Below, one piece after another: positions 1-64,000 of a stretch of 64,000 bases of DNA. Position 1 is the stretch's first letter; every line of letters starts with the position of its first letter. This DNA is from Chiloscyllium plagiosum (taxonomy: Eukaryota). The position numbers were made by a program, and so were the translations under genes. The DNA lies in assembly GCF_004010195.1 (NCBI RefSeq), contig NC_057731.1, forward strand, positions 6,524,477-6,588,476, written 5' to 3'. The notes beneath the pieces were generated by a model that was not told the origin of the DNA, searched no databases, and saw only the letters and a list, made by a program, of their open reading frames with translations.

Positions 1-1085
1 ATGGATGTTTCTGTGTATATAGATTGAAATATTAATGTATATACATGTTTTCATATATATGTACATTGGTGTCAGTTTCAGCCATTGCGATATATTAATG
101 TGCCTGTCTCATGTGTATTCATGTATGTATGAATGCACACTTTTGTATAAGTGGTCAAATACATTTTTGTATACATCAATATATTTGTGTTTCTGATTTT
201 GCATGCATGGGCATCTATGATTGTGTTTATTTGTGACTGTGTGGGAGAGTACACAAATAGTGTTAGTGTGAGTATATTGATGCATGGTTGTGTTTTGACA
301 TCCACCATTACCTGTGGGTTTGGGTGCGCATACATATTGGTGGGTACATGCATTCACATGTGCATATATCAGTCTGTATATGTGCTTGCTTTTGTATTGG
401 TTTGTATGTGTGCTTGTATTTCTAGTGGTCTGGGGTAGGCGTGTAGGCCTACTAGTCTCTATGTCTGTAAGTGTGTGTAATGGTATGTGTGGGCTGGTCT
501 GTCTGCCTGTTCATGCATGTATTAGTAAGTTTGAGTAGTTGTGTATATTGGTCTGTATGTGTTTTCTGCATATATTGTTTTGTATATGTTTGTGTGTGCA
601 TATTCGTTTGCACATGTTTTTGAGTGTATATTGGTTTGTACATATTATGTATATATTGGTCTGTATGTGTTTTTGTATGTGTGTTCGTGAGTACGTGTCT
701 GTGTGTATTGGTCTGAAAGTGTTTGTGTGTATATAGATGTGTACATGTCTGTGTATTGGTCAGTACGTGTTTGTGTATGTTTGGTCTGCAGGTATTTGTG
801 TGTGTATATTGGTCTCAATGTGTTTGTGTGTATATCTGGATCTGTACATGTCTGTATGTGTTTGTGTACATATTGGTCTGTATGTGTTTGTGTACATATT
901 GGTCTGTATGTGTTTATGTGTGTACCTGGATCTGTATATGTCTGAGAGTGTATTTGACTGTATGTGGCTGTGTTGGATATTGGTCGATATGTGTTTGTGT
1001 GGATATTGGTCTGTACATATTTATGTATGTATTGTTCTTTAAGTGTTGGTGTGGATATTGGTCTGTCTGTATTTGTGTGTATGTA
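1..1085. repeat. Degenerate TG-rich tandem/low-complexity array (core TATTGGTCTGTATGTGTTTGTGTG, ~26-28 bp)
   Basis: Recurrent tattggtctgtatgtg motif, strongest at 540-1085; explains the stop-poor ORFs on both strands. Confidence 0.85.
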
Positions 1086-1168
1086 GTACAATAACTACCT
1101 GTGCAGCAGAAGTGCTGTACAATCGTGTTGAGTGATCTCTGTGTGACACACCTTATTATTCTTCACAG

Positions 1169-1267
1169 TCTGGCCTCACGCCTATACATGTCGCTGCGTT
1201 CATGGGACATGCAAATATTGTGACACAATTAATGCAACGTGGAGCATCACCAAATACAACAAACGTG
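1169..1267 (+). CDS. ANK3: ANK3 exon, repeat ~13: [33 protein letters not shown]
   Basis: cttcacag| ... |gtaagg; 99 nt, phase 0/0. Confidence 0.96.
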
Positions 1268-2579
1268 GTAAGGAAGCACTTTTATCAGGGAAGGCCAATG
1301 GTATTTTGATAGCAAAGTACTTTGCATGTTTAAATGTACAGTTGAATGAGAAGCTTTGTGTGCTGCAGCTAATTGGTTAACAACATTTGTACATATTATT
1401 CAAAGCCGAAGGGGGAAAGAATCTTCCAACACCAACCTGGGTAAAAGTGTAAGCCCTCCTGTCTTGTCAACCTCTGTCATAGACCAATGCATACACAACT
1501 ATTGGTAGCATACCATCATGTTAATTGCAGGGTAATAGGAGGAGAGCTGGATGGATTCTGGTCCTTTTCCACCTGGTAGTTCCGACATGCTGAAAGAATT
1601 CCTAACAAAAACTAGTGTTCGCACATTCAGTGAGGAGTATGGGCAATGAAAATTAAAGCAGAACTTTTGTCACACACACTGTCTCTTCAAACTGTTAGAA
1701 ATTAAACCATAGTTTGGTGTCTAATTTGAACTAATAAAAGACCAAGCCTGTTTTCCAAAGGAGCAGTTCAGTGATATGTTTTCAGATTTGTATGTGAGTG
1801 TGAGTTGGTGGGACTGTGTGACTAATGCTGGCTGTGGTCATCAATGTTGGAGCCCCTATTCTTGGCTTATGTTCAGAGAAAGTAGATCTTAGAATGAAAG
1901 ATAAAGTTTAGGCAGCCCACTCAGAATTATTTTCTATGTTACAATTTTGACTGAAGACATTCTGTTTCACAGGATGTAATGAAAATGCAGAAATTCATCC
2001 TCCTGCAGCTCCCCTCCCCCTACCCTATATCCTTTCCATGAGGCCACCAAGTAACCATCTGATTGCTTCAGGGAATTGTTTTTTAATATCCATTGCATCT
2101 TGGAGACCAAGTGGAAAGGGTTGCTCTTTGAAGTTCCCTAATTTACAGTGCTGGAATTCAGTTCGACATTAACTGCTGCTGAAGGTCAGATTGAATAGTT
2201 GGATTGAGGAAGTTGGAATGTTACTGAGGTGCTCTGAGCAGGAATACTCATGAGGCACTGATCAAGCTGAGCTCTGTAGTTTGAGCTTTGCCCGACATAC
2301 TGATTCAGAGGGACTGAGACCACAAAAAAACATCCTGACAAGAAACACGAAAGGGAACTTTTTCAAAGCCGCACATTCTTGATTGACAGGACTGTGGTTC
2401 AGGATTTGGCATGCAGATGAAAATGTGTAGCTTCTCAATTAACAGCTCTTGAATTTAACCCCCCCTCCCTCTCTCTCTCCTCCGACTATACAGTATTGTC
2501 TAACAAGACCCCATGTCACTCAGTTGTAACCTGGGACCGTAAATCCAAACTAAGTCAATCATTTGGATTGCTAGTGCAC

Positions 2580-2852
2580 AGGATGCTGTTAAACTGACCC
2601 CCGTCTGCCTTGTCAGGTGACCTAACAAAGAGAAGAGCTGGAGAATTCTCTTTCGTGTCACGATTACTATTTATTCCACCTAAAACTGGACTCCTGCTTG
2701 TTTTTATTTTAATACTGCTTGTGGAAGCTTGCTGTGCACATGTTAATTCGCATTTCCAACATTAGCTTCTGAAATAGTTCACTGGTTGTCAGACAGTTTT
2801 TGGGAAAGGTTGAGGTTGAGAAAGGTGATATGTAAATTCAGATTCGTCTTTC
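2580..2852 (+). mobile_element. Old Deu-domain SINE (SacSINE/AmnSINE-like) fragment
   Basis: gtggaagcttgctgtgcaca...atttcc...aaaggtgatatgtaaat motif shared with the copy at 17 kb. Confidence 0.55.
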
Positions 2853-3004
2853 TTCAGAGATTGAGCTAACAGGATGAACAGCATGGGCCGGGCAGGCTGT
2901 AGGATCACAAGCACCAATTTTCCGAAAGGGATCAGAGATGAGAGTAGATATCTTAAAATCACCTGAGGCTCTTACCAGATCTTGTCAGAATGGATCTCAT
3001 GGGG

Positions 3005-3592
3005 TCATAGAGATGTACAGCGTAGAAACAGACCCTTCAATCCAACTCATCCATGCCAACCAGATATCCTAAAGTAATCTAGTCCCATTTACCATCATTT
3101 GGCCCATATCCCTCTAAACCCTTCCTATTCATTTACCCATCCAGATGCCTTTTAAATGCTATAATTGTACCAGCCTCCACTACTTCCTCTGGCAGCTCAT
3201 TCCACACATGCACCATTCTCTGCGTGAAAATGTTGCCCCTCAGATCCCTTTTTAAATCCTTCTCCTTTTACCTTAAACCTCTGCCCTCTAGTTTTGGACT
3301 CCCCTACTCCAGGAAAAACACCTTGTCTATTTACCCTATCCATGCCCCTAATGATTTTATGAACCTATATCAGGTCACCCCTCGGCCTCCGACGCTCCAG
3401 GGAGAATAGTCCCAGCCTATTCAGCCTCTCCCTATACCCCAAAACCTCCGACCTTGGCAACATCCTTGTAAATCTTTTCTGAACCCATTCAAGTTTCACA
3501 ACATCCTTCCTCTAGCAGAATTGAATGCAGTATTCCAAAAGTGGCCTGTAACCAATGACCTGTACAACCACAACATGACCTCCCAACTCTAT
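3005..3592 (-). mobile_element. CR1/HER1-like LINE 3' fragment
   Basis: Reverse strand encodes degenerate ORF2 C-terminus (VWNELPEEVVEAGT..FKRHLD) plus the 3' tail. Confidence 0.85.
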
Positions 3593-3963
3593 GTGTTAGT
3601 ATCTAAGATTTTGCTTGACAGTTTCATTATTCTTCAACTGGATCCACTGCCAATTTATGGAATTTCTTCAGTTGCAAATGACAAAATACTGAACCATGCA
3701 GAATATTCTCTTGTACCCATACAGAATCTGTTGTCTAACTGCAGTTTGAGGCCACAAATCAGGCACAGGTTGATTCATTTTTGAGGACTGCTCTTGAGAT
3801 TTCTTGACTGCTTTTGGTTTTGATTTTCAGGGGGTTCCTATTTCATTCTCTCCAGCTCCTTCACTAAATGATGCGGTCACATAGTATCCTGTGTATTTGT
3901 GTTGATATCTGAAAGGTTTAGACTCTTGCTGAAGCAAGGATAGAAAATGTCATCAATATTGTC

Positions 3964-4388
3964 GGTGTGCGATTTTGGAGAAGATTTGTAGCTCAGGTTA
4001 TGGATCAGGTTGTACATTGATGATCATTCTGCTGGTTGTTGGTACGGGGTCCTTTAAATTCATCAGGAGCTGTTTCAGTGTGGTGGTAGGTTTGTGAGCT
4101 ACCATGATGCCTAGGGACAGGCTAAACAAAGACACGCATGGGAATTCCTAAAGACCTGGCATTCAAACTAGAACTCCTTAGCAAACCCATCGACTTGGGC
4201 CCCATTTACCCACTGCTCAGAAACAGAACTGGAAGTGATATCACCCACCACAACAAACCGAAACAGATAAATAGCAAGCGGGACAGAACACCAATGCTTC
4301 ACTGGAGGCACCCTGATGATGTTACCTAGCATGGTGACAAAATGTCTGACAACAAATCTACCAGCTCAGCGAGCAAACGTACAACCTG
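3964..4388 (+). mobile_element. Penelope-like element fragment (GIY-YIG C-terminus plus pLTR, inverted 5' piece)
   Basis: Degenerate LGQAKQRHAxEFLxxWHSN..IDLxPIY at 4111-4215; CTGATGA hammerhead remnant at 4313; 8-bp flanking duplication atattgtc (3956-3963 / 4389-4396). Confidence 0.7.
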
Positions 4389-4894
4389 ATATTGTCACTA
4401 ATTAGAAAGTCTCCATAAAGTTAAAGCCACAACACACCAGGAAAGCATTAACTTGCTGGACGTCACAGTATATAAGTCGGCATAAGACAACAGGTATAAT
4501 TTTGCAAAAATGCTATTTTTAAAAAAGGAATTAGCACCTTTCTATCCACAAAAAGTATCATACTGAACACACTTTCCATAGACTGATACGGTCATAGATA
4601 AACTGTTGCATGTTTGCCTTGAACACAGTCTTCGAACCTCAAATTATTCATAAACAGCTTGAGGTGTGATGACACATAAATACAAATCTGTATGAAATAG
4701 ACGGTTTGGTATTAAACTTTCCAATTAACATAGTCATCATTACAGTCATATTCATTACATTTTCCCATATCAAGTAGCTCCTAAAGTCATGTACAGTATA
4801 TTAATTCATGAGGCATTCATTACTTTAGTTTTCATGTTTCCAATTAGATAATTATTCTTTTGTGAAAAATTTAAACTAGTTTCTTTCCTTTGCG

Positions 4895-5085
4895 GATCCT
4901 TTCCCTCATTTTGAGATGCTCTTCCCCCACTTTCAGACGCTCTTCTCCCATTTTCAGATCCTTTCCCTCATTTGCAGTCCCTTCCTCCCTCATTTTCAAA
5001 CCGTCTCCCTCATTTTCAGACCCTCTCCCCCATTTATAGACCCTCCATCCAAGTTTCAGAGCTTCTCCCCATTTTCAGACCCTCT
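4895..5085. repeat. Degenerate ~22-23 bp pyrimidine-rich tandem repeat (CCCTCATTTTCAGACCCTCT)
   Basis: About 8 imperfect copies of ccccattttcaga. Confidence 0.7.
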
Positions 5086-5714
5086 ACTCCTACTGTAGGC
5101 AGTTGCTCTTGCCCCTTTCCAGTATCCTTCCTGCTCATGCCCTCATTCCAGACCTTGTCCACAATGTGCAGCTTCTCTCTTGCCCTCGGTAGCTGTTTGC
5201 TCCATGTTCTGCAGCCTCAGTTGCCCCTAACCTACCCCACCCCACAAACCCTTGGCCCCATCCACAGGCACACTCTCCAAGCCCTTGGCCTTCTGTCCTA
5301 GTCTTACTGGTGTCGCTCCCCCTGTCCAGCAGCCTGACTTCCTTGTCCCGCCCCTGCTTCCCCCGAAATTGCTGCCTGCTGCTACTAATCTCACTCCTCC
5401 AGTTACAGGCTGCTCATTGTGTTTATGTCTCACAGCCTGTATGCAATATAACTTTAAGAGACATGTCCATTATCTCATTATATCATGTGACCTGATGGGA
5501 AAAAGGGCTCATTACCATCTTTACTAGGCTTACTGGCAGCATGATGTGCTGAGGGAAACCTGCTACAGTTTGTAACCAAATTGCTTAGCAGTGCTCGTGA
5601 TTGTAATGTATCTAGATACCAGAAGCTGTCATTAAACATCTATTGAATCTTTCAGTGTCAGTCACCCATGTCTGCCTCTTAGGTTAAAGGAACTAACGTA
5701 AGTATCACCTTGAA

Positions 5715-6069
5715 TGGCACAGTGGCTCAGTGGTTACCACTGCTGCCTCACAGCGCCAGGGACCAGGGTTCAATTCCACTCTTGGGCGACTGTCTGTGTA
5801 GAGTTTGCACATTCTCCCCGTGTCTGCGTGGGTCTCTCCGGGTGCTCCGGTTTCCTCCCACAGTACAGTCCAAAAATGTAAAGGTTAGATGAATTGATCA
5901 GGCTGAATTGTTAATAGTGTCCAGCAATGCGCGCAGGCTAGGTGGATTAGCCATGAGAAGTGCAAGGTTACAAGGATGGGGTGTGATCTGGGTGGGATGC
6001 TCTTTTGAGGGTTAGTGTCGACTCGATGGACCAAATGGCCTGCTTCCACACTGTAGGGATTCGATGATT
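5715..6069 (+). mobile_element. HE1-type V-SINE (tRNA-derived head, V core, LINE-derived tail)
   Basis: A box tggctcagtgg, B box ggttcaattcc, core gagtttgcacattctccccgtgtctgcgtgggt. Confidence 0.9.
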
Positions 6070-6552
6070 TGTCATGCACCAGTATCCTGCTGAAGTTAAA
6101 AAGACCACTGACCAATGGCAGATCATGAAGGCACTAGGTATCAAGTTAATGCAGTTCTCGTTTATAAAGAAAGGACTTCCAAATTCTAGATTATACATCA
6201 TGTGGCATCAGTCAGATAAGTAGCGGTAATTGCTTGTAAAAAAAATTCCAAGGTCTTATTTGCAGCAGACCCTTTGGAAAACCTATTGAGGATTGATGAG
6301 ATGACAATTTTAGTATGGAGGGCAAAATGTGTTGGCGCAGGCTTGGTGGGCCAGAGGGCCTGTTCCTGTGCTGTATTGTTCGTTGTTGTTTAGCGCTGGA
6401 CTTCAAAACATGAGGAAGACAAACAGCATATTTATGTGAGTGTAGATCTGCAAATTAAATAGCAGAATCCCTGTCTATCTGTCCTACTGTCAAGTTACAA
6501 GTCCTGCATTGCTTTTACAAGGAAAGAAAGTAGCTTCAGCAGTCAAAAGGCT

Positions 6553-6870
6553 TAGAGTCGTAGAGTTCAACAGCACGGAGACAGGCCCTTTGGCCCAAAC
6601 TGGTCCATGCTGACCAAAATATCAATCCAGACTAACCCCATTTCCCTGCACTTGGCCCATATCCTTCTAAACCTTACTTAACCATGTATTTGTCCAAATG
6701 CCTTTTAAATGTGGTTAACGTACCCACCTCAACCACTTCCACTGGCAGCTCATTCCATACGCATACCATCCCTTTTGTAAAACAGTTGCCCCTCAGGTTC
6801 CCTTTTATTCTTTGCCCTCTAGTCCTTGATTCCCTAGCCCTGTGAAAAAGACTGAGCAGATGCATCCTGT
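6553..6870 (-). mobile_element. CR1/HER1-like LINE 3' fragment
   Basis: ORF track 6674-6865 VWNELPVEVVEVGTLTTFKRHLDKYM. Confidence 0.8.
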
Positions 6871-8371
6871 CTTGATCTTATATCAAGGGGCCACAAGACT
6901 GAAAAAGAAAGTTATGGAGAAGCCAAAAAAGGAAAAATAAAAGGGCAGAATAACATGCCAAGTAAAAGAAAGGAACAAACAAGGACTACACTCCATTTCA
7001 ATGAAAGGAGAAAGTCTTCAACAAGAATTGGAAGGCAAACATTCCATTATGGATTGGGCAGCGAGTTACGTCCTCACTGATTAACAGCAATTGAAGAACC
7101 AAATGCAGTTTTACATCATGGATCATGAAATAAATGTTACAGAGAAGAGGTCTCTGAAACTCCGACTGGGCATCAGATAGGAGGGCTTCAGAGAATAAAT
7201 ATGTCTGGTTTTGAGGACATAGAGAAGATCCTGAGAAGATCTGGAACACACGTGAAGACGAACTCAAGGTATGAATCAACATCCAGATTAAAAGAGTCCA
7301 ACTATGTCATACAGCCAAATGTGCCACGTGTCTATTGATAACTTTGCTGCAGCAAAGGTTCTAAGTATGATTTCTCCAAAGTAGAACTCTCAGAGGGGCT
7401 CAATGACTGATCAATTACCTCTTTAGGAAAGATCTTCTGGCCAAGAAAAAAGGGCCATCGCGTTGATGCCTTGCTGGAAGCCAGCATAAAGCTACAGAGT
7501 CAGGGCAACAAGGATCACATGCTCGGACATCGCCATGCCTACTGTCAGCAAAAGGAACCAAACCGGCACAATCTAGCCTCGGTGCGGTTTGTCACATCTG
7601 ACCTCAGCCAGGGCCACTGGGGCTTGCAAATGCAGAACATCTTGTTTTGTGAACTAAGCCAGAGTCCAGAACAAGACCCTAGTCACCAACAAGACAGTAC
7701 ATTACCATGACCCTTACAAGAAGAATAGCCATAAAACCGTGCACAAATGTAAACAACCAACAAGCCAAAACCCTAACCTTGAGGATGTCACCCTCACACA
7801 GCATGCCGACAGTGTAAGCAGTTCTCACTCCGTTCAACATCGTACATCACCAAAAGGCAGGTTAGGACACCCAGAAAGTCAAAACTGCTGCAGGAGCTAT
7901 CGCTCTGTAAGAGATGTACCTCAACAAATGGCATTCCACACTGTGCCCTTCAAAAGGCAGTCTCACAGCATATAACAGAATACTAACTCCATGTAGTGCC
8001 ACAGACACACTGCTGTGCTAATTTGCAAGCATACGTTGGCTTCCTCAAACTTCCTACCTGGTTGATATTGCCAATGATCCAACAGTGATAGGGCTACCAG
8101 TGTACACAGATCTCAGTGTTGTCACAGTTCATGAGATTAAACCTACACTCACCGCGGTGGGACGCACCAACTATGACATAATTAAAATCAGCCAGTGATC
8201 TCAGACAGATTACGTATGCTCCTCCAACTTTTATAAAGATCACTACTGCTGTAACGATACAGGTTACAAAGAGAGTGGATCCAACAGGTATGAATAATTA
8301 CATAAATAATGTGACCTTGCTTTGTAAGTTCACAATACACCAACATCTGCAAGGTCCCCTTTAAGCCAATC

Positions 8372-8578
8372 ACGATTCTGACTTGGGAATCTATCACCCT
8401 TCCTTCACCGTCATTGGGTCAAAATCCTGAAATTCCCTCCCTAAAGAGCGTTGTGGGTCAACCCACAGCAACTGGACTGCAGCGGTTCAAGAAGGCAGCT
8501 CACCCCCACCATCTCAAGGGACAGACAATCAATGCTGGCCCAACCCGTGATGCCCATTTCCCACAAGTTAATAAAAAG
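8372..8578 (+). mobile_element. 3' end of a second LINE family (CR1/L2-type)
   Basis: GLQRFKKAAHxHLLKG terminus; same family at 24870, 43885 and 59145. Confidence 0.65.
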
Positions 8579-8814
8579 GTGCACTCAGACAGCTTTGACA
8601 TGATCAACAACTTTAGGGATCATGCAATACCTGATCTGAAAGATGGAGCAACCCCATTCATCAGTCTTCCAAGCATGTGCTTGCAGGAAGTGGGAATCCT
8701 ATCCCCAGCACGACTCATACTTGGTGATTTTTACACTTTATTGTGCTAAATATCGGGGAGGAGCCCGAGCAGATCTCCTTCAGGACTTTGCTGATCCAGT
8801 GCTGACTTAGAGGA

Positions 8815-9049
8815 TTTAGAATCCCTACAGCGTGGAAACAGGCCCTTCAGCTCAACAAGTCCACACTGACCCTCTGAAGAGTATTCCACCCAGATCCATT
8901 TCTCTACCCTATTACTCTACATTTACCCCTGACTAATGCACCTAGCCTACGCATTCTTGAAGACTGTGGGCAATTTAGCATGACCAATTCGTCTAACCTG
9001 CACATCTTTGGACCTGTGGGAGGAAACCAGAGCACCCGGAGGAAACCCA
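8815..9049 (-). mobile_element. HE1-type SINE, 5'-truncated
   Basis: Reverse complement of the V core and tail. Confidence 0.8.
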
Positions 9050-10077
9050 GTGCTGCCATCCCTACAAACAGGCATGAGGCCAAACCTGCTGCTGTAGCTT
9101 TGTCTCATGATGCTGTGTACGTCAAAAACCAACCATTAACCAATTTAATTCGGAGCAATGTGTTCTGAATGTTTTACTGACAACACCTTTCCCTCCCTGG
9201 CACTGTCAGCCAATTCCTCTTACAAGCAGCTTGCTACCCAAGTGTTTGTTCATTTGATCATCCATTGTATGTTATTCAGAATCTCTCTCCATGGCTCATG
9301 TGATCTGCTGGCTTGGGAATGTTTGCATGTGGCTGTTGGTTTGTACTAGTGATGGAAGTCACAGATCATTTTTAACAAAGGCTCCAGTTACTTGAGCTTG
9401 AGATTAACTGGATTACAAAAAGATACAGCTGCAGGAATTTTCAGCTACGCTTTACGTATGTGGACTGATTTTGAATCTGAGGAATGAATGGCTGGGTTTT
9501 CTGTTTAATTCTTTGTTGGGAGGCCAAGGCAAGGCTGGTCATGATTGTTGTGAGAGGTTGGTGGTGAGTCACTATCTTGACGCTCTGAGAGGGGTCCTGG
9601 CCAATATTACTGCCTGCCACACCAACTTGCAAAGGAGCCAGGCAGGTCGGTGTGGAATCAAAGTCATGCAGCTCCGATAGGGGTGTGGCCATTTGAAGCC
9701 AAGGTTCAGAATTTTTAAATTGAGGCATTGCCGGGCCAGGAGCACACCATGTGAAACACAGTGAGGGCTGTGGTAAGATCAGAAGAAATGCAAAAATGGA
9801 TCAAGAGTCAGGGACGAGCACCATTCCTGCTTCTGTGTTGCTAGAGCTGTGCAGCGGGTGACGGGGGTCTTGCTCAGTCAGCTGCAGGTTGGAGAGGGGT
9901 AAGTGAGGAAACGGGGAGCACCCCTGTTTTCAAAAGCCGACCTTTGCCCCATCCATCCAATAGGCTGCTGAGCACATTCCGGGTTGGCGAGAGACTTGTC
10001 ACTGACATTTCCTGCAAATGATGTGCGAGACCTTCAAGTGGTTTTCTAACCCGTGTCCTTCACCTCCTGTGTTTCAG

Positions 10078-10176
10078 AGAGGGGAAACAGCCCTACATAT
10101 GGCTGCCAGGGCAGGCCAAGCAGACGTGGTCCGTCAGCTCGTTCAGAATGGAGCTCAGGTGGAGGCCAAAGCTAAG
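10078..10176 (+). CDS. ANK3: ANK3 exon, repeat ~14: [33 protein letters not shown]
   Basis: gtttcag| ... |gtaaag; 99 nt, phase 0/0. Confidence 0.97.
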
Positions 10177-10349
10177 GTAAAGAAAACCAGATTGCACTGC
10201 ACTTTCGAAACAGCCCAGTTCAGCAAGGCTGGCAAAGAGCTTTGACCTTCTGGTCACAGTGGGATTATATCTAGTTCAGGGAAGAGAGGACAGACCCAAG
10301 AGACTTTGCTGTCTCAGCCTGTCATCTCAACTGTTTAATGAAGCTTATC

Positions 10350-13300
10350 TTATGGCTTGTGGGAAGATATCACCACATGTTGCCTCCCATGTGCCAGGGT
10401 CCCCGATGTCTCTGATCGAGTCTACAAGATTCTGCAGGAGGAGGGTGAGCAGCCAGAAGTCATGGTGCACATTGGCACCAGTGACATAGCCAGGAAAAGG
10501 GATGAGGATGTGAAAAGTGATTTCAGGGAGATAGGTTGGAAGCTAGAAAGCAGGATGAGCAGAGTAGCAATCTCAGGATTATGACCGGGTCCATGTGCTC
10601 GTGAGACGAGGAACAGGGAGTGAGTGCAGATAAACACAAGGCTACAGGGCTGGTGCAGGAGGGAGGGCCTCAGATACAGAGATCATTGGGGTACCTTTTG
10701 GGGAAGGTGGGACCTGTATATGAAGGACGGAATGCACTTAAACTGGAGGGGCACCAATATCCTGGGCAGGAGATTTGCGATAGCACTTCAGGGGGTTTAA
10801 ACTAGTTTGGCATTGCGATAGGAACCAGAGCTACAGATCAGAGGAGAGGATGGTCGTTGAATGGGCAGAAATAGAATTCAGAGAGTCGGTCAGGAAGGAT
10901 ACACAGTTGATAGGGCAAAGAGATGGGTTAAAGTGTCTCTGTTTAAATGCAAGAAGTGTCAGGAATAAGAGTGATGAACTTAGAGCACGGATTAATACTT
11001 GAAACTACGATGTTGTGACTGTAAAGGAGACATGGACTTCACAGGGGCAGGAATGGCTGCTGGATGTTCCAGGGATTAGATCTTTTAAAACAACAGGGAG
11101 GGGGCGAAAAGAGGAGGGGGAATAGCATTGTTAATTAGAGAGTGCATCACAGCTGCAGAAAGGAGGGTGTTGAAGAGGTTTTGTCCACGGAGTCAGGATG
11201 GGTGGAAGTCAGTAACAGGAAAGGAGCAGTCATTTTATTGGGTGATTTCTATGACCCCCCCCCCCAATAGCAGCAGAGAGATGGCAGAACAGATTGGACA
11301 GCAGATTTTGAAAAGGTGCAGATGTAACAGAGTTGTTATTGGTGACTTCAACTTCCCCAATATTGATTGGAACCTCCTTAGTGCAGATAGTCTGGATAGA
11401 GCCAATTTTGTCAGGTGTCTCCAGGAGGGCTTCCTGACACAAGATATAGATAGGTCGAGTAGGGGGAGGCCATATTGGATTTGGTGCGAGGCTACGAGCC
11501 AGGCCAGATGTCAGATCTCTTGGTGGGAGAGCATTTCGGTGACAGTGACCATAACTGCCTCACCTTTACCATAGCCAAGGAATGGGATAGGAACAGACAG
11601 TATGGGAAGGTATGTAATTGGGGGAATGGAAATTATACTGCTATTAGACAGAAGCTGCAGAGTATAAACTGGGAACAATTGTTCTACAGGAAATGCACAA
11701 CAGAAATGTGGAGGCTGTTTAAGGAGCACTTGTGAGTGTTAGATAACTTTGTCTGAGACAAGCAGGGAATGGGAAGGTGAAGGAGCCTCGGATGACAAGA
11801 GAAGAGGAGCTTGATATCAACAGGAAGAAGGAAACTTACTTAAAAGTTGGGGAAGCAAGGACCTGGCACAGCCTTAGAGGATTACAGTGTAGCTAGTAAA
11901 GAACTCAGGAGAGCTAAGCGGGATCACAAAAAAGCCTTGCTGGCAGGGATTAGGGAAAGCTCAAAGGTGATCTATATATACGTGAGCAATAAGAGAATGA
12001 TCGGAGAGAGGGTAGGGCCGTCAGGGATAGTGGGAGGAACTTGTGCCTGGAGTCTGAAGAGGTCGGGGAGGCCCTAAATGAGTTTTTTGCTTCAGTATTC
12101 ACTCGAGGGAGAGGGACCTTGTTGATAGTGAGAACGCTGTGGACCAGGTTAATAGGCTTGAACAGATTGATATTAAGGAAGTGAATGTGCTGGAAATTCT
12201 GGGAAGCATCAAGATAGATAAGTCCCCAGGGCTGAGCCAGATATATCCAAGGTTACTACGGGAAGTGAGGAATGAGATTGCTGCACCTCTGGCGATGATC
12301 TTTGCATCCTCACTCTCCATGGGAGTAGTACCAGATGATTGGAGGGAGGCAAATGTTCCTCTGTTCAAGAAAGGGAATAGGGAAATCCAGTCAGTCTTAC
12401 ATCTGTGGTAAACAAGGGACTGGAAAGGATTCTGAGGGATAGGCTTTATGACTGTTTGGAAAAACATAGTTTGACTAAAGATAGTCAGCATGGCTTTGTG
12501 AGGGGCAGATCATGCCTCATACGTCTTACTGAGTTCTTTGAGGATATGACGAGACAAGTTGATGAAAGTCGAGCAGTGGATGTGATGGATATGGATTTCA
12601 ATAAGGTATTTGATGACGGTTCCCCACAGTAGGCTCATTCAGAAAGTTGGAAGATATGGGATACAGGGAAATCTGGCTGTCTGGATACAGAATTGGTTGG
12701 CTGAGAGAAGACAGTGAGTTGCATTGGATGCAAAGTATTCCACCTGGAGGTCGGTAACCAGTGGTGTCCTGCAGGGATCTGTTCTTGGGCCTCTGCTCTT
12801 TGTAGTTTTTGTAAATGACTTGGATGAAGAAGTGGAAGGGTGGGTTAGTAAGTTTGCCAATGACACAAAGGTCAATGATGTTGTAGATAGTAATGAGGGC
12901 TGTTGCAGGCTACAACAAGACATTGACAGAATGCAGAGCTGGGCTGTGAATAGGCAGATGGAGTTCAACCTGGATAAATGTGAAGTGATTCATTTTGGAA
13001 GGTCATGTTTGCTGAATACAGGGTTAAAGACAGGATTCTTGGCAGTGTGGAGGAACAGTGGGATCTTGGGGTCCATGTAAGGAGATCCTTCAAAGTTGCC
13101 ACCCAAGTTGATAGGGTTGTTAAGAAGGTGTATGGTGTTTTGACTTTCATTAACAGGGCGATTGAGTTTAATAGCTGCAAGGTTTTGCTGCAGCTCTATA
13201 AAACCTTGGTTAGATCATACTTGGAATATTGTGTCCGGTTCTGGTAGCCTCATTGTAAGAAGGATGTAGATGCTTTAGAGAGGATGCAGAGGAGATTTAC

Positions 13301-13755
13301 CAGGATGCTGCCTGGATTGGAGGGATTGGAGGGCTTGTCTTATGAAGAGAGGTTGAGTGAGCTGAGGCCTTTCACGCTGGAGAGAAGAGGGAAGAGCGGT
13401 GACTTGATAGAGGTGTGCAAGGTAATGAGAGGCATAGATAGAGTAGATACCAGAGGCTATTCCCCAGGGCAGAAATGGCTTCACAAGGGGTCATAATTTT
13501 AAGGTGATTGGAGGAAGGTTTAGGGGAGATGTCAGAGGTAGGTTTTTTTACGCAGAGAGTGGTGTGTGTGTGGAATGTAGTGCCAGCGGTGATAGTAAAG
13601 TCAGAGACATTAGGGACATTTAAGGAACTGCTGGACAAGCACATGGATGGCAATAAATTGAGGTGTGTAGGTTAGGTTGATCTTAGATTAAGATAAACAC
13701 TCAGCACAACATTATGGGCCAAATGGTCTGTACGTGCTGTACTGGTCAATGTTCT
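10350..13755 (+). mobile_element. 5'-truncated, decayed CR1/HER1-like LINE (~3.4 kb): ORF1 esterase end, then ORF2 APE endonuclease and RT
   Basis: CCLPxARVxDV..VHIGTxDI (SGNH-like), CLNARS, GDFNFPNIDW, QHGFVRGRSCL, GVLQGSVLGPLLF, KFAxDTK; many stops and frameshifts. Confidence 0.93.
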
Positions 13756-14012
13756 GTCATTGTACCTTGTCCCAGGATGGTCTGAATCCTATCCAAAAGG
13801 CACAATGGCCTTTTAGATATAAAGGCTCTGAATTAATTTGGAGACTGATTTGACATAGCTGTTTCTGAAATTGCTTCACCGGTGACAGCACTAATTAAGT
13901 GCCAATCTCATACCTCCTGACAGAGGCCAGTTGACGAGTCTAGATCCAGTATTGAAATAAAACTGTAAATGTTAGGCTGGACCTGCCAACGACAGGGCTG
14001 TTTCACCTAATA

Positions 14013-14164
14013 GGAGAAAGTGAGGACTGCAGATGCAGGAGATCAGAGCTTAAAAATGTGTTGCTGGAAAAGCGCAGCATCGGCTTATGCCTGAAACGTC
14101 GATTCTCCTGTTCCTTTGATGCTGCCTGACCTGCTGCGCTTTTCCAGCAACACATTTTTAAGCT
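14013..14164. mobile_element. Short Penelope-derived insert with 36-bp perfect inverted arms and 15-bp TSD
   Basis: Arms 14044-14079 / 14132-14167; flanks ctgtttcacctaata (13998-14012) and ctgtttaacctaata (14165-14179). Confidence 0.8.
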
Positions 14165-14299
14165 CTGTTTAACCTAATATCCAAATTTGGGAAGATTGCT
14201 ATGTGATATGCAGTTTATAAATGTTCCAGAGAACACAGATATCACTGGCAACAGTCATAGTAACAGGAAACCAGATTTCTTATCAACAAGACTGCATAC

Positions 14300-14395
14300 A
14301 TTCAAAGATCAAAAATCAAATGAGACCAGGTTATAGGCCAACAGGTTTATTTGAAATTGCAAGCTTTTGGAGAGCTGCTCCTTCTTCAGGTGTGG
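14300..14395 (-). mobile_element. Penelope pLTR fragment (second family) with decayed hammerhead core
   Basis: Minus strand cacCTGAAGAaggagcagctctccAAAAGCTTgc followed by aataaacctgttgg.ctataacctgg. Confidence 0.65.
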
Positions 14396-14863
14396 AATGA
14401 TAGAGAGGTACAAGACACATTATTTATAAGCCAAAAGTGTTAGGTGCATTCGTCAAAGGGAAATGGGTCAGGGTTGATTACTCTTTGGAGGGTCGGTCTG
14501 GACTTGTTAAGCCAAATGGCCCATTTCCACACTGTAGAGAATCTAATCTAATCAAAAAGTTAACAAGTTTAAAACTGTCTGCCCTTGTTGAATTCTTGAA
14601 TCAGTTAGGATGTAGAAGTTCAAAGATGACAGCAATGGAGGCACCTCTGGAGCAGTTTTGCCAATGACACAAATATTTTGTGGGAATTTAGCAGATAGAA
14701 AGGAAGTTTGTGATTTTGAGAGCAAAAGGATCAGGTGAGCTGTTGAGGGATGTTTATAGACAGAGGTGACAGGAAACAGGAACTTTGTGCGAACCTTTTT
14801 AGTCCTCATTTAGATAGGCTCGGTGCAGAAGTAAAACTCTACTCACTCACCTTCTCCTGTGCT

Positions 14864-15110
14864 TGGCACGGTGGCCCAGGTGTTAGCCCTGCTACCTCAC
14901 AGCGCCAGGGACTGTCTGTGAGGAGTTTGCACATTCTCCCCATGTCTGCGTGGGTTTCCTCCGAGTGCTCTGGTTTCCTCACACAGTCCAAAGATACACC
15001 GGTTAGGTAGATTGACCATGGGAAAATGCAGGGTTACAGAGGTAGGGTGGGTCTGGGTGCGATGATCTGGGTAGGTCGGTATGGATTTGAAGGGCCGAAT
15101 GGCACATGAT
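14864..15110 (+). mobile_element. HE1-type SINE (degenerate)
   Basis: ggcacggtggc head plus V core. Confidence 0.8.
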
Positions 15111-15236
15111 TCAAATAGCCCAATCCTTACCTCAGCCAGGCCAATCTTCTGTTCGGTGACTGTGCCTGGTTTAAGTTTGCTTCTCGCAATTGGGCTGGGT
15201 GTTGAGTCACGTTCCTGCTTTCTTTGCCTTCTGCAG

Positions 15237-15434
15237 GATGACCAGACTCCGTTGCATATTGCATCACGCCTGGGCAAGGCTGACATTGTGCAGCAGTTGT
15301 TGCAGCACGGCGCCTCTCCAGATGCAGCGACTACCTCTGGATACACCCCGCTGCACATCTCAGCCAGGGAAGGTCACGAAGACGTGGCTTCGGTTCTCCT
15401 GGAGCAGGGTGCTTCGCTGTCTGTGAACACCAAG
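15237..15434 (+). CDS. ANK3: ANK3 exon, repeats ~15-16: [16 protein letters not shown]...[32 protein letters not shown]
   Basis: ttctgcag| ... |gtacca; 198 nt, phase 0/0. Confidence 0.97.
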
Positions 15435-16841
15435 GTACCACCACTGAACTTTTACAGGGAGTAGGGGGGATGGGGTGAGGGGGAGCTATCCACTTTGACC
15501 TTAGTTGGGGAAATTGCACCAAGAGTGCCTGGGGATATGATCCTTCTCTGCACCTTCTCTCTGGCTGTAACACTGTATTCTGCATTCTGTTCTATTATCC
15601 TGACATACTTATGTAAGGTCTGATAACATACAAAACAATACTTTTTACTGTATCTTGGTTCATGTGACAATAATAAGTCAAATGTTTAGCTTAGGGCTTC
15701 AAGGTTCCGCTAAAACTTTGTCCCGAAACCACAAATGTCAAACTTCCAGTGATCAAACAGCTCAATTGAGCAGAGTGTTTTTGGATTGTTCTTGTATTCC
15801 TTGATGTATTTATGGGTGTAACTTGGCACAGTTTTATTCATGCAGCTTGCAATGCATTTGTCGCCAAAGATTCTTGGTATATTTTGATCAGGACCAATGA
15901 GCAACTTGATTTAAAACCACCTTTAAAAGATGCCTCATCAGTGGACGCTGAGTCAATGAAATCTTTTTTTGTCCCCAACGTAAAAAGGTGAAATAAGGGA
16001 CCCCATCCTAAAAGCGTGCAATTGGGGGATTCTCACAGCTTTGAGCTGGGGCTGTGGCCACTTTTGAAGTGGGGGCCTGATGTAGGTAAAAGACAGCAGA
16101 AAACAGCAACCACAGTGAGTTTGGCTTTGACTTGTTTCATTTGGAATCCCACGATCCTTTGCGCTGGTTTGGCTGACAGCTCGAATTTGCTGATGTTATC
16201 ACAGTAGAAAATGGGAACTTAACCCCTTGGTCACTCAACCAATCCTTCCACACTTCACAGCTTAAATAAAAAGATTAACTGCATTGTTGAGTTAGTCTAA
16301 TTTTAAAATTAGCTTGTGGGACATTAACGATGCTGGCTGACCATTATTTATTGCCCATCCCTTGTTGCCCTTGAGGAGGTGTTCTTGAGCTGTCTTCTTG
16401 CCCTTTCTATAGATACTTGTAAAAAAGTTTTCTCCGTTAATGATATCCATGGTTCTGGTAGGTATCTCTAACTCACATCCTCCGAAAGGTTGTGGATGCT
16501 GCAGTCAGTTAAGGGACCACACTGGAATGGTCAGTGATACAAGGAAAAGGGAATTCTGGGAGGTCAGTGGAGTTGAGCAGCACTATAGCAGTGATCTAAT
16601 TGATGAATGGGAACAGGCTCAAATGGCTGAATCACCTCAGTCTGTTCCTACATTTACAAGTTCATTACAAGAACTGCAAAATGTTGAGTCATCTGTCGAC
16701 ACATAAGGACCTTAATAACAGGAGCAGGAATGTGGTTCGACAAGCCTGCTGTGCCATTTGGTGCAATTGTTGTTGAATCTCCAGCATGGAGCCTGTTGAT
16801 ATGGGTATACTGATGGATCCCTGTGCACTGCCTCATTACAG

Positions 16842-16940
16842 AAAGGATTCACCCCACTCCACGTGGCTGCCAAATACGGGAAAATGGAGGTGGCCAACCT
16901 TTTGCTTCAGAAGTCTGCATCTCCTAATGCTTCTGGAAAG
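16842..16940 (+). CDS. ANK3: ANK3 exon, repeat ~17: [33 protein letters not shown]
   Basis: cattacag| ... |gtaata; 99 nt. Confidence 0.97.
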
Positions 16941-16994
16941 GTAATAATCGGTGCAGTTCTTCTTTAAAAATTCTGTTTATAATGACACGTCGGG

Positions 16995-17395
16995 GCGTGC
17001 CTCACTGACAGCATTCCCTCTGAATTGAAGGGCTTGTATTCAGGTTCCACTGTCGACACCAGGCTGACACTGCAGAACAATACAGAGGGATCTTTGTACT
17101 GTTGGAGGTGTCTCTTTTCAGAGGAGGCATTAAATCAGAAACCTGGCCGATCTCTCAGAGAAATGCAAAAAGTGCTGACACTAGCTGGACACCGGTGTCC
17201 TGGAAAATAGTCATCCCTCAAAGAGCACCAGGAGAAGTGGTCACTATCACTCACTATTTATGGGAGCTTGCTGTGCGCATATTGGGCCTGCCTAGTTTCC
17301 TATTTCACAACAGTGACTACACCTCAAAAAGGCTGCTTAGCACTGTGAGTACTCTGGTGTTTGGAAAGGCACGATAACAATGCAAATCTTCCTTT
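16995..17395 (+). mobile_element. Deu-domain SINE (SacSINE1/AmnSINE-like)
   Basis: aggctgacact..cagagggat..ttggaggtgtc..tgggagcttgctgtgcgcat..acaacagtgactacac..aaaggcacgata..atgcaaatctt. Confidence 0.7.
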
Positions 17396-17529
17396 CTCCT
17401 TTCTTTCTCCTTTAGCTGTGTGTGAGTGCATCTCACAAGAACTGCTACAACTGAGCTCAGCACCTGGAATCAGTTGATGCTCCCCTTCCTCTCCCCTATT
17501 TCCAAGTCGACCCTTCCTAGTCAAATATC

Positions 17530-17746
17530 TGAAATAATTCCACAAAGGCCAGTGCCTTTCTGTACACATGCGTTGTATGTGACACTGACCCAAATAGATC
17601 ATAGCCAGCTCCCAGAGTGAGCAGAACCCCTGGCACTCCTGTTTATATCTGTCAGCCAGGACTCCCTGATTGGACCAAATTCACCCTGACTCAGGGAACT
17701 CATATTCTATGAGGTCCACCTGACTGACCTCATTCCAATTATTACA
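17530..17746 (-). mobile_element. Solo LTR (217 bp)
   Basis: TG...CA ends; 5-bp TSD ATATC (17525-17529 / 17747-17751); CCAAT and TATAAA on the minus strand; homologous to 40004 and 61003. Confidence 0.8.
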
Positions 17747-18528
17747 ATATCCAGTCAGTACTAATTGTCAAGCCATATTGAAGCCAAAATATTTTGTGCA
17801 TATGTCCTTTGGAATCTCTGATTCAAATGAACTTGGGTCAGAAATACATCAATCATTCTTCCCTAATGGAGCTGTGTCAGGAGCCAATTGAATGATGTAT
17901 GTGGGGAGGGAACATCCATTCCGCCCAATCATGTCTGAGTACATGATAACCATGAACCAAGAGCTCAGAGTGTACAAGATGCCCCTGTTATAATGTTGAG
18001 TCCATTTTATTGGCTTCATCAACTCAGTAGCTCACCTGACAGCAAATGTTACAGTGACGCCGACTGAACCGAGAGATTGGAGCAGTCAGTTTCACTTGAG
18101 ACCTGCCTGAAGCAGCCCAAAGTCATCACTACTTTCTGCCTTTCCCCAGGACTGGACAACAGCGTAAACGACTTACTGCCATCTGAAGGCCTGCCAGCAG
18201 AGTTCAAACTGTCACCCCAAACTCTGCTGGCAAGACACAAAATGTGTGGATGTCCTGATCTACCATATCCCAGCTCCTCGTCTTTAAAAACAAATTTCTC
18301 ATCCTTGTGTTCAAGTATCGCTGTGTCTTAGTCCAGCCCTGTCTCTGTTCTCTCCTCCAGGCCCCTCTCAAATCTCTGCATTCCTTCACCATCTGACCCT
18401 GTGTGCCTTTGCCCCATTAAGTAGGAATCTTCACTGTATAAACTGAGCCTGCTTGGCTTAATGCAGTTTGTCCACTCTATGCATTGGGTAGTAAGTCCAT
18501 CTGAATCTGTTGACACATCACAGAATGG

Positions 18529-18825
18529 GTGGCTCAGTGGTTAGTACTGCTGCCTCACAATGCCAGGGACCTGGGTTCGATTCCACCCTCAGGTAACTGT
18601 CTGTGTGGAGTTTGCGCATTCTCCTCGTGTCTGCATGGGTTTCCTCCGGGTGCTCCAGTTTCCTCCCACAATCCAAAGATGTGCAGGTTAGGTCAATTGG
18701 CCATAGTTTCCAGGGATATGCAGGGTAGGTAGTTTAGCTATAGCATTTACAGAGATAGGGTGTGCGTCTGGGTCGGAAAGTCCATATGGACCGAATGGCC
18801 TCTTTCACACTGTAGGAATTCTGTG
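18529..18825 (+). mobile_element. HE1-type SINE with 12-bp flanking duplication
   Basis: A/B boxes and V core; atcacagaatgg at 18517-18528 and 18826-18837. Confidence 0.88.
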
Positions 18826-18890
18826 ATCACAGAATGGTGTGAGGTGTCTCAAGGAGATATTGGAACAGATTGCTGGAAGGTTGATTTTAA

Positions 18891-18994
18891 AGACAAAAAG
18901 TACTGCAGATGCTCGAATCCAACGTAGACAAGCAGGAGGCTGGAAGAACACAACAAGCCAGTATGTGGAGACGTTGACATTTTGGGTAGCCGAG
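18891..18994. mobile_element. Short Penelope-derived insert with 13-bp TSD
   Basis: actgcagatgct..gctggaagaacac signature; aggttgattttaa at 18878-18890 and 18995-19007. Confidence 0.7.
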
Positions 18995-19253
18995 AGGTTG
19001 ATTTTAAGCAGGAGGGGGGAGATGAAGAGACAGGGGGAGGTTTAGGGAGAAATCTTGAGAGCTGAGATGTCAAAGGTACAGCTGCCATTGGTGTGATGGA
19101 TGCAAAACATTTGCTGTGTCAAAGCGACCATATTGGGTAGTTGGCCATTCAGTCGTTTCATTAACAGGAGGTCATTTCAAGTTGCCTTTATTCCATTAGG
19201 TTCCTGATTCGATTGTGTTATCTCACCTTTTCTCCTATGTCTCCTCCTCCCAG

Positions 19254-19352
19254 AGCGGCCTGACCCCACTGCACGTGGCAGCTCACTATGACAACCAGAA
19301 AGTGGCCCTTCTGCTACTGGATCAAGGAGCCTCCCCTCACACAACAGCAAAG
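19254..19352 (+). CDS. ANK3: ANK3 exon, repeat ~18: [33 protein letters not shown]
   Basis: ctcccag| ... |gtacag; 99 nt. Confidence 0.97.
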
Positions 19353-22300
19353 GTACAGTGTACAGACGGCAAGGACATGGGAGCTAGCAGCCAGTGTGGA
19401 GAATGATACCAGTGTGGGGTTTGTGTACTGAGAACGTGGTGGGTTTTAGTTCAATTGTACCTACCCAGATGAGAGACTTCTCTCTGGGAATTAATCTGAC
19501 AAAATCTGTTGTTGCAATCAGTGGTTGATGGATTGGTTGGTAACATTTGTGGTATTATCTGAAAATATATGAAATGGATATACATTTGTGTTTTGTTTTT
19601 GAAACTTGCTTGCCGGTAATCGCCTGTAAGTTGAAGATGGAGAGATTGTCGGAGTTTGCTCTCATTGTTGGTTGATTGCACTGTTGACGTGAACTCCACA
19701 TCACAGAGTATAAGGGTCATTAGCTGAAAAAGCAGTACGTGATAACCTGTAACTCACTGTGGATTTCACTCCAAGAATGTTGTGTTCTGTAATGTAATCC
19801 TCATCTTAACACTCAGAATTGGTAGATTGTGTTTGTGTAGATGTTGTCACAGATAGTGCATGCGGACTTTGGAAACTCATAAGGGATTATGGTGAGGTTG
19901 TATCAGCTGAGTTAAAATCCTGCTGTTTCAACTCTTATTAAAGATGATTATGGTTATGACAATTCTACTTTTCACCTTTCAAAGGCATGTAGAACAGAGT
20001 GAAACTTTGAAAGGCTTGGTTCAGGTGAACCTCATCTGCATGCAGTTCAGGATGTGTCAGTCCCGTGACGTTCAGATCAGTGTTATAAACACCTTGTGGA
20101 TGCTAATAAACTGCAGTTCAATGTAAAACTGGTACCTTATTGTGTGGCTTTCATTCCTGACCTATGTGCTTCTCTCTGTCTTGTTGCCAGTTTCAACTTG
20201 CTGACCTCTTCATTCACTTGGAATAGGAGAACTACTTTAACCTGTTCACCATTGAATGAGATTTTGGCCAGTGTTCTTCCTGAGCTGTGTGACTGCAAAT
20301 GCAGGCTCAGCTACTTTAAGGTGCCCCTGTGATTACCAAAATATTTAAAGGGCTAACATACTGAATAAATTGACCTACTGCTAGAGAATGAGGATACATT
20401 GATGTTGGCTGAAATGTAATTTATAATGGCTTGCCAATCTTACCAGTGAACAGCCCAAGTTCCAATTTGAAAGTTTTCTTGCCTTTGTTCTGGAAGACCT
20501 CCCTCAATGCCTCCATTCACAACAAAGGAAAACCCCTCGATTAGATCATCCTTATCTTCGATACCATTTCTCATAAATCACCCCTGTTAGACCTGTTATT
20601 TTGATCAATCTGCTTGATACTCCCTCCAGGACCACTGGAACATTCCTGAAAGTGCTTACAATTAACAGCATGATCACAGGTACAGTTAAACTTTAGACAA
20701 CTGCAGCTTAACCTTGGACCCTGTACAATCCACTCCTCTTGACCTAATGGCCACCATTGTTAGAAATCATGTTTTGGATCTACCCACACATTTTTAGTGG
20801 GTTCCGTACTCAGCAGCGAATGGGGGTGATGGATAGCTCAGTTGGTTAGCTGACTGCTAGTAGATATAGAATGACCCCCAATGGCAGATGTTCAATGCCA
20901 CATATGGGTAGTTTATGGAGACCTGTTACCTCATCTTTCCCCATGCTTGATGTGGAACAGTGACCCTCAACCTATGTGCAGACTGTTCAAAGAGAGACCT
21001 CAGGTCCATTGTCGTCAATGGCTAATGGCCTTGAATTACTTGGACTCTGAAATCTCTCCTCTCAGCCACTGTTCTTGACTTGGCATTTAGAAAATATACT
21101 GGGATGTCTTTCTTGGATTCAAAGTGCACTTGCTCTTCCCCAGTAATGAAATCCATCTCCCACAGTTCTGCCCATTCACTAAATCTGTCAGGAATAAAAT
21201 GGTGATGGGGGGTGAGGGGGTTGGGATTGGTGTGTGTGGTGCTGGGAGATATTTGTGCTCCACCTTGTGGGTGAGACAACACTCATGGGGCATCCACAGC
21301 AGAAAGACAAGGGAGGAACAAGACAGGAATTTGGAGACACAGTATTGGAACTCTCACATAGTCAAATTCAAGTTTTTTATGCTGAGTCTCAGTGGTACTG
21401 TGGTACTGTCCCTACCCCTGGACTGGGAAACCCTGGTTCAAGTCCCACCTGGTCCAGAGGTGAGTAATAATATCTCTGACCAGAGTGTTTAGAAAATAAA
21501 AAGCTCCAACAAGCCAATTTAAAGTGGGAATGATACCATCTGGAAACCTGCCTTGGCCTACCTGGGTTTAACTAGAAGTGAGGCTGTAGGATCAGCTAGG
21601 CCCTGATGGCACAGGGGCGCAAACCCCCTTGGCCATGGTGAAGAGGGAAACATGTTCAATCCCTGGTCCCACAGGGTGGAGGCGTCTGATAGGGGGATCT
21701 GCTTCATTCTGCCTGCTCTGAGCCACCCCGGCCTGGTCACACCTATCATAGTTAAACCTGAAAAGGGTCAAATCGAGAAGAACAGTGTGACCCCTGGGAG
21801 CTGCAGTCCTGTGCCCCCATCCCGTTTAGTCTCTGTAGCGCCCAGAGATCTGCAGGTTGGAACTTGTTCAACTTGCTTCCATTTTATTCTGTTTACACCC
21901 AGTCCCCTCCTCCCCGTCATTAAAACTCTCCTCCCACCTAATGCTTGAGACCCTTAGGCCTGCATTCTGCAATCTATCTCCTAGGATGGTAGCAACTCCG
22001 TGCCCAGTCACATCTCACTGTAAATAATGAGAGATCAGACAAAGGAGAGATGTGTTTCATGAAGAGAGCAAGTTAAATCCAGAAAGTTGTCATCAAAGCA
22101 CATTTCTTTGAAGGGTTCTGTTGGAAAAATAATCAAAGTGTCACTGGTGTTGCTTTGATTTTCACTGAAAATTGAATTCAAAGAGTTATCACCTGAGGCA
22201 ACAGGCTTGGGTAGAATCAGAACGGATCCCAGCGCAACTGAGGAAAACTCATATCATCCCATCTCTTCACTTAAAACCACTCCCATCCTAGCAGCCAGCT

Positions 22301-22439
22301 GTGCCTTCAATGATTTCCAGCCTTACCATTGTCTCAGAATCCCATTCCACAGGGTGGTTAGTATCTGTGAGGAGAAGATATTTCCAACATGTCTTAAATT
22401 TGCCATTCACCCGCTTGAATATTGCTCATCCTATAAACA

Positions 22440-22596
22440 GAAGGACTGCAGATGCTGAAGAGTCAGAGTCAAGGAGTGTGTCACTGGAAAAGCACAGCAG
22501 GTCATTCCTGATGAAGGGCTTATGCTCGAAACATGAATTCTCCTGTTCCTTGAATTTTGCCTGACCGGCTGTGCTTTTCAGCACCACGCTTTGCAA
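22440..22596. mobile_element. Short Penelope-derived insert with inverted arms, hammerhead core and 15-bp TSD (2 mismatches)
   Basis: CTGATGAagggcttatgctcGAAAC at 22508-22532; ctcatcctataaaca (22425) / ctcatcctggaaaca (22597). Confidence 0.75.
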
Positions 22597-23311
22597 CTCA
22601 TCCTGGAAACATCCAAGTTCTCTTTCTCTAAGGTTTTTTTTTAAGGTGGAAAAGTTCAGCTCTTCCAGGCTTTTCTCATTACAGAGTCCCTTGGCTCATA
22701 GGATTCAGTTCCTTGGCTTACCTCTGAATTGTCTCGAGTAGGCTCACTCTCTGACCTGCCCAGGTTTTCAGTCTCAGGCCAGACGTTTCCTGATTTCATT
22801 CCTGATTCAGCAGCGTACTTGCTTTGCTGATTGCATTATCACACTGATGAAAAATGTTGTACTGCTGCTCTCTCCTTTAGCCTCTCACATGTAAACTCTG
22901 CCAAGTTTGAGCCAAGAGGTTTGGTAATGAGTGATGTATGGTCATTGGCCTGACTCCGATGCAAATTGAGGTCGCAACTAAACCTGAGGGGAGATTCCAG
23001 GGTCTTCATCCAGGAATCTTCTCAATTTTTTCCAAAGTGCCAGGATTAATTTTACCAAAGTGGAATCTGTCTCGAAGCAGGTGCTCAATGAGGAGCCTCA
23101 GGCTCCTGTGTATTTCGTCACAGCATTTTGGTCATTCTCAAATGGCCAAATGTAGCAGTGACACATGGCTAAAAACTAAGGAACTTCTTTTCATACAACG
23201 CTTGATATTCCTGGTGTTTGGAAGATTTCCAGCTCCTCCTTATATACCCACTTTGTAAAAAAAAGTTCTTCCTATGTTAACTTCAAAAATATTTGATTTT
23301 CACAAGAATTG

Positions 23312-23458
23312 TTTCCTTACCTGGTCTGGCCTACATGTGATTCCAGACCCACAGCAATGTGGTTGACTCTTAACTGCCTTGTGGTTAATTAGGGATGGGT
23401 TATAAATGCTGTCCTAGCCAGCAATGCCCTTATCCTGTGAATGAATTTGAAAAAAAAA
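23312..23458 (+). mobile_element. 3' part of a second tRNA-SINE family with poly-A tail
   Basis: cttacctggtctggcctacatgtgattccagacccacagcaatgtggttgactc; homologous to 39645-40003. Confidence 0.65.
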
Positions 23459-24869
23459 CTAAGAACATGCTTTCATGGCATGACCACATTGGATAATGAA
23501 GGAAAGAATACAATTAGAAGAAAAATGAAAATATTCTATTCTTATAGATACTGAAGTCTCTTCCTCTGAGGATAGTGATAACTAGCACCATGCTCTGAAT
23601 TATGTTTATAAATTTGCTGAAATAATGCACTGTTTTAAAAACCTCCCTGTCTGCCCATTGGCCATCTGACTATGAACCTCTCCACTTTGATGTGTCATTT
23701 GAACAAGTTAGACACTGCAGCAGCTAAGTATGAATTGGACTCTGTGTTTGATTCCTGGTTATAAATCCACATCGATAACCCCCCAACAGGTTTCCAATCA
23801 AACTCATTCTGCTTAACCTTATGCCTATACCTCACCCTCTGTATATCTCTGTCAATCTCCTTGTTTGTATCACTGTCTCTCTCAGTATTTCTTTTTGTCT
23901 GTACCGCGCTCTGAGTCTGTCACTTTCTGTGTTTCGCTTTGACTGCTTTCTTTGTATTTAGATATATTTGAATACATTTGCCTTGGTGAAGACATATTAT
24001 CTGCGTGTTCAGTCTGGCATCCATGAAGCAGATCTAAATTCCAGTTACTCTGTTTCAAACTGCTGCTGTTTATTGTTGAGGGTCAACCGTATCATTAAAA
24101 ACAAAACTCTTGAGTTTGCACTGTATTCACGGATTGGTTTTCATTAGATCCAGTTTGTTGGATCCCAGTCGATTATTCTTGAGAATTTGAGTGAGAGTTC
24201 AGGCCAGCCTGATATCACAAGGATATTCCAAACCACCCAGGGGGCAATGACATGGGATATCTGCTGGCAACAGATTCACAGTCTGACTGCTGGTGGGTCA
24301 GAATGGTGCTGCTAAAGACATCACCAGTTCAAAAGCAGCAATGTGGGAAAAGGTTTCTTCCAGTCACAACTAACTCATGGGAGCTCCTCAGTGTTATTAC
24401 TTGTGAATTCATGAGCCAATCCTTTTGGAATGTTTTCATGCTCCGACAGGCAATGATAATTGTCTCAAAAAAAATTTGCCCTCCTCGAATGCCCCAAACA
24501 CGCAAGATAATTTTCATCCTTTTTGAGAGAATTTTTTATTTAATATTTTTATATCCTGTGAACTGTGTGATCATTTTTAGCTACCGATCCACTTGAAATT
24601 TGAGGATGTTTAAAACGGTCCTGTTTGTGCACCCAACTGCAGCTTGACTGGCCGAAAGGGGGAACCCTGATTGGTTGTGTTGGACACTATATGTTGCACT
24701 AGGATCAGCAACTCTTTGATTGGACAGCTCATTGGAGGTGCCATCACATGACTGTCTGGTCCTAACCACTATGCCCCACCCTCCCACCATTGGCTGCCCG
24801 TCATAGCCATAGTGGTTGGACATGCCTTCCTACACCAATTGGTCAACTAACAGACTCTACGTTTATGTT

Positions 24870-25560
24870 GATTTATCCTTTCATGGGATGTGGGTGTCAC
24901 TGACTAGGCCAGCATTTATTGCCCGTGGGAAGGTGGTATTGAGCTGCCTTCTGGAACTGCTGCAGCCCCTGGAGAATGGGTCGAACCACATTGCTGTTAG
25001 GGAAGGAGTTCCAGGATTTTGACTTTTAATCGAGTGACAGTGAACGAACAATGGTACAGTTCCAAGTCAGGATAGCATGTGGCTTTGGAGGGGAACTTGG
25101 AGCTGAGGTAGTAGCCCCATGCATCTGCTGCCCTCGTCCTTTAGGTCATAGAAAATACAGGTTTAGATACTGCTGTGAAGTTTGGTGAGTTTCTGTGGTG
25201 CCTCTTGTAGATGCTACACACTACATCCGCTGTGTGTAGTGGTGATAGAGGGAGTGGATGTGTAAAGTGGTGGATGGGGTGTTGACCAAGCAAGCTGGGT
25301 TTTTTTTCTGGGATGATATCAAGATTTGTGAGTCTTGTTGAACCTGCATTCATCTGGACAGCTGGAGAATATTCCACAACATTCCTGACCTGTGATTTGT
25401 AGATGGTGGGTAAGGTTTCGGGAGTCAGAAGGTGAGTTAAGCTCTGTAAAATTCCTAGTGTCTGATCTACTCTTGTAGCCTCAGCATTAAGATGGCTAGT
25501 CAAGTTCAGGTTCTGGTCAATGCTAACCTATGGAATGTCAGTAGCAGAGGATTTCAGCCA
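24870..25560 (-). mobile_element. LINE 3' fragment (second family)
   Basis: ORF track 25141-25503 TIYKSQVRNVVEYSP = RT-LINE C-terminal region. Confidence 0.7.
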
Positions 25561-25993
25561 TGGGAGTGTGACTTTGATGCTGACTGTCAGTTCTGTTTCC
25601 ATTCCTTTTATAGTTGTAAGTATGAGTCCATTAAGAAACTTTACTAAAAATCCAGTTATTTCTTTCAATGCTCAAGATGGTTTGTTTCTGAGTCTTGTAG
25701 AGATTGTTCTAGAATTTCTGGAGACTCCGAGACAATACTAGTAGGTCGGAATCCCTATATACAGTTGGGTGATATGCTTGTGCAATGAAATGTGCAGACT
25801 GTGAATTTAAGAAAGGTTTTGAAAGACAAAAGCAGAGGGATTGGGAATGCTTTCTGCACTTCAAAAGTGAGAGTCTGTGCGTAACCTGAAACCCAACTTT
25901 GGCACTGTGCAGGGCAACTGATGCATACAACTATCTGAAACTCCTTATTATGGGTTAGCATGGTCTCTTGTCTTTTCTTTGACTCTTTTGTAG

Positions 25994-26191
25994 AATGGCT
26001 ACACGCCCCTACACATAGCCGCAAAGAAGAACCAGATGGACATTGCGACGACATTGCTGGAATATGGCGCTGACACCAACACCGTGACCAAACAAGGCAT
26101 TACACCTGTGCACCTAGCTGCCCAGGAGGGCCACGTGGACATGGTGTCCTTGCTCTTGACCCGCAATGCAGATGTAAACCTGGGAAACAAG
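25994..26191 (+). CDS. ANK3: ANK3 exon, repeats ~19-20: [29 protein letters not shown]...[23 protein letters not shown]
   Basis: ttttgtag| ... |gttggt; 198 nt. Confidence 0.97.
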
Positions 26192-26484
26192 GTTGGTGGC
26201 CTGCCAGCGCTGTCCCCCCATACTCTGCTTCTGCTCTTACATTGCTGCGTCATTGCTGAATGTTGCCTCATTGTGGCAATATGTTTCCACTGCTCTTGCA
26301 CACCCTGTTTCATTGCTTGGCCAACGTCCGTGAGTGACGAGCAGGAGAAGTCCCGCTTCAGCACCCTCACAACCGCTGGAGTACTCCGACTTGAGCCTTC
26401 CCAGCATTTCGTTTCCACAGCCTGCTCAACTCCTGGGAGAGGCTGCAAAACAGAGGGCACCCCAGGGGAAATAAAGGAAATTCA

Positions 26485-26835
26485 GCAGGGGCATGGATAG
26501 AAGAAATAGACAAGTTTTTTTCCCTGGGGTCGGGGAGTCCAGAACTAGAAGGCATAGGTTTAGGGTGAGAGGGGAAAGATATAAAAGAGACCTCAGGAGC
26601 AACTTTTTCACACAGAGGGTTGTACGTGTATGGAATGAGCTGCCAGAGGAAGTGGTGGAGGCTGGTACAATGACAACATTTAAAAGGCATCCGGATGGGT
26701 ATATGAATAGGAAGGGTTTGGAGGGATATGGGCCGGGTGCTGGCAGGTGGGACTAGATTGGGTTGGGATATCTGGTCGGCATGGACGGGTTGGACTGAAG
26801 GGTCTGTTTCCATGTTGTACATCTCAATGACTCTA
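26485..26835 (+). mobile_element. CR1/HER1-like LINE 3' end (relatively young)
   Basis: FFPGVGESRTRRHRFRVRGERYKRDLRSNFFTQRVVRVWNELPEEVVEAGT. Confidence 0.9.
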
Positions 26836-28042
26836 AAAGAATACTCAGGAGATTTCCTCTTTGATTCCCTCAAGGGGAATCACATTGTACGTGTGCTTTC
26901 TCCAAAGTCACTTGGCTCCTCTGTGACATGACCCCTCTGCCCAAGCCAACAACTGCTCCACCGATGGTGGCCTTGGCATCATTTTGAAGACGATATAGAG
27001 TGGAGGGACTGGCATTACTTGGGCGAGCAATGCACTTTAGCTGCCTTTTGCCATGGACTGTTGATCTTGCTGATGATAAGTTGCACCTTCTAACCATATC
27101 ATAGCCAGGAGATATGGGGTAGAGAGATCCCACAGCCATGCCTAACCCATGTAGACACCCATAAGCATTGCTGGAGACCAGTCGCAATGTCCTGTACTCG
27201 TTTCAGGCAATTAGAGGCCCAAGGGATGGGGAAGCAGGAAGTGGATTTAGAATAAGCTTTTAAAAAAAATCTTGGGGACGAAATTCAAATCAGCACAGAC
27301 AGCACCAGATTGTCCATCTGTTAAACACCCGATTTTCCTCCTTCCCTAGTTTGCCGTCCCGCTGGTGCCCTGCTTCACTTCCACGTGTCCACGTGCTCAC
27401 TTGCCGTCAGCTCCTTCCCTGATCAATTCCCTGTGCCCTCATTTAGAATGGAAGAGCATCTGTCCTGAGCAGGCCTGGCCCATTCCTCTCACCCAATACC
27501 TGCACTGAATCTTCACGCTCTGCGTGGATGGTTGTGAAAGTTTACCCACCCAGTTCCGAGGTAGCGCTATCAGCTGTCTGCCAAAGAGGGGGCCAGCTTT
27601 ACAATCTGTTTGTGAAGCGTCTCCTTAAGTCCAGTCTTCACTGCTGCGAAGCACTCTCCCAATTGGACGTTCTTCACCCGCCAAGACAGGGTAAGGCTGT
27701 TCTATTAGACAGCGGTGAAGTTACAGCACATTTTTCAGCCTCTCAGTTTGCTTTCTCATGAGCTGTTGAGGTTGTTCTTGAGATTGCCAGACACACTTCA
27801 GTCACATAGAAATTTGTATCTGTGTCTCCAACCTTGGTGACTGTTTGCAGTTGAAAACCAATATCCTGGCCCACCGTTAAATATTTATCAGCACTGAGCC
27901 GCGGTTAGACTGCAAGGCGACCAGTATTGCAGACATCCTTTGCCATTGTTGCCGGCATAGTAAGTGGAAATTGTCTTTGCTGGGAATTGTCTTTCAAGCT
28001 CTGATGGCTGCACCGTTGACAGAATCTAACTTGGATTCACAG

Positions 28043-28141
28043 AGTGGTCTGACACCTCTTCATTTGGCTGCTCAAGAGGATCGGGTGAATGTTGCTGAAG
28101 TGCTGGTTAATCAGGGAGCTGCTATTGACCCACAGACCAAG
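28043..28141 (+). CDS. ANK3: ANK3 exon, repeat ~21: SGLTPLHLAAQEDRVNVAEVLVNQGAAIDPQTK
   Basis: attcacag| ... |gtacag; 99 nt. Confidence 0.97.
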
Positions 28142-28597
28142 GTACAGACTTGCCAATTTGTTCTGTTTGCTTTTAATATCACCCTTGGGCTAGGGTAATC
28201 TGGGTCCAATAGAAATGATTTAAACTATTGCATTAAAAATGTTATAAATCAGAAGCAAACACAGGGCTTGGGTATGGGGGGTGGGATGCTCTTCGGAGGG
28301 TCGGTGTGCACTCGATGGGCAAAATGACCTCTTTCCATGCTATTCTATGATCCACTCACCAACTCTCTTACTCTCTCCCTCTCCCCAACCCTCTCCCAAC
28401 TCTCTCATTTATGAATATAGGAGTCTAACAATGTGCAGTGTTTCCATTTACATTGCAATAACACTTTCATGATTTTTCTTCTTGCAAATTGGAAATGTGC
28501 ATCAGAAACTACCTTCGGCGTTAACATTGGTTTTAATGGAAAATATTTAGTGAGGACTTACTTTGTTTTCTTTGGAATCTTATTTTGAAAAATGAGG

Positions 28598-28760
28598 CAT
28601 GAAGTACATTTCTGTAGCACCTTTCAGAACACCACAAAGCATTTGACAGCCATTGACGTACTTTTTGAGCATCATAATGTACGAAGGTCCAGCTGAAAGT
28701 GCAGGCAAGGCCTCAGTTTGAGTCTGATCTGTAATGCAGCCATCCCACAGCACTGCAGAT
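28598..28760 (-). mobile_element. Deu-type SINE fragment
   Basis: Reverse complement of the gtgaaaggtgcta..aaatg tail and internal motif. Confidence 0.5.
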
Positions 28761-29001
28761 TGGAGATGGACCAAGTTGCCAGGTCAAAACAAGGAGAGAA
28801 GCTTCACTAGTGGACCCCGGTGGGTGGGTTTGTTCTGTTTCAGTCGGTCTGTCAGTCCCAAGAAAATACTCTGTGACTTCAAGCATGCCGTGTTTCAGGC
28901 CTTTCATTGGAAGTATTTTTGAATCAAAATGGGATCCAGAAACTAAATTAAGTGTTGCATTTCCATCCCTGAGAGGAGTTACCTTTGCTTTCTGATTACA
29001 G

Positions 29002-29100
29002 ATGGGTTATATTCCACTGCACGTAGCGTGTCACTATGGGAACGTGAAGATGGTCAACTTTCTGTTGCAACATAATGCCAAAGTCAATGCCAAGACAAAG
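29002..29100 (+). CDS. ANK3: ANK3 exon, repeat ~22: [33 protein letters not shown]
   Basis: gattacag| ... |gtcggt; 99 nt. Confidence 0.96.
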
Positions 29101-29210
29101 GTCGGTTCACCTTCGCTGACAGCATCTACGGCTGATTTCACTCCGAGCTAACCAAACCTTTCTGAGCAGAGTTTTCTAACATGCACTCTCCTTCTTGTCC
29201 CTTACTATAG

Positions 29211-29309
29211 AACGGGTACACCCCTCTCCACCAGGCAGCTCAGCAAGGACACACACATATCATTAACATCCTCCTGCAACACGGCGCCTCTCCGGATGAA
29301 GTCACCATG
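29211..29309 (+). CDS. ANK3: ANK3 exon, repeat ~23: [33 protein letters not shown]
   Basis: tactatag| ... |gtaatt; 99 nt; preceded by a 110-nt intron. Confidence 0.97.
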
Positions 29310-30214
29310 GTAATTATCAAAAGATGTTGGTGAATTTCTTCTTTCCCTGAACATGTAAACTTCTGCTTTCACCTGACAGTCTATCATCACCCATCTTTGA
29401 GAAGGTGGCTGCCAGGATGCGGTTAACAATTCTCTCTCCACTCTCCAAAAGCAAGGAAAGACTTAACATGAACCAAAAGTTGGACTTACTGATCTCAACC
29501 ATAGGGTCATATACCCCCTGTGTCAGGGTGGAGTACAGACCCTGTCAGATGCAGGTCTGTATTGACCAACAATGCTGTCTGCTGGGGGAGTGTGGTTTGG
29601 TCAGGCACATGATATCACTGAGTCTGATAAGCTTACTGTATGGCTCGTCTGTGAAGCTGTAAAAAGAATTCCATTTGCTGTGTTTCTGCCAGTGACTCCT
29701 ACCTACATTCTGTACCTTTCTTCTCACTATCGCCACAAGGGCAACTTTTGTACCATCTTCAAACTTCTTAAACATGCTCGCTGCATTTCTACATCACGGA
29801 TCCAATGCTGTTGCCTCTAATTTACCCATCGCTGAGATTTGGCTGATTGACTGTAGTTGCCAAGCCATCCTTCCTACCTTATTCAAACACTGGTACAACA
29901 TTAGCAGACTGGAGTCAGAGAGGGTTGAACAGTGATGTTCAGGGCCTCTGTTAATTCATTCCTTTGCACTCTTGCATACATTTCATCCAGGACTGCTGGT
30001 TTATCCAGTGCCAAATTCCTTAATATTCTGTCCATTACTCTATTTATTTAATGATCACAGCCCTTCTCCTTATTACACTGTCTGCTTTCTTGAACTCTCT
30101 GTTGTGAAGACAGATGGAAATGTGTAATTACTGACTATCCACATATAGCTTACCTTCCTGGTCTCCTGTGGATCTTATCCTTCCTTCAGTTATCCTCTTA
30201 TTTTTTATTTATTT

Positions 30215-30917
30215 AGAGTCATACATATGTACAGCACAGAAACAGATCTTTCAATCCAACTTGTCCATGCCCACCAAGTATCCTAAATTAAACTAGTCCT
30301 TTTTGCCAGCACTTGGCCCATATCCCTCTAAATCCTTCCTGTTCATGTACCCGTCCAGATGCCTTTTAAATGTTTTAATTGTACCAGCCTCCACTACTTC
30401 CTCCGGCAGCTCATTCCATACACATACCACTCGCTGCATGAGAAAGTTGCCCCTGAGGCCCCTTTTAAATCTTTTCCCTCTCACCCTAAACTTATGCCCT
30501 CTACTTCTGGACTCCCCCACCCCAGTGAAAAGACCTTGTCCATTTACCCTATCCATGCCCCTCATGATTTTATAAACCTCTATAAGGTCACCCCACAGCC
30601 TCTGATACTTCAGGGAAAACAGCCCCAGCCTATTCATCCTCTCCCCATAGCTCAAACCCTCCAACTCTGGCAAGATCCTTGTAAATCTTTTCTGAACCCT
30701 TTACAGTTTCACAACATCCTTCCTATAGCAGGGAGACCAGAATTGCAGGTAATATTCCAAAAGTGGCCCAACCAATGTCCTGTACAGCCGCAACATGACC
30801 TCCAACTCCTGTACTCAATACTCTGACCAATAAAGGAAAGCATACCAAACGCTGCCTTCACTATCCTAACTACCTGAGACTCCACATTCAAGGAACAATG
30901 AACCTGCACTCCAAGGT
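30215..30917 (-). mobile_element. CR1/HER1-like LINE 3' fragment
   Basis: ORF track 30293-30673 LEGLSYGERMNRLGLFSL...RGDLIEVYKIM-like. Confidence 0.9.
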
Positions 30918-31271
30918 CAGCAACACACCCCAGGAGTGTGTTTTTGTGTCAAACAGTGTATTTATAGCACATCGTTGAGTTGCTTTCATTTCAGTGGGGT
31001 TTTTTGGTGCTCTTTATGTTTTCTAATTTCACCTCTGTGCCCTTTCTATTCTACAATACGGCACTGAGCTTTAGGCATCTTATACCAACTTTCCTCTGTG
31101 CCTTGTCCCGCCCTAATTGCTCTTTGGGCACCTTGGCCCTCTAGATTCGAGAAATGTATATTTGACCAGAGCCCTATTTCCTCCTGGGAAAGCCTTTTGC
31201 CGATCGGACACTACTCAATCTTCAAGTTGCTCCTCTCAGGGCACTTTCAGCAAATCAGGTTTCAGCTGAGT

Positions 31272-31430
31272 AAAAACAGAGGTCGCTGGGAAACCTCAGC
31301 AGGTCCGGCAGCATCTGTGAAGAGAAATCAGAGTTAACGTTTCAGATCTGGTGAGCCCTCCTCAGAGGTGATGGTCTCTAGGAAAATGTCGGTTTATATG
31401 CAGAAGATGGAGGTCGCAGGGGTAAGGAGT
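31272..31430 (-). mobile_element. Penelope-like pLTR fragment with hammerhead-like core
   Basis: Minus strand CTGAGGAgggctcaccagatctGAAACGTTaac (31333-31365). Confidence 0.6.
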
Positions 31431-31534
31431 GCTAAGCAAAATTGGCCTTTCCACAAATCTAACTGAATCATGATCACTCTCATCAAAACACTCTCCACCT
31501 TCTAGATTCATTCCCTAAACTGAAGTCTGGGAGG

Positions 31535-32848
31535 CGACTAGATGTGTTGATGAAGTGGATGCAGTCTGAGTGGACTTCAGTAAGGTTTTTGGCAAGGTCT
31601 CACGTGTGAAACTGGTCAAGAAGCTAAGAACCTATGGTATCTGGGGCAAACTGGGTTCAAAATTGGCTTAGCGGCTGAAGGCAGAGGGTGATAATCGAAG
31701 GGTGCTTTTGTCGAAGGGAAACTGATGTTCAGTGGCGTGGAACAGGGTTCAGTGCTGGTCCTCTGGCTGTTTGTTATGTTCATTCATGATCTAGACATGA
31801 ATACAAGAGGTATGGTCATAAAGTTTGCAGATAAAGTTTGCAGATAACATGAAAATTGTTAGTTTGGTAAATAGGAGGGTGAGAGTCTTTGACTACAGGA
31901 TGATATAGATGGGCAGACAATGGCAAATGGAATTTAATCCTAAAATGTGTAAGATGGTGTATTTTGGGAGGACCCTTGGAAAAACTGAGGGTCAGAGGAA
32001 TGTTGGTGTTCGTGTCCAGGGATCATGCTGAGTGAGGTGAAGGCCCATTGTGTTCGAGGTGAGTTAAGTGGCATTGAAATGCCCATCAGCTGTGATTGAA
32101 TGGCGGAGTGGACTCGATGGATCGAATGGCCTTACTTCCACTCCTATTTCCAATGGTGTTATGGCCTTATTGATGGCAAAGGGACAAGTAGGTAAGGTAG
32201 TTAACAAAGCACATGCAATTGTTAGTCAAGGTATTGAATACAAGAGCAGGGAGGCTATGATGGAGCTATAAAAGATGTTAGTTATACCACAGCTGGAGTA
32301 CAGTGTTCAGTTCTAGTCACCACACTATAGGAAGGATGTGATCGCACTAAAGAGGTTGCAGTAGAGATTCATCAGGATGTTGCCCTGGCTAGAGCGCTTC
32401 CAGTGTGAAGAGAGACCAGATAGACTGGGGTTATTTTCTTTAGAGCAGAGAAGGCTGATTGAAGTGAACAAAATTTTGAAGGACATAAGGAAGAAAGGGA
32501 GGAATGATTCCCCTTTGTTCAGGGATCAGTAACTAGGGGGCATGGCATTGAGGTAAAGGGCAGGAAGTTCAGAGAGGGTTTAAGGAAAACAAAAATTCAC
32601 CCAGAGGGTTTTGAGTATGGATGTAAGTTAACTCGCTGAGCCAGTTTTGAGTATACTGGACCGCGATGTCTGTAAGGATGGTAGAAGCCAGAACTTTTAA
32701 GACATTGAAGAAGTGTTTAGATTTTCACTTGTAGCACCGTAGTACACAGATTGTGAGAGCTGGAAAATGGGACCAGTGAGGGAGGGGCTTGATGATCAGT
32801 TTAGCTCCATGGGCTTGAAGGGCCTCCTTTGTCCTGTAAACTCTATTG
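31535..32848 (+). mobile_element. Decayed CR1 LINE (RT region to 3' tail) with nested small inserts
   Basis: DFSKVF, QGSVLVL, KFADN, GIEYKSRE motifs. Confidence 0.8.
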
Positions 32849-34173
32849 CTGTCCCTTGTCTTGATAGGCTTGTTACATTTGTCTCATAAAGTTCTCCTGA
32901 ATGCATTTGAAGCCTTCCACACTCAGTGAGACTGACTACTTCCATGTAAATATTTGGGTCATCGAAATTCCTTACAGACACATTGTTTCTCTACATCTCT
33001 CAGGCATTGTCTTCAATATTTGCTCTTCGACCTTCCCCTCACTGCTTGGGGCTCTATATTACACTCCCAGCAGTGTCACCTCTTGTCTGTTCCTCAGCTC
33101 AACCCATTGACTCATTTGGTGCTCCTTCAGACATGTCATTCATCCTTACAGTTGCAAGTATTTACTTAACTAAGTTTGTGACCTTTCCCCCTCCTTTTAA
33201 AATTCCCTCACTCTGCTGTCTGAAAACTCTCTGAACCAAAAACGTTCAGCTGCCATTCGTGCCTGTTAAGACATGTTTCAGAAATAGTTACATGATCATA
33301 TGCACAAGTAACACGCCCTGTAATTTAGTTGTACTTGAGTGATTTGTTAAAGTAAACAGGTCTTTTTGATTTTGTGTCCAGTCAGTTTAAGAGGCTGATT
33401 GAATGGAGTTACTTTTGGAACTTGTAGGTTGCTGCACATCTATCAAGCCCCACCTCTTACGAGAAGCATTACTTCCAGGTTTCATTGCTTCTAGGTTTCA
33501 ATCCATACCTCCATCTCATCCGCGTCGTTTGTGAGCTTCCTTCAATTGAACTATGCGCCACTGATTAATGAAAAGCAACTTTGTTTTCTGTTTCCTGGCC
33601 TTTCTTTCCTTAACCTTCCAAGTGATTTATTTTTCTGCCATCTCTTCCAGTTTTACACTTTGCCCTTCCAAACCCTCACTCAGATACCCCTGCCAAGCGA
33701 GATATAAAACCCTTGCCAACAACACTGCTCAATGTCTCCATTGTGATCTTGGTTTCAACCCTTGGAAGGAGCAACCTTTCTAGACTCTGTCGGCTGTAAA
33801 TAGAGTCATAGGCTTAGACAGTACAGAAAGTGGTCCTTCAATCCAACACACTTGTGCCGCCCAGATATCCTAAATAAATCTAGTTCCATTTGCCAGCATG
33901 TGGCCCATATTCCCCTCAACCCTTTCTATTCATGTACCCATCCAGATGCCTTTTAAATGTTGTAATTGTAAGCACTTCCACTACTTCCTCTGGCAGCTGA
34001 TTCCATACACGTACCACCCTCTGTGTGAAAAAGTTGCCCCTTAGGTACATTTTAATTTTTCCCTCTAATCTTGCACCTATGCCCTCTAGTTTTGAACTCC
34101 CCTACCCTGGGGAAAAAAGACATTGGCTATTTACCCTAGCTGTGCCCCTCGAAATTTTATAAATCAATATAAG

Positions 34174-34367
34174 AGGAGAAAGTGAGGTCTGCAGATGCTG
34201 GAGATCAAAGTTGAAACTTTATTGCTGGAACAGCACAGCAGGTCAGGCAGCATCCAGGGAACAGGAGATTCGACGTTTCGGGCACAGGCCCTTCTTCTTC
34301 CTGAAGAAGGGCCTGTGCCCGAAACGTCGAATCTCCTGTTCCCTGGATGCTGCCTGACCTGCTGTGC
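34174..34367. mobile_element. Penelope-derived insert with 66-bp perfect palindrome and 14-bp perfect TSD
   Basis: Arms 34232-34297 / 34303-34368; taaatcaatataag at 34160-34173 and 34368-34381. Confidence 0.85.
34298..34331 (+). ncRNA. Putative minimal type-I hammerhead ribozyme (Penelope pLTR type)
   Basis: uuc-CUGAAGA-a-gggc(cugu)gccc-GAAAC-GUC-gaa: core intact, 4-bp stem II, palindromic ACGU stem III, 3-bp stem I. Confidence 0.7.
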
Positions 34368-35917
34368 TAAATCAATATAAGGTCAGCCTTCAACCACTCC
34401 AGGAATAGCCCCGGCCTATTCAGCCTCATCCTATCGCTCAAACCCTCTAATCCCAGCAAGATCATTGTAAATCTTTTCTGCACCCATTCAAGTTTCACAG
34501 CATCCTTTCTATAGCAGGCCAGAGAATTCATCCTTATGGCCTGTTCTCCCCCTGCACTGTCTCTCTGGTCATTCATTCAGCTATCCTCCTGCTTCCCTAG
34601 CACATCCACAGATTACTCCCTTTTGAGTTTCTGCTCTGTGATTTCTTTCACAGCCCCCTGCAGTCTGTGTGCAGAGCCACATCCCTCTTTCTATCTATTT
34701 CATTGGTTGGCCATGGCCCCTGGCTGCTTACTCCCGCTCCTGCACACTCAGAATGTTCTGCAGCAGCCTCAGTGACATGCCCTTGACCTTGACACTGGAT
34801 CAGCAAGATGTCATGCTGGAGTCACCTTTACCACAGCAAATACACCTTTCTGCTTCCCTAATCCTATCAGTATCGCTCCCCTGACCTTACTGTTCCATCC
34901 CTGCCCAGTTAAACCCATGATATACCAACCAGGTAGAGAGTAACATTCCTTTAGGATTATTTGTCTGATCTTCCTTCCTTGTCTGTGTTGAACAAACCGA
35001 TATCCATATATTGACTTAGGGAGCAAAAGATGTTGAGTCTTACAAGAGATTTATTGTCAATCTATCATTGGACGGGGAAATAATGCACTCCAGCCTCTGC
35101 GGTGCCCACCTCTCTTTGAAAGGACCAAGCTCTTAAACATAAAGTCAAGTGACAATCTGGTGGTCACCCCTTCCCTTGCTACTTGCTCACTCTAAACTTC
35201 CGAGTTTAACCCCCTGCCTAAAATTACCTTAACAAAAAGTAAACAGTGACACCCACTGTGTTACTCAATGATGTTACACCCTGAGATATTTTTGTGCTAA
35301 TCATATGTTTCTGTTACTCTTAATCCCCCTCCTCTTGCCTCTTCTCAACTCCACATTCTGTGCCCAAACAGGATGTTAATAGGAAGAGGATATTTCTATG
35401 TTAGCCAGTGTGTTGATGTGCAAACATTTATTGAAAAATTCCAAGCTGGAGAGGAAAATAATGGGATAATTCTTGTATCATTATTTCCCTGAAAGATCTG
35501 TCAGCAGTAAAAATACTAGCATTCTTAGGCATGTTCCATGCAGTTTGACATGCTGTCTTGTATGTCTCTTACATGTACATCTCACACTCAGTCTCTCCTA
35601 TGTCCTATGCCTTGCTGTCTCATCCTCCCAGTCTTGGACACATTCTTGGGCACTCATATGCCATCACACATTTGCAATGTTTCTTTCCACTCACTCATTC
35701 AGCTTTCACACTTACTCACACATGTACATTGTCACACTCCCTCTCTCATGCTTTCTCTCTTAAATTTTCTTACACATTCTCTCTCAGAAGTGAATATGTA
35801 ACGGAGCAGACCTTCATGGCTCAATAGTCTACTCATGCCCCGAGGTCCGTTTTCCTCCTTGTTCACTCGTATATGCCTGAGTAGAGAGGAACATCATATA
35901 GGGAAGAGACCAATTTA

Positions 35918-36075
35918 CAGAGTAACTTTGATTATCTGGTAATCAATTATCTGGCAAATTCAAAATGTCCCGATGCTCGGCTAAACTGTGTTATCCGGCA
36001 TTCAATTATCCGGAATTCGATTAACCAAGCAAAGTGCTCCCTGCCCATGTCCTTTGGATAATCGAGGTCCCTCTG
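35918..36075. mobile_element. MITE, probably Tc1/mariner-pogo (Tigger-like)
   Basis: Imperfect TIRs cagagtaactttgattatct / ggataatcgaggtccctctg; TA on the left flank; internal attatcygg repeats. Confidence 0.6.
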
Positions 36076-36264
36076 TCAATGTTTCTCAGTGTTTTACAGT
36101 AAAACAAACGTCCTGAAATGGGAATAGGGAAATTACGGAGTGAGGGTATTCTGTAAATGTAACAATAGACTTTTAAAGAGACACTGTTATTTTTCAAAAC
36201 CGTGATGCTTCTGAGTGAAGATCCCAATTGCAGTCTCATTGTGGAATGTTGTTCTTGTTTTTAG

Positions 36265-36363
36265 AATGGGAATACTGCTTTAGCCATCGCTAAGAGGCTT
36301 GGTTATATCTCTGTGGTTGATACGCTGAAAGTGGTTACTGAGGAAACCTTGACGACCACAATG
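36265..36363 (+). CDS. ANK3: ANK3 exon, repeat ~24: [33 protein letters not shown]
   Basis: gtttttag| ... |gtaaat; 99 nt. Confidence 0.96.
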
Positions 36364-36471
36364 GTAAATTCTGTTTCTGTCTGCTTGTCTATCTGTCCAT
36401 ACATAATCATATTGGCTGGTACTTTGCTTAACTCAGTACCTCTTTAAATCAATGTGCTGAAGATTGAATAT

Positions 36472-36793
36472 GGGGCGGCACGGTGGCTCAGTGGTTAGCA
36501 CTGCTGCCTCACAGTACCAGGGACCCAGGTTCTATTTCAGCCTCGGGCAACTGTCTATGTGGAGTTTGCACATTCTCTCCGTGTCTGTGTGGGTTTCCTC
36601 CGGGTGCTGCAGTTTCCTCCCACAGTCCAAAGATGTGCAGGTCAGGTAAATTGGCCATTCTAAATTGCCCATAGTGTTAGGTGCATTAATAGAGGGAAAT
36701 GGGTCTGGGTGGGTTACTGTTTGGAGGGTCGGTGTGGACTTGTTGGGCCGAAGGGCCTGTTTCCACACTGTAGGGAATCTAATCTAATCTAAT
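36472..36793 (+). mobile_element. HE1-type SINE, full length, in a 480-nt intron
   Basis: ggcggcacggtggctcagtggttagc head; (taatc)n tail. Confidence 0.92.
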
Positions 36794-36843
36794 AACACTG
36801 ATCTGACATGACTGTCTCTAAAACACACACTTTTTCTCCACAG

Positions 36844-36916
36844 TCCGTAACAGAAAAGCATAAACTAAATGTTCCTGAAACAATGAATGAAGTTCTGGAT
36901 GTATCTGATGATGAAG
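36844..36916 (+). CDS. ANK3: ANK3 linker exon: [24 protein letters not shown](G/V)
   Basis: ctccacag| ... |gtaatg; 73 nt, phase 0/1. Confidence 0.96.
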
Positions 36917-37019
36917 GTAATGTTCAAATGTTCCCTTCTGAAATTATCCCTGCTTGCAGTAAGAGGCTTACTCCAATTTCTGATGCTCATTTTCCCAGGT
37001 GTCATCGTGTGTAATAGAC

Positions 37020-37705
37020 CAAAGAGATCTCAGGGCACAGGTTCATAGGTCCTTGAAGATGGAGTCACAGAGAGACAGAATGGTGAAGAAGGTTTTTGGC
37101 ATGCTAGCTTTCATTGGTCAGAGCATTGGGTTAGGAGATGGGATGTCTTGTTGAAGCTGTAGAAAACATTGTGACATCACATTTGGAGTACAGCATGCCC
37201 TTCTGATCACCATACCACTGGAAATAATGCAGAAAAAATGTACTCGGGTGCTACCTGGACTGGAAGGTTTGAGGTATAAGGAGAGGCCGGGACTTACTGA
37301 CCTGGAGCATAGTAGACTGAGGGATGACCTTATACAGGTCTATCAAATCATGAGAGGCATAGATAAGGTAGATAGCGGATAACCTTTCCCCCTGAGCAGG
37401 GGAGTCTAAAACTAGAGGGCATAGGTTTAAAGTGAGAGGGGGGGGGAGAGATACAGGAGGTCCAGAGGTGCAGCATTTTTACACTGAGGGTGTGTGTGTC
37501 TGGAACTGGCTGCCAGAGATAGTGGTGGAAGCAAGCACAATGCTGTCATTTAAGAAACATTTAGACAGGTATATGGATGGGATAGGTATGGATGGATATG
37601 GATCAAACACAGGCAAATGGCAATAGTTTTAAATTGTGAAAACTGCGCGGCATGAGTACATTGGGCTGAAGGGCCTGTTTTCATGCTGTAGGCCTCTATG
37701 ACTCT
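37020..37705 (+). mobile_element. Decayed CR1/HER1-like LINE 3' fragment
   Basis: VWNWLPEIVVEASTMLSFKKHLDRYM plus tail. Confidence 0.8.
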
Positions 37706-37747
37706 GTGAGCCTGTTAATTTACTCTGCACATCAACCTAAAGACATT

Positions 37748-38066
37748 TGCACGGTGGCACCATGGTTAGCACTGTTGCCTCACAGCGCTGGAGACCCGGG
37801 TTCAATTCCCGCCTCAGGCGACTGTCTGTGCGGAGTTTGCACGTTCTCCCGTGTCTGCGTGGGTTTCCTCCGGGTGCTCCGGTTTCCTCCTGCCGTCCAA
37901 AGATGTGCAGGTCAGGTGAATTGGCCATGTTAAATTGCCCATAGTGTTAGGTAAGGGGTAAATGTAGGGGTATGGGTGGGTTGCGCTTCGGAGGGTCGGT
38001 GTGGACTTGTTGGGCCGAAGGGCCTGTTTCCACACTGTTAAGTAATCTAATCTTAAAAAAAAAAAT
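37748..38066 (+). mobile_element. HE1-type SINE (young subfamily)
   Basis: gggttcaattcccgcctcaggcgac B box; taatctaatc plus poly-A tail. Confidence 0.92.
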
Positions 38067-38676
38067 TTTAGAAATGAAACAAGTGTAGTATTTGAGGTCA
38101 GGGCTTGTCGTCTTATGTTATCCTTTCAAGAATGTAATGCCATGATTCCCTAGTTCTGCGTTGCCAATTGGATTTCAAATAATGTCAGCTGAGGTTGAAG
38201 ACTATTGAGCGTAGACCCTGCCTAGTGCCCAATCAGGGGGAGCTCAGCTTGGTCCCTAGCTAATGCTGACTTAGCTCTTCAGGAACAATCAGTACATTAG
38301 GTCATAGTGCCTCTGGTCTGGAGAATGTTCGATAAACCAGCACCCCTGCTCTTTCTCTGCATCCTTGTTCCTCTCCTTGTTTCTCCGTTGTTTTCTGAAT
38401 ATTACTCTGTCCTAACATGAGCCTTTTCCCCATGACCCACTGCCACATTTCTGCTTTGTCAGTGACCTTAAACCTGAAGATATTGCTTCAAGGTGTCATG
38501 CTTTTTTGGCTGAGTTTTGCAAAGCATCACAACATGAATTCTAATGAATATGTTCTTCTGTGAGCTCAGTGATGTCTAATATTTTTTACACCCTGGCCTT
38601 ATTTTTACAAAAGTAGGGTTGAAATGATTTTGGTCACATCTGGTAATATATGGTCATCTTTATTCAAACCATGCAG

Positions 38677-38739
38677 TTCATAAAGCCAGTGTTCCTGAAT
38701 TTGTCAGTGAAGCTGAGTCTTTGTCAGATGCTGATGAAG
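38677..38739 (+). CDS. ANK3: ANK3 63-nt symmetric (cassette-type) linker exon: (V)HKASVPEFVSEAESLSDADE(G)
   Basis: catgcag| ... |gtactt; phase 1/1; aligns residue for residue with the recalled mammalian VRKANAPEMLSDGEYISDVEE segment. Confidence 0.88.
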
Positions 38740-39233
38740 GTACTTGTTCTTTCTTACTGTGACAATTTAACAATGTAACGCTTCCTTGTTCGAACCCATC
38801 ACTAACGCACTGACTTCACTTCCATCCTGCCTGCCCGGGTCCTGCTTGCTGTACCTGAATCCTTGTAAACCATTAACCTGAACATGTGAAGGGCTGGAAT
38901 CATACTGAGTGTGAGCTGCTCACACTGCTTGCTGGTGGTGACGGGAGAACATTAATCGTCGGAAAACTGCAACTCGACTTAACAAACCTTTCTATCCAGC
39001 GGCATCATTACAGTTAAACATTAACATGTGCTCTTCCATGAGAGGCTGTGAATGCATTTGCCAGTATTGCTTGGAAATGCTAAGCTCTGGGTAGACTTTT
39101 CAAGAAACTACCAATCTTCAGTTTGTATTTTGGAAGGTGGCATTTCTGAAAGAGTGAACTTAAACAATGCTGCAGGTGAAATTAATGCCCTTAGGGTCAA
39201 GTTCACCTGAAAGCACACCTCCAGTTAATATCA

Positions 39234-39537
39234 TTGTGGAAGCAGGTCATTCAGCCCATCGAATCCACTCCGAGACTTGCTCTATCCCTGTATTCCTGCA
39301 TTTCCCATGGCTAATCCGCCTAGCCTGTATATCCCTGCCCATCACTATGAGCAATTTAGCATGGTCAGTTCACCTGACCTTGCCACCTTTGGATTATGGG
39401 AGGAAACCGGAGCAGCCGGAGGAAACCCACACAGACACGGGGAGAACGTGCAAACTCCACACGGACAGTCACCCCGAGGCTGGAATCGAACCCAGTTTCC
39501 TGGCGCTCTGAGGCAGCAGTGCTAACCACTGAGCCAC
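39234..39537 (-). mobile_element. HE1-type SINE
   Basis: Reverse complement of head, V core and tail. Confidence 0.88.
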
Positions 39538-39641
39538 TTTGCAGCTCAGGCCTTAGCCATATCCTTGAGCTTGTGAAATTTGACCATCTCAAGTGTTCTG
39601 AGTTTGACTGTCCCTGATAATCCCGAACTTGACGATGCTCT

Positions 39642-40003
39642 TTTAAATTCTCTCATGGGGTTTGGGCATCGCTGGCAAGGGCAGCATTTGTTGACTGTCC
39701 CTAATTGCCCTTGAACTGAGGTCAGTCATTTCCCAGGGCAGTAAGGAGTCACCCACATTGCTGTGGGTCAGGAGTCCCACGTACGCCAGTCCGGGTAAGG
39801 ACAACAGATTTCCTTCCTTAAAAGGACATGAGTGAAGAAGTTGGGTTTTTGCAATAATCAGTAATCATGGCCAGCTTTGCTGAGGCTACTTTCCTCTTAA
39901 GCTTTATTTGTTTAAATTTCAGTGGCTGTTGTGATAGGAATTGAACCCTTTCCCCACAGTATTCACCTGAGTTTCTGGATTATAATTCCCGAGACATTAC
40001 CAC
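39642..40003 (-). mobile_element. tRNA-derived SINE (second family); head interrupted by the solo LTR
   Basis: Minus strand gtggtaatgtc...gggttcaattcc head; body homologous to 23312. Confidence 0.65.
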
Positions 40004-40239
40004 TGCGGAGATTGTAATGAGGTCAGCCAGCTGGGCATCACAGAATGAGAGTTCCCTGACCGAGGGCTGTTAATCTGGTCCAATCAGGGAGCCCTGGCTG
40101 ACATAAAGGGATGTGCTTAAGGGATATTGAGCCCCTGAGTGTCTGACTCCGTGAAAGGCAGTGCTGTTGTCAAAAGCTACGCTTTTGCAAATAAAGGATG
40201 ATTGGTGATGACATGCTGGCCTCTAAACAGCCATTTCCA
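40004..40239 (+). mobile_element. Solo LTR (236 bp)
   Basis: TG...CA ends; 5-bp TSD ACCAC (39999-40003 / 40240-40244); CCAAT, TATA-like and AATAAA in order. Confidence 0.78.
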
Positions 40240-40680
40240 ACCACTGCACTGAGAGAAAATGGGTGATGTCACATCATAGCAATATCTCACCAGCCCTGGC
40301 TTGATCTTCAGGTCTGAGGGAGGTCTGAACCCAGACTGATCCTACAGTCATAGGGCTCAATAGCTGAGGTAGCCACTGACACATTTTACACCAATGAATG
40401 TTATACCATGAGTGGCCTCAAAATCAAAACTGGAATGTAAAGGGGCAGGAGTGACTGAAGCACATGAATTGGAATTGGCCTGATGATTGCTTCAGTTATT
40501 GCCATCCTTTTCTGAATGAGGCCCTCAAATATATTGGGCACAACTATTTATAGATGTAGACAGAGGCTGATGCCACCTTCAGCTGTTGGCAGCCACCTGA
40601 ATCTTGGTCTAACCCAGTGTAATGTTACACATCATTTGGGAACTGAAATTTGCCATGGCTGTGCCCACTTTGTCGAACAG

Positions 40681-40830
40681 ACCCCACCGCTCCCATTTCT
40701 ACTGCAAGATAAGCAATTAAAATCACTGTAAGGATTTCGGATGCTGATTTTAAAAACCCCACCGCTCCCATTTCTACTGCAAGATAAGCAAATAAAATCA
40801 CTGTCAGGATTTCGGATGCTGATTTTAAAA
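40681..40830. repeat. 75-bp direct tandem duplication
   Basis: 40681-40755 vs 40756-40830, 2 mismatches. Confidence 0.92.
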
Positions 40831-42941
40831 ACGGGGTGGGGAGGGCAGGCTGATGGAATTCATAGGGTGACTGGACAGGAGCAGTTGCTCCCAAATGGGC
40901 AAGAAGGGGCTATGTATATCACGGAAGCACACACTGTCCACGTGAATCCAAATGGAAATGGGCAAGATAAATATGGGTGACAAGTAGAGTAAGGTATGTA
41001 TTGTTCTGCAATTCAGCATGTACAAAGTAGGAAATGTGTTAACCATCTTCAAGTGAAGTATTAGAAATAAGGATTGAGTTATGGAAATTGTATTGTAGGT
41101 TTAGTTGGAGGTACTGCAGGAAGGAATTTACAGAACAACATCACAAGGGGTTCCCCAAGTGATGACCAGTGAACAACAGTGACACTCCAGATTGACCTTG
41201 GAATTGTTGGTCATATTATAAACCAGCAGCATCTCTCTTCAAAGTTCCCAACATTGCGACTGAGGTTTTGGTCATGGTTCATGAGGAAAGTTATTGTTGG
41301 TTGCTAAGAAGGATGGGCGTCATTGACATAAATCCCAGAATCGTTCCTACTTTCTGCAGCCGTGCAACACTCCAAGAACCCGGTGTTCCTCCAGTTCTTC
41401 TCTGCTGGGCAACCCTGCCTTCCTTCAGTCATGTCATTCCTTCAGATGTGTAGCTCTAAGCTCACTGTCTCTCCATATCTCATTCCTCCTGTAAGACCTA
41501 TTAAAAACCCACCACTTTGATCAAGCTGTTGGTCCTAATGTGACTTCTAGTGGCCTAGTGTTTACATGTTATAGTCTGATTTGTCGTGTATAATTAGCCA
41601 TTGTCTATGAGAAGCCATTGGAATTTCTGGTCACTGCAGTTCTGTGCACCGTTGTCATGCCCTTGTTTTGTTTCTGACGTTCTCCACTCATCTAGCCCTC
41701 CTCCAAACTGGACCTGCTCTTTCCCCACCTTTCACCCTCTATTGTCACCAACACCAGACTCTTGGCTTTTCCAACAGTCATACTTTCTGTAAAGCCACGC
41801 CTTCACCTCAGTCAAAAGCCTGTGAGATGCTGAAAGTCCTGCTTGTCTGGCTACTCTGCTGTGGAATGGTTTCCAACATGTATCAATGCAAGTAATTGTT
41901 GCCACTGTTCTATTTCCAGACACATTAATAGGTGTGGTGGTAGGTTGGCCACAAACAGTTCAAACAGGAGCGCAGGAAGTCTTTGTAAAAATTAACTGAC
42001 TCACTGCACACAGAATGGTGGATTCAGACCAGAATTCATGATGTGGAGAGTCCTAGCCGGTTGGCACTCACCTGGGCATGTCCTCACTACACCCGTTGTC
42101 AGACCTTTCTCCACAAGCACAGCCTGTGAAAGCCATTGGCTGCAAGTCATCCGATTGTCACAATCAGACTTGTATGTTCAGCTACTGCTCATGTCACTGG
42201 GGGCTCTCTGACTGACAGAAAGAAGAGTCATTTGCTCATGCTCCGACCCTGCCCCATTGCCAAGCACTCCCCTGTACTGCCACCTTAAGGGAGATAGAGT
42301 GAGACTGTTCCATTGCCTTGAAGGCCATCAAGGACATTAACTGCATGCTGGAGCACAATGTCTGTGTAGCTGCAGTGTGAATGCTTAAAGTGTGACCCGG
42401 GACCTATGTCTCTCAGCACTCAGTGCAGCTTGCTCCAAGACCGTTACAATGAGAGACTACCCCCTGGATGTGAGTCATAAAGTCCTGTGCAAGGCTTCAG
42501 ATCTTGTAAAGTGTCACACACACTACCAAATGACTCCAAAGATAGTAATTTTGTGCAGGAAGCCTGGGAGGTCTGAAGCTAAGGGGTTGAAGTTCAATGA
42601 TCAGCTTCCACATGTTGCAATGCTCTGATTCGCCTGTTGCAATGCTCCTCACTATGATGCACATCCCAGCACTGGGGATTTCAATGAGTGCCACAAATTG
42701 CTAGCTCCTTCTGTGGCCTTGAAAGCAACAACATATTCTCCTTGTTCACGAGACGTGAACATTGCTGGTGAGGACAGGATTTAATGCTCACTAGCTAAGT
42801 GTCCTGGAGAACTTCACATGCAAGAGGAGGCAAACAAGATGATATTTCCTCCATTTCTAACTCATGTTTTGGTTTTGTGCCGTTGGAATTGCTGGGGAAG
42901 ATGGTGAAGGAGTCGGAATGATGGACTAATATCAATTCCTG

Positions 42942-43062
42942 AGGAGAAAGTGAGGTCTGCAGATGCTGGAGATCAGAGATGGAAATGTGTTGCTGGAAAA
43001 GCGCAGCAGGTCAGGCAGCATCTAGGGAACAGGAGAATCGACATTTCGGGCATTAGCCCTGT
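42942..43062 (-). mobile_element. Short Penelope-derived insert with perfect 16-bp TSD
   Basis: ctaatatcaattcctg at 42926-42941 and 43063-43078; truncated inside hammerhead stem II. Confidence 0.85.
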
Positions 43063-43597
43063 CTAATATCAATTCCTGTCTGAAAACAGCTGCTGTTTAC
43101 TCATCCCAATTTTATCACTGAAGGCAGACTCCCCTGTGTAACCAGCACTCAGTGCTGCTTTGTCACTTGGAGTTGCTAAAACAGAGTGCAGTTTTACAAA
43201 TATATTCTCACAATGTGGAAAGCTGCACTGATGGAGAACCAGTCAAGGTCTCTTGAAGCCCAGTCACAAACCACAGACAGAGTTCTTGATGTGTGGGAGG
43301 GCAAACTCAGGCAGACTAGTCACTGGGACAGGCGTTTGGTGTCATGTCAGGATCCAGTGGATCTATATTACAGGCAATGCTGCATCCAAAACCCTGAATG
43401 GCTAGTCACTTCCCTCCTGCTGCATGTGTTTAGGAGCCACCACTGGTATTCCTGACTTAAATCCTCTGGTCAAAAAGAATTCCGCACTTGGTCTTTCCAA
43501 GTCTGCTGCGTGTAATCCTGCCTTGAATAGTAAATCACACTTTTGGACTACCATTCACCAGAAAATTAACCAACTCAGTTCTATCAATATTCTGTTC

Positions 43598-43882
43598 GGC
43601 ACGGTGGCACAGTGATTAGCACTGCTGCCTCACAGCGCCAGAGACCCAGGTTCAATTCCCGCCTCAGGCGACTGACTGTGTGGAGTTTACACATTCTACC
43701 CGTGTCCGCGTGGGTTTCCTCCCACAGTCCAAAGATGTGCAGGTCAGGTGAATTGGCCATGCTAAAATTGCCCGTAAATGGGTAAATATAGGGGTATGGG
43801 TGGGTTGTGCTTCGGCGGATCGGTGTGGACTTGTTGGGCTGAAGGGCCTGTTTCCACACTGTAAGTAATCTAATCTAATCTA
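43598..43882 (+). mobile_element. HE1-type SINE (young subfamily)
   Basis: Head, V core, (taatc)n tail. Confidence 0.92.
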
Positions 43883-43884
43883 AG

Positions 43885-44335
43885 CATAGGTCAGAGATTA
43901 GGAATTCTGCAACTGTAACTCACCAAAGCCTGTCCACCATCTCCAAGATGCAAGTCAGGAGTGTGATAGAATACTCCCCATTTGCCTGGATGGGTGCAGC
44001 TCCAACAACACTCAAGAAGCTCAATGCCAACCAGGACAAAGCAGCCCACTTGATTGGCACTGCATTGCCCCACCTTTAATGTTTGTTTACCCCACCACCA
44101 ACACAGAGCGTACCAAATACAAAATCCGCTGCTGCCATTTGCCAAGCAACCTTCAAAAGCACTTGCTGAATTGGCAACCTCCGCTAGATGGAGGTTTTAG
44201 ATACATTGAAGATCACCCTCTGAAAGTTCCCCTCCAAGCTGCACACCATCCTGCCTTGGAAATATATTGCAGTTCCTTCACTGTCACTGACTCACTGGAA
44301 CTCCTTCCTGTTAGCACTACGGACTATAGCAGTTC
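43885..44335 (+). mobile_element. LINE 3' fragment (second family)
   Basis: QVRSVIEYSPFAWMGAAPTTLKKL-like. Confidence 0.7.
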
Positions 44336-44349
44336 TAGAACATGACTGG

Positions 44350-44760
44350 CTGCAAAATCTGTTTGGGTGTTGTGGTGTACATGGGTTTCCAAAAAGCTTT
44401 GATGAAGTGCCCCATAATTAGCTTGTCCCCAGCACTGAAAGCCTTGAATAAAAGGGAATGTGCTGGCAAGTCAAAGTTGACTGGGGGATTGTGCACAAAG
44501 TAATGGTCCAGACTAGGGATACTACAGAGTTCCCTAGGAGTCAGTACCAAGGCCAGGGCTTTACTTGACATTTGTTCGTGACATAGATTTCAATGTACAG
44601 ACCACAATTTCAAAATTTGAACATGACTTGGAAGTACAGTGAGGAGGATAGTGGTAAACTTCAAGAAGGACAGAGACAGACTGATGGCTGGGTGAGCTTG
44701 TGGCTGTTGCAGTTTAACACAGAGGAGTGATGTGTTGCGTTTTGCTCAGAAGAACGAAAA
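44350..44760 (+). mobile_element. Highly decayed CR1 RT fragment
   Basis: YMGFQKAFDEVPI, ISKFE-like motifs. Confidence 0.55.
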
Positions 44761-45429
44761 GGAAAACAAACAATGGTATTATTCCAGTTGACTGCTGCTA
44801 GCATTTTGTGGGATATGCCAGCGCGATCAGTATGTGGTACTGGGGAAGGGGAGTTTGGGTTAGTTCACAATCCACCTTTGTCTTTTCTTTATCTTGGGCC
44901 TGTCTAGTGAAAAGTGGTAGAGGATGCACCACAGTGGAATATCGACAGAAGAGGCACCATTCTTGATTAATAAATGGATTTACAGCTTGATAGCAAGAAG
45001 TACAACCACATTAGGTCAGGCATTAGTCATAGTACCTTAGGGAGTTGGTACAGCCACATCTGCTCCTTCTGAAAGCTGGAGTAGAACCTTCCACCTCCAC
45101 TCACAGACTGTGCAAAACTTTAATAGAATCAGTGGAATCGATGTAACAGGAACATAATCCCTTTGGAACCAATCCCCTCTCAATAACAGAAACTAAAGGC
45201 AACTTGTTGGCTGATACTTCACCTGAAGCCTTTTCTTGGTAACTTTTCCCAATGCCTTTCATTCTCTGGGTCCCAATCCCACCTCAACTGGGTCTGGAAT
45301 CAAACCAACATTGTTGCGATTATTCTGAACCACATGTTAACTATCTCGCCAACTAAGCCGCCTTTGAAACTTAAAGGATACATTTAGAAAAGGGAGGGGA
45401 AGAGGAGGGAAACCAATTGTTTAAGGGGG

Positions 45430-46032
45430 CAGGGCAAAATGTTGTTGAAGAGCCCATTAGGATCCTGGGCTTTATAAATTGAGATAAAATACAAGAATGA
45501 AAAACGTGGTCGTAGACTGAACACTTCATCCACCAACTTCAGGAAGGTTAAAGAGAGGGTGTGGAAAATTAACAAGGGTGAGGGACTAAGTTACAAATGC
45601 AGATTGAACAGGCAAGGGCTGCTGTCCTTGGGGAAGAGAAGGTAGGAGATTTGACTGAGGTCTTTAAAATCATGACAAGTCTAGAGTGTGAAGGAAACGG
45701 TTCCTTTCAACAGAAATATCACAAAGAAGAGAACACAGATTTCTAGTGAATGGGCAAAAGAGCCAGCAGCCACATGAGAATGTATATTTCACACCCTGAG
45801 CTATCTGGGTGTGGAATGCATTACCTGAGAGTGTGATGGAGGAAGCTTTAAACATGGTTTTCTGAAGGAAATTGGAGAACCACTAATGGCTGGAGGACAG
45901 AGTGAATGTAAATGTTTTGCGTTTACAGGGCAGCGACAAGACAGTGGGTTGAGCTAAATTTCTCTTTGGAACAAGCCAGCTGGACTCTATAGACCAAATG
46001 GCCTCCTTCTGTGCTCTAGCCATTGTGGTTCC
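45430..46032 (+). mobile_element. Highly decayed CR1 3' fragment
   Basis: DLTEVFKIM, VWNALPESVME motifs plus tail. Confidence 0.6.
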
Positions 46033-46197
46033 TTACACTGTATCCCTCCATGACATTGCCATATTTCCCCACCTCCAGCATTCCCCAGCCTTACAACCAG
46101 GCAGAGATCTCGGTGCTCTTGCTTTGATGCCCCAATGGTGGCAGTGTCCTGGATCCTAAGCACTGGGATTTCCACCTGAAATACTCTCCACCACCAC

Positions 46198-46235
46198 ACT
46201 CTCTCTCTCTCTCTCTCTCAATCTCTCTCTCTCTT
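46198..46235. repeat. (CT)n microsatellite
   Basis: Interrupted ctctct run. Confidence 0.9.
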
Positions 46236-46809
46236 TCTTGAGGCTGTTTCTTTCTATCTCTTCCTTTTGCTCCTCCATCATAATATCTCTTCATCAAGGC
46301 TCAGTGACAACTCTTGTTTCATAATTCTCACATGAAGCACCCTGGGGACATTTTTCTAATTTACAGGTGCTATGTAAATGCACATTGCTTTGAACTGAGG
46401 GACAAAACCAGGTGGTGATGGAGTGATATGTCACATACAAGTCGGAGCAGGGCTCGGGCATTTGGTCCCTTAAATCTGCCCTGACAATCTGTACACAAAT
46501 GGTTAAACTGCCTCAACTATTTCTTTCATGCCAACTCAGCATAGCTACCAGCTCCGGAATATTTTGAAAGATTATCTCATCCTCTTTAAACATTCAGTGA
46601 TCGAAAAGAAATTCCCAGATGGTCGGTATGGACTCAATGGACTGAATGGCCTGCTTCCGCACTGCAGGGATTCTGTGATCTCAGTTTTAAATGAGTGTCC
46701 CCTCATTCTGTAATGAAGTCCCCTAGTTTGGGATTCCCTAGCTAGTGGAAGTGTTTCCTCCACATTTAGCCTTTGGTAGTTGTACCAAACTGATTGACAA
46801 AGTGTTCTT

Positions 46810-47200
46810 TGCAGGAATTAGGAGTGGGAGTAGGCAATTGAACCCTTCGAGCCCACTCCGCCATTTAACATGATCATGATTGATCTTATCCTGGCCTCAA
46901 CTCCACCTTCCTGCCTTCTCCCCATAGCCCTTTGTCCTGCTTTCCATCAGAAACCTATCTATTTCCTTCTTGATTCTGTTGATTTGATTCTGCCTCCACT
47001 GCATCCTGGGACAGAGACGTCCACAGATCCACAGCCCTCTGAGAGGAATAGTTTCTGCTCAGCTCAGTTTTGAAAGTACCTCCTCTCAGTCTGTATCTAT
47101 GACCTGTTGTTTGAGACTGTCCCACAAAGTGGGGAGCAACCCCTTTGGCGTTTTATATTCCTCAATCAGATTCACCCCCCCCCCATTCTTCTGAACTCCA
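46810..47200 (-). mobile_element. Decayed CR1-type LINE 3' end
   Basis: aggagtgggagtaggcaatt..cccttcgagcc tail in reverse orientation. Confidence 0.55.
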
Positions 47201-47395
47201 GCTAGTGTGTGTCCACATCTCTCCTCATTTGACTTTGGAAGAATAAAGCAGCTGGAAAATTGATTGAGGGTTGCCAATGTTCCAGGAGCAAACAATCAGT
47301 CTCTAGATGCTGCGGTGTGGAGGAGAAACGTGGCCACGATCATTAAAACTGATTCATCTTGTTATTTTCTTTGACCATTTGTCTTTACCGGACTG

Positions 47396-47706
47396 TGGTA
47401 CAGTGGTTCAGTGGTTAGCACTGCTGCCTCACAGCGCCAGGGACCCGGGTTTGATTCCAGTGTGGAGTTTGCACATTCTCCCCTGTGTCTGCATGGGTTA
47501 CTTCCGGGTGTTCCGATTTCCTCCAACAAGTCAAAGCTGTGCAGGTCAGGTGGATTAGCCATGCTAAGTTGACCACAGTGTTCATAGATGTGCAGGTTAG
47601 GAGGATTAGCAGGGGTTACAAGGGTGGGTAAGAACAGGATGCTGTTTAGAGGGGTCGATGTGGACTCGATGGGCCTAATGGTCAGCTCCCACACTTTTCG
47701 GGATTC
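47396..47706 (+). mobile_element. HE1-type SINE
   Basis: Head plus V core. Confidence 0.85.
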
Positions 47707-47989
47707 GAAAGGACTGAGAGTGAAGGTGGTGGAGCCTGCTATCTGTACAGCATTTAAGAATTGGGTAATGCAACCGATTGGCCTCCAATATTTCAGCGTG
47801 TATCAGCTGAGCAATGGTTGGAAAGCCAGCCTCATCATGTGAGGAAGCTTCCAGGAGGATGTTGAAACACAGTTGATCTCCCTAAATCTCAATCTCGCAG
47901 GCTTTCACATGAGAATGACACCGAGCATGTTCGGGATGGGTGGCTTTCAGTTGGTGGACATCCCAAAATAAGGAAGGGCTGAGGTGGGA

Positions 47990-49490
47990 TTGGGATTAAT
48001 TTGGGAGACAACGAGATATTATCCGAGAGTTGAAATCACTGCAGGGCCGTTTCCTTGTTGTTTTCCAATGGAAACGCCAGCCCAGCACAGCAACGGGGCG
48101 GAATCTGCGTTAACCCGGATAAATATTTGGAGTGGGCAGCTGCTGAGAATTAGACTTGTCTGTGAGTGATGCATATCCTGGTGACTTCATTGCCCCCCAC
48201 CCCCCCTTTCAGAGTGTCTTTGTTTGAGTGTGGAACATCGGTGTGAGACAAGCAAGTATCCTTTTACAGAGTAGGGGAGGCTCAACTCAGTGCTGACTAA
48301 TTCAGAAAATATGTGCACTGCGATTGGGGTTCCTGCGCACACTTGGGAACTGCTGTCTTTTGTAACCCCCCTTCTTCTCAGTGCCCCCCTCCCCTTGTCT
48401 GTCTGTCTGTCTGTGTGCTTTATTTCCTTCCCCAGTCTATAAGATGCACAGTGCTGTGTCTGAGAGGTAAGCACGCCCCCCAGCTCAGCTTGTGTTGTTG
48501 AGATTTGGAGGCAGTGTATCCAGCGCTCGATCGCCAGGGAAGGGAGGGTTTTTAAAGGGGGGGGGGGGGGTGGATTGGAAGGATCAACTCCAGGAGCGAT
48601 CACCAGGTCAGAGGGTAGGGCGGGGGGTGAAGAAACAAAACCGGAGAAGAGTTTTTGCAGCTCGCTGGGGGAGATGACTTCCCGAACGTGTAAGGGTCTC
48701 TCTCCCTGTCTCTGTCTGTTCTCTCTCGCTGTGGAGCTTGCAATTGTGGAGTGCTCCGGGCTTATTTGCAGGTTTGGGTGGAAATGTGATTTTGCAAAGT
48801 TTGTAATTTTGTTACTGACTGTCCAATTCTTGCAGTCCCTGTCCATTTCCTAGACTCTATGTGTGCGTGTCTAATCGAGTAGGGTGTGTGAGCATGGAGC
48901 TACTTTGAAAACTTCCAAGTTTTTTCCAAGATGCTCCGTGTCGACAGTGAAGACATTCCCACATTAATCCAGCTCTGTGCATGAGATTCACCCCCTCCCC
49001 TCCCCTCCCCTCCAAGTCGGTACTACAGTAATACTCCCAGAGGCTTCTGAACACATCTGAATCTGTTGTTGTGTGAAATGTGCCCCCCCCCCCCATGCAG
49101 TCTGCAACCTCCGAGGGCTCCCCTCCCGATTCCAGCTGATTGCAAGTCCCCAGTGCTGACTCAGCAGTAATACGCCCCCCTCCTCCATCCCACCCAACCC
49201 GAACCCTGGTCCTGCACACAGCCCTCAGCGATATCCAGCAAAGCAGGCACCAACCGGCTCGGAGTGAAAGCTGAGCTCCGTTTAGTTTCCCAGGCATCAG
49301 GTGGTTCAAGGTCGGTGGAAGGCTGTTTGTTCGGATTCACTGCTCGGTCAGAGTGGGAGGGACAGTGCAGACGGGCAGATCGGTCTGGGAGGGCAGGGTA
49401 ACTGTGAGAAACCACCGAGACAATGGCCAAGCAGAATGGAATCCTTCTGGACAGATGGCCAATAGCCAGTCAGGACCAATATAAATACTG
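47990..49490. promoter_or_regulatory. TE-free GC/CpG-enriched island with G/C runs and GC boxes; candidate internal ANK3 promoter
   Basis: GGGGCGG(A) near 48094, GGCGGGG near 48619, long G run near 48557, CCAAT at 49459 and 49476, TATAAATA at 49480; located just before the exon where short ANK3 isoforms start in mammals. Confidence 0.4.
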
Positions 49491-49538
49491 TCCTTCAGAA
49501 ACGGAGGCAGAAATCCCAAGGACAGGAGACTCTTCTGG

Positions 49539-52500
49539 CACTGTGGTACAGAGCACTGGGTTTCTGTGTCACTGTGGTACAGAGCACTGGGCTTCTGTGA
49601 CGGAGGCAGAAATCCCAAGGACAGGAGACTCTTCTGGCACTGTGGTACAGAGCACTGGGCTTCTGTGTCACTGGTACAGGAGCGCTGTGTTTCTGTGTCA
49701 CTGTGGTACAGAGCACTGGGCTTCTGTGTCACTGGTACAGGAGCGCTGTGTTTCTGTGTGACTGTGGTACAGAGCACTGGGCTACTGTGTCACTGTGGTA
49801 CAGAGCACTGGGCTTCTGTGTCACTGTGGTACAGGAGCGCTGTGTTTCTGTGTGACTGTGGTACAGAGCACTGGGTTTCTGTGTCACTGTGGTACAGAGC
49901 ACTGGGTTTCTGTGTCACTGTGGTACAGGAGCGCTGGGTTTCTGTGTCCCTGTGGTATAGGAGCACTGGGTGTCTGTGTCTGTGTGATACTGGAGCACTG
50001 GGTTTCTGTGTGACTGTGGTACAGGAGCACTGGGTTTCTGTGTGACTGTGGTACAGAACACTGGGTTTCTGTGTCACTGTGGTACAGAGCACTGGGTTTC
50101 TGTGTCACTGTGGTACAGGAGCGCTGTGTTTCTGTGTCACTGTGGTATAGGAGCACAGGGTGTCTGTCTGTGTGATACTGGAGCACTGGGTTTCTGTGTG
50201 ACTGTGGTACAGAATACTGGGTTTCTGTGTCACTGTGGTACAGAGCATTGGGTTTCTGTGTCACTGTGATACAGGAGCGCTGGGTTTCTGTGTCACTGTG
50301 ATACAGGAGCACTGGGTTTCTGTGTCACTGGTACAGGAGCCCTGGGTTTCTGTGTCACTGTGATACAGGAGCGCTGGGTTTCTGTGTCACTGTGGTACAG
50401 GAGCACTGTGTTTCTGTGTCACTGTGGTACAGGAGAACTGTGTTTCTGTGTCACTGTGAAAAAGGAGCGCTGGGTTTCTGTGTCACTGTGGTACAGGAGC
50501 ACTGGGCCTCTGTGTCCGTGTGATACAGGAGCGCTGGGTTTCTGTGTGACTGTCGTACAGGAGCACTGGGTTTCTGTGTCACTGTGGTACAGGAGCACTG
50601 TGTTTCTGTGTCACTGTGATACAGGAGCGCAGGGTTCTGTGTCACTGTGGTACAGGAGCACATGGTTTCTGTGTCACTGTGGTACAGGAGCACTGTGTTT
50701 CTGTGTGACTGTGGTACTGGAGCACTGTGTTTCTGTGTCACTGTGGTACAGGAGCACTGGGTTTCTGTGTCACTGTGGAAAAGGAGCGCTGTGTTTCTGT
50801 GTCATTGTGGTACAGGAGCCCAGTGTTTCTGTGTCACTGTGGTACAGGAGCGCTGGGTTTCTGTGTCATTGTGGTACATGAGCACTGTGTTTCTGTGTCA
50901 CTGTGGTACAGGAGCACTGGGTTTTGTGTCACTGTGGTACAGGAGCACTGTGTTTCTGTGTGACTGTGGTACAGGAGCACTGTGTTTCTGTGTGACTGTG
51001 GTACAGGAGCACTGGGTTTCTGTGTCACTGTGGAAAAGGAGCGCTGTGTTTCTGTGTCACTATGGTAGAGGAGCACTGGGCTTCAGTGTCACTGTGGTAC
51101 AGGAGCACTGGGTTTCTGTGTCACTGTGGTACAGGAGCACTGGGTTTCTGTGTCACTGTGATACAGGAGCCCTGGATTTCTGTGTCACTGTGATACAGGA
51201 ACACTGGGTTTCTGTGTCACTGTGGTACAGGAGCGCTGGGTTTCTGTGTCACTGTGGTACAGGAGCCCTGGGTTTCTGTGTCACTGTGAGACAGGAGCGC
51301 TGGGTTTCTGTGTCACTGTGGTACATGAGCACTGTGTTTCTGTGTCACTGTGGTATGGGAGCACTGTGTTTCTGTGTCACTGTGGTATGGGAGCGCTGGG
51401 TTTCTGTGTCACTGTGGTACAGGAGCCCTGGGTTTCTGTGTCACTGTGATACAGAAGCGCTGGGTTTCTGTGTGACTGTGGTACAGAGGAGCTTGGTTTC
51501 TGTGTCACTGTGACACTGGAGCCCTGGGTTTCTGTGTCACTATGGTACTGGAGCGCTGGATTACTGTGTCACTGTGATACTGGAGCCCTGGGTTTCTGTG
51601 TCACTATGGTACTGGAGCGCTGGATTACTGTGTCACTGTGATACTGGAGCCCTGGGTTTCTGTGTCACTATGGTACTGGAGCGCTGGATTACTGTGTCAC
51701 TGTGATACTGGAGCCCTGGGTTTCTGTGTCACTATGGTACTGGAGCGCTGGATTACTGTGTCACTGTGATACTGGAGCCCTGGGTTTCTGTGTCACTATG
51801 GTACTGGAGCGCTGGATTACTGTGTCACTGTGATACTGGAGCCCTGGGTTTCTGTGTCACTATGGTACTGGAGCGCTTGGTTTCTGTGTCACTGTGACAC
51901 TGGAGCCCTGGGTTTCTGTGTCACTATGGTACTGGAGCGCTGGATTACTGTGTCACTGTGATACTGGAGCCCTGGGTTTCTGTGTCACTGTGGTACAGGA
52001 GCACTGTGTTTCTGTGTCACTGTGGTACAGGAGCCATGGGTTTCTGTGTCACTGTGATACAGGAGCGCTGGGTTTCTGTGCCACTGTGATACAGGAGCAC
52101 TGTGTTTCTGTGTCACTGTGGTACAGGAGCGCTGGGTTTCTGTGTCACTGTGGTACAGGAGCCCAGGGTTTCTGTGTCACTGTGATACAGGAGCCCAGGG
52201 TTTCTGTGTCACTGTGGTGCAGGAGCGCTGGGTTTCTGTGTCACTGTGATACAGGAGCGCTGGGTTTCTGTGTCACTGTGATCCAGGAACACTGGGATTC
52301 TGTGTCACTGTGGTACAGGAGCACTGTGTTTCTGTTTCACTGTGGTACAGGGGAGCTGGGTTTCTGTGTTACTGTGATACAGTAGAGCTGGGTTTCTGTG
52401 TCACTGTGGTACAGGAGCGCTTGGTTTCTTTGTCACTGTGGTACAGGAGCGCTGGGTTTCTGTGTCACTGTGATACAGAAGCGCTGGGTTTCTGTGTGAC

Positions 52501-52948
52501 TGTGGTACAGGGGTGCTGGGTTTCTGTGTCACTGTGATACTGGAGTGCTGGGTTCCTGGGTCACTCTGATACTGGAGCGCTGGGTTTCTGTGTGACTGTG
52601 GTACAGAGGAGCTAGGTTTCTGTGTCACTGTGACACTGGAGCCCTGGGTTTCTGTGTCACTATGGTACTGTAGCGCTGGATTACTGTGTCACTGTGATAC
52701 TGGAGCCCTGGATTTCTGTGTCACTGTGATACTGGAGCACTGGGTTTCTGTGTCACTGTGATACAGGAGCACTGGGGTTCTGTGTCACTGTGATACTGGA
52801 GCGCTGGGTTTCTGTGTCACTGTGATACAGGAGCACTGGGTTTCTGTGTCACTGTGATACTGGAGCGCTGGGGTTCTGTGTCACTGTGATACAGTAGAAC
52901 TGGGTTTCCATGACAATGTGGGAGCTCTGGGTTTACATGTCAATGTGT
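49539..52948. repeat. Minisatellite, ~105 copies of a 32-bp unit CTGGGTTTCTGTGTCACTGTGGTACAGGAGCA (31-bp variants at the 5' end, internal 64-bp higher-order repeat)
   Basis: Unit read directly; copy number is length/32, approximate. Confidence 0.97.
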
Positions 52949-52995
52949 CCTACTGAAGCCTCTTTTGATTTGTCTGTCTCTGTTGTTGTTGCCAG

Positions 52996-53128
52996 GTGAT
53001 GATGCGATGACTGGCGACACAGATAAATACCTTGGCCCCCAGGATCTGAAAGAATTGGGAGATGATTCACTGCCTGTGGAAGGAAACATGAGCTATATGG
53101 GTTTCAGCCTGGGAGCTCGATCCGCAAG
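52996..53128 (+). CDS. ANK3: ANK3 linker exon: (G)[43 protein letters not shown](S)
   Basis: gttgccag| ... |gtaagg; 133 nt, phase 1/2. Confidence 0.97.
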
Positions 53129-55792
53129 GTAAGGAACTTTACACTGTTTCCTTTTCGGCACATGGGCCGGCATGCCTGGCAGCACCAATACCTTTTCGAA
53201 AAATGAAGTACTTAACTATTTAGCAACTATCAATTCTGAAGTTTGTCTTTTTTACATGCTTGTGGGTGTTTCTGTCAAGGCCACTGTTTGGCACTCAGTC
53301 CAAATTGCTCTCAGGATGGTTGTGATTGGTGAACATGCATATCATTTCCCCTGCCTGATGTGGGACTGTCAATCAGGATAATTGCTGTGAAACTGAGCAT
53401 GTTCATTAATCGGTCACTTTGCGGTAAAATTAGGCTTTCTCGGGTAGAGATGCAGAACTGTACTGTGGATGTTTTCAATTTCCCAAGTGTTCTACACTAA
53501 ACAGACTTGGACATAAAGCACTGCCCAGGAATAGGTTAATGGAAACCTACAATTAACCATGTTGTTGATTCAGTGTTTTCCTCAATAAACAGCTGCAAAT
53601 CAACACTCCTGGGCATCTCTTTTTTCATAATTCATTTATTCGCACCTGGAGACTGTTTCAAAATACACATTAAAACTGCTCGATATTAATTCTAGCAGTC
53701 GGAACATTAAACATTTTACAGCCGTCGCTGTCTTTAAATCAGGCAAGCACTCGCTGTCCAGCATGCATCCCGTTTCTTGATCAGCTGCAAACAATGTGAT
53801 TTGTCCTCATTCAGAACCTCCTGCTTGTCCATAAACCCCCAGCAGCATTTCAATACTACTCTGTCATTCACTGTTTGAGATTGTATTTTCTTTTCCCTTG
53901 CATTACTTAAAATGTTCTCGGGAGCTGAAAGATTAATTCACATGCTTTCTGACCCCAATATGCCTGTTTCTCATTTCCAAACAAAAACCATTCATAAAAT
54001 TCAGCCATTTGTTTATTTAAGTTGCAGGTTAAAACGAAGTTGCAGTGTATTTACAGTGTCTGTGGAACACAGAAAACATTAAAATAGCACAATGCGCTGT
54101 TTACTAAACAGCATGCCAGTTAATATTTAAGGAATCACATCCAGATTGAAACGTTTGAGGCTTGAATCCAAAATGTTTCCCAAAACAAGACGCATTCCTT
54201 TAATGCACAGCTTCAGGTGTTAGGATGTTATGTCCTCATAAGGAACGCAAGAAGCAGAGTTGGCTGTTCAGCCCCTTGGCTTAGTTGCACAATTCTATCA
54301 CACATGGCTGATCTACATATTCATCCCATTTACCCCTGCCCTGGTTCTCTCATTCCTAACATCTTAAGGTCTAACAAAAATCAATCAACCTGTTTCTCAG
54401 TTGCTTTTTGGTGGAGATCATTTCCAGATTTGAATTAAATTAGCTTTATTGTCACATGTACTCATTTATGGCACCAGATCCCTGAGTACAAATACTTTGG
54501 GATGGGGGTGGTAGAGGGAAATCAGAAAAATAAAGAAATAACAAGTCCAGCATTACAGACCTTCAAAAGAACAAAATCATAGTAATAAATTTGATACATG
54601 AGAAAATGAAAGTATCTTCCACAATGTTCCTTTGTTGTGAAGAAGTGCTTCCTGATATCACCCCTGAATGGCCTGTCTTTAATGAGATTTTAAGTTACCC
54701 CCCCCACCGTCCCCACCACCCTCTCTCTTCCCCCCATTCCCACCACCACTACCACCACCACACCCCCAATGTTCTGGATTCCCAGTAATTAATGCAAGCA
54801 AGCTGTAACTCTTTCAGCTGACTACAATAAAACTGACCTCTGGGCATTCCACGAGGGGTATCAGAGGAATTCTTTCACGGCCTCAATTTTTGGGCCACCA
54901 GCTGCACTTCATTCAAGAAATGTCTAGAAAGTAGCAAGTGGCATAACCTGAGGCAACCACTGGGGATCGGAAAAGTGATTTTTGGTTCGCGTCTTACAGG
55001 AATGGGCACATTCCAGATTCTAATCACGGACGATCACTGTTCACTGCCCTGTTGACCACCAGCGAATGCCATGTCCCATTGTCCCACCCTCTCCTGAGTA
55101 AACAGCTGACAGAAAGGCCTGTGTGGTCTTGTGACTGCCTTTCCCCCAACTGTCGGCATCACAATCATACCTTAAACCTCCCAGGGAGACCAAAACAAGC
55201 TGTGAATGAATGAGCTATTAAGCTCTCTTGAGGCGTAGCTAATTACTTTGATGAATCTGTGCATCAAATAAAACATGTGCGCAGCTGATATTTTAACCCT
55301 GAAATTGCCCTGTTCTCCTGTAACCTGACTGCCCTTTTGAGAAATGTGTCTGGGGATGATGTGTTCAAAAAAAAATTAAGTTGCGGTAGAAAGAAAAAAA
55401 AATCTCCTGTTTTCAAAATGACATGAAGCCCGGGCAGTTTGTTTGGTTTCTCTCCTGCTTCCTTGAGCTTTGGAAGCGTCTTTAGTTTTCCAGCCATTTC
55501 TGCACTTGTGTTGCTGTGTGTTCAATTGTTTGTCAGGCAAAACTTGTCATGTGCCCAGTGGATTTTCTTTTCAACATGAGAGACCTCCATTTTTAATATT
55601 TAACCCAATTAAACCAGCACCCTTGAATCCTTTCCCCTTTGCTTTAAATGCTTTTAGTGTGTGCATTATGCTGGTTCTGACCCTCAGTGAAGGCACCTCC
55701 ACCAAGTAGAATAGTTGCAATATTCACATCAGTGTTCTATTCTGTTTGCTCCCTATTTTTATACAATTCATTTTGAGTAACGCACCAAGTTT

Positions 55793-56094
55793 GGGCACCA
55801 CAATGGCTCCGTGGTTATTACTGTTGCCTCACAGCGCCAGGGACCCGGGTTCGATTCCACCCTCAGGCAACTGTCTGTGTGGAGTTTGCACATTCTCTCC
55901 GCTTCTGCGAGGGTTTCCTCCGGGTTCTCTGGTTCCCTTCCACAGTCCAAAGATGTGTAGATTAGGTGATTTGGCCATGGGAAATGCAGGGTTACGGGGA
56001 TAGGTTGGAGAGATGGGTCTGGGTGGGATGCTGTGAGGGGGTTGGTTGGACCTGATGGTCCAAATGGCCTACTTCCACACTTTAGGGGTTCTAT
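55793..56094 (+). mobile_element. HE1-type SINE
   Basis: Head, V core, tail. Confidence 0.88.
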
Positions 56095-56227
56095 GAAGTT
56101 ACTAATCATTCAGAGCTTTGTTTGAGATTTTCTAATCAGTTGCCAATCTGCAATTTTCTTTGAAGCTAATTAACCTTTCAGCTCAACATATCCTCGACAT
56201 GTAGCGTGTGAAATGATTAAATGTAGT

Positions 56228-56591
56228 TTGATTAGATTACTTACAGTGTGGAAACAGGCCCTTCAGCCCAACAAGTCCACACCGACCCGCCGAAGCGCAA
56301 CCCACCCATACCCTGACATTTACCCCTTCTTACCTAACACTACAGGCAATTTAGCCTGGCCAATTCACCTGACCTGCACATCTTTTGGACTGTGGGAGGA
56401 AACCGGAGCACCCGGAGGAAACCCACGCAGACACGGGGAGAATGTGCAAACTCCACACAGTCAGTCGCCTGAGTCGGGAATTGAACCCGGGTCTCTTGCG
56501 CTGTGAGGCAGCAGTGCTAACCACTGTGCCACCGTGCTGCCCTAACCACTCTGCCACCGTGCCGCCCTAACCACTGTGCCACTGTGCCGCC
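56228..56591 (-). mobile_element. HE1-type SINE (young) with triplicated 25-bp 5' end
   Basis: Reverse complement of the 43598 subfamily; ctaaccactgtgccaccgtgccgcc x3 at 56517-56591. Confidence 0.92.
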
Positions 56592-57642
56592 GTACTTTGC
56601 TGTCCCTCTCTTTCCTCCTCACCAGCTACCTTTCCCCGTGACAGGGAGTAATACAGACCTGTATGTTTCCTCATATCACCTTTGATCCTCATTCAAAGAA
56701 ATAAGTTAAAAAAAGAAAATTTTTGCAAAAAGAAAAGAAATTTACTTGGACACCAATTATTGCTTGAGCTCAGTTTGACTGGTGTGCTTTTTCACAACAG
56801 AGACTCTTTGTCATAAAGTACGCAGTGGCTAGCAAGGTTAATCTTAGATTCCCGACATTCCAGCATTCAGAGTTTCTGATGGTCTGCTCTGTTTGCGGTA
56901 AATCAGCACCACACACACACATCCCCCATACGTGGTGCTTTCCTAACATCCTGCTCCTGTTGATCGCCTTTCCCCCTTGATCATATTGTGCCAATCCTTA
57001 AAAAGGAAGGGTGGAGACTGATGGGTCTAAACTAACCTCAGAAAGGCTTCACCATTGGAGCTTATGTCCCAGCCTCAGTAAGTGGGATGAGAATCGGGCT
57101 CTGTTTGCAACGTAAACAAGACGCAAGTTGGTTAGAAGGTACAGAGGCGGGAATCCATTGGGTGGGTTATCAGATTCGCATAGCAGAGACACTCTTGCAG
57201 CCGAGACATCCAACCACTGTATTGAATATAGTGAATTTGGAAAGATTTGATAACCTAATTTGTTCATTAAAAGAACGTAATGTATTTTGTCTTTAAATCA
57301 AATTGTAATATGAAATATTATGATTGTTATTTTGTGGTTTATTGGTTTAATAGAATCTGTTTGTGACTGAAAAAATGTTTTAACTGGCGTCTCACTAATG
57401 AATGTTTTTGTATCTGTAAGAATGCACTTACTTTGCCTCATTGTTTAGTAAAATGTTTCCTAATGTTAACCATTTAAAGATAACATGCTTAGTGTTCTGT
57501 GGGCCATATAAGATTAAAAAGGAAACCGTAGATTTTGGACCACAGCACTATATTTATTACTTGTTTCTGCTTCTTCTGCTTCTTTAATCACTTCTATTTT
57601 CTCCTGTTTCCTTTTCTTTCTCCACAATTTGTTTAAAAAAAG

Positions 57643-57654
57643 TCCTAAAATCAG
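57643..57654 (+). CDS. ANK3: ANK3 12-nt microexon TCCTAAAATCAG, (S)PKI(S)
   Basis: Long pyrimidine tract, aaaag|TCCTAAAATCAG|gtaaga; phase 2/2 matches the upstream exon; PKIS insertion recalled from vertebrate Ank3 isoforms. Confidence 0.85.
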
Positions 57655-59144
57655 GTAAGATAATATGAAGCTTTTACTTCTTCAGTGGCCATGCCTGTTC
57701 CTGTTCCCAGTTGGTAGTGATGTGTTGCGTGTTTAGGTTTTTGAAGTTGCCTAAGTAGTTAGCAAGCTTCCCCTTTGCTGTATCATGCACTTGCCGAGTT
57801 AACTTTGTCGGGTGATTCTCTTAAGTCGTGTGCTGGTTTGGCCTGTGAGTACTTGACATCTAAACTGTCCTTTTCCCTGAATGTGAAATTTGGAAGAATA
57901 GTGTACAGTAGACTTCCCCAGGATGTGAGTAAATATACACACTGGAGGTGGTGGTATTTGCTGCTTAAAGGAGTCAACTGTGTTTATTGATTCAAATTTG
58001 TGATTGGGCTGTAGTAGTCAAAGCGAGGGACCTCCAGCATTTGTCTTGTTGTTGTATCTGTGGCAATTTTATGATCTTAAGCAATGCCGAGTCAAAAGCT
58101 TACACCCTGGATCAAACTAGATGCTCCTGAATTGGGCCTTTGGAATTTGGATATTACAAATGAGAGCAATGCCAGATATCCACTGGGTGATGATCACAGA
58201 TTGGCTGAACCTTCAGTATTCATCCATCATAGTCATGCATTCGCTCGCAACTTCTTCATTTTAATTAGCTGATGTGGATGTCAACAAACAGAGCGCTGCC
58301 TTATATTCCAGACTGCCCACTGTGCTACCTGCTCAAGGAAGAAAAATCCCCGGGATTAAAACAAAAAGAATCTAACATTTACTTACAAGTTATGCCATTA
58401 ATGAGAATTACCCTGAAGGCAATGATAAATTCAGTGCATTTGATAAATTTATTATTGCTTTTTCACAAAATGTTATTAAGGTCATAGGTATTAGCTGACA
58501 GTTCCCTGCTACTCTGGACCACTCATCACTAACCATGTCACATGATGTGGTGAATCAAAATTCATTGAAGACCTGTAGTGGGATTACATCATTACAGCAA
58601 TGCTCTGCATCAAATGAACCATTTCAATCTTGTCGAACTAACATGGCAACTCAGTTTCTAATCTCATTGCTATCCTGTTAATTCTTGCCTTAATACTTCC
58701 ATGGTTACTGGTATATTTTGAAAGGCTTTTGTAATGGCTGTTACCATTAGACTTATTGCAAACTATCTTCTTGTGACAACTGATATCACGTGCATGTTAC
58801 TGTGGATGTCATTGAGTATCTGCCATTACTTCAAAAGCATTCTCTAATCCTTTTTCATTGCCCCTGCAGCCTCAGTTGGACCATTAGCATTGTCTTGCTT
58901 CTTCCCTGGTTTTCTTCAAGCCTCCTCCAGGCCACACCTCAACGTTCTTCATTCATACAATTCTTCATCTACTTCTTCTGTTTTTATCTCCAATTTCTTC
59001 TTCAGTTGTTGCCTGTTAGGTTTTCCAGTGTCTGTACTTAACTATCCTTCTCTCTCTAACTCAACTTAGCAACCCTTTTGACTTTTGGAGCTTCTACCCT
59101 TGATCTAACCCAATCATTTGACTTTCTGCCCATCCATCGGATCC

Positions 59145-60020
59145 TGGTATCCCAGGCCCAACCATCTTCAGCTGTTTTATCAATGACCTTCCCTCCATCA
59201 TAAGATCAGAAGTTGGGGATGGTCACTGATAATTGCACAATGTTCAGCGCCATTCACAATTCCTCAGACTCTGACGCAGTCCATGTTCAAATGCAACAAG
59301 ATCTGGGCAATATCCAGGCTTGGGCTGACAAGTCGCAAGTAACACTCACGCCACACAAATGCCAGGTAATGAGCGTCTCCAACAAAAAAGGATTGAACAC
59401 CACCTTTTGACATTCAGTGGCATTACCATCACTGAATCCCTCCTCTATCAATATCCTGGGGGTTCCTTTGACCAGAAACTGAACCGGAACAGTCATATAA
59501 ATAGTGGCTAGAAGGACAGGTCAGAGCTGGGAATTCTGAAGCGCCTTCTGAGTTCCCAAAATCTGTCCATCATTTAAAAAATGTAAATCAGGAGTGTGAT
59601 GGAACTTGCCTGGCCGGGTGCAGCTCCAGCAACATTCCAGAAGCACCTCACTTGTTTGGCACCACAGCTACAAACGTCCACTGCTTCTATCACCGATGCT
59701 CAGTAACAGCAGTACGTACCATCTCCAAGATGCACTGCAGAAATTCACCAAGGCTCCATAGGCAGCACCTTCTAAGACCATGATTGCTACTGGGCAGAAG
59801 GGCAAGGGCAGCTGATACACGGGAACATCACCACCTGCACGTTCCCCTCCAAGCCACACACCATCCTGACTTGGAAATATATCACCGTTACTTCATTGGG
59901 TCACCATCCTAGCATTCTCTCCCTAATAGCATTGTGGGTCAGCCTACAGCATGTGGACTGCAGCAGTTCAAGAAGGTAGCTCGCAACCACTTTCTCCAAG
60001 GCAACTTGAGGTAGGCAATG
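59145..60020 (+). mobile_element. LINE fragment (second family), RT to 3' end
   Basis: PTIFSCFINDLPSIIRSEVGMxxDNCT, MQQDLGNIQAWADK. Confidence 0.8.
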
Positions 60021-60395
60021 ACTATGGGCCCAGTGACTATGGGCCCAGTCAGTCTGTTTCTGTGCTGTACATCTCTTTGTCTATAAATGTTATCCTCCTC
60101 TCATCCTCTTGCTTCAAAGTCCAATTCTCACATCCATAGAGTGAATCCTCCACACTGGAGATCAGAATAGTGTTCTTCGACCTTCATGCTGTTGCTTTAG
60201 GACATGCAGATTGATTTCTCCTCTTGCTGGATTTCGTTCTTCGATATAACTTCGGTGTTTATTGTCAAGCTTAGGTCCTTGAATTTGTCCACTGCCTTTA
60301 GCTGAGAACAACTCAGCTTCACTTTGTATCATTTCCAGGAATGAATCCAAACCGATCCTTACTGTTCAGACGGAAACTCTGCCTAATGCTGATGA

Positions 60396-60550
60396 TGATG
60401 TGGAGGTGCCAGTGTTAGACTGGGGTGGACAAAGTTTAAAATCACACAGCACCAGGTTATAGTTCAACAGGTTTATTTGCAAGTACAAGCTTTTGAAGCG
60501 CTCCAGATAAACCTGTTGGACTATAACCTGGTGTTGTGTGATTTGTAACT
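60396..60550. mobile_element. Penelope-derived insert (second family) with ~45-bp imperfect inverted arms
   Basis: aaatcacacagcaccaggttatagttcaacaggtttat / ataaacctgttggactataacctggtgttgtgtgattt; flanks taatgctgatga (60384) and taatgttgacga (60551). Confidence 0.75.
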
Positions 60551-61002
60551 TAATGTTGACGAACAATACTTTAGGACATTGGTGTATGATCTTCTTATCC
60601 ATATCATATTTGTCATCCCTTTCATTGCATCAACCACAGTTGCACCACCTGCATTTAGTACTTCTGCAGGCATCTGATGGCTCTGATGAAAGGACTCTAA
60701 ATGTTTTAATGCACAAGATTAGACAAGTGGACAACACTTCCTCTCAATCTGAATCTTAATGACTTGCCCTTTTGGCGTACTCGTGCATTCTGTCTCCATG
60801 AATATATTCTGTTACCTTTTGGAGATGCCCATATAGTATTTACTTGGATGGTTTTGATTAATTTATTGACAAATCTATTTCTAATCTTGCTCCTAACTTA
60901 ATTTTTAGCTTGCCTGTTGGCATATGAACCCCTCACCCTTGATTCCAGTTTGCCTTGAACAACCATTTCGTCGTCACAAAAATTAAAATTAGGTGTGACG
61001 TG

Positions 61003-61238
61003 TGTCATAACTCCACAGAGGCCTGTATCCCATCACCAAGTTACCCTTTATTTACTTGTGGAGAGTCCTTGACATTGATTCAGTTCCCTCAGAGCCAGCT
61101 CTCAGCATGAACAGAACCTCGGACACTCCTGTTTCTAACTGTTAGCCAGGGCTACCTGATGGGACCAGGTTAACAGCCTCAATCAGGAAACTCAGCTTCT
61201 GTGAAGTCCACCTGGCTGACCTTGTTCCAATCACCACA
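61003..61238 (-). mobile_element. Solo LTR, same family as 17530 and 40004
   Basis: Clear similarity and TG...CA ends; no TSD seen. Confidence 0.7.
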
Positions 61239-61439
61239 AATCTTCCTTTCCATAGTGTTGACCCAACATTCTTAACCTTTTCTCATAATATAGATTCTTC
61301 AGAGTTTTTCCTTTGTTCGTGGGTTGTGAATGTTGCTAACAAGAACTATCTTACCTTATGTTGGGAATGACTCCAACTAGTGGAGACTTTGCTCCCTGAT
61401 TTTCACTGGAGAAAGATCGGAATGGAGCTGGATGTTTCA

Positions 61440-62290
61440 ATTCACTGCTGCCAGTATTAGAGAAAGAGGAGTTGATACTGTCAGGACTGCAATCTGTTAA
61501 GCTGGTTGGGACTAATATCCGAATGAAACAAGCAACTAGAACAGTTAACATGGCATTAAACCATTGAAGGCTGAGGGGGCAGTTAAAGAAATATCAAAGA
61601 ACCAGCAAAGGGTGTTAAGTTGAGTTATAAATAAGGACAGTGTGTCAAGAAGGGACAGAGAGCTCAGAAGTGATAATAGGATGTTGGCAATTGTGGTGAT
61701 ACGATGGGAAGGGAAAAATATTAAAGCTGAAAGAGCTTAGTAACAATAGCTGAGTTAGTAGCAAGTAGAAGTAATTGGTTTGATTTTAATAACTATGACT
61801 GTGATGTGAGTACAGAATGACTGCAAGGTTAGGAGCTAAATATTTTGGGACGATTTGACTTTTCAAAGAGATGGGTAAAATGAAAAAGTAGGAATAGTAG
61901 TCCTGAATGTAAAGGATGGGAGAAGAAAAGATAGTGTCTTAGGAAGGGAAGAGGTGGAATTGATTTGCATGGAGCTAATAAGTAACAAAGGGCAGAAAAT
62001 GCAGGTCAGAGTGGTTGCTGTCTGTTTAAGAGTACTTGTAGTGTTTGGCAGAATATACATCAGGAAATTAAAGATGCAGGAAACAAATCCCACCTATTGT
62101 AGGAGGTGCATAATAGTGTCACTGAACTCGGTGTTTAGAAAAACGTTCCACAATTAGGGTCTTTAATTGCTCTTACAGATTAAACAAAAGCAAATTTGCA
62201 GGAATTTTGTGGAGGGAGAGCTCAGGGAATGTACTCAATGTAATTTTCTAGATCAGTATGTTGTCAAACCAACATGGAAGCATTGTGTGA
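61440..62290 (+). mobile_element. Highly decayed CR1 fragment (ORF1/ORF2 junction, APE start)
   Basis: Weak VELICMEL.NKGQK, FLDQYVVKPT motifs. Confidence 0.45.
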
Positions 62291-62307
62291 TGAGATCAGG
62301 TAACTTA

Positions 62308-63540
62308 TAACAGCAACTTAAATAGCACTTTTAATTTAAAAATCCCAAGGAATTCACAGGAACATTATAAAGCACAATTTTATGCAAAACATGTAAAAAG
62401 CTCTTCAATCAAAGAGCTTAATTGCCGAGGTAGGTTTCAAGGAGTGTCTTATTGGAAGAAGGCAAAGCAGAGAGGTTTAGGGAGGGAATTCCAGCGCTTA
62501 GGCCATAGGTAACTCCGGCATAGCAACCAGAGATGGAGTGTTTAAAATCAGGGATGCTCACAAAGCCAGAATTAGATGAGTCTGATATCTCCGAGGCTTA
62601 TGGAGCTGGAGAAATTACAGAGACTGGGAAGAACAAAGCCTTTGGAGAAGTTTGTAATTAAAGGTGGGAACTTTAAAATCAAAGTGATGTTGACCTTGAG
62701 CCAGTACAGGCTAACATACAGGAGGGTGATAGCCGAACAGGATTTGCTTCAAATTAAAACAAAGGCAGCAGAGATGGCAAATTAGTGAAGGGTCAAACAG
62801 AATAGAATACAGCAGACCAGCTTGGAGCACTTTGGATCAGCCTTGTCTGGAGGATACTTGAGGATTTTCACAGCAAAGTCGCTGAGGCAGCCATGGGATT
62901 GGGCCATGTTACAGGCATTGAAATAGACCATCTTCGTAATGACATGAATATACAAGCAGAAACCAACTGAGGTCAGACATGACACTGAGGTTGCAAACAG
63001 TCGGGCTTCATCTCAGATGGTTGTCATGGAGAGGGACGGAGCTGGTAGATGCAGAATGGAGTTTGGAGCAGGAACTGAATATCTCGGCTTTAGTCTTTAT
63101 GATGTTTAATTGGAGGGAAGTTCTGCTCGTCCAATAGTGGATGCGGTATAGCGGTCTGATAATCCAGCAACAGGAGGGGAATTGTGAGAGCAGGGATAAT
63201 GTATATGCGAAAACTAATCTTGCTTTTGGATAACATCACCAAGAGACAGCTTGTGGGTGAGAAATAGGTTGAGCCAGAGCATTGATCATTGGGGACTATC
63301 AGCGTTAAGAGTACAGAACAGGAGGAAAGGCCTTTGCAAAAGACTCTCTGGCTTTGATTGGATAGATGAGAATGAAACCAAGTGAGTAAAGTTCGACCCA
63401 GTTGGATGAGAGCAGCAAAGTCTTTGAACAGAATGATGTGATCAAGTAGCTTGAGAAAGACAAGGACAGAAAGCTTACTTTGTCACAGTCACATGGGATG
63501 TCATTTGTAGCCAGGTGGAAAACTAATTGGAAAGTTTCTA
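62308..63540 (-). mobile_element. Decayed L2-type LINE 3' region
   Basis: 3' tail similar to the Deu-SINE tail in reverse; purine-rich + strand. Confidence 0.45.
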
Positions 63541-63717
63541 GCATGGAACGCATTTAAGTACTTACAAACACCATAGTAAAATAATATCTTGGATATAGTG
63601 ATCATATTATGATAGAATTTAACATCCAAACAAGCTAGTTTAGTTCAGAATTCAAGTTTTAACACTGGACAATGTAAATAACATAGGTATAAGGGATGGG
63701 TTGGTTAAAATCAACTG

Positions 63718-64000
63718 GGAGAAAGTGAGGACTGCAGATGCTGGAGATCACAGTCGAGAGTGTTTTCCTGGAAAAGCACAGCAGGTCAGGCAGCATCCGA
63801 GGAGCAGGAGAGTCGACGTTTCAGGGATAAGCCCTTCATCAGTCCTCAGCAAAGGCCTCACCTTCATTCCCCTATGCTCCCAAATCAAGGAATTCAACAC
63901 ACGTTGTGACATTCAACGCTTCTTCCGCAAGCTCATTCCTGATGAAGGCCTTATGCCCAAAACGTCAGTTACCTGATGAAGGAGCAGTGCTCTGAAAGCT
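63718..64000. mobile_element. Composite Penelope-like fragment: inverted pLTR, ORF N-terminal piece, pLTR, then a second-family pLTR (runs off the window)
   Basis: SVLSKGLTFIPL..EFNTRCDIQRFFRK; hammerhead cores at 63815-63842 (-), 63939-63966 (+) and 63973-64000 (+). Confidence 0.75.

What the first reader, a model, noticed from the sequence alone, without database searches (positions are those of the whole stretch)
34160..34381. Young Penelope-derived mini-insert: 66-bp perfect palindrome carrying an intact hammerhead ribozyme core, sense to the ANK3 pre-mRNA
Seen: a 194-bp insert between perfect 14-bp TSDs inside an older CR1 copy. Arms 34232-34297 and 34303-34368 are exact reverse complements around a 5-nt loop. 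The right arm reads uuc-CUGAAGA-agggc-cugu-gccc-GAAAC-GUC-gaa. Known: Penelope-like element pLTRs carry minimal type-I hammerheads with a palindromic helix III (here ACGU) thought to cleave as dimers, and Penelope copies often have an inverted partial pLTR. Inference: the ribozyme is transcribed in the ANK3 intron, but the 66-bp hairpin made by the inversion would sequester it. The inverted arm could thus act as a built-in safety catch that lets such inserts survive in genes, while also creating an ADAR/Dicer substrate.
Basis: partly seen in the sequence, partly recalled or inferred. Interest (0 to 1): 0.7.

Follow-up and report, generated by a model that had tools for sequence, protein, structure and literature searches.

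The report
Back-to-back Penelope stubs in shark intron
This 194-base mirror-image insert in an ankyrin gene's intron is one of about 1,800 near-identical young footprints of a Penelope-type jumping gene in this genome; it is likely made when the element copies the short front end of its RNA from both sides of the DNA cut, so the hairpin is likely a by-product of insertion rather than a safety catch on its ribozyme.

Summary
Observation confirmed: 14-nt target duplication, 66-nt perfect inverted repeat, minimal-hammerhead motif on the strand of the ankyrin exons. It is not a one-off: 1,794 such centres and 15,196 core motifs occur genome-wide, and the same end follows an RT + GIY-YIG frame of Neptune/Nematis type. 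In the first 50 palindromes of contig 1, all 50 have exactly one arm with the 35-nt 'tail', and 46 of 46 classifiable pair it with a tail-less end; centres fall at one 5' boundary with an excess of G, as a cap would leave. Best reading: priming from both target nicks at two fixed start sites. Two subfamilies show that an inverted junction can also be recopied whole. The safety-catch idea is unsupported: about half of 79 loci have no inverted arm, and such ribozymes are reported inactive as monomers. The layout is known (PMC3846280, PMC8557442); this scan noted it before on other DNA, including this genome.

The parts
34160..34173 (+). Left target-site duplication (14 nt)
   Evidence: family duplications were 11-17 nt in 40 of 48 scored loci
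34174..34297 (-). Long arm: pLTR stub, unit positions 0-123 (0 = G5 of the hammerhead core); core broken at the junction
   Evidence: 100% identical to the family reference over 0-121
34174..34208 (-). 35-nt 'tail' present on one arm only; its end is the inferred first RT start site
   Evidence: 50 of 50 palindromes have exactly one tail arm; tail described in PMC8557442 and PMC11167929
34218..34223 (-). AATAAA of the pLTR, antisense to the ankyrin gene; the sense arm stops before it
   Evidence: poly(A)-bearing loose ends behind unit position 88 in run X21
34298..34302 (.). 5-nt loop = head-to-head junction at the family's 5' boundary
   Evidence: 25 junction types in 50 copies, all within 10 nt upstream of position 0
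34298..34331 (+). Minimal type-I hammerhead motif: helix I 3 bp (34298-34300/34329-34331), core 34301-34307, helix II 34309-34320, palindromic ACGU 34324-34327, predicted cut after 34328
   Evidence: sequence; folds; features as in PMC4209133; no Rfam match
34303..34368 (+). Short arm: pLTR stub, unit positions 0-65, shorter than the usual 79-95; last T shared with the right duplication
34368..34381 (+). Right target-site duplication (14 nt)
33801..34518 (-). Older LINE fragment (CR1-like by recalled C-terminus) interrupted by the insert
29331..36264 (+). Approximate ankyrin-gene intron holding the insert (bounds are those of the flanking stop-to-stop segments)

Best explanation
The insert is a young, protein-free footprint of a Penelope-like retrotransposon, two stubs of the element's hammerhead-bearing end joined head to head between target duplications, likely made when both cut strands of the target each prime copying of the short front end of the element's RNA. 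Shown: family membership, copy number, the two fixed 3' ends (about 87 and about 123), the one-tail-per-insert rule and the fixed 5' boundary 6 nt before the core. Inferred: (1) the RNA starts, capped, at an initiator-like site just before the hammerhead; (2) RT starts internally at the two sites, so a transcript from one pLTR yields only 95-130 nt of cDNA; (3) one target strand primes at the tail site and the other at the tail-less site; (4) the two cDNAs meet at the RNA's 5' end and are joined through 0-6 nt of microhomology, fold-back or added bases; in this copy the second arm began early, at position 65. The templates were uncleaved RNA, since both arms run through the predicted cut. In the ankyrin pre-mRNA the 66-bp stem is predicted to bury the ribozyme, which would be nearly inactive alone anyway; the insert is most likely neutral.
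For: Family: 40 of 40 scored best matches 96-100% identical, 1,161 candidates; 1,794 palindromic centres, control 0; 15,196 core 14-mers, control 6. Partner: 649-aa open frame with RVT_1 (E 2.5e-6) and GIY-YIG (E 3.2e-4), both just under Pfam's cut-offs, then this pLTR at 95% (L352); GIY-YIG above cut-off in L141; 27 of 30 thumb/EN loci carry the pLTR at >=95%. End rule: 50 of 50 with one tail arm, 46 of 46 classifiable tail + tail-less, none tail/tail or tail-less/tail-less, against 48% expected from solos (10 tail, 7 tail-less of 17), p 3e-15. No polarity at the centre: tail arm reaches further 5' in 18, the other in 21, equal in 11 of 50, so neither arm is always a subset of the other. Where one arm lost more than 25 nt at the centre it was the tail arm in 7 of 8 (read by eye; p 0.035). 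5' boundary: 17 of 17 short solos start at -11 to -2; G precedes it in 26 of 46 non-C copies (28% expected, p 4e-5), in 19 of 26 without target microhomology but 7 of 20 with it; untemplated G is read as a cap mark for L1 (PMC9341517, passages). Youth: 46 arm-only differences in 8,256 compared bases. In vitro precedent: two adjacent RT starts bounding the tail, both strands cut and extended, uncleaved RNA used (PMC11167929).
Against: Two subfamilies inherit one inverted junction: 56 of 72 copies of a one-letter variant share one centre, 9 of them cut short inside the inverted part (counted by eye), and 20 of 20 top EN matches share one junction, 7 with the same foreign flank; so palindromes are not always built anew and this copy could be a recopy. 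In the first subfamily the variant is on the tail arm but absent from the other arm in 11 of 11 informative copies, which a single sense RNA copied twice does not explain. Four junction types make up 27 of 50 centres. The cap and start site are inferred from DNA only; run X21 showed no pile-up of read starts or ends. The 50 palindromes were chosen by a pattern that demands both arms near the centre, all on one contig. No full-length intact element was seen; several candidates hold runs of N.
Confidence: 0.62

Rival explanations
1. Recopying of an existing inverted copy as a unit: a read-through RNA holding both arms is primed once at the tail site and copied through the centre; the far end is set at the tail-less site on the new DNA or by truncation (here at 65).
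For: Shown for two subfamilies; the window's exact centre recurs in L002-L004 and L007; off-site short arms are common in the recopied subfamily (5 of 16); inverted-pLTR units giving rise to new insertions are described in PMC3846280 (passages).
Against: 25 centre types in 50 copies, 19 seen once; the same centre occurs with different haplotypes (L007 versus L002-L004); asymmetric centres occur in both orientations to the tail; it does not explain how centres first arise at one boundary.
Confidence: 0.15
2. Self-priming (snap-back): one cDNA reaches the RNA end, folds back on itself and copies itself, as proposed for head-to-head pLTRs (on an antisense template) in PMC3846280.
For: The commonest centre (10 of 50) is a perfect hairpin tip; in 4 of 50 copies both arms share a variant not seen in the others.
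Against: The non-tail arm reaches further 5' than the tail arm in 21 of 50; in L156, L165, L172, L178, L300, L308, L309 each arm holds sequence the other lacks; solos with either 3' end show the same G excess at the 5' boundary, pointing to a sense template. Later trimming of palindrome centres could blur this test.
Confidence: 0.15
3. Selected safety catch: the inverted arm persists because it silences a ribozyme that would otherwise cut host pre-mRNA.
For: Folding predicts full sequestration; tandem hammerhead repeats are under-represented in Xenopus introns (bioRxiv 10.64898/2026.07.22.740005, passages).
Against: 38 of 79 loci are solo or direct with a free motif; inversion follows a strict end rule that points to the insertion mechanism; monomers did not cleave in vitro (PMC4209133); this copy's helix I is down to 3 bp, predicted pairing 0.11-0.17 even without the other arm.
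Confidence: 0.06

Closest known systems
EN+ Penelope-like element insertions with inverted pLTR, one-sided tail and TSD (Pen2a_Av of Adineta vaga, PMC3846280; general scheme in PMC8557442 Fig. 2; passages read)
   Same: Head-to-head pLTRs, tail on one end only, target duplication, palindromic junction, initiator-like motif in the pLTR.
   Different: No ORF between the arms; about 200 nt; about 1,800 near-identical copies; junction pinned to the 10 nt before the hammerhead core.
PAc (Poseidon of Anolis carolinensis) in vitro, PMC11167929 (main text read)
   Same: Two adjacent RT start sites bounding the tail, both strands cut and extended, uncleaved RNA used, hammerhead near the 5' end.
   Different: Here the partner has the CX2-5CxxC linker of Neptune/Nematis; the text I read does not report that one insertion uses one site at each end, nor a capped 5' boundary.
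Minimal type-I hammerheads of metazoan PLEs, PMC4209133 (results and discussion read)
   Same: Full core, extra base between 9 and 10.1, G10.1-C11.1, palindromic 15.2-16.2 without loop 3; the paper also notes pairs on opposite strands 100-700 bp apart in Schistosoma.
   Different: Helix I is 3 bp in this copy (4-5 bp there); activity untested here.
Non-LTR retrozymes (bioRxiv 10.64898/2026.07.22.740005, part 1 of 5 and passages)
   Same: Non-autonomous, pLTR-derived, type-I hammerhead.
   Different: Retrozymes are head-to-tail tandems; this copy is head-to-head. Some relatives in this genome are tandem deletion derivatives.

Membership tests
EN+ Penelope-like element (Neptune/Nematis type) | Same pLTR directly follows an RT + C-terminal GIY-YIG frame | tested here: met
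   L352; L141; 27 of 30 loci
EN+ Penelope-like element (Neptune/Nematis type) | CX2-5CxxC linker and two cysteines between GIY and YIG | tested here: met
   read in the translations; definition from PMC8557442
EN+ Penelope-like element (Neptune/Nematis type) | RT phylogeny placing it in Neptune rather than Nematis | not tested
EN+ Penelope-like element (Neptune/Nematis type) | Inverted pLTR with a 30-40 nt tail on one end, and a target duplication | tested here: met
   50 of 50; duplications in 40 of 48
Minimal type-I hammerhead | Core C3-A9, G12-A14, A15.1-U16.1, C17; extra base after 9; G10.1-C11.1; palindromic 15.2-16.2 | tested here: met
   in 12 older relatives these places are kept in 75-100% of rows while N7 and loop II vary
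Minimal type-I hammerhead | Helix I of 4-5 bp | tested here: not met
   3 bp in this copy, 4 bp in intact family copies
Minimal type-I hammerhead | Match to an Rfam hammerhead model | tested here: not met
   none at E <= 10; the models may not cover a form without helix III (inference)
Minimal type-I hammerhead | Self-cleavage as a dimer | not testable with these tools
   cofolding gave the ACGU dimer within about 2 kcal/mol of the best fold, without helix I; not a test of activity
Non-LTR retrozyme | Two or more head-to-tail units each with a full hammerhead | tested here: not met
   arms are inverted and one core is broken
MITE / DNA transposon | Terminal inverted repeats at both ends and a short fixed duplication | tested here: not met
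   ends unequal (tail on one), duplication 11-17 nt, centre variable, partner encodes RT
microRNA precursor | Rfam score above the family's gathering score | tested here: not met
   best 57.7 against 97 bits; hits follow the perfect stem

The most novel reading that the evidence does not exclude
Penelope-like elements integrate with two RTs on opposite target strands, one always starting at the tail site and the other at the tail-less site, on a capped RNA that begins six bases before the hammerhead; this one rule would explain the one-sided tail, the head-to-head pLTRs, the flood of 95-130 nt solo ends and why only tandem copies can transpose in full, and inverted products can then be recopied as units with flanking DNA.
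Probability: 0.5. Interest if true: 0.6.

Novelty: new member of a known kind. Interest (0 to 1): 0.32.

Why it matters
The insert itself is probably a neutral passenger. Its value is as one of thousands of nearly unmutated products of a retroelement class whose inverted-repeat formation is called undefined in PMC8557442 and left open in PMC3846280. The counts here (one tail per insert, 46 of 46 mixed ends, a cap-like G at a fixed 5' boundary, junctions recopied with flank) turn that into predictions that the published in vitro PAc system could test. Searches that found no paper stating this rule: (open-licence library only; two key papers, Lunse 2017 and Arkhipova 2006, were not seen, and no supplements were read). 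The scan's own agents reached a similar reading on other shark DNA, which lowers its novelty within the scan and is not independent support.

Tried and rejected
Rfam: no hammerhead match; microRNA hits are stem artefacts. One fixed palindromic master for the whole family: rejected by 25 centre types in 50. Centres at the predicted ribozyme cut: none of 50; one copy lacks 8 nt right after the cut in both arms (L052). A self-standing hammerhead-less source family: only about 7 of 55 matches lack the inverted partner (by eye), so that class is better read as one recopied composite; one search was void because my pattern excluded the usual letters. First two candidates for a full element had no long frame or a run of N; 30 loci from the 5' coding side were all deletion derivatives. 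RNA: no RNA holder listed; X22 laid nothing, X21 laid 2,634 and 468 reads from many copies with no start/end pile-up, and A>G/T>C changes could not be told from copy differences. Empty site in two other samples: no bridging contig, no verdict. Runs of organisms B and C hold related ends that differ at several places; the orthologous site was not resolved. Look-up of earlier notes by sequence gave nothing. Rows dropped: two loci without a junction (both scored); three loci failing the identity filter (L144 is inverted and L173 solo, L163 a chance match); copies with C at -7 were excluded by design.

Full report
Numbering. Unit position 0 is G5 of the hammerhead core (window 34303 on the right arm, 34297 on the left). 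T = an arm ending at 112-125 (with the tail); S = an arm ending at 78-97.

1. Observation. The 14-nt duplication, the 66-nt perfect inverted repeat and the 5-nt loop are exactly as stated; the fold is far beyond shuffles. The + strand carries a full minimal-hammerhead letter set with a predicted cut after 34328; the minus strand core is broken; helix I is only 3 bp here. Ankyrin-repeat exons on + flank the site. ANK3 and CR1 are recalled labels. Rfam has no hammerhead match.

2. It is a large young family. The insert's 40 scored best matches are 96-100% identical. The centre pattern occurs 1,794 times, the core 14-mer 15,196 times. Of 79 consecutive core-bearing loci in the first 21 Mb of contig 1, 38 were inverted, 26 short solos, 12 longer direct copies, 3 unscored. 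Arms of one insert differ at 46 of 8,256 compared bases. The same end follows a 649-aa open frame with RT and GIY-YIG matches (L352), with the CX4CxxC linker that PMC8557442 assigns to Neptune/Nematis.

3. Anatomy of the family. In the first 50 tight palindromes of contig 1, every one has exactly one T arm; 46 pair it with an S arm, 4 with an off-site end; there is no T/T or S/S. Solos are 10 T and 7 S of 17, so independent choice would give 48% mixed; p = 3e-15. The stretch between the two ends is 35 nt, the 'tail' of the literature; in the anole element two RT start sites bound the tail and both target strands are cut and extended (PMC11167929). All 50 centres lie within 10 nt upstream of position 0, in 25 types, and 17 of 17 short solos start at -11 to -2. 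The boundary sits in an initiator-like motif (consensus recalled). Among 46 non-inverted-looking copies that start at -6 without the templated C, 26 have G in front (28% expected; p 4e-5), concentrated in those without target microhomology (19 of 26 against 7 of 20; Fisher p 0.016). An untemplated G is taken as a cap mark for L1 (PMC9341517); pLTR promoters with initiators are described in PMC2377424 and PMC3846280. Both arms run through the predicted cut, so the templates were uncleaved. In 34 of 50 palindromes both strands keep an intact core; the window's copy is one of the kind with only one.

4. Mechanism. The simplest account is double priming: each nicked target strand primes RT, one at the tail site and one at the tail-less site, both run to the capped 5' end and are joined there. 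Against plain snap-back of the first cDNA, the S arm reaches further 5' in 21 of 50, and in seven loci each arm has sequence the other lacks, the T arm being the shortened one in 7 of 8 such cases, as expected if it trails the S-primed copy on one RNA. Against this being the whole story, two subfamilies recopy one junction: a variant-marked centre in 56 of 72 copies (a further 48 of 55 without the variant; both by eye), and an EN-bearing composite in 20 of 20 top matches, 7 of which, plus L144, carry the same foreign flank, at least 280 nt long in all but L276. In the first, the marker is on the T arm and absent from the other arm in 11 of 11 informative copies, so there the second end is set on the new DNA or on a second RNA. 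PMC3846280 proposes self-priming on an antisense template and leaves the matter open. For the window's copy: T arm 0-123, second arm -5 to 65 with 1 nt shared with the duplication, a centre seen in 1 of the 50 unbiased copies and in three further top matches.

5. Function in the intron. The full insert is predicted to bury the core from G5 on. That is a physical consequence, not evidence of selection: half the family lacks an inverted arm, minimal hammerheads did not cleave as monomers (PMC4209133), and this copy's helix I is weak. One point may matter more for the host: the pLTR's AATAAA (unit 74-79) has poly(A)-bearing loose ends just behind position 88 in 33 reads of run X21 (number of source loci unknown), and the sense arm here stops at 65, before it. 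This is one copy and no test. Editing, small RNAs and the empty site stayed unresolved.

6. Standing. The layout is known; the copy is a new member of a known kind. My searches found no paper stating the one-site-per-end rule, but the library is partial and Lunse 2017 was seen only as cited in a review (PMC6765202, passages). After I had formed this reading, the scan's index returned 158 notes in at least 16 genomes with the same words, the 8 shown giving similar conclusions; they are unchecked and not independent. Interest 0.32.

Noticed in passing
window 14014-14161, 22442-22583, 63719-63966, 42944-43060: Older relatives of the same end (78-88% identical); the first three are also head-to-head, with the tail on one arm; the last is a solo on the minus strand.
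   Followed up: partly
L260-L279, L144: An inverted composite holding the GIY-YIG region shares one junction in 20 of 20 top matches; 7 of them and the mini-copy L144 carry the same foreign flank: transduction by recopying.
   Followed up: partly
L220-L232, L240-L259: About 100 copies share one centre in which the tail arm lacks positions -2 to 49; in over half a one-letter change breaks AATAAA on that arm only.
   Followed up: yes
L012, L080-L139: Non-autonomous tandem deletion derivatives with units of about 197-205 and 320 nt, each unit with a hammerhead: retrozyme-like.
   Followed up: partly
L109:1603 (unit position 88): 33 reads of RNA run X21 carry poly(A) just behind the tail-less end, about 12 nt after AATAAA: the pLTR signal seems to be used in at least one copy.
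   Followed up: no
L052:centre: Both arms lack the same 8 nt starting exactly at the predicted ribozyme cut.
   Followed up: no
window 48800-52400: Long low-complexity tandem repeat giving several repetitive open frames.
   Followed up: no
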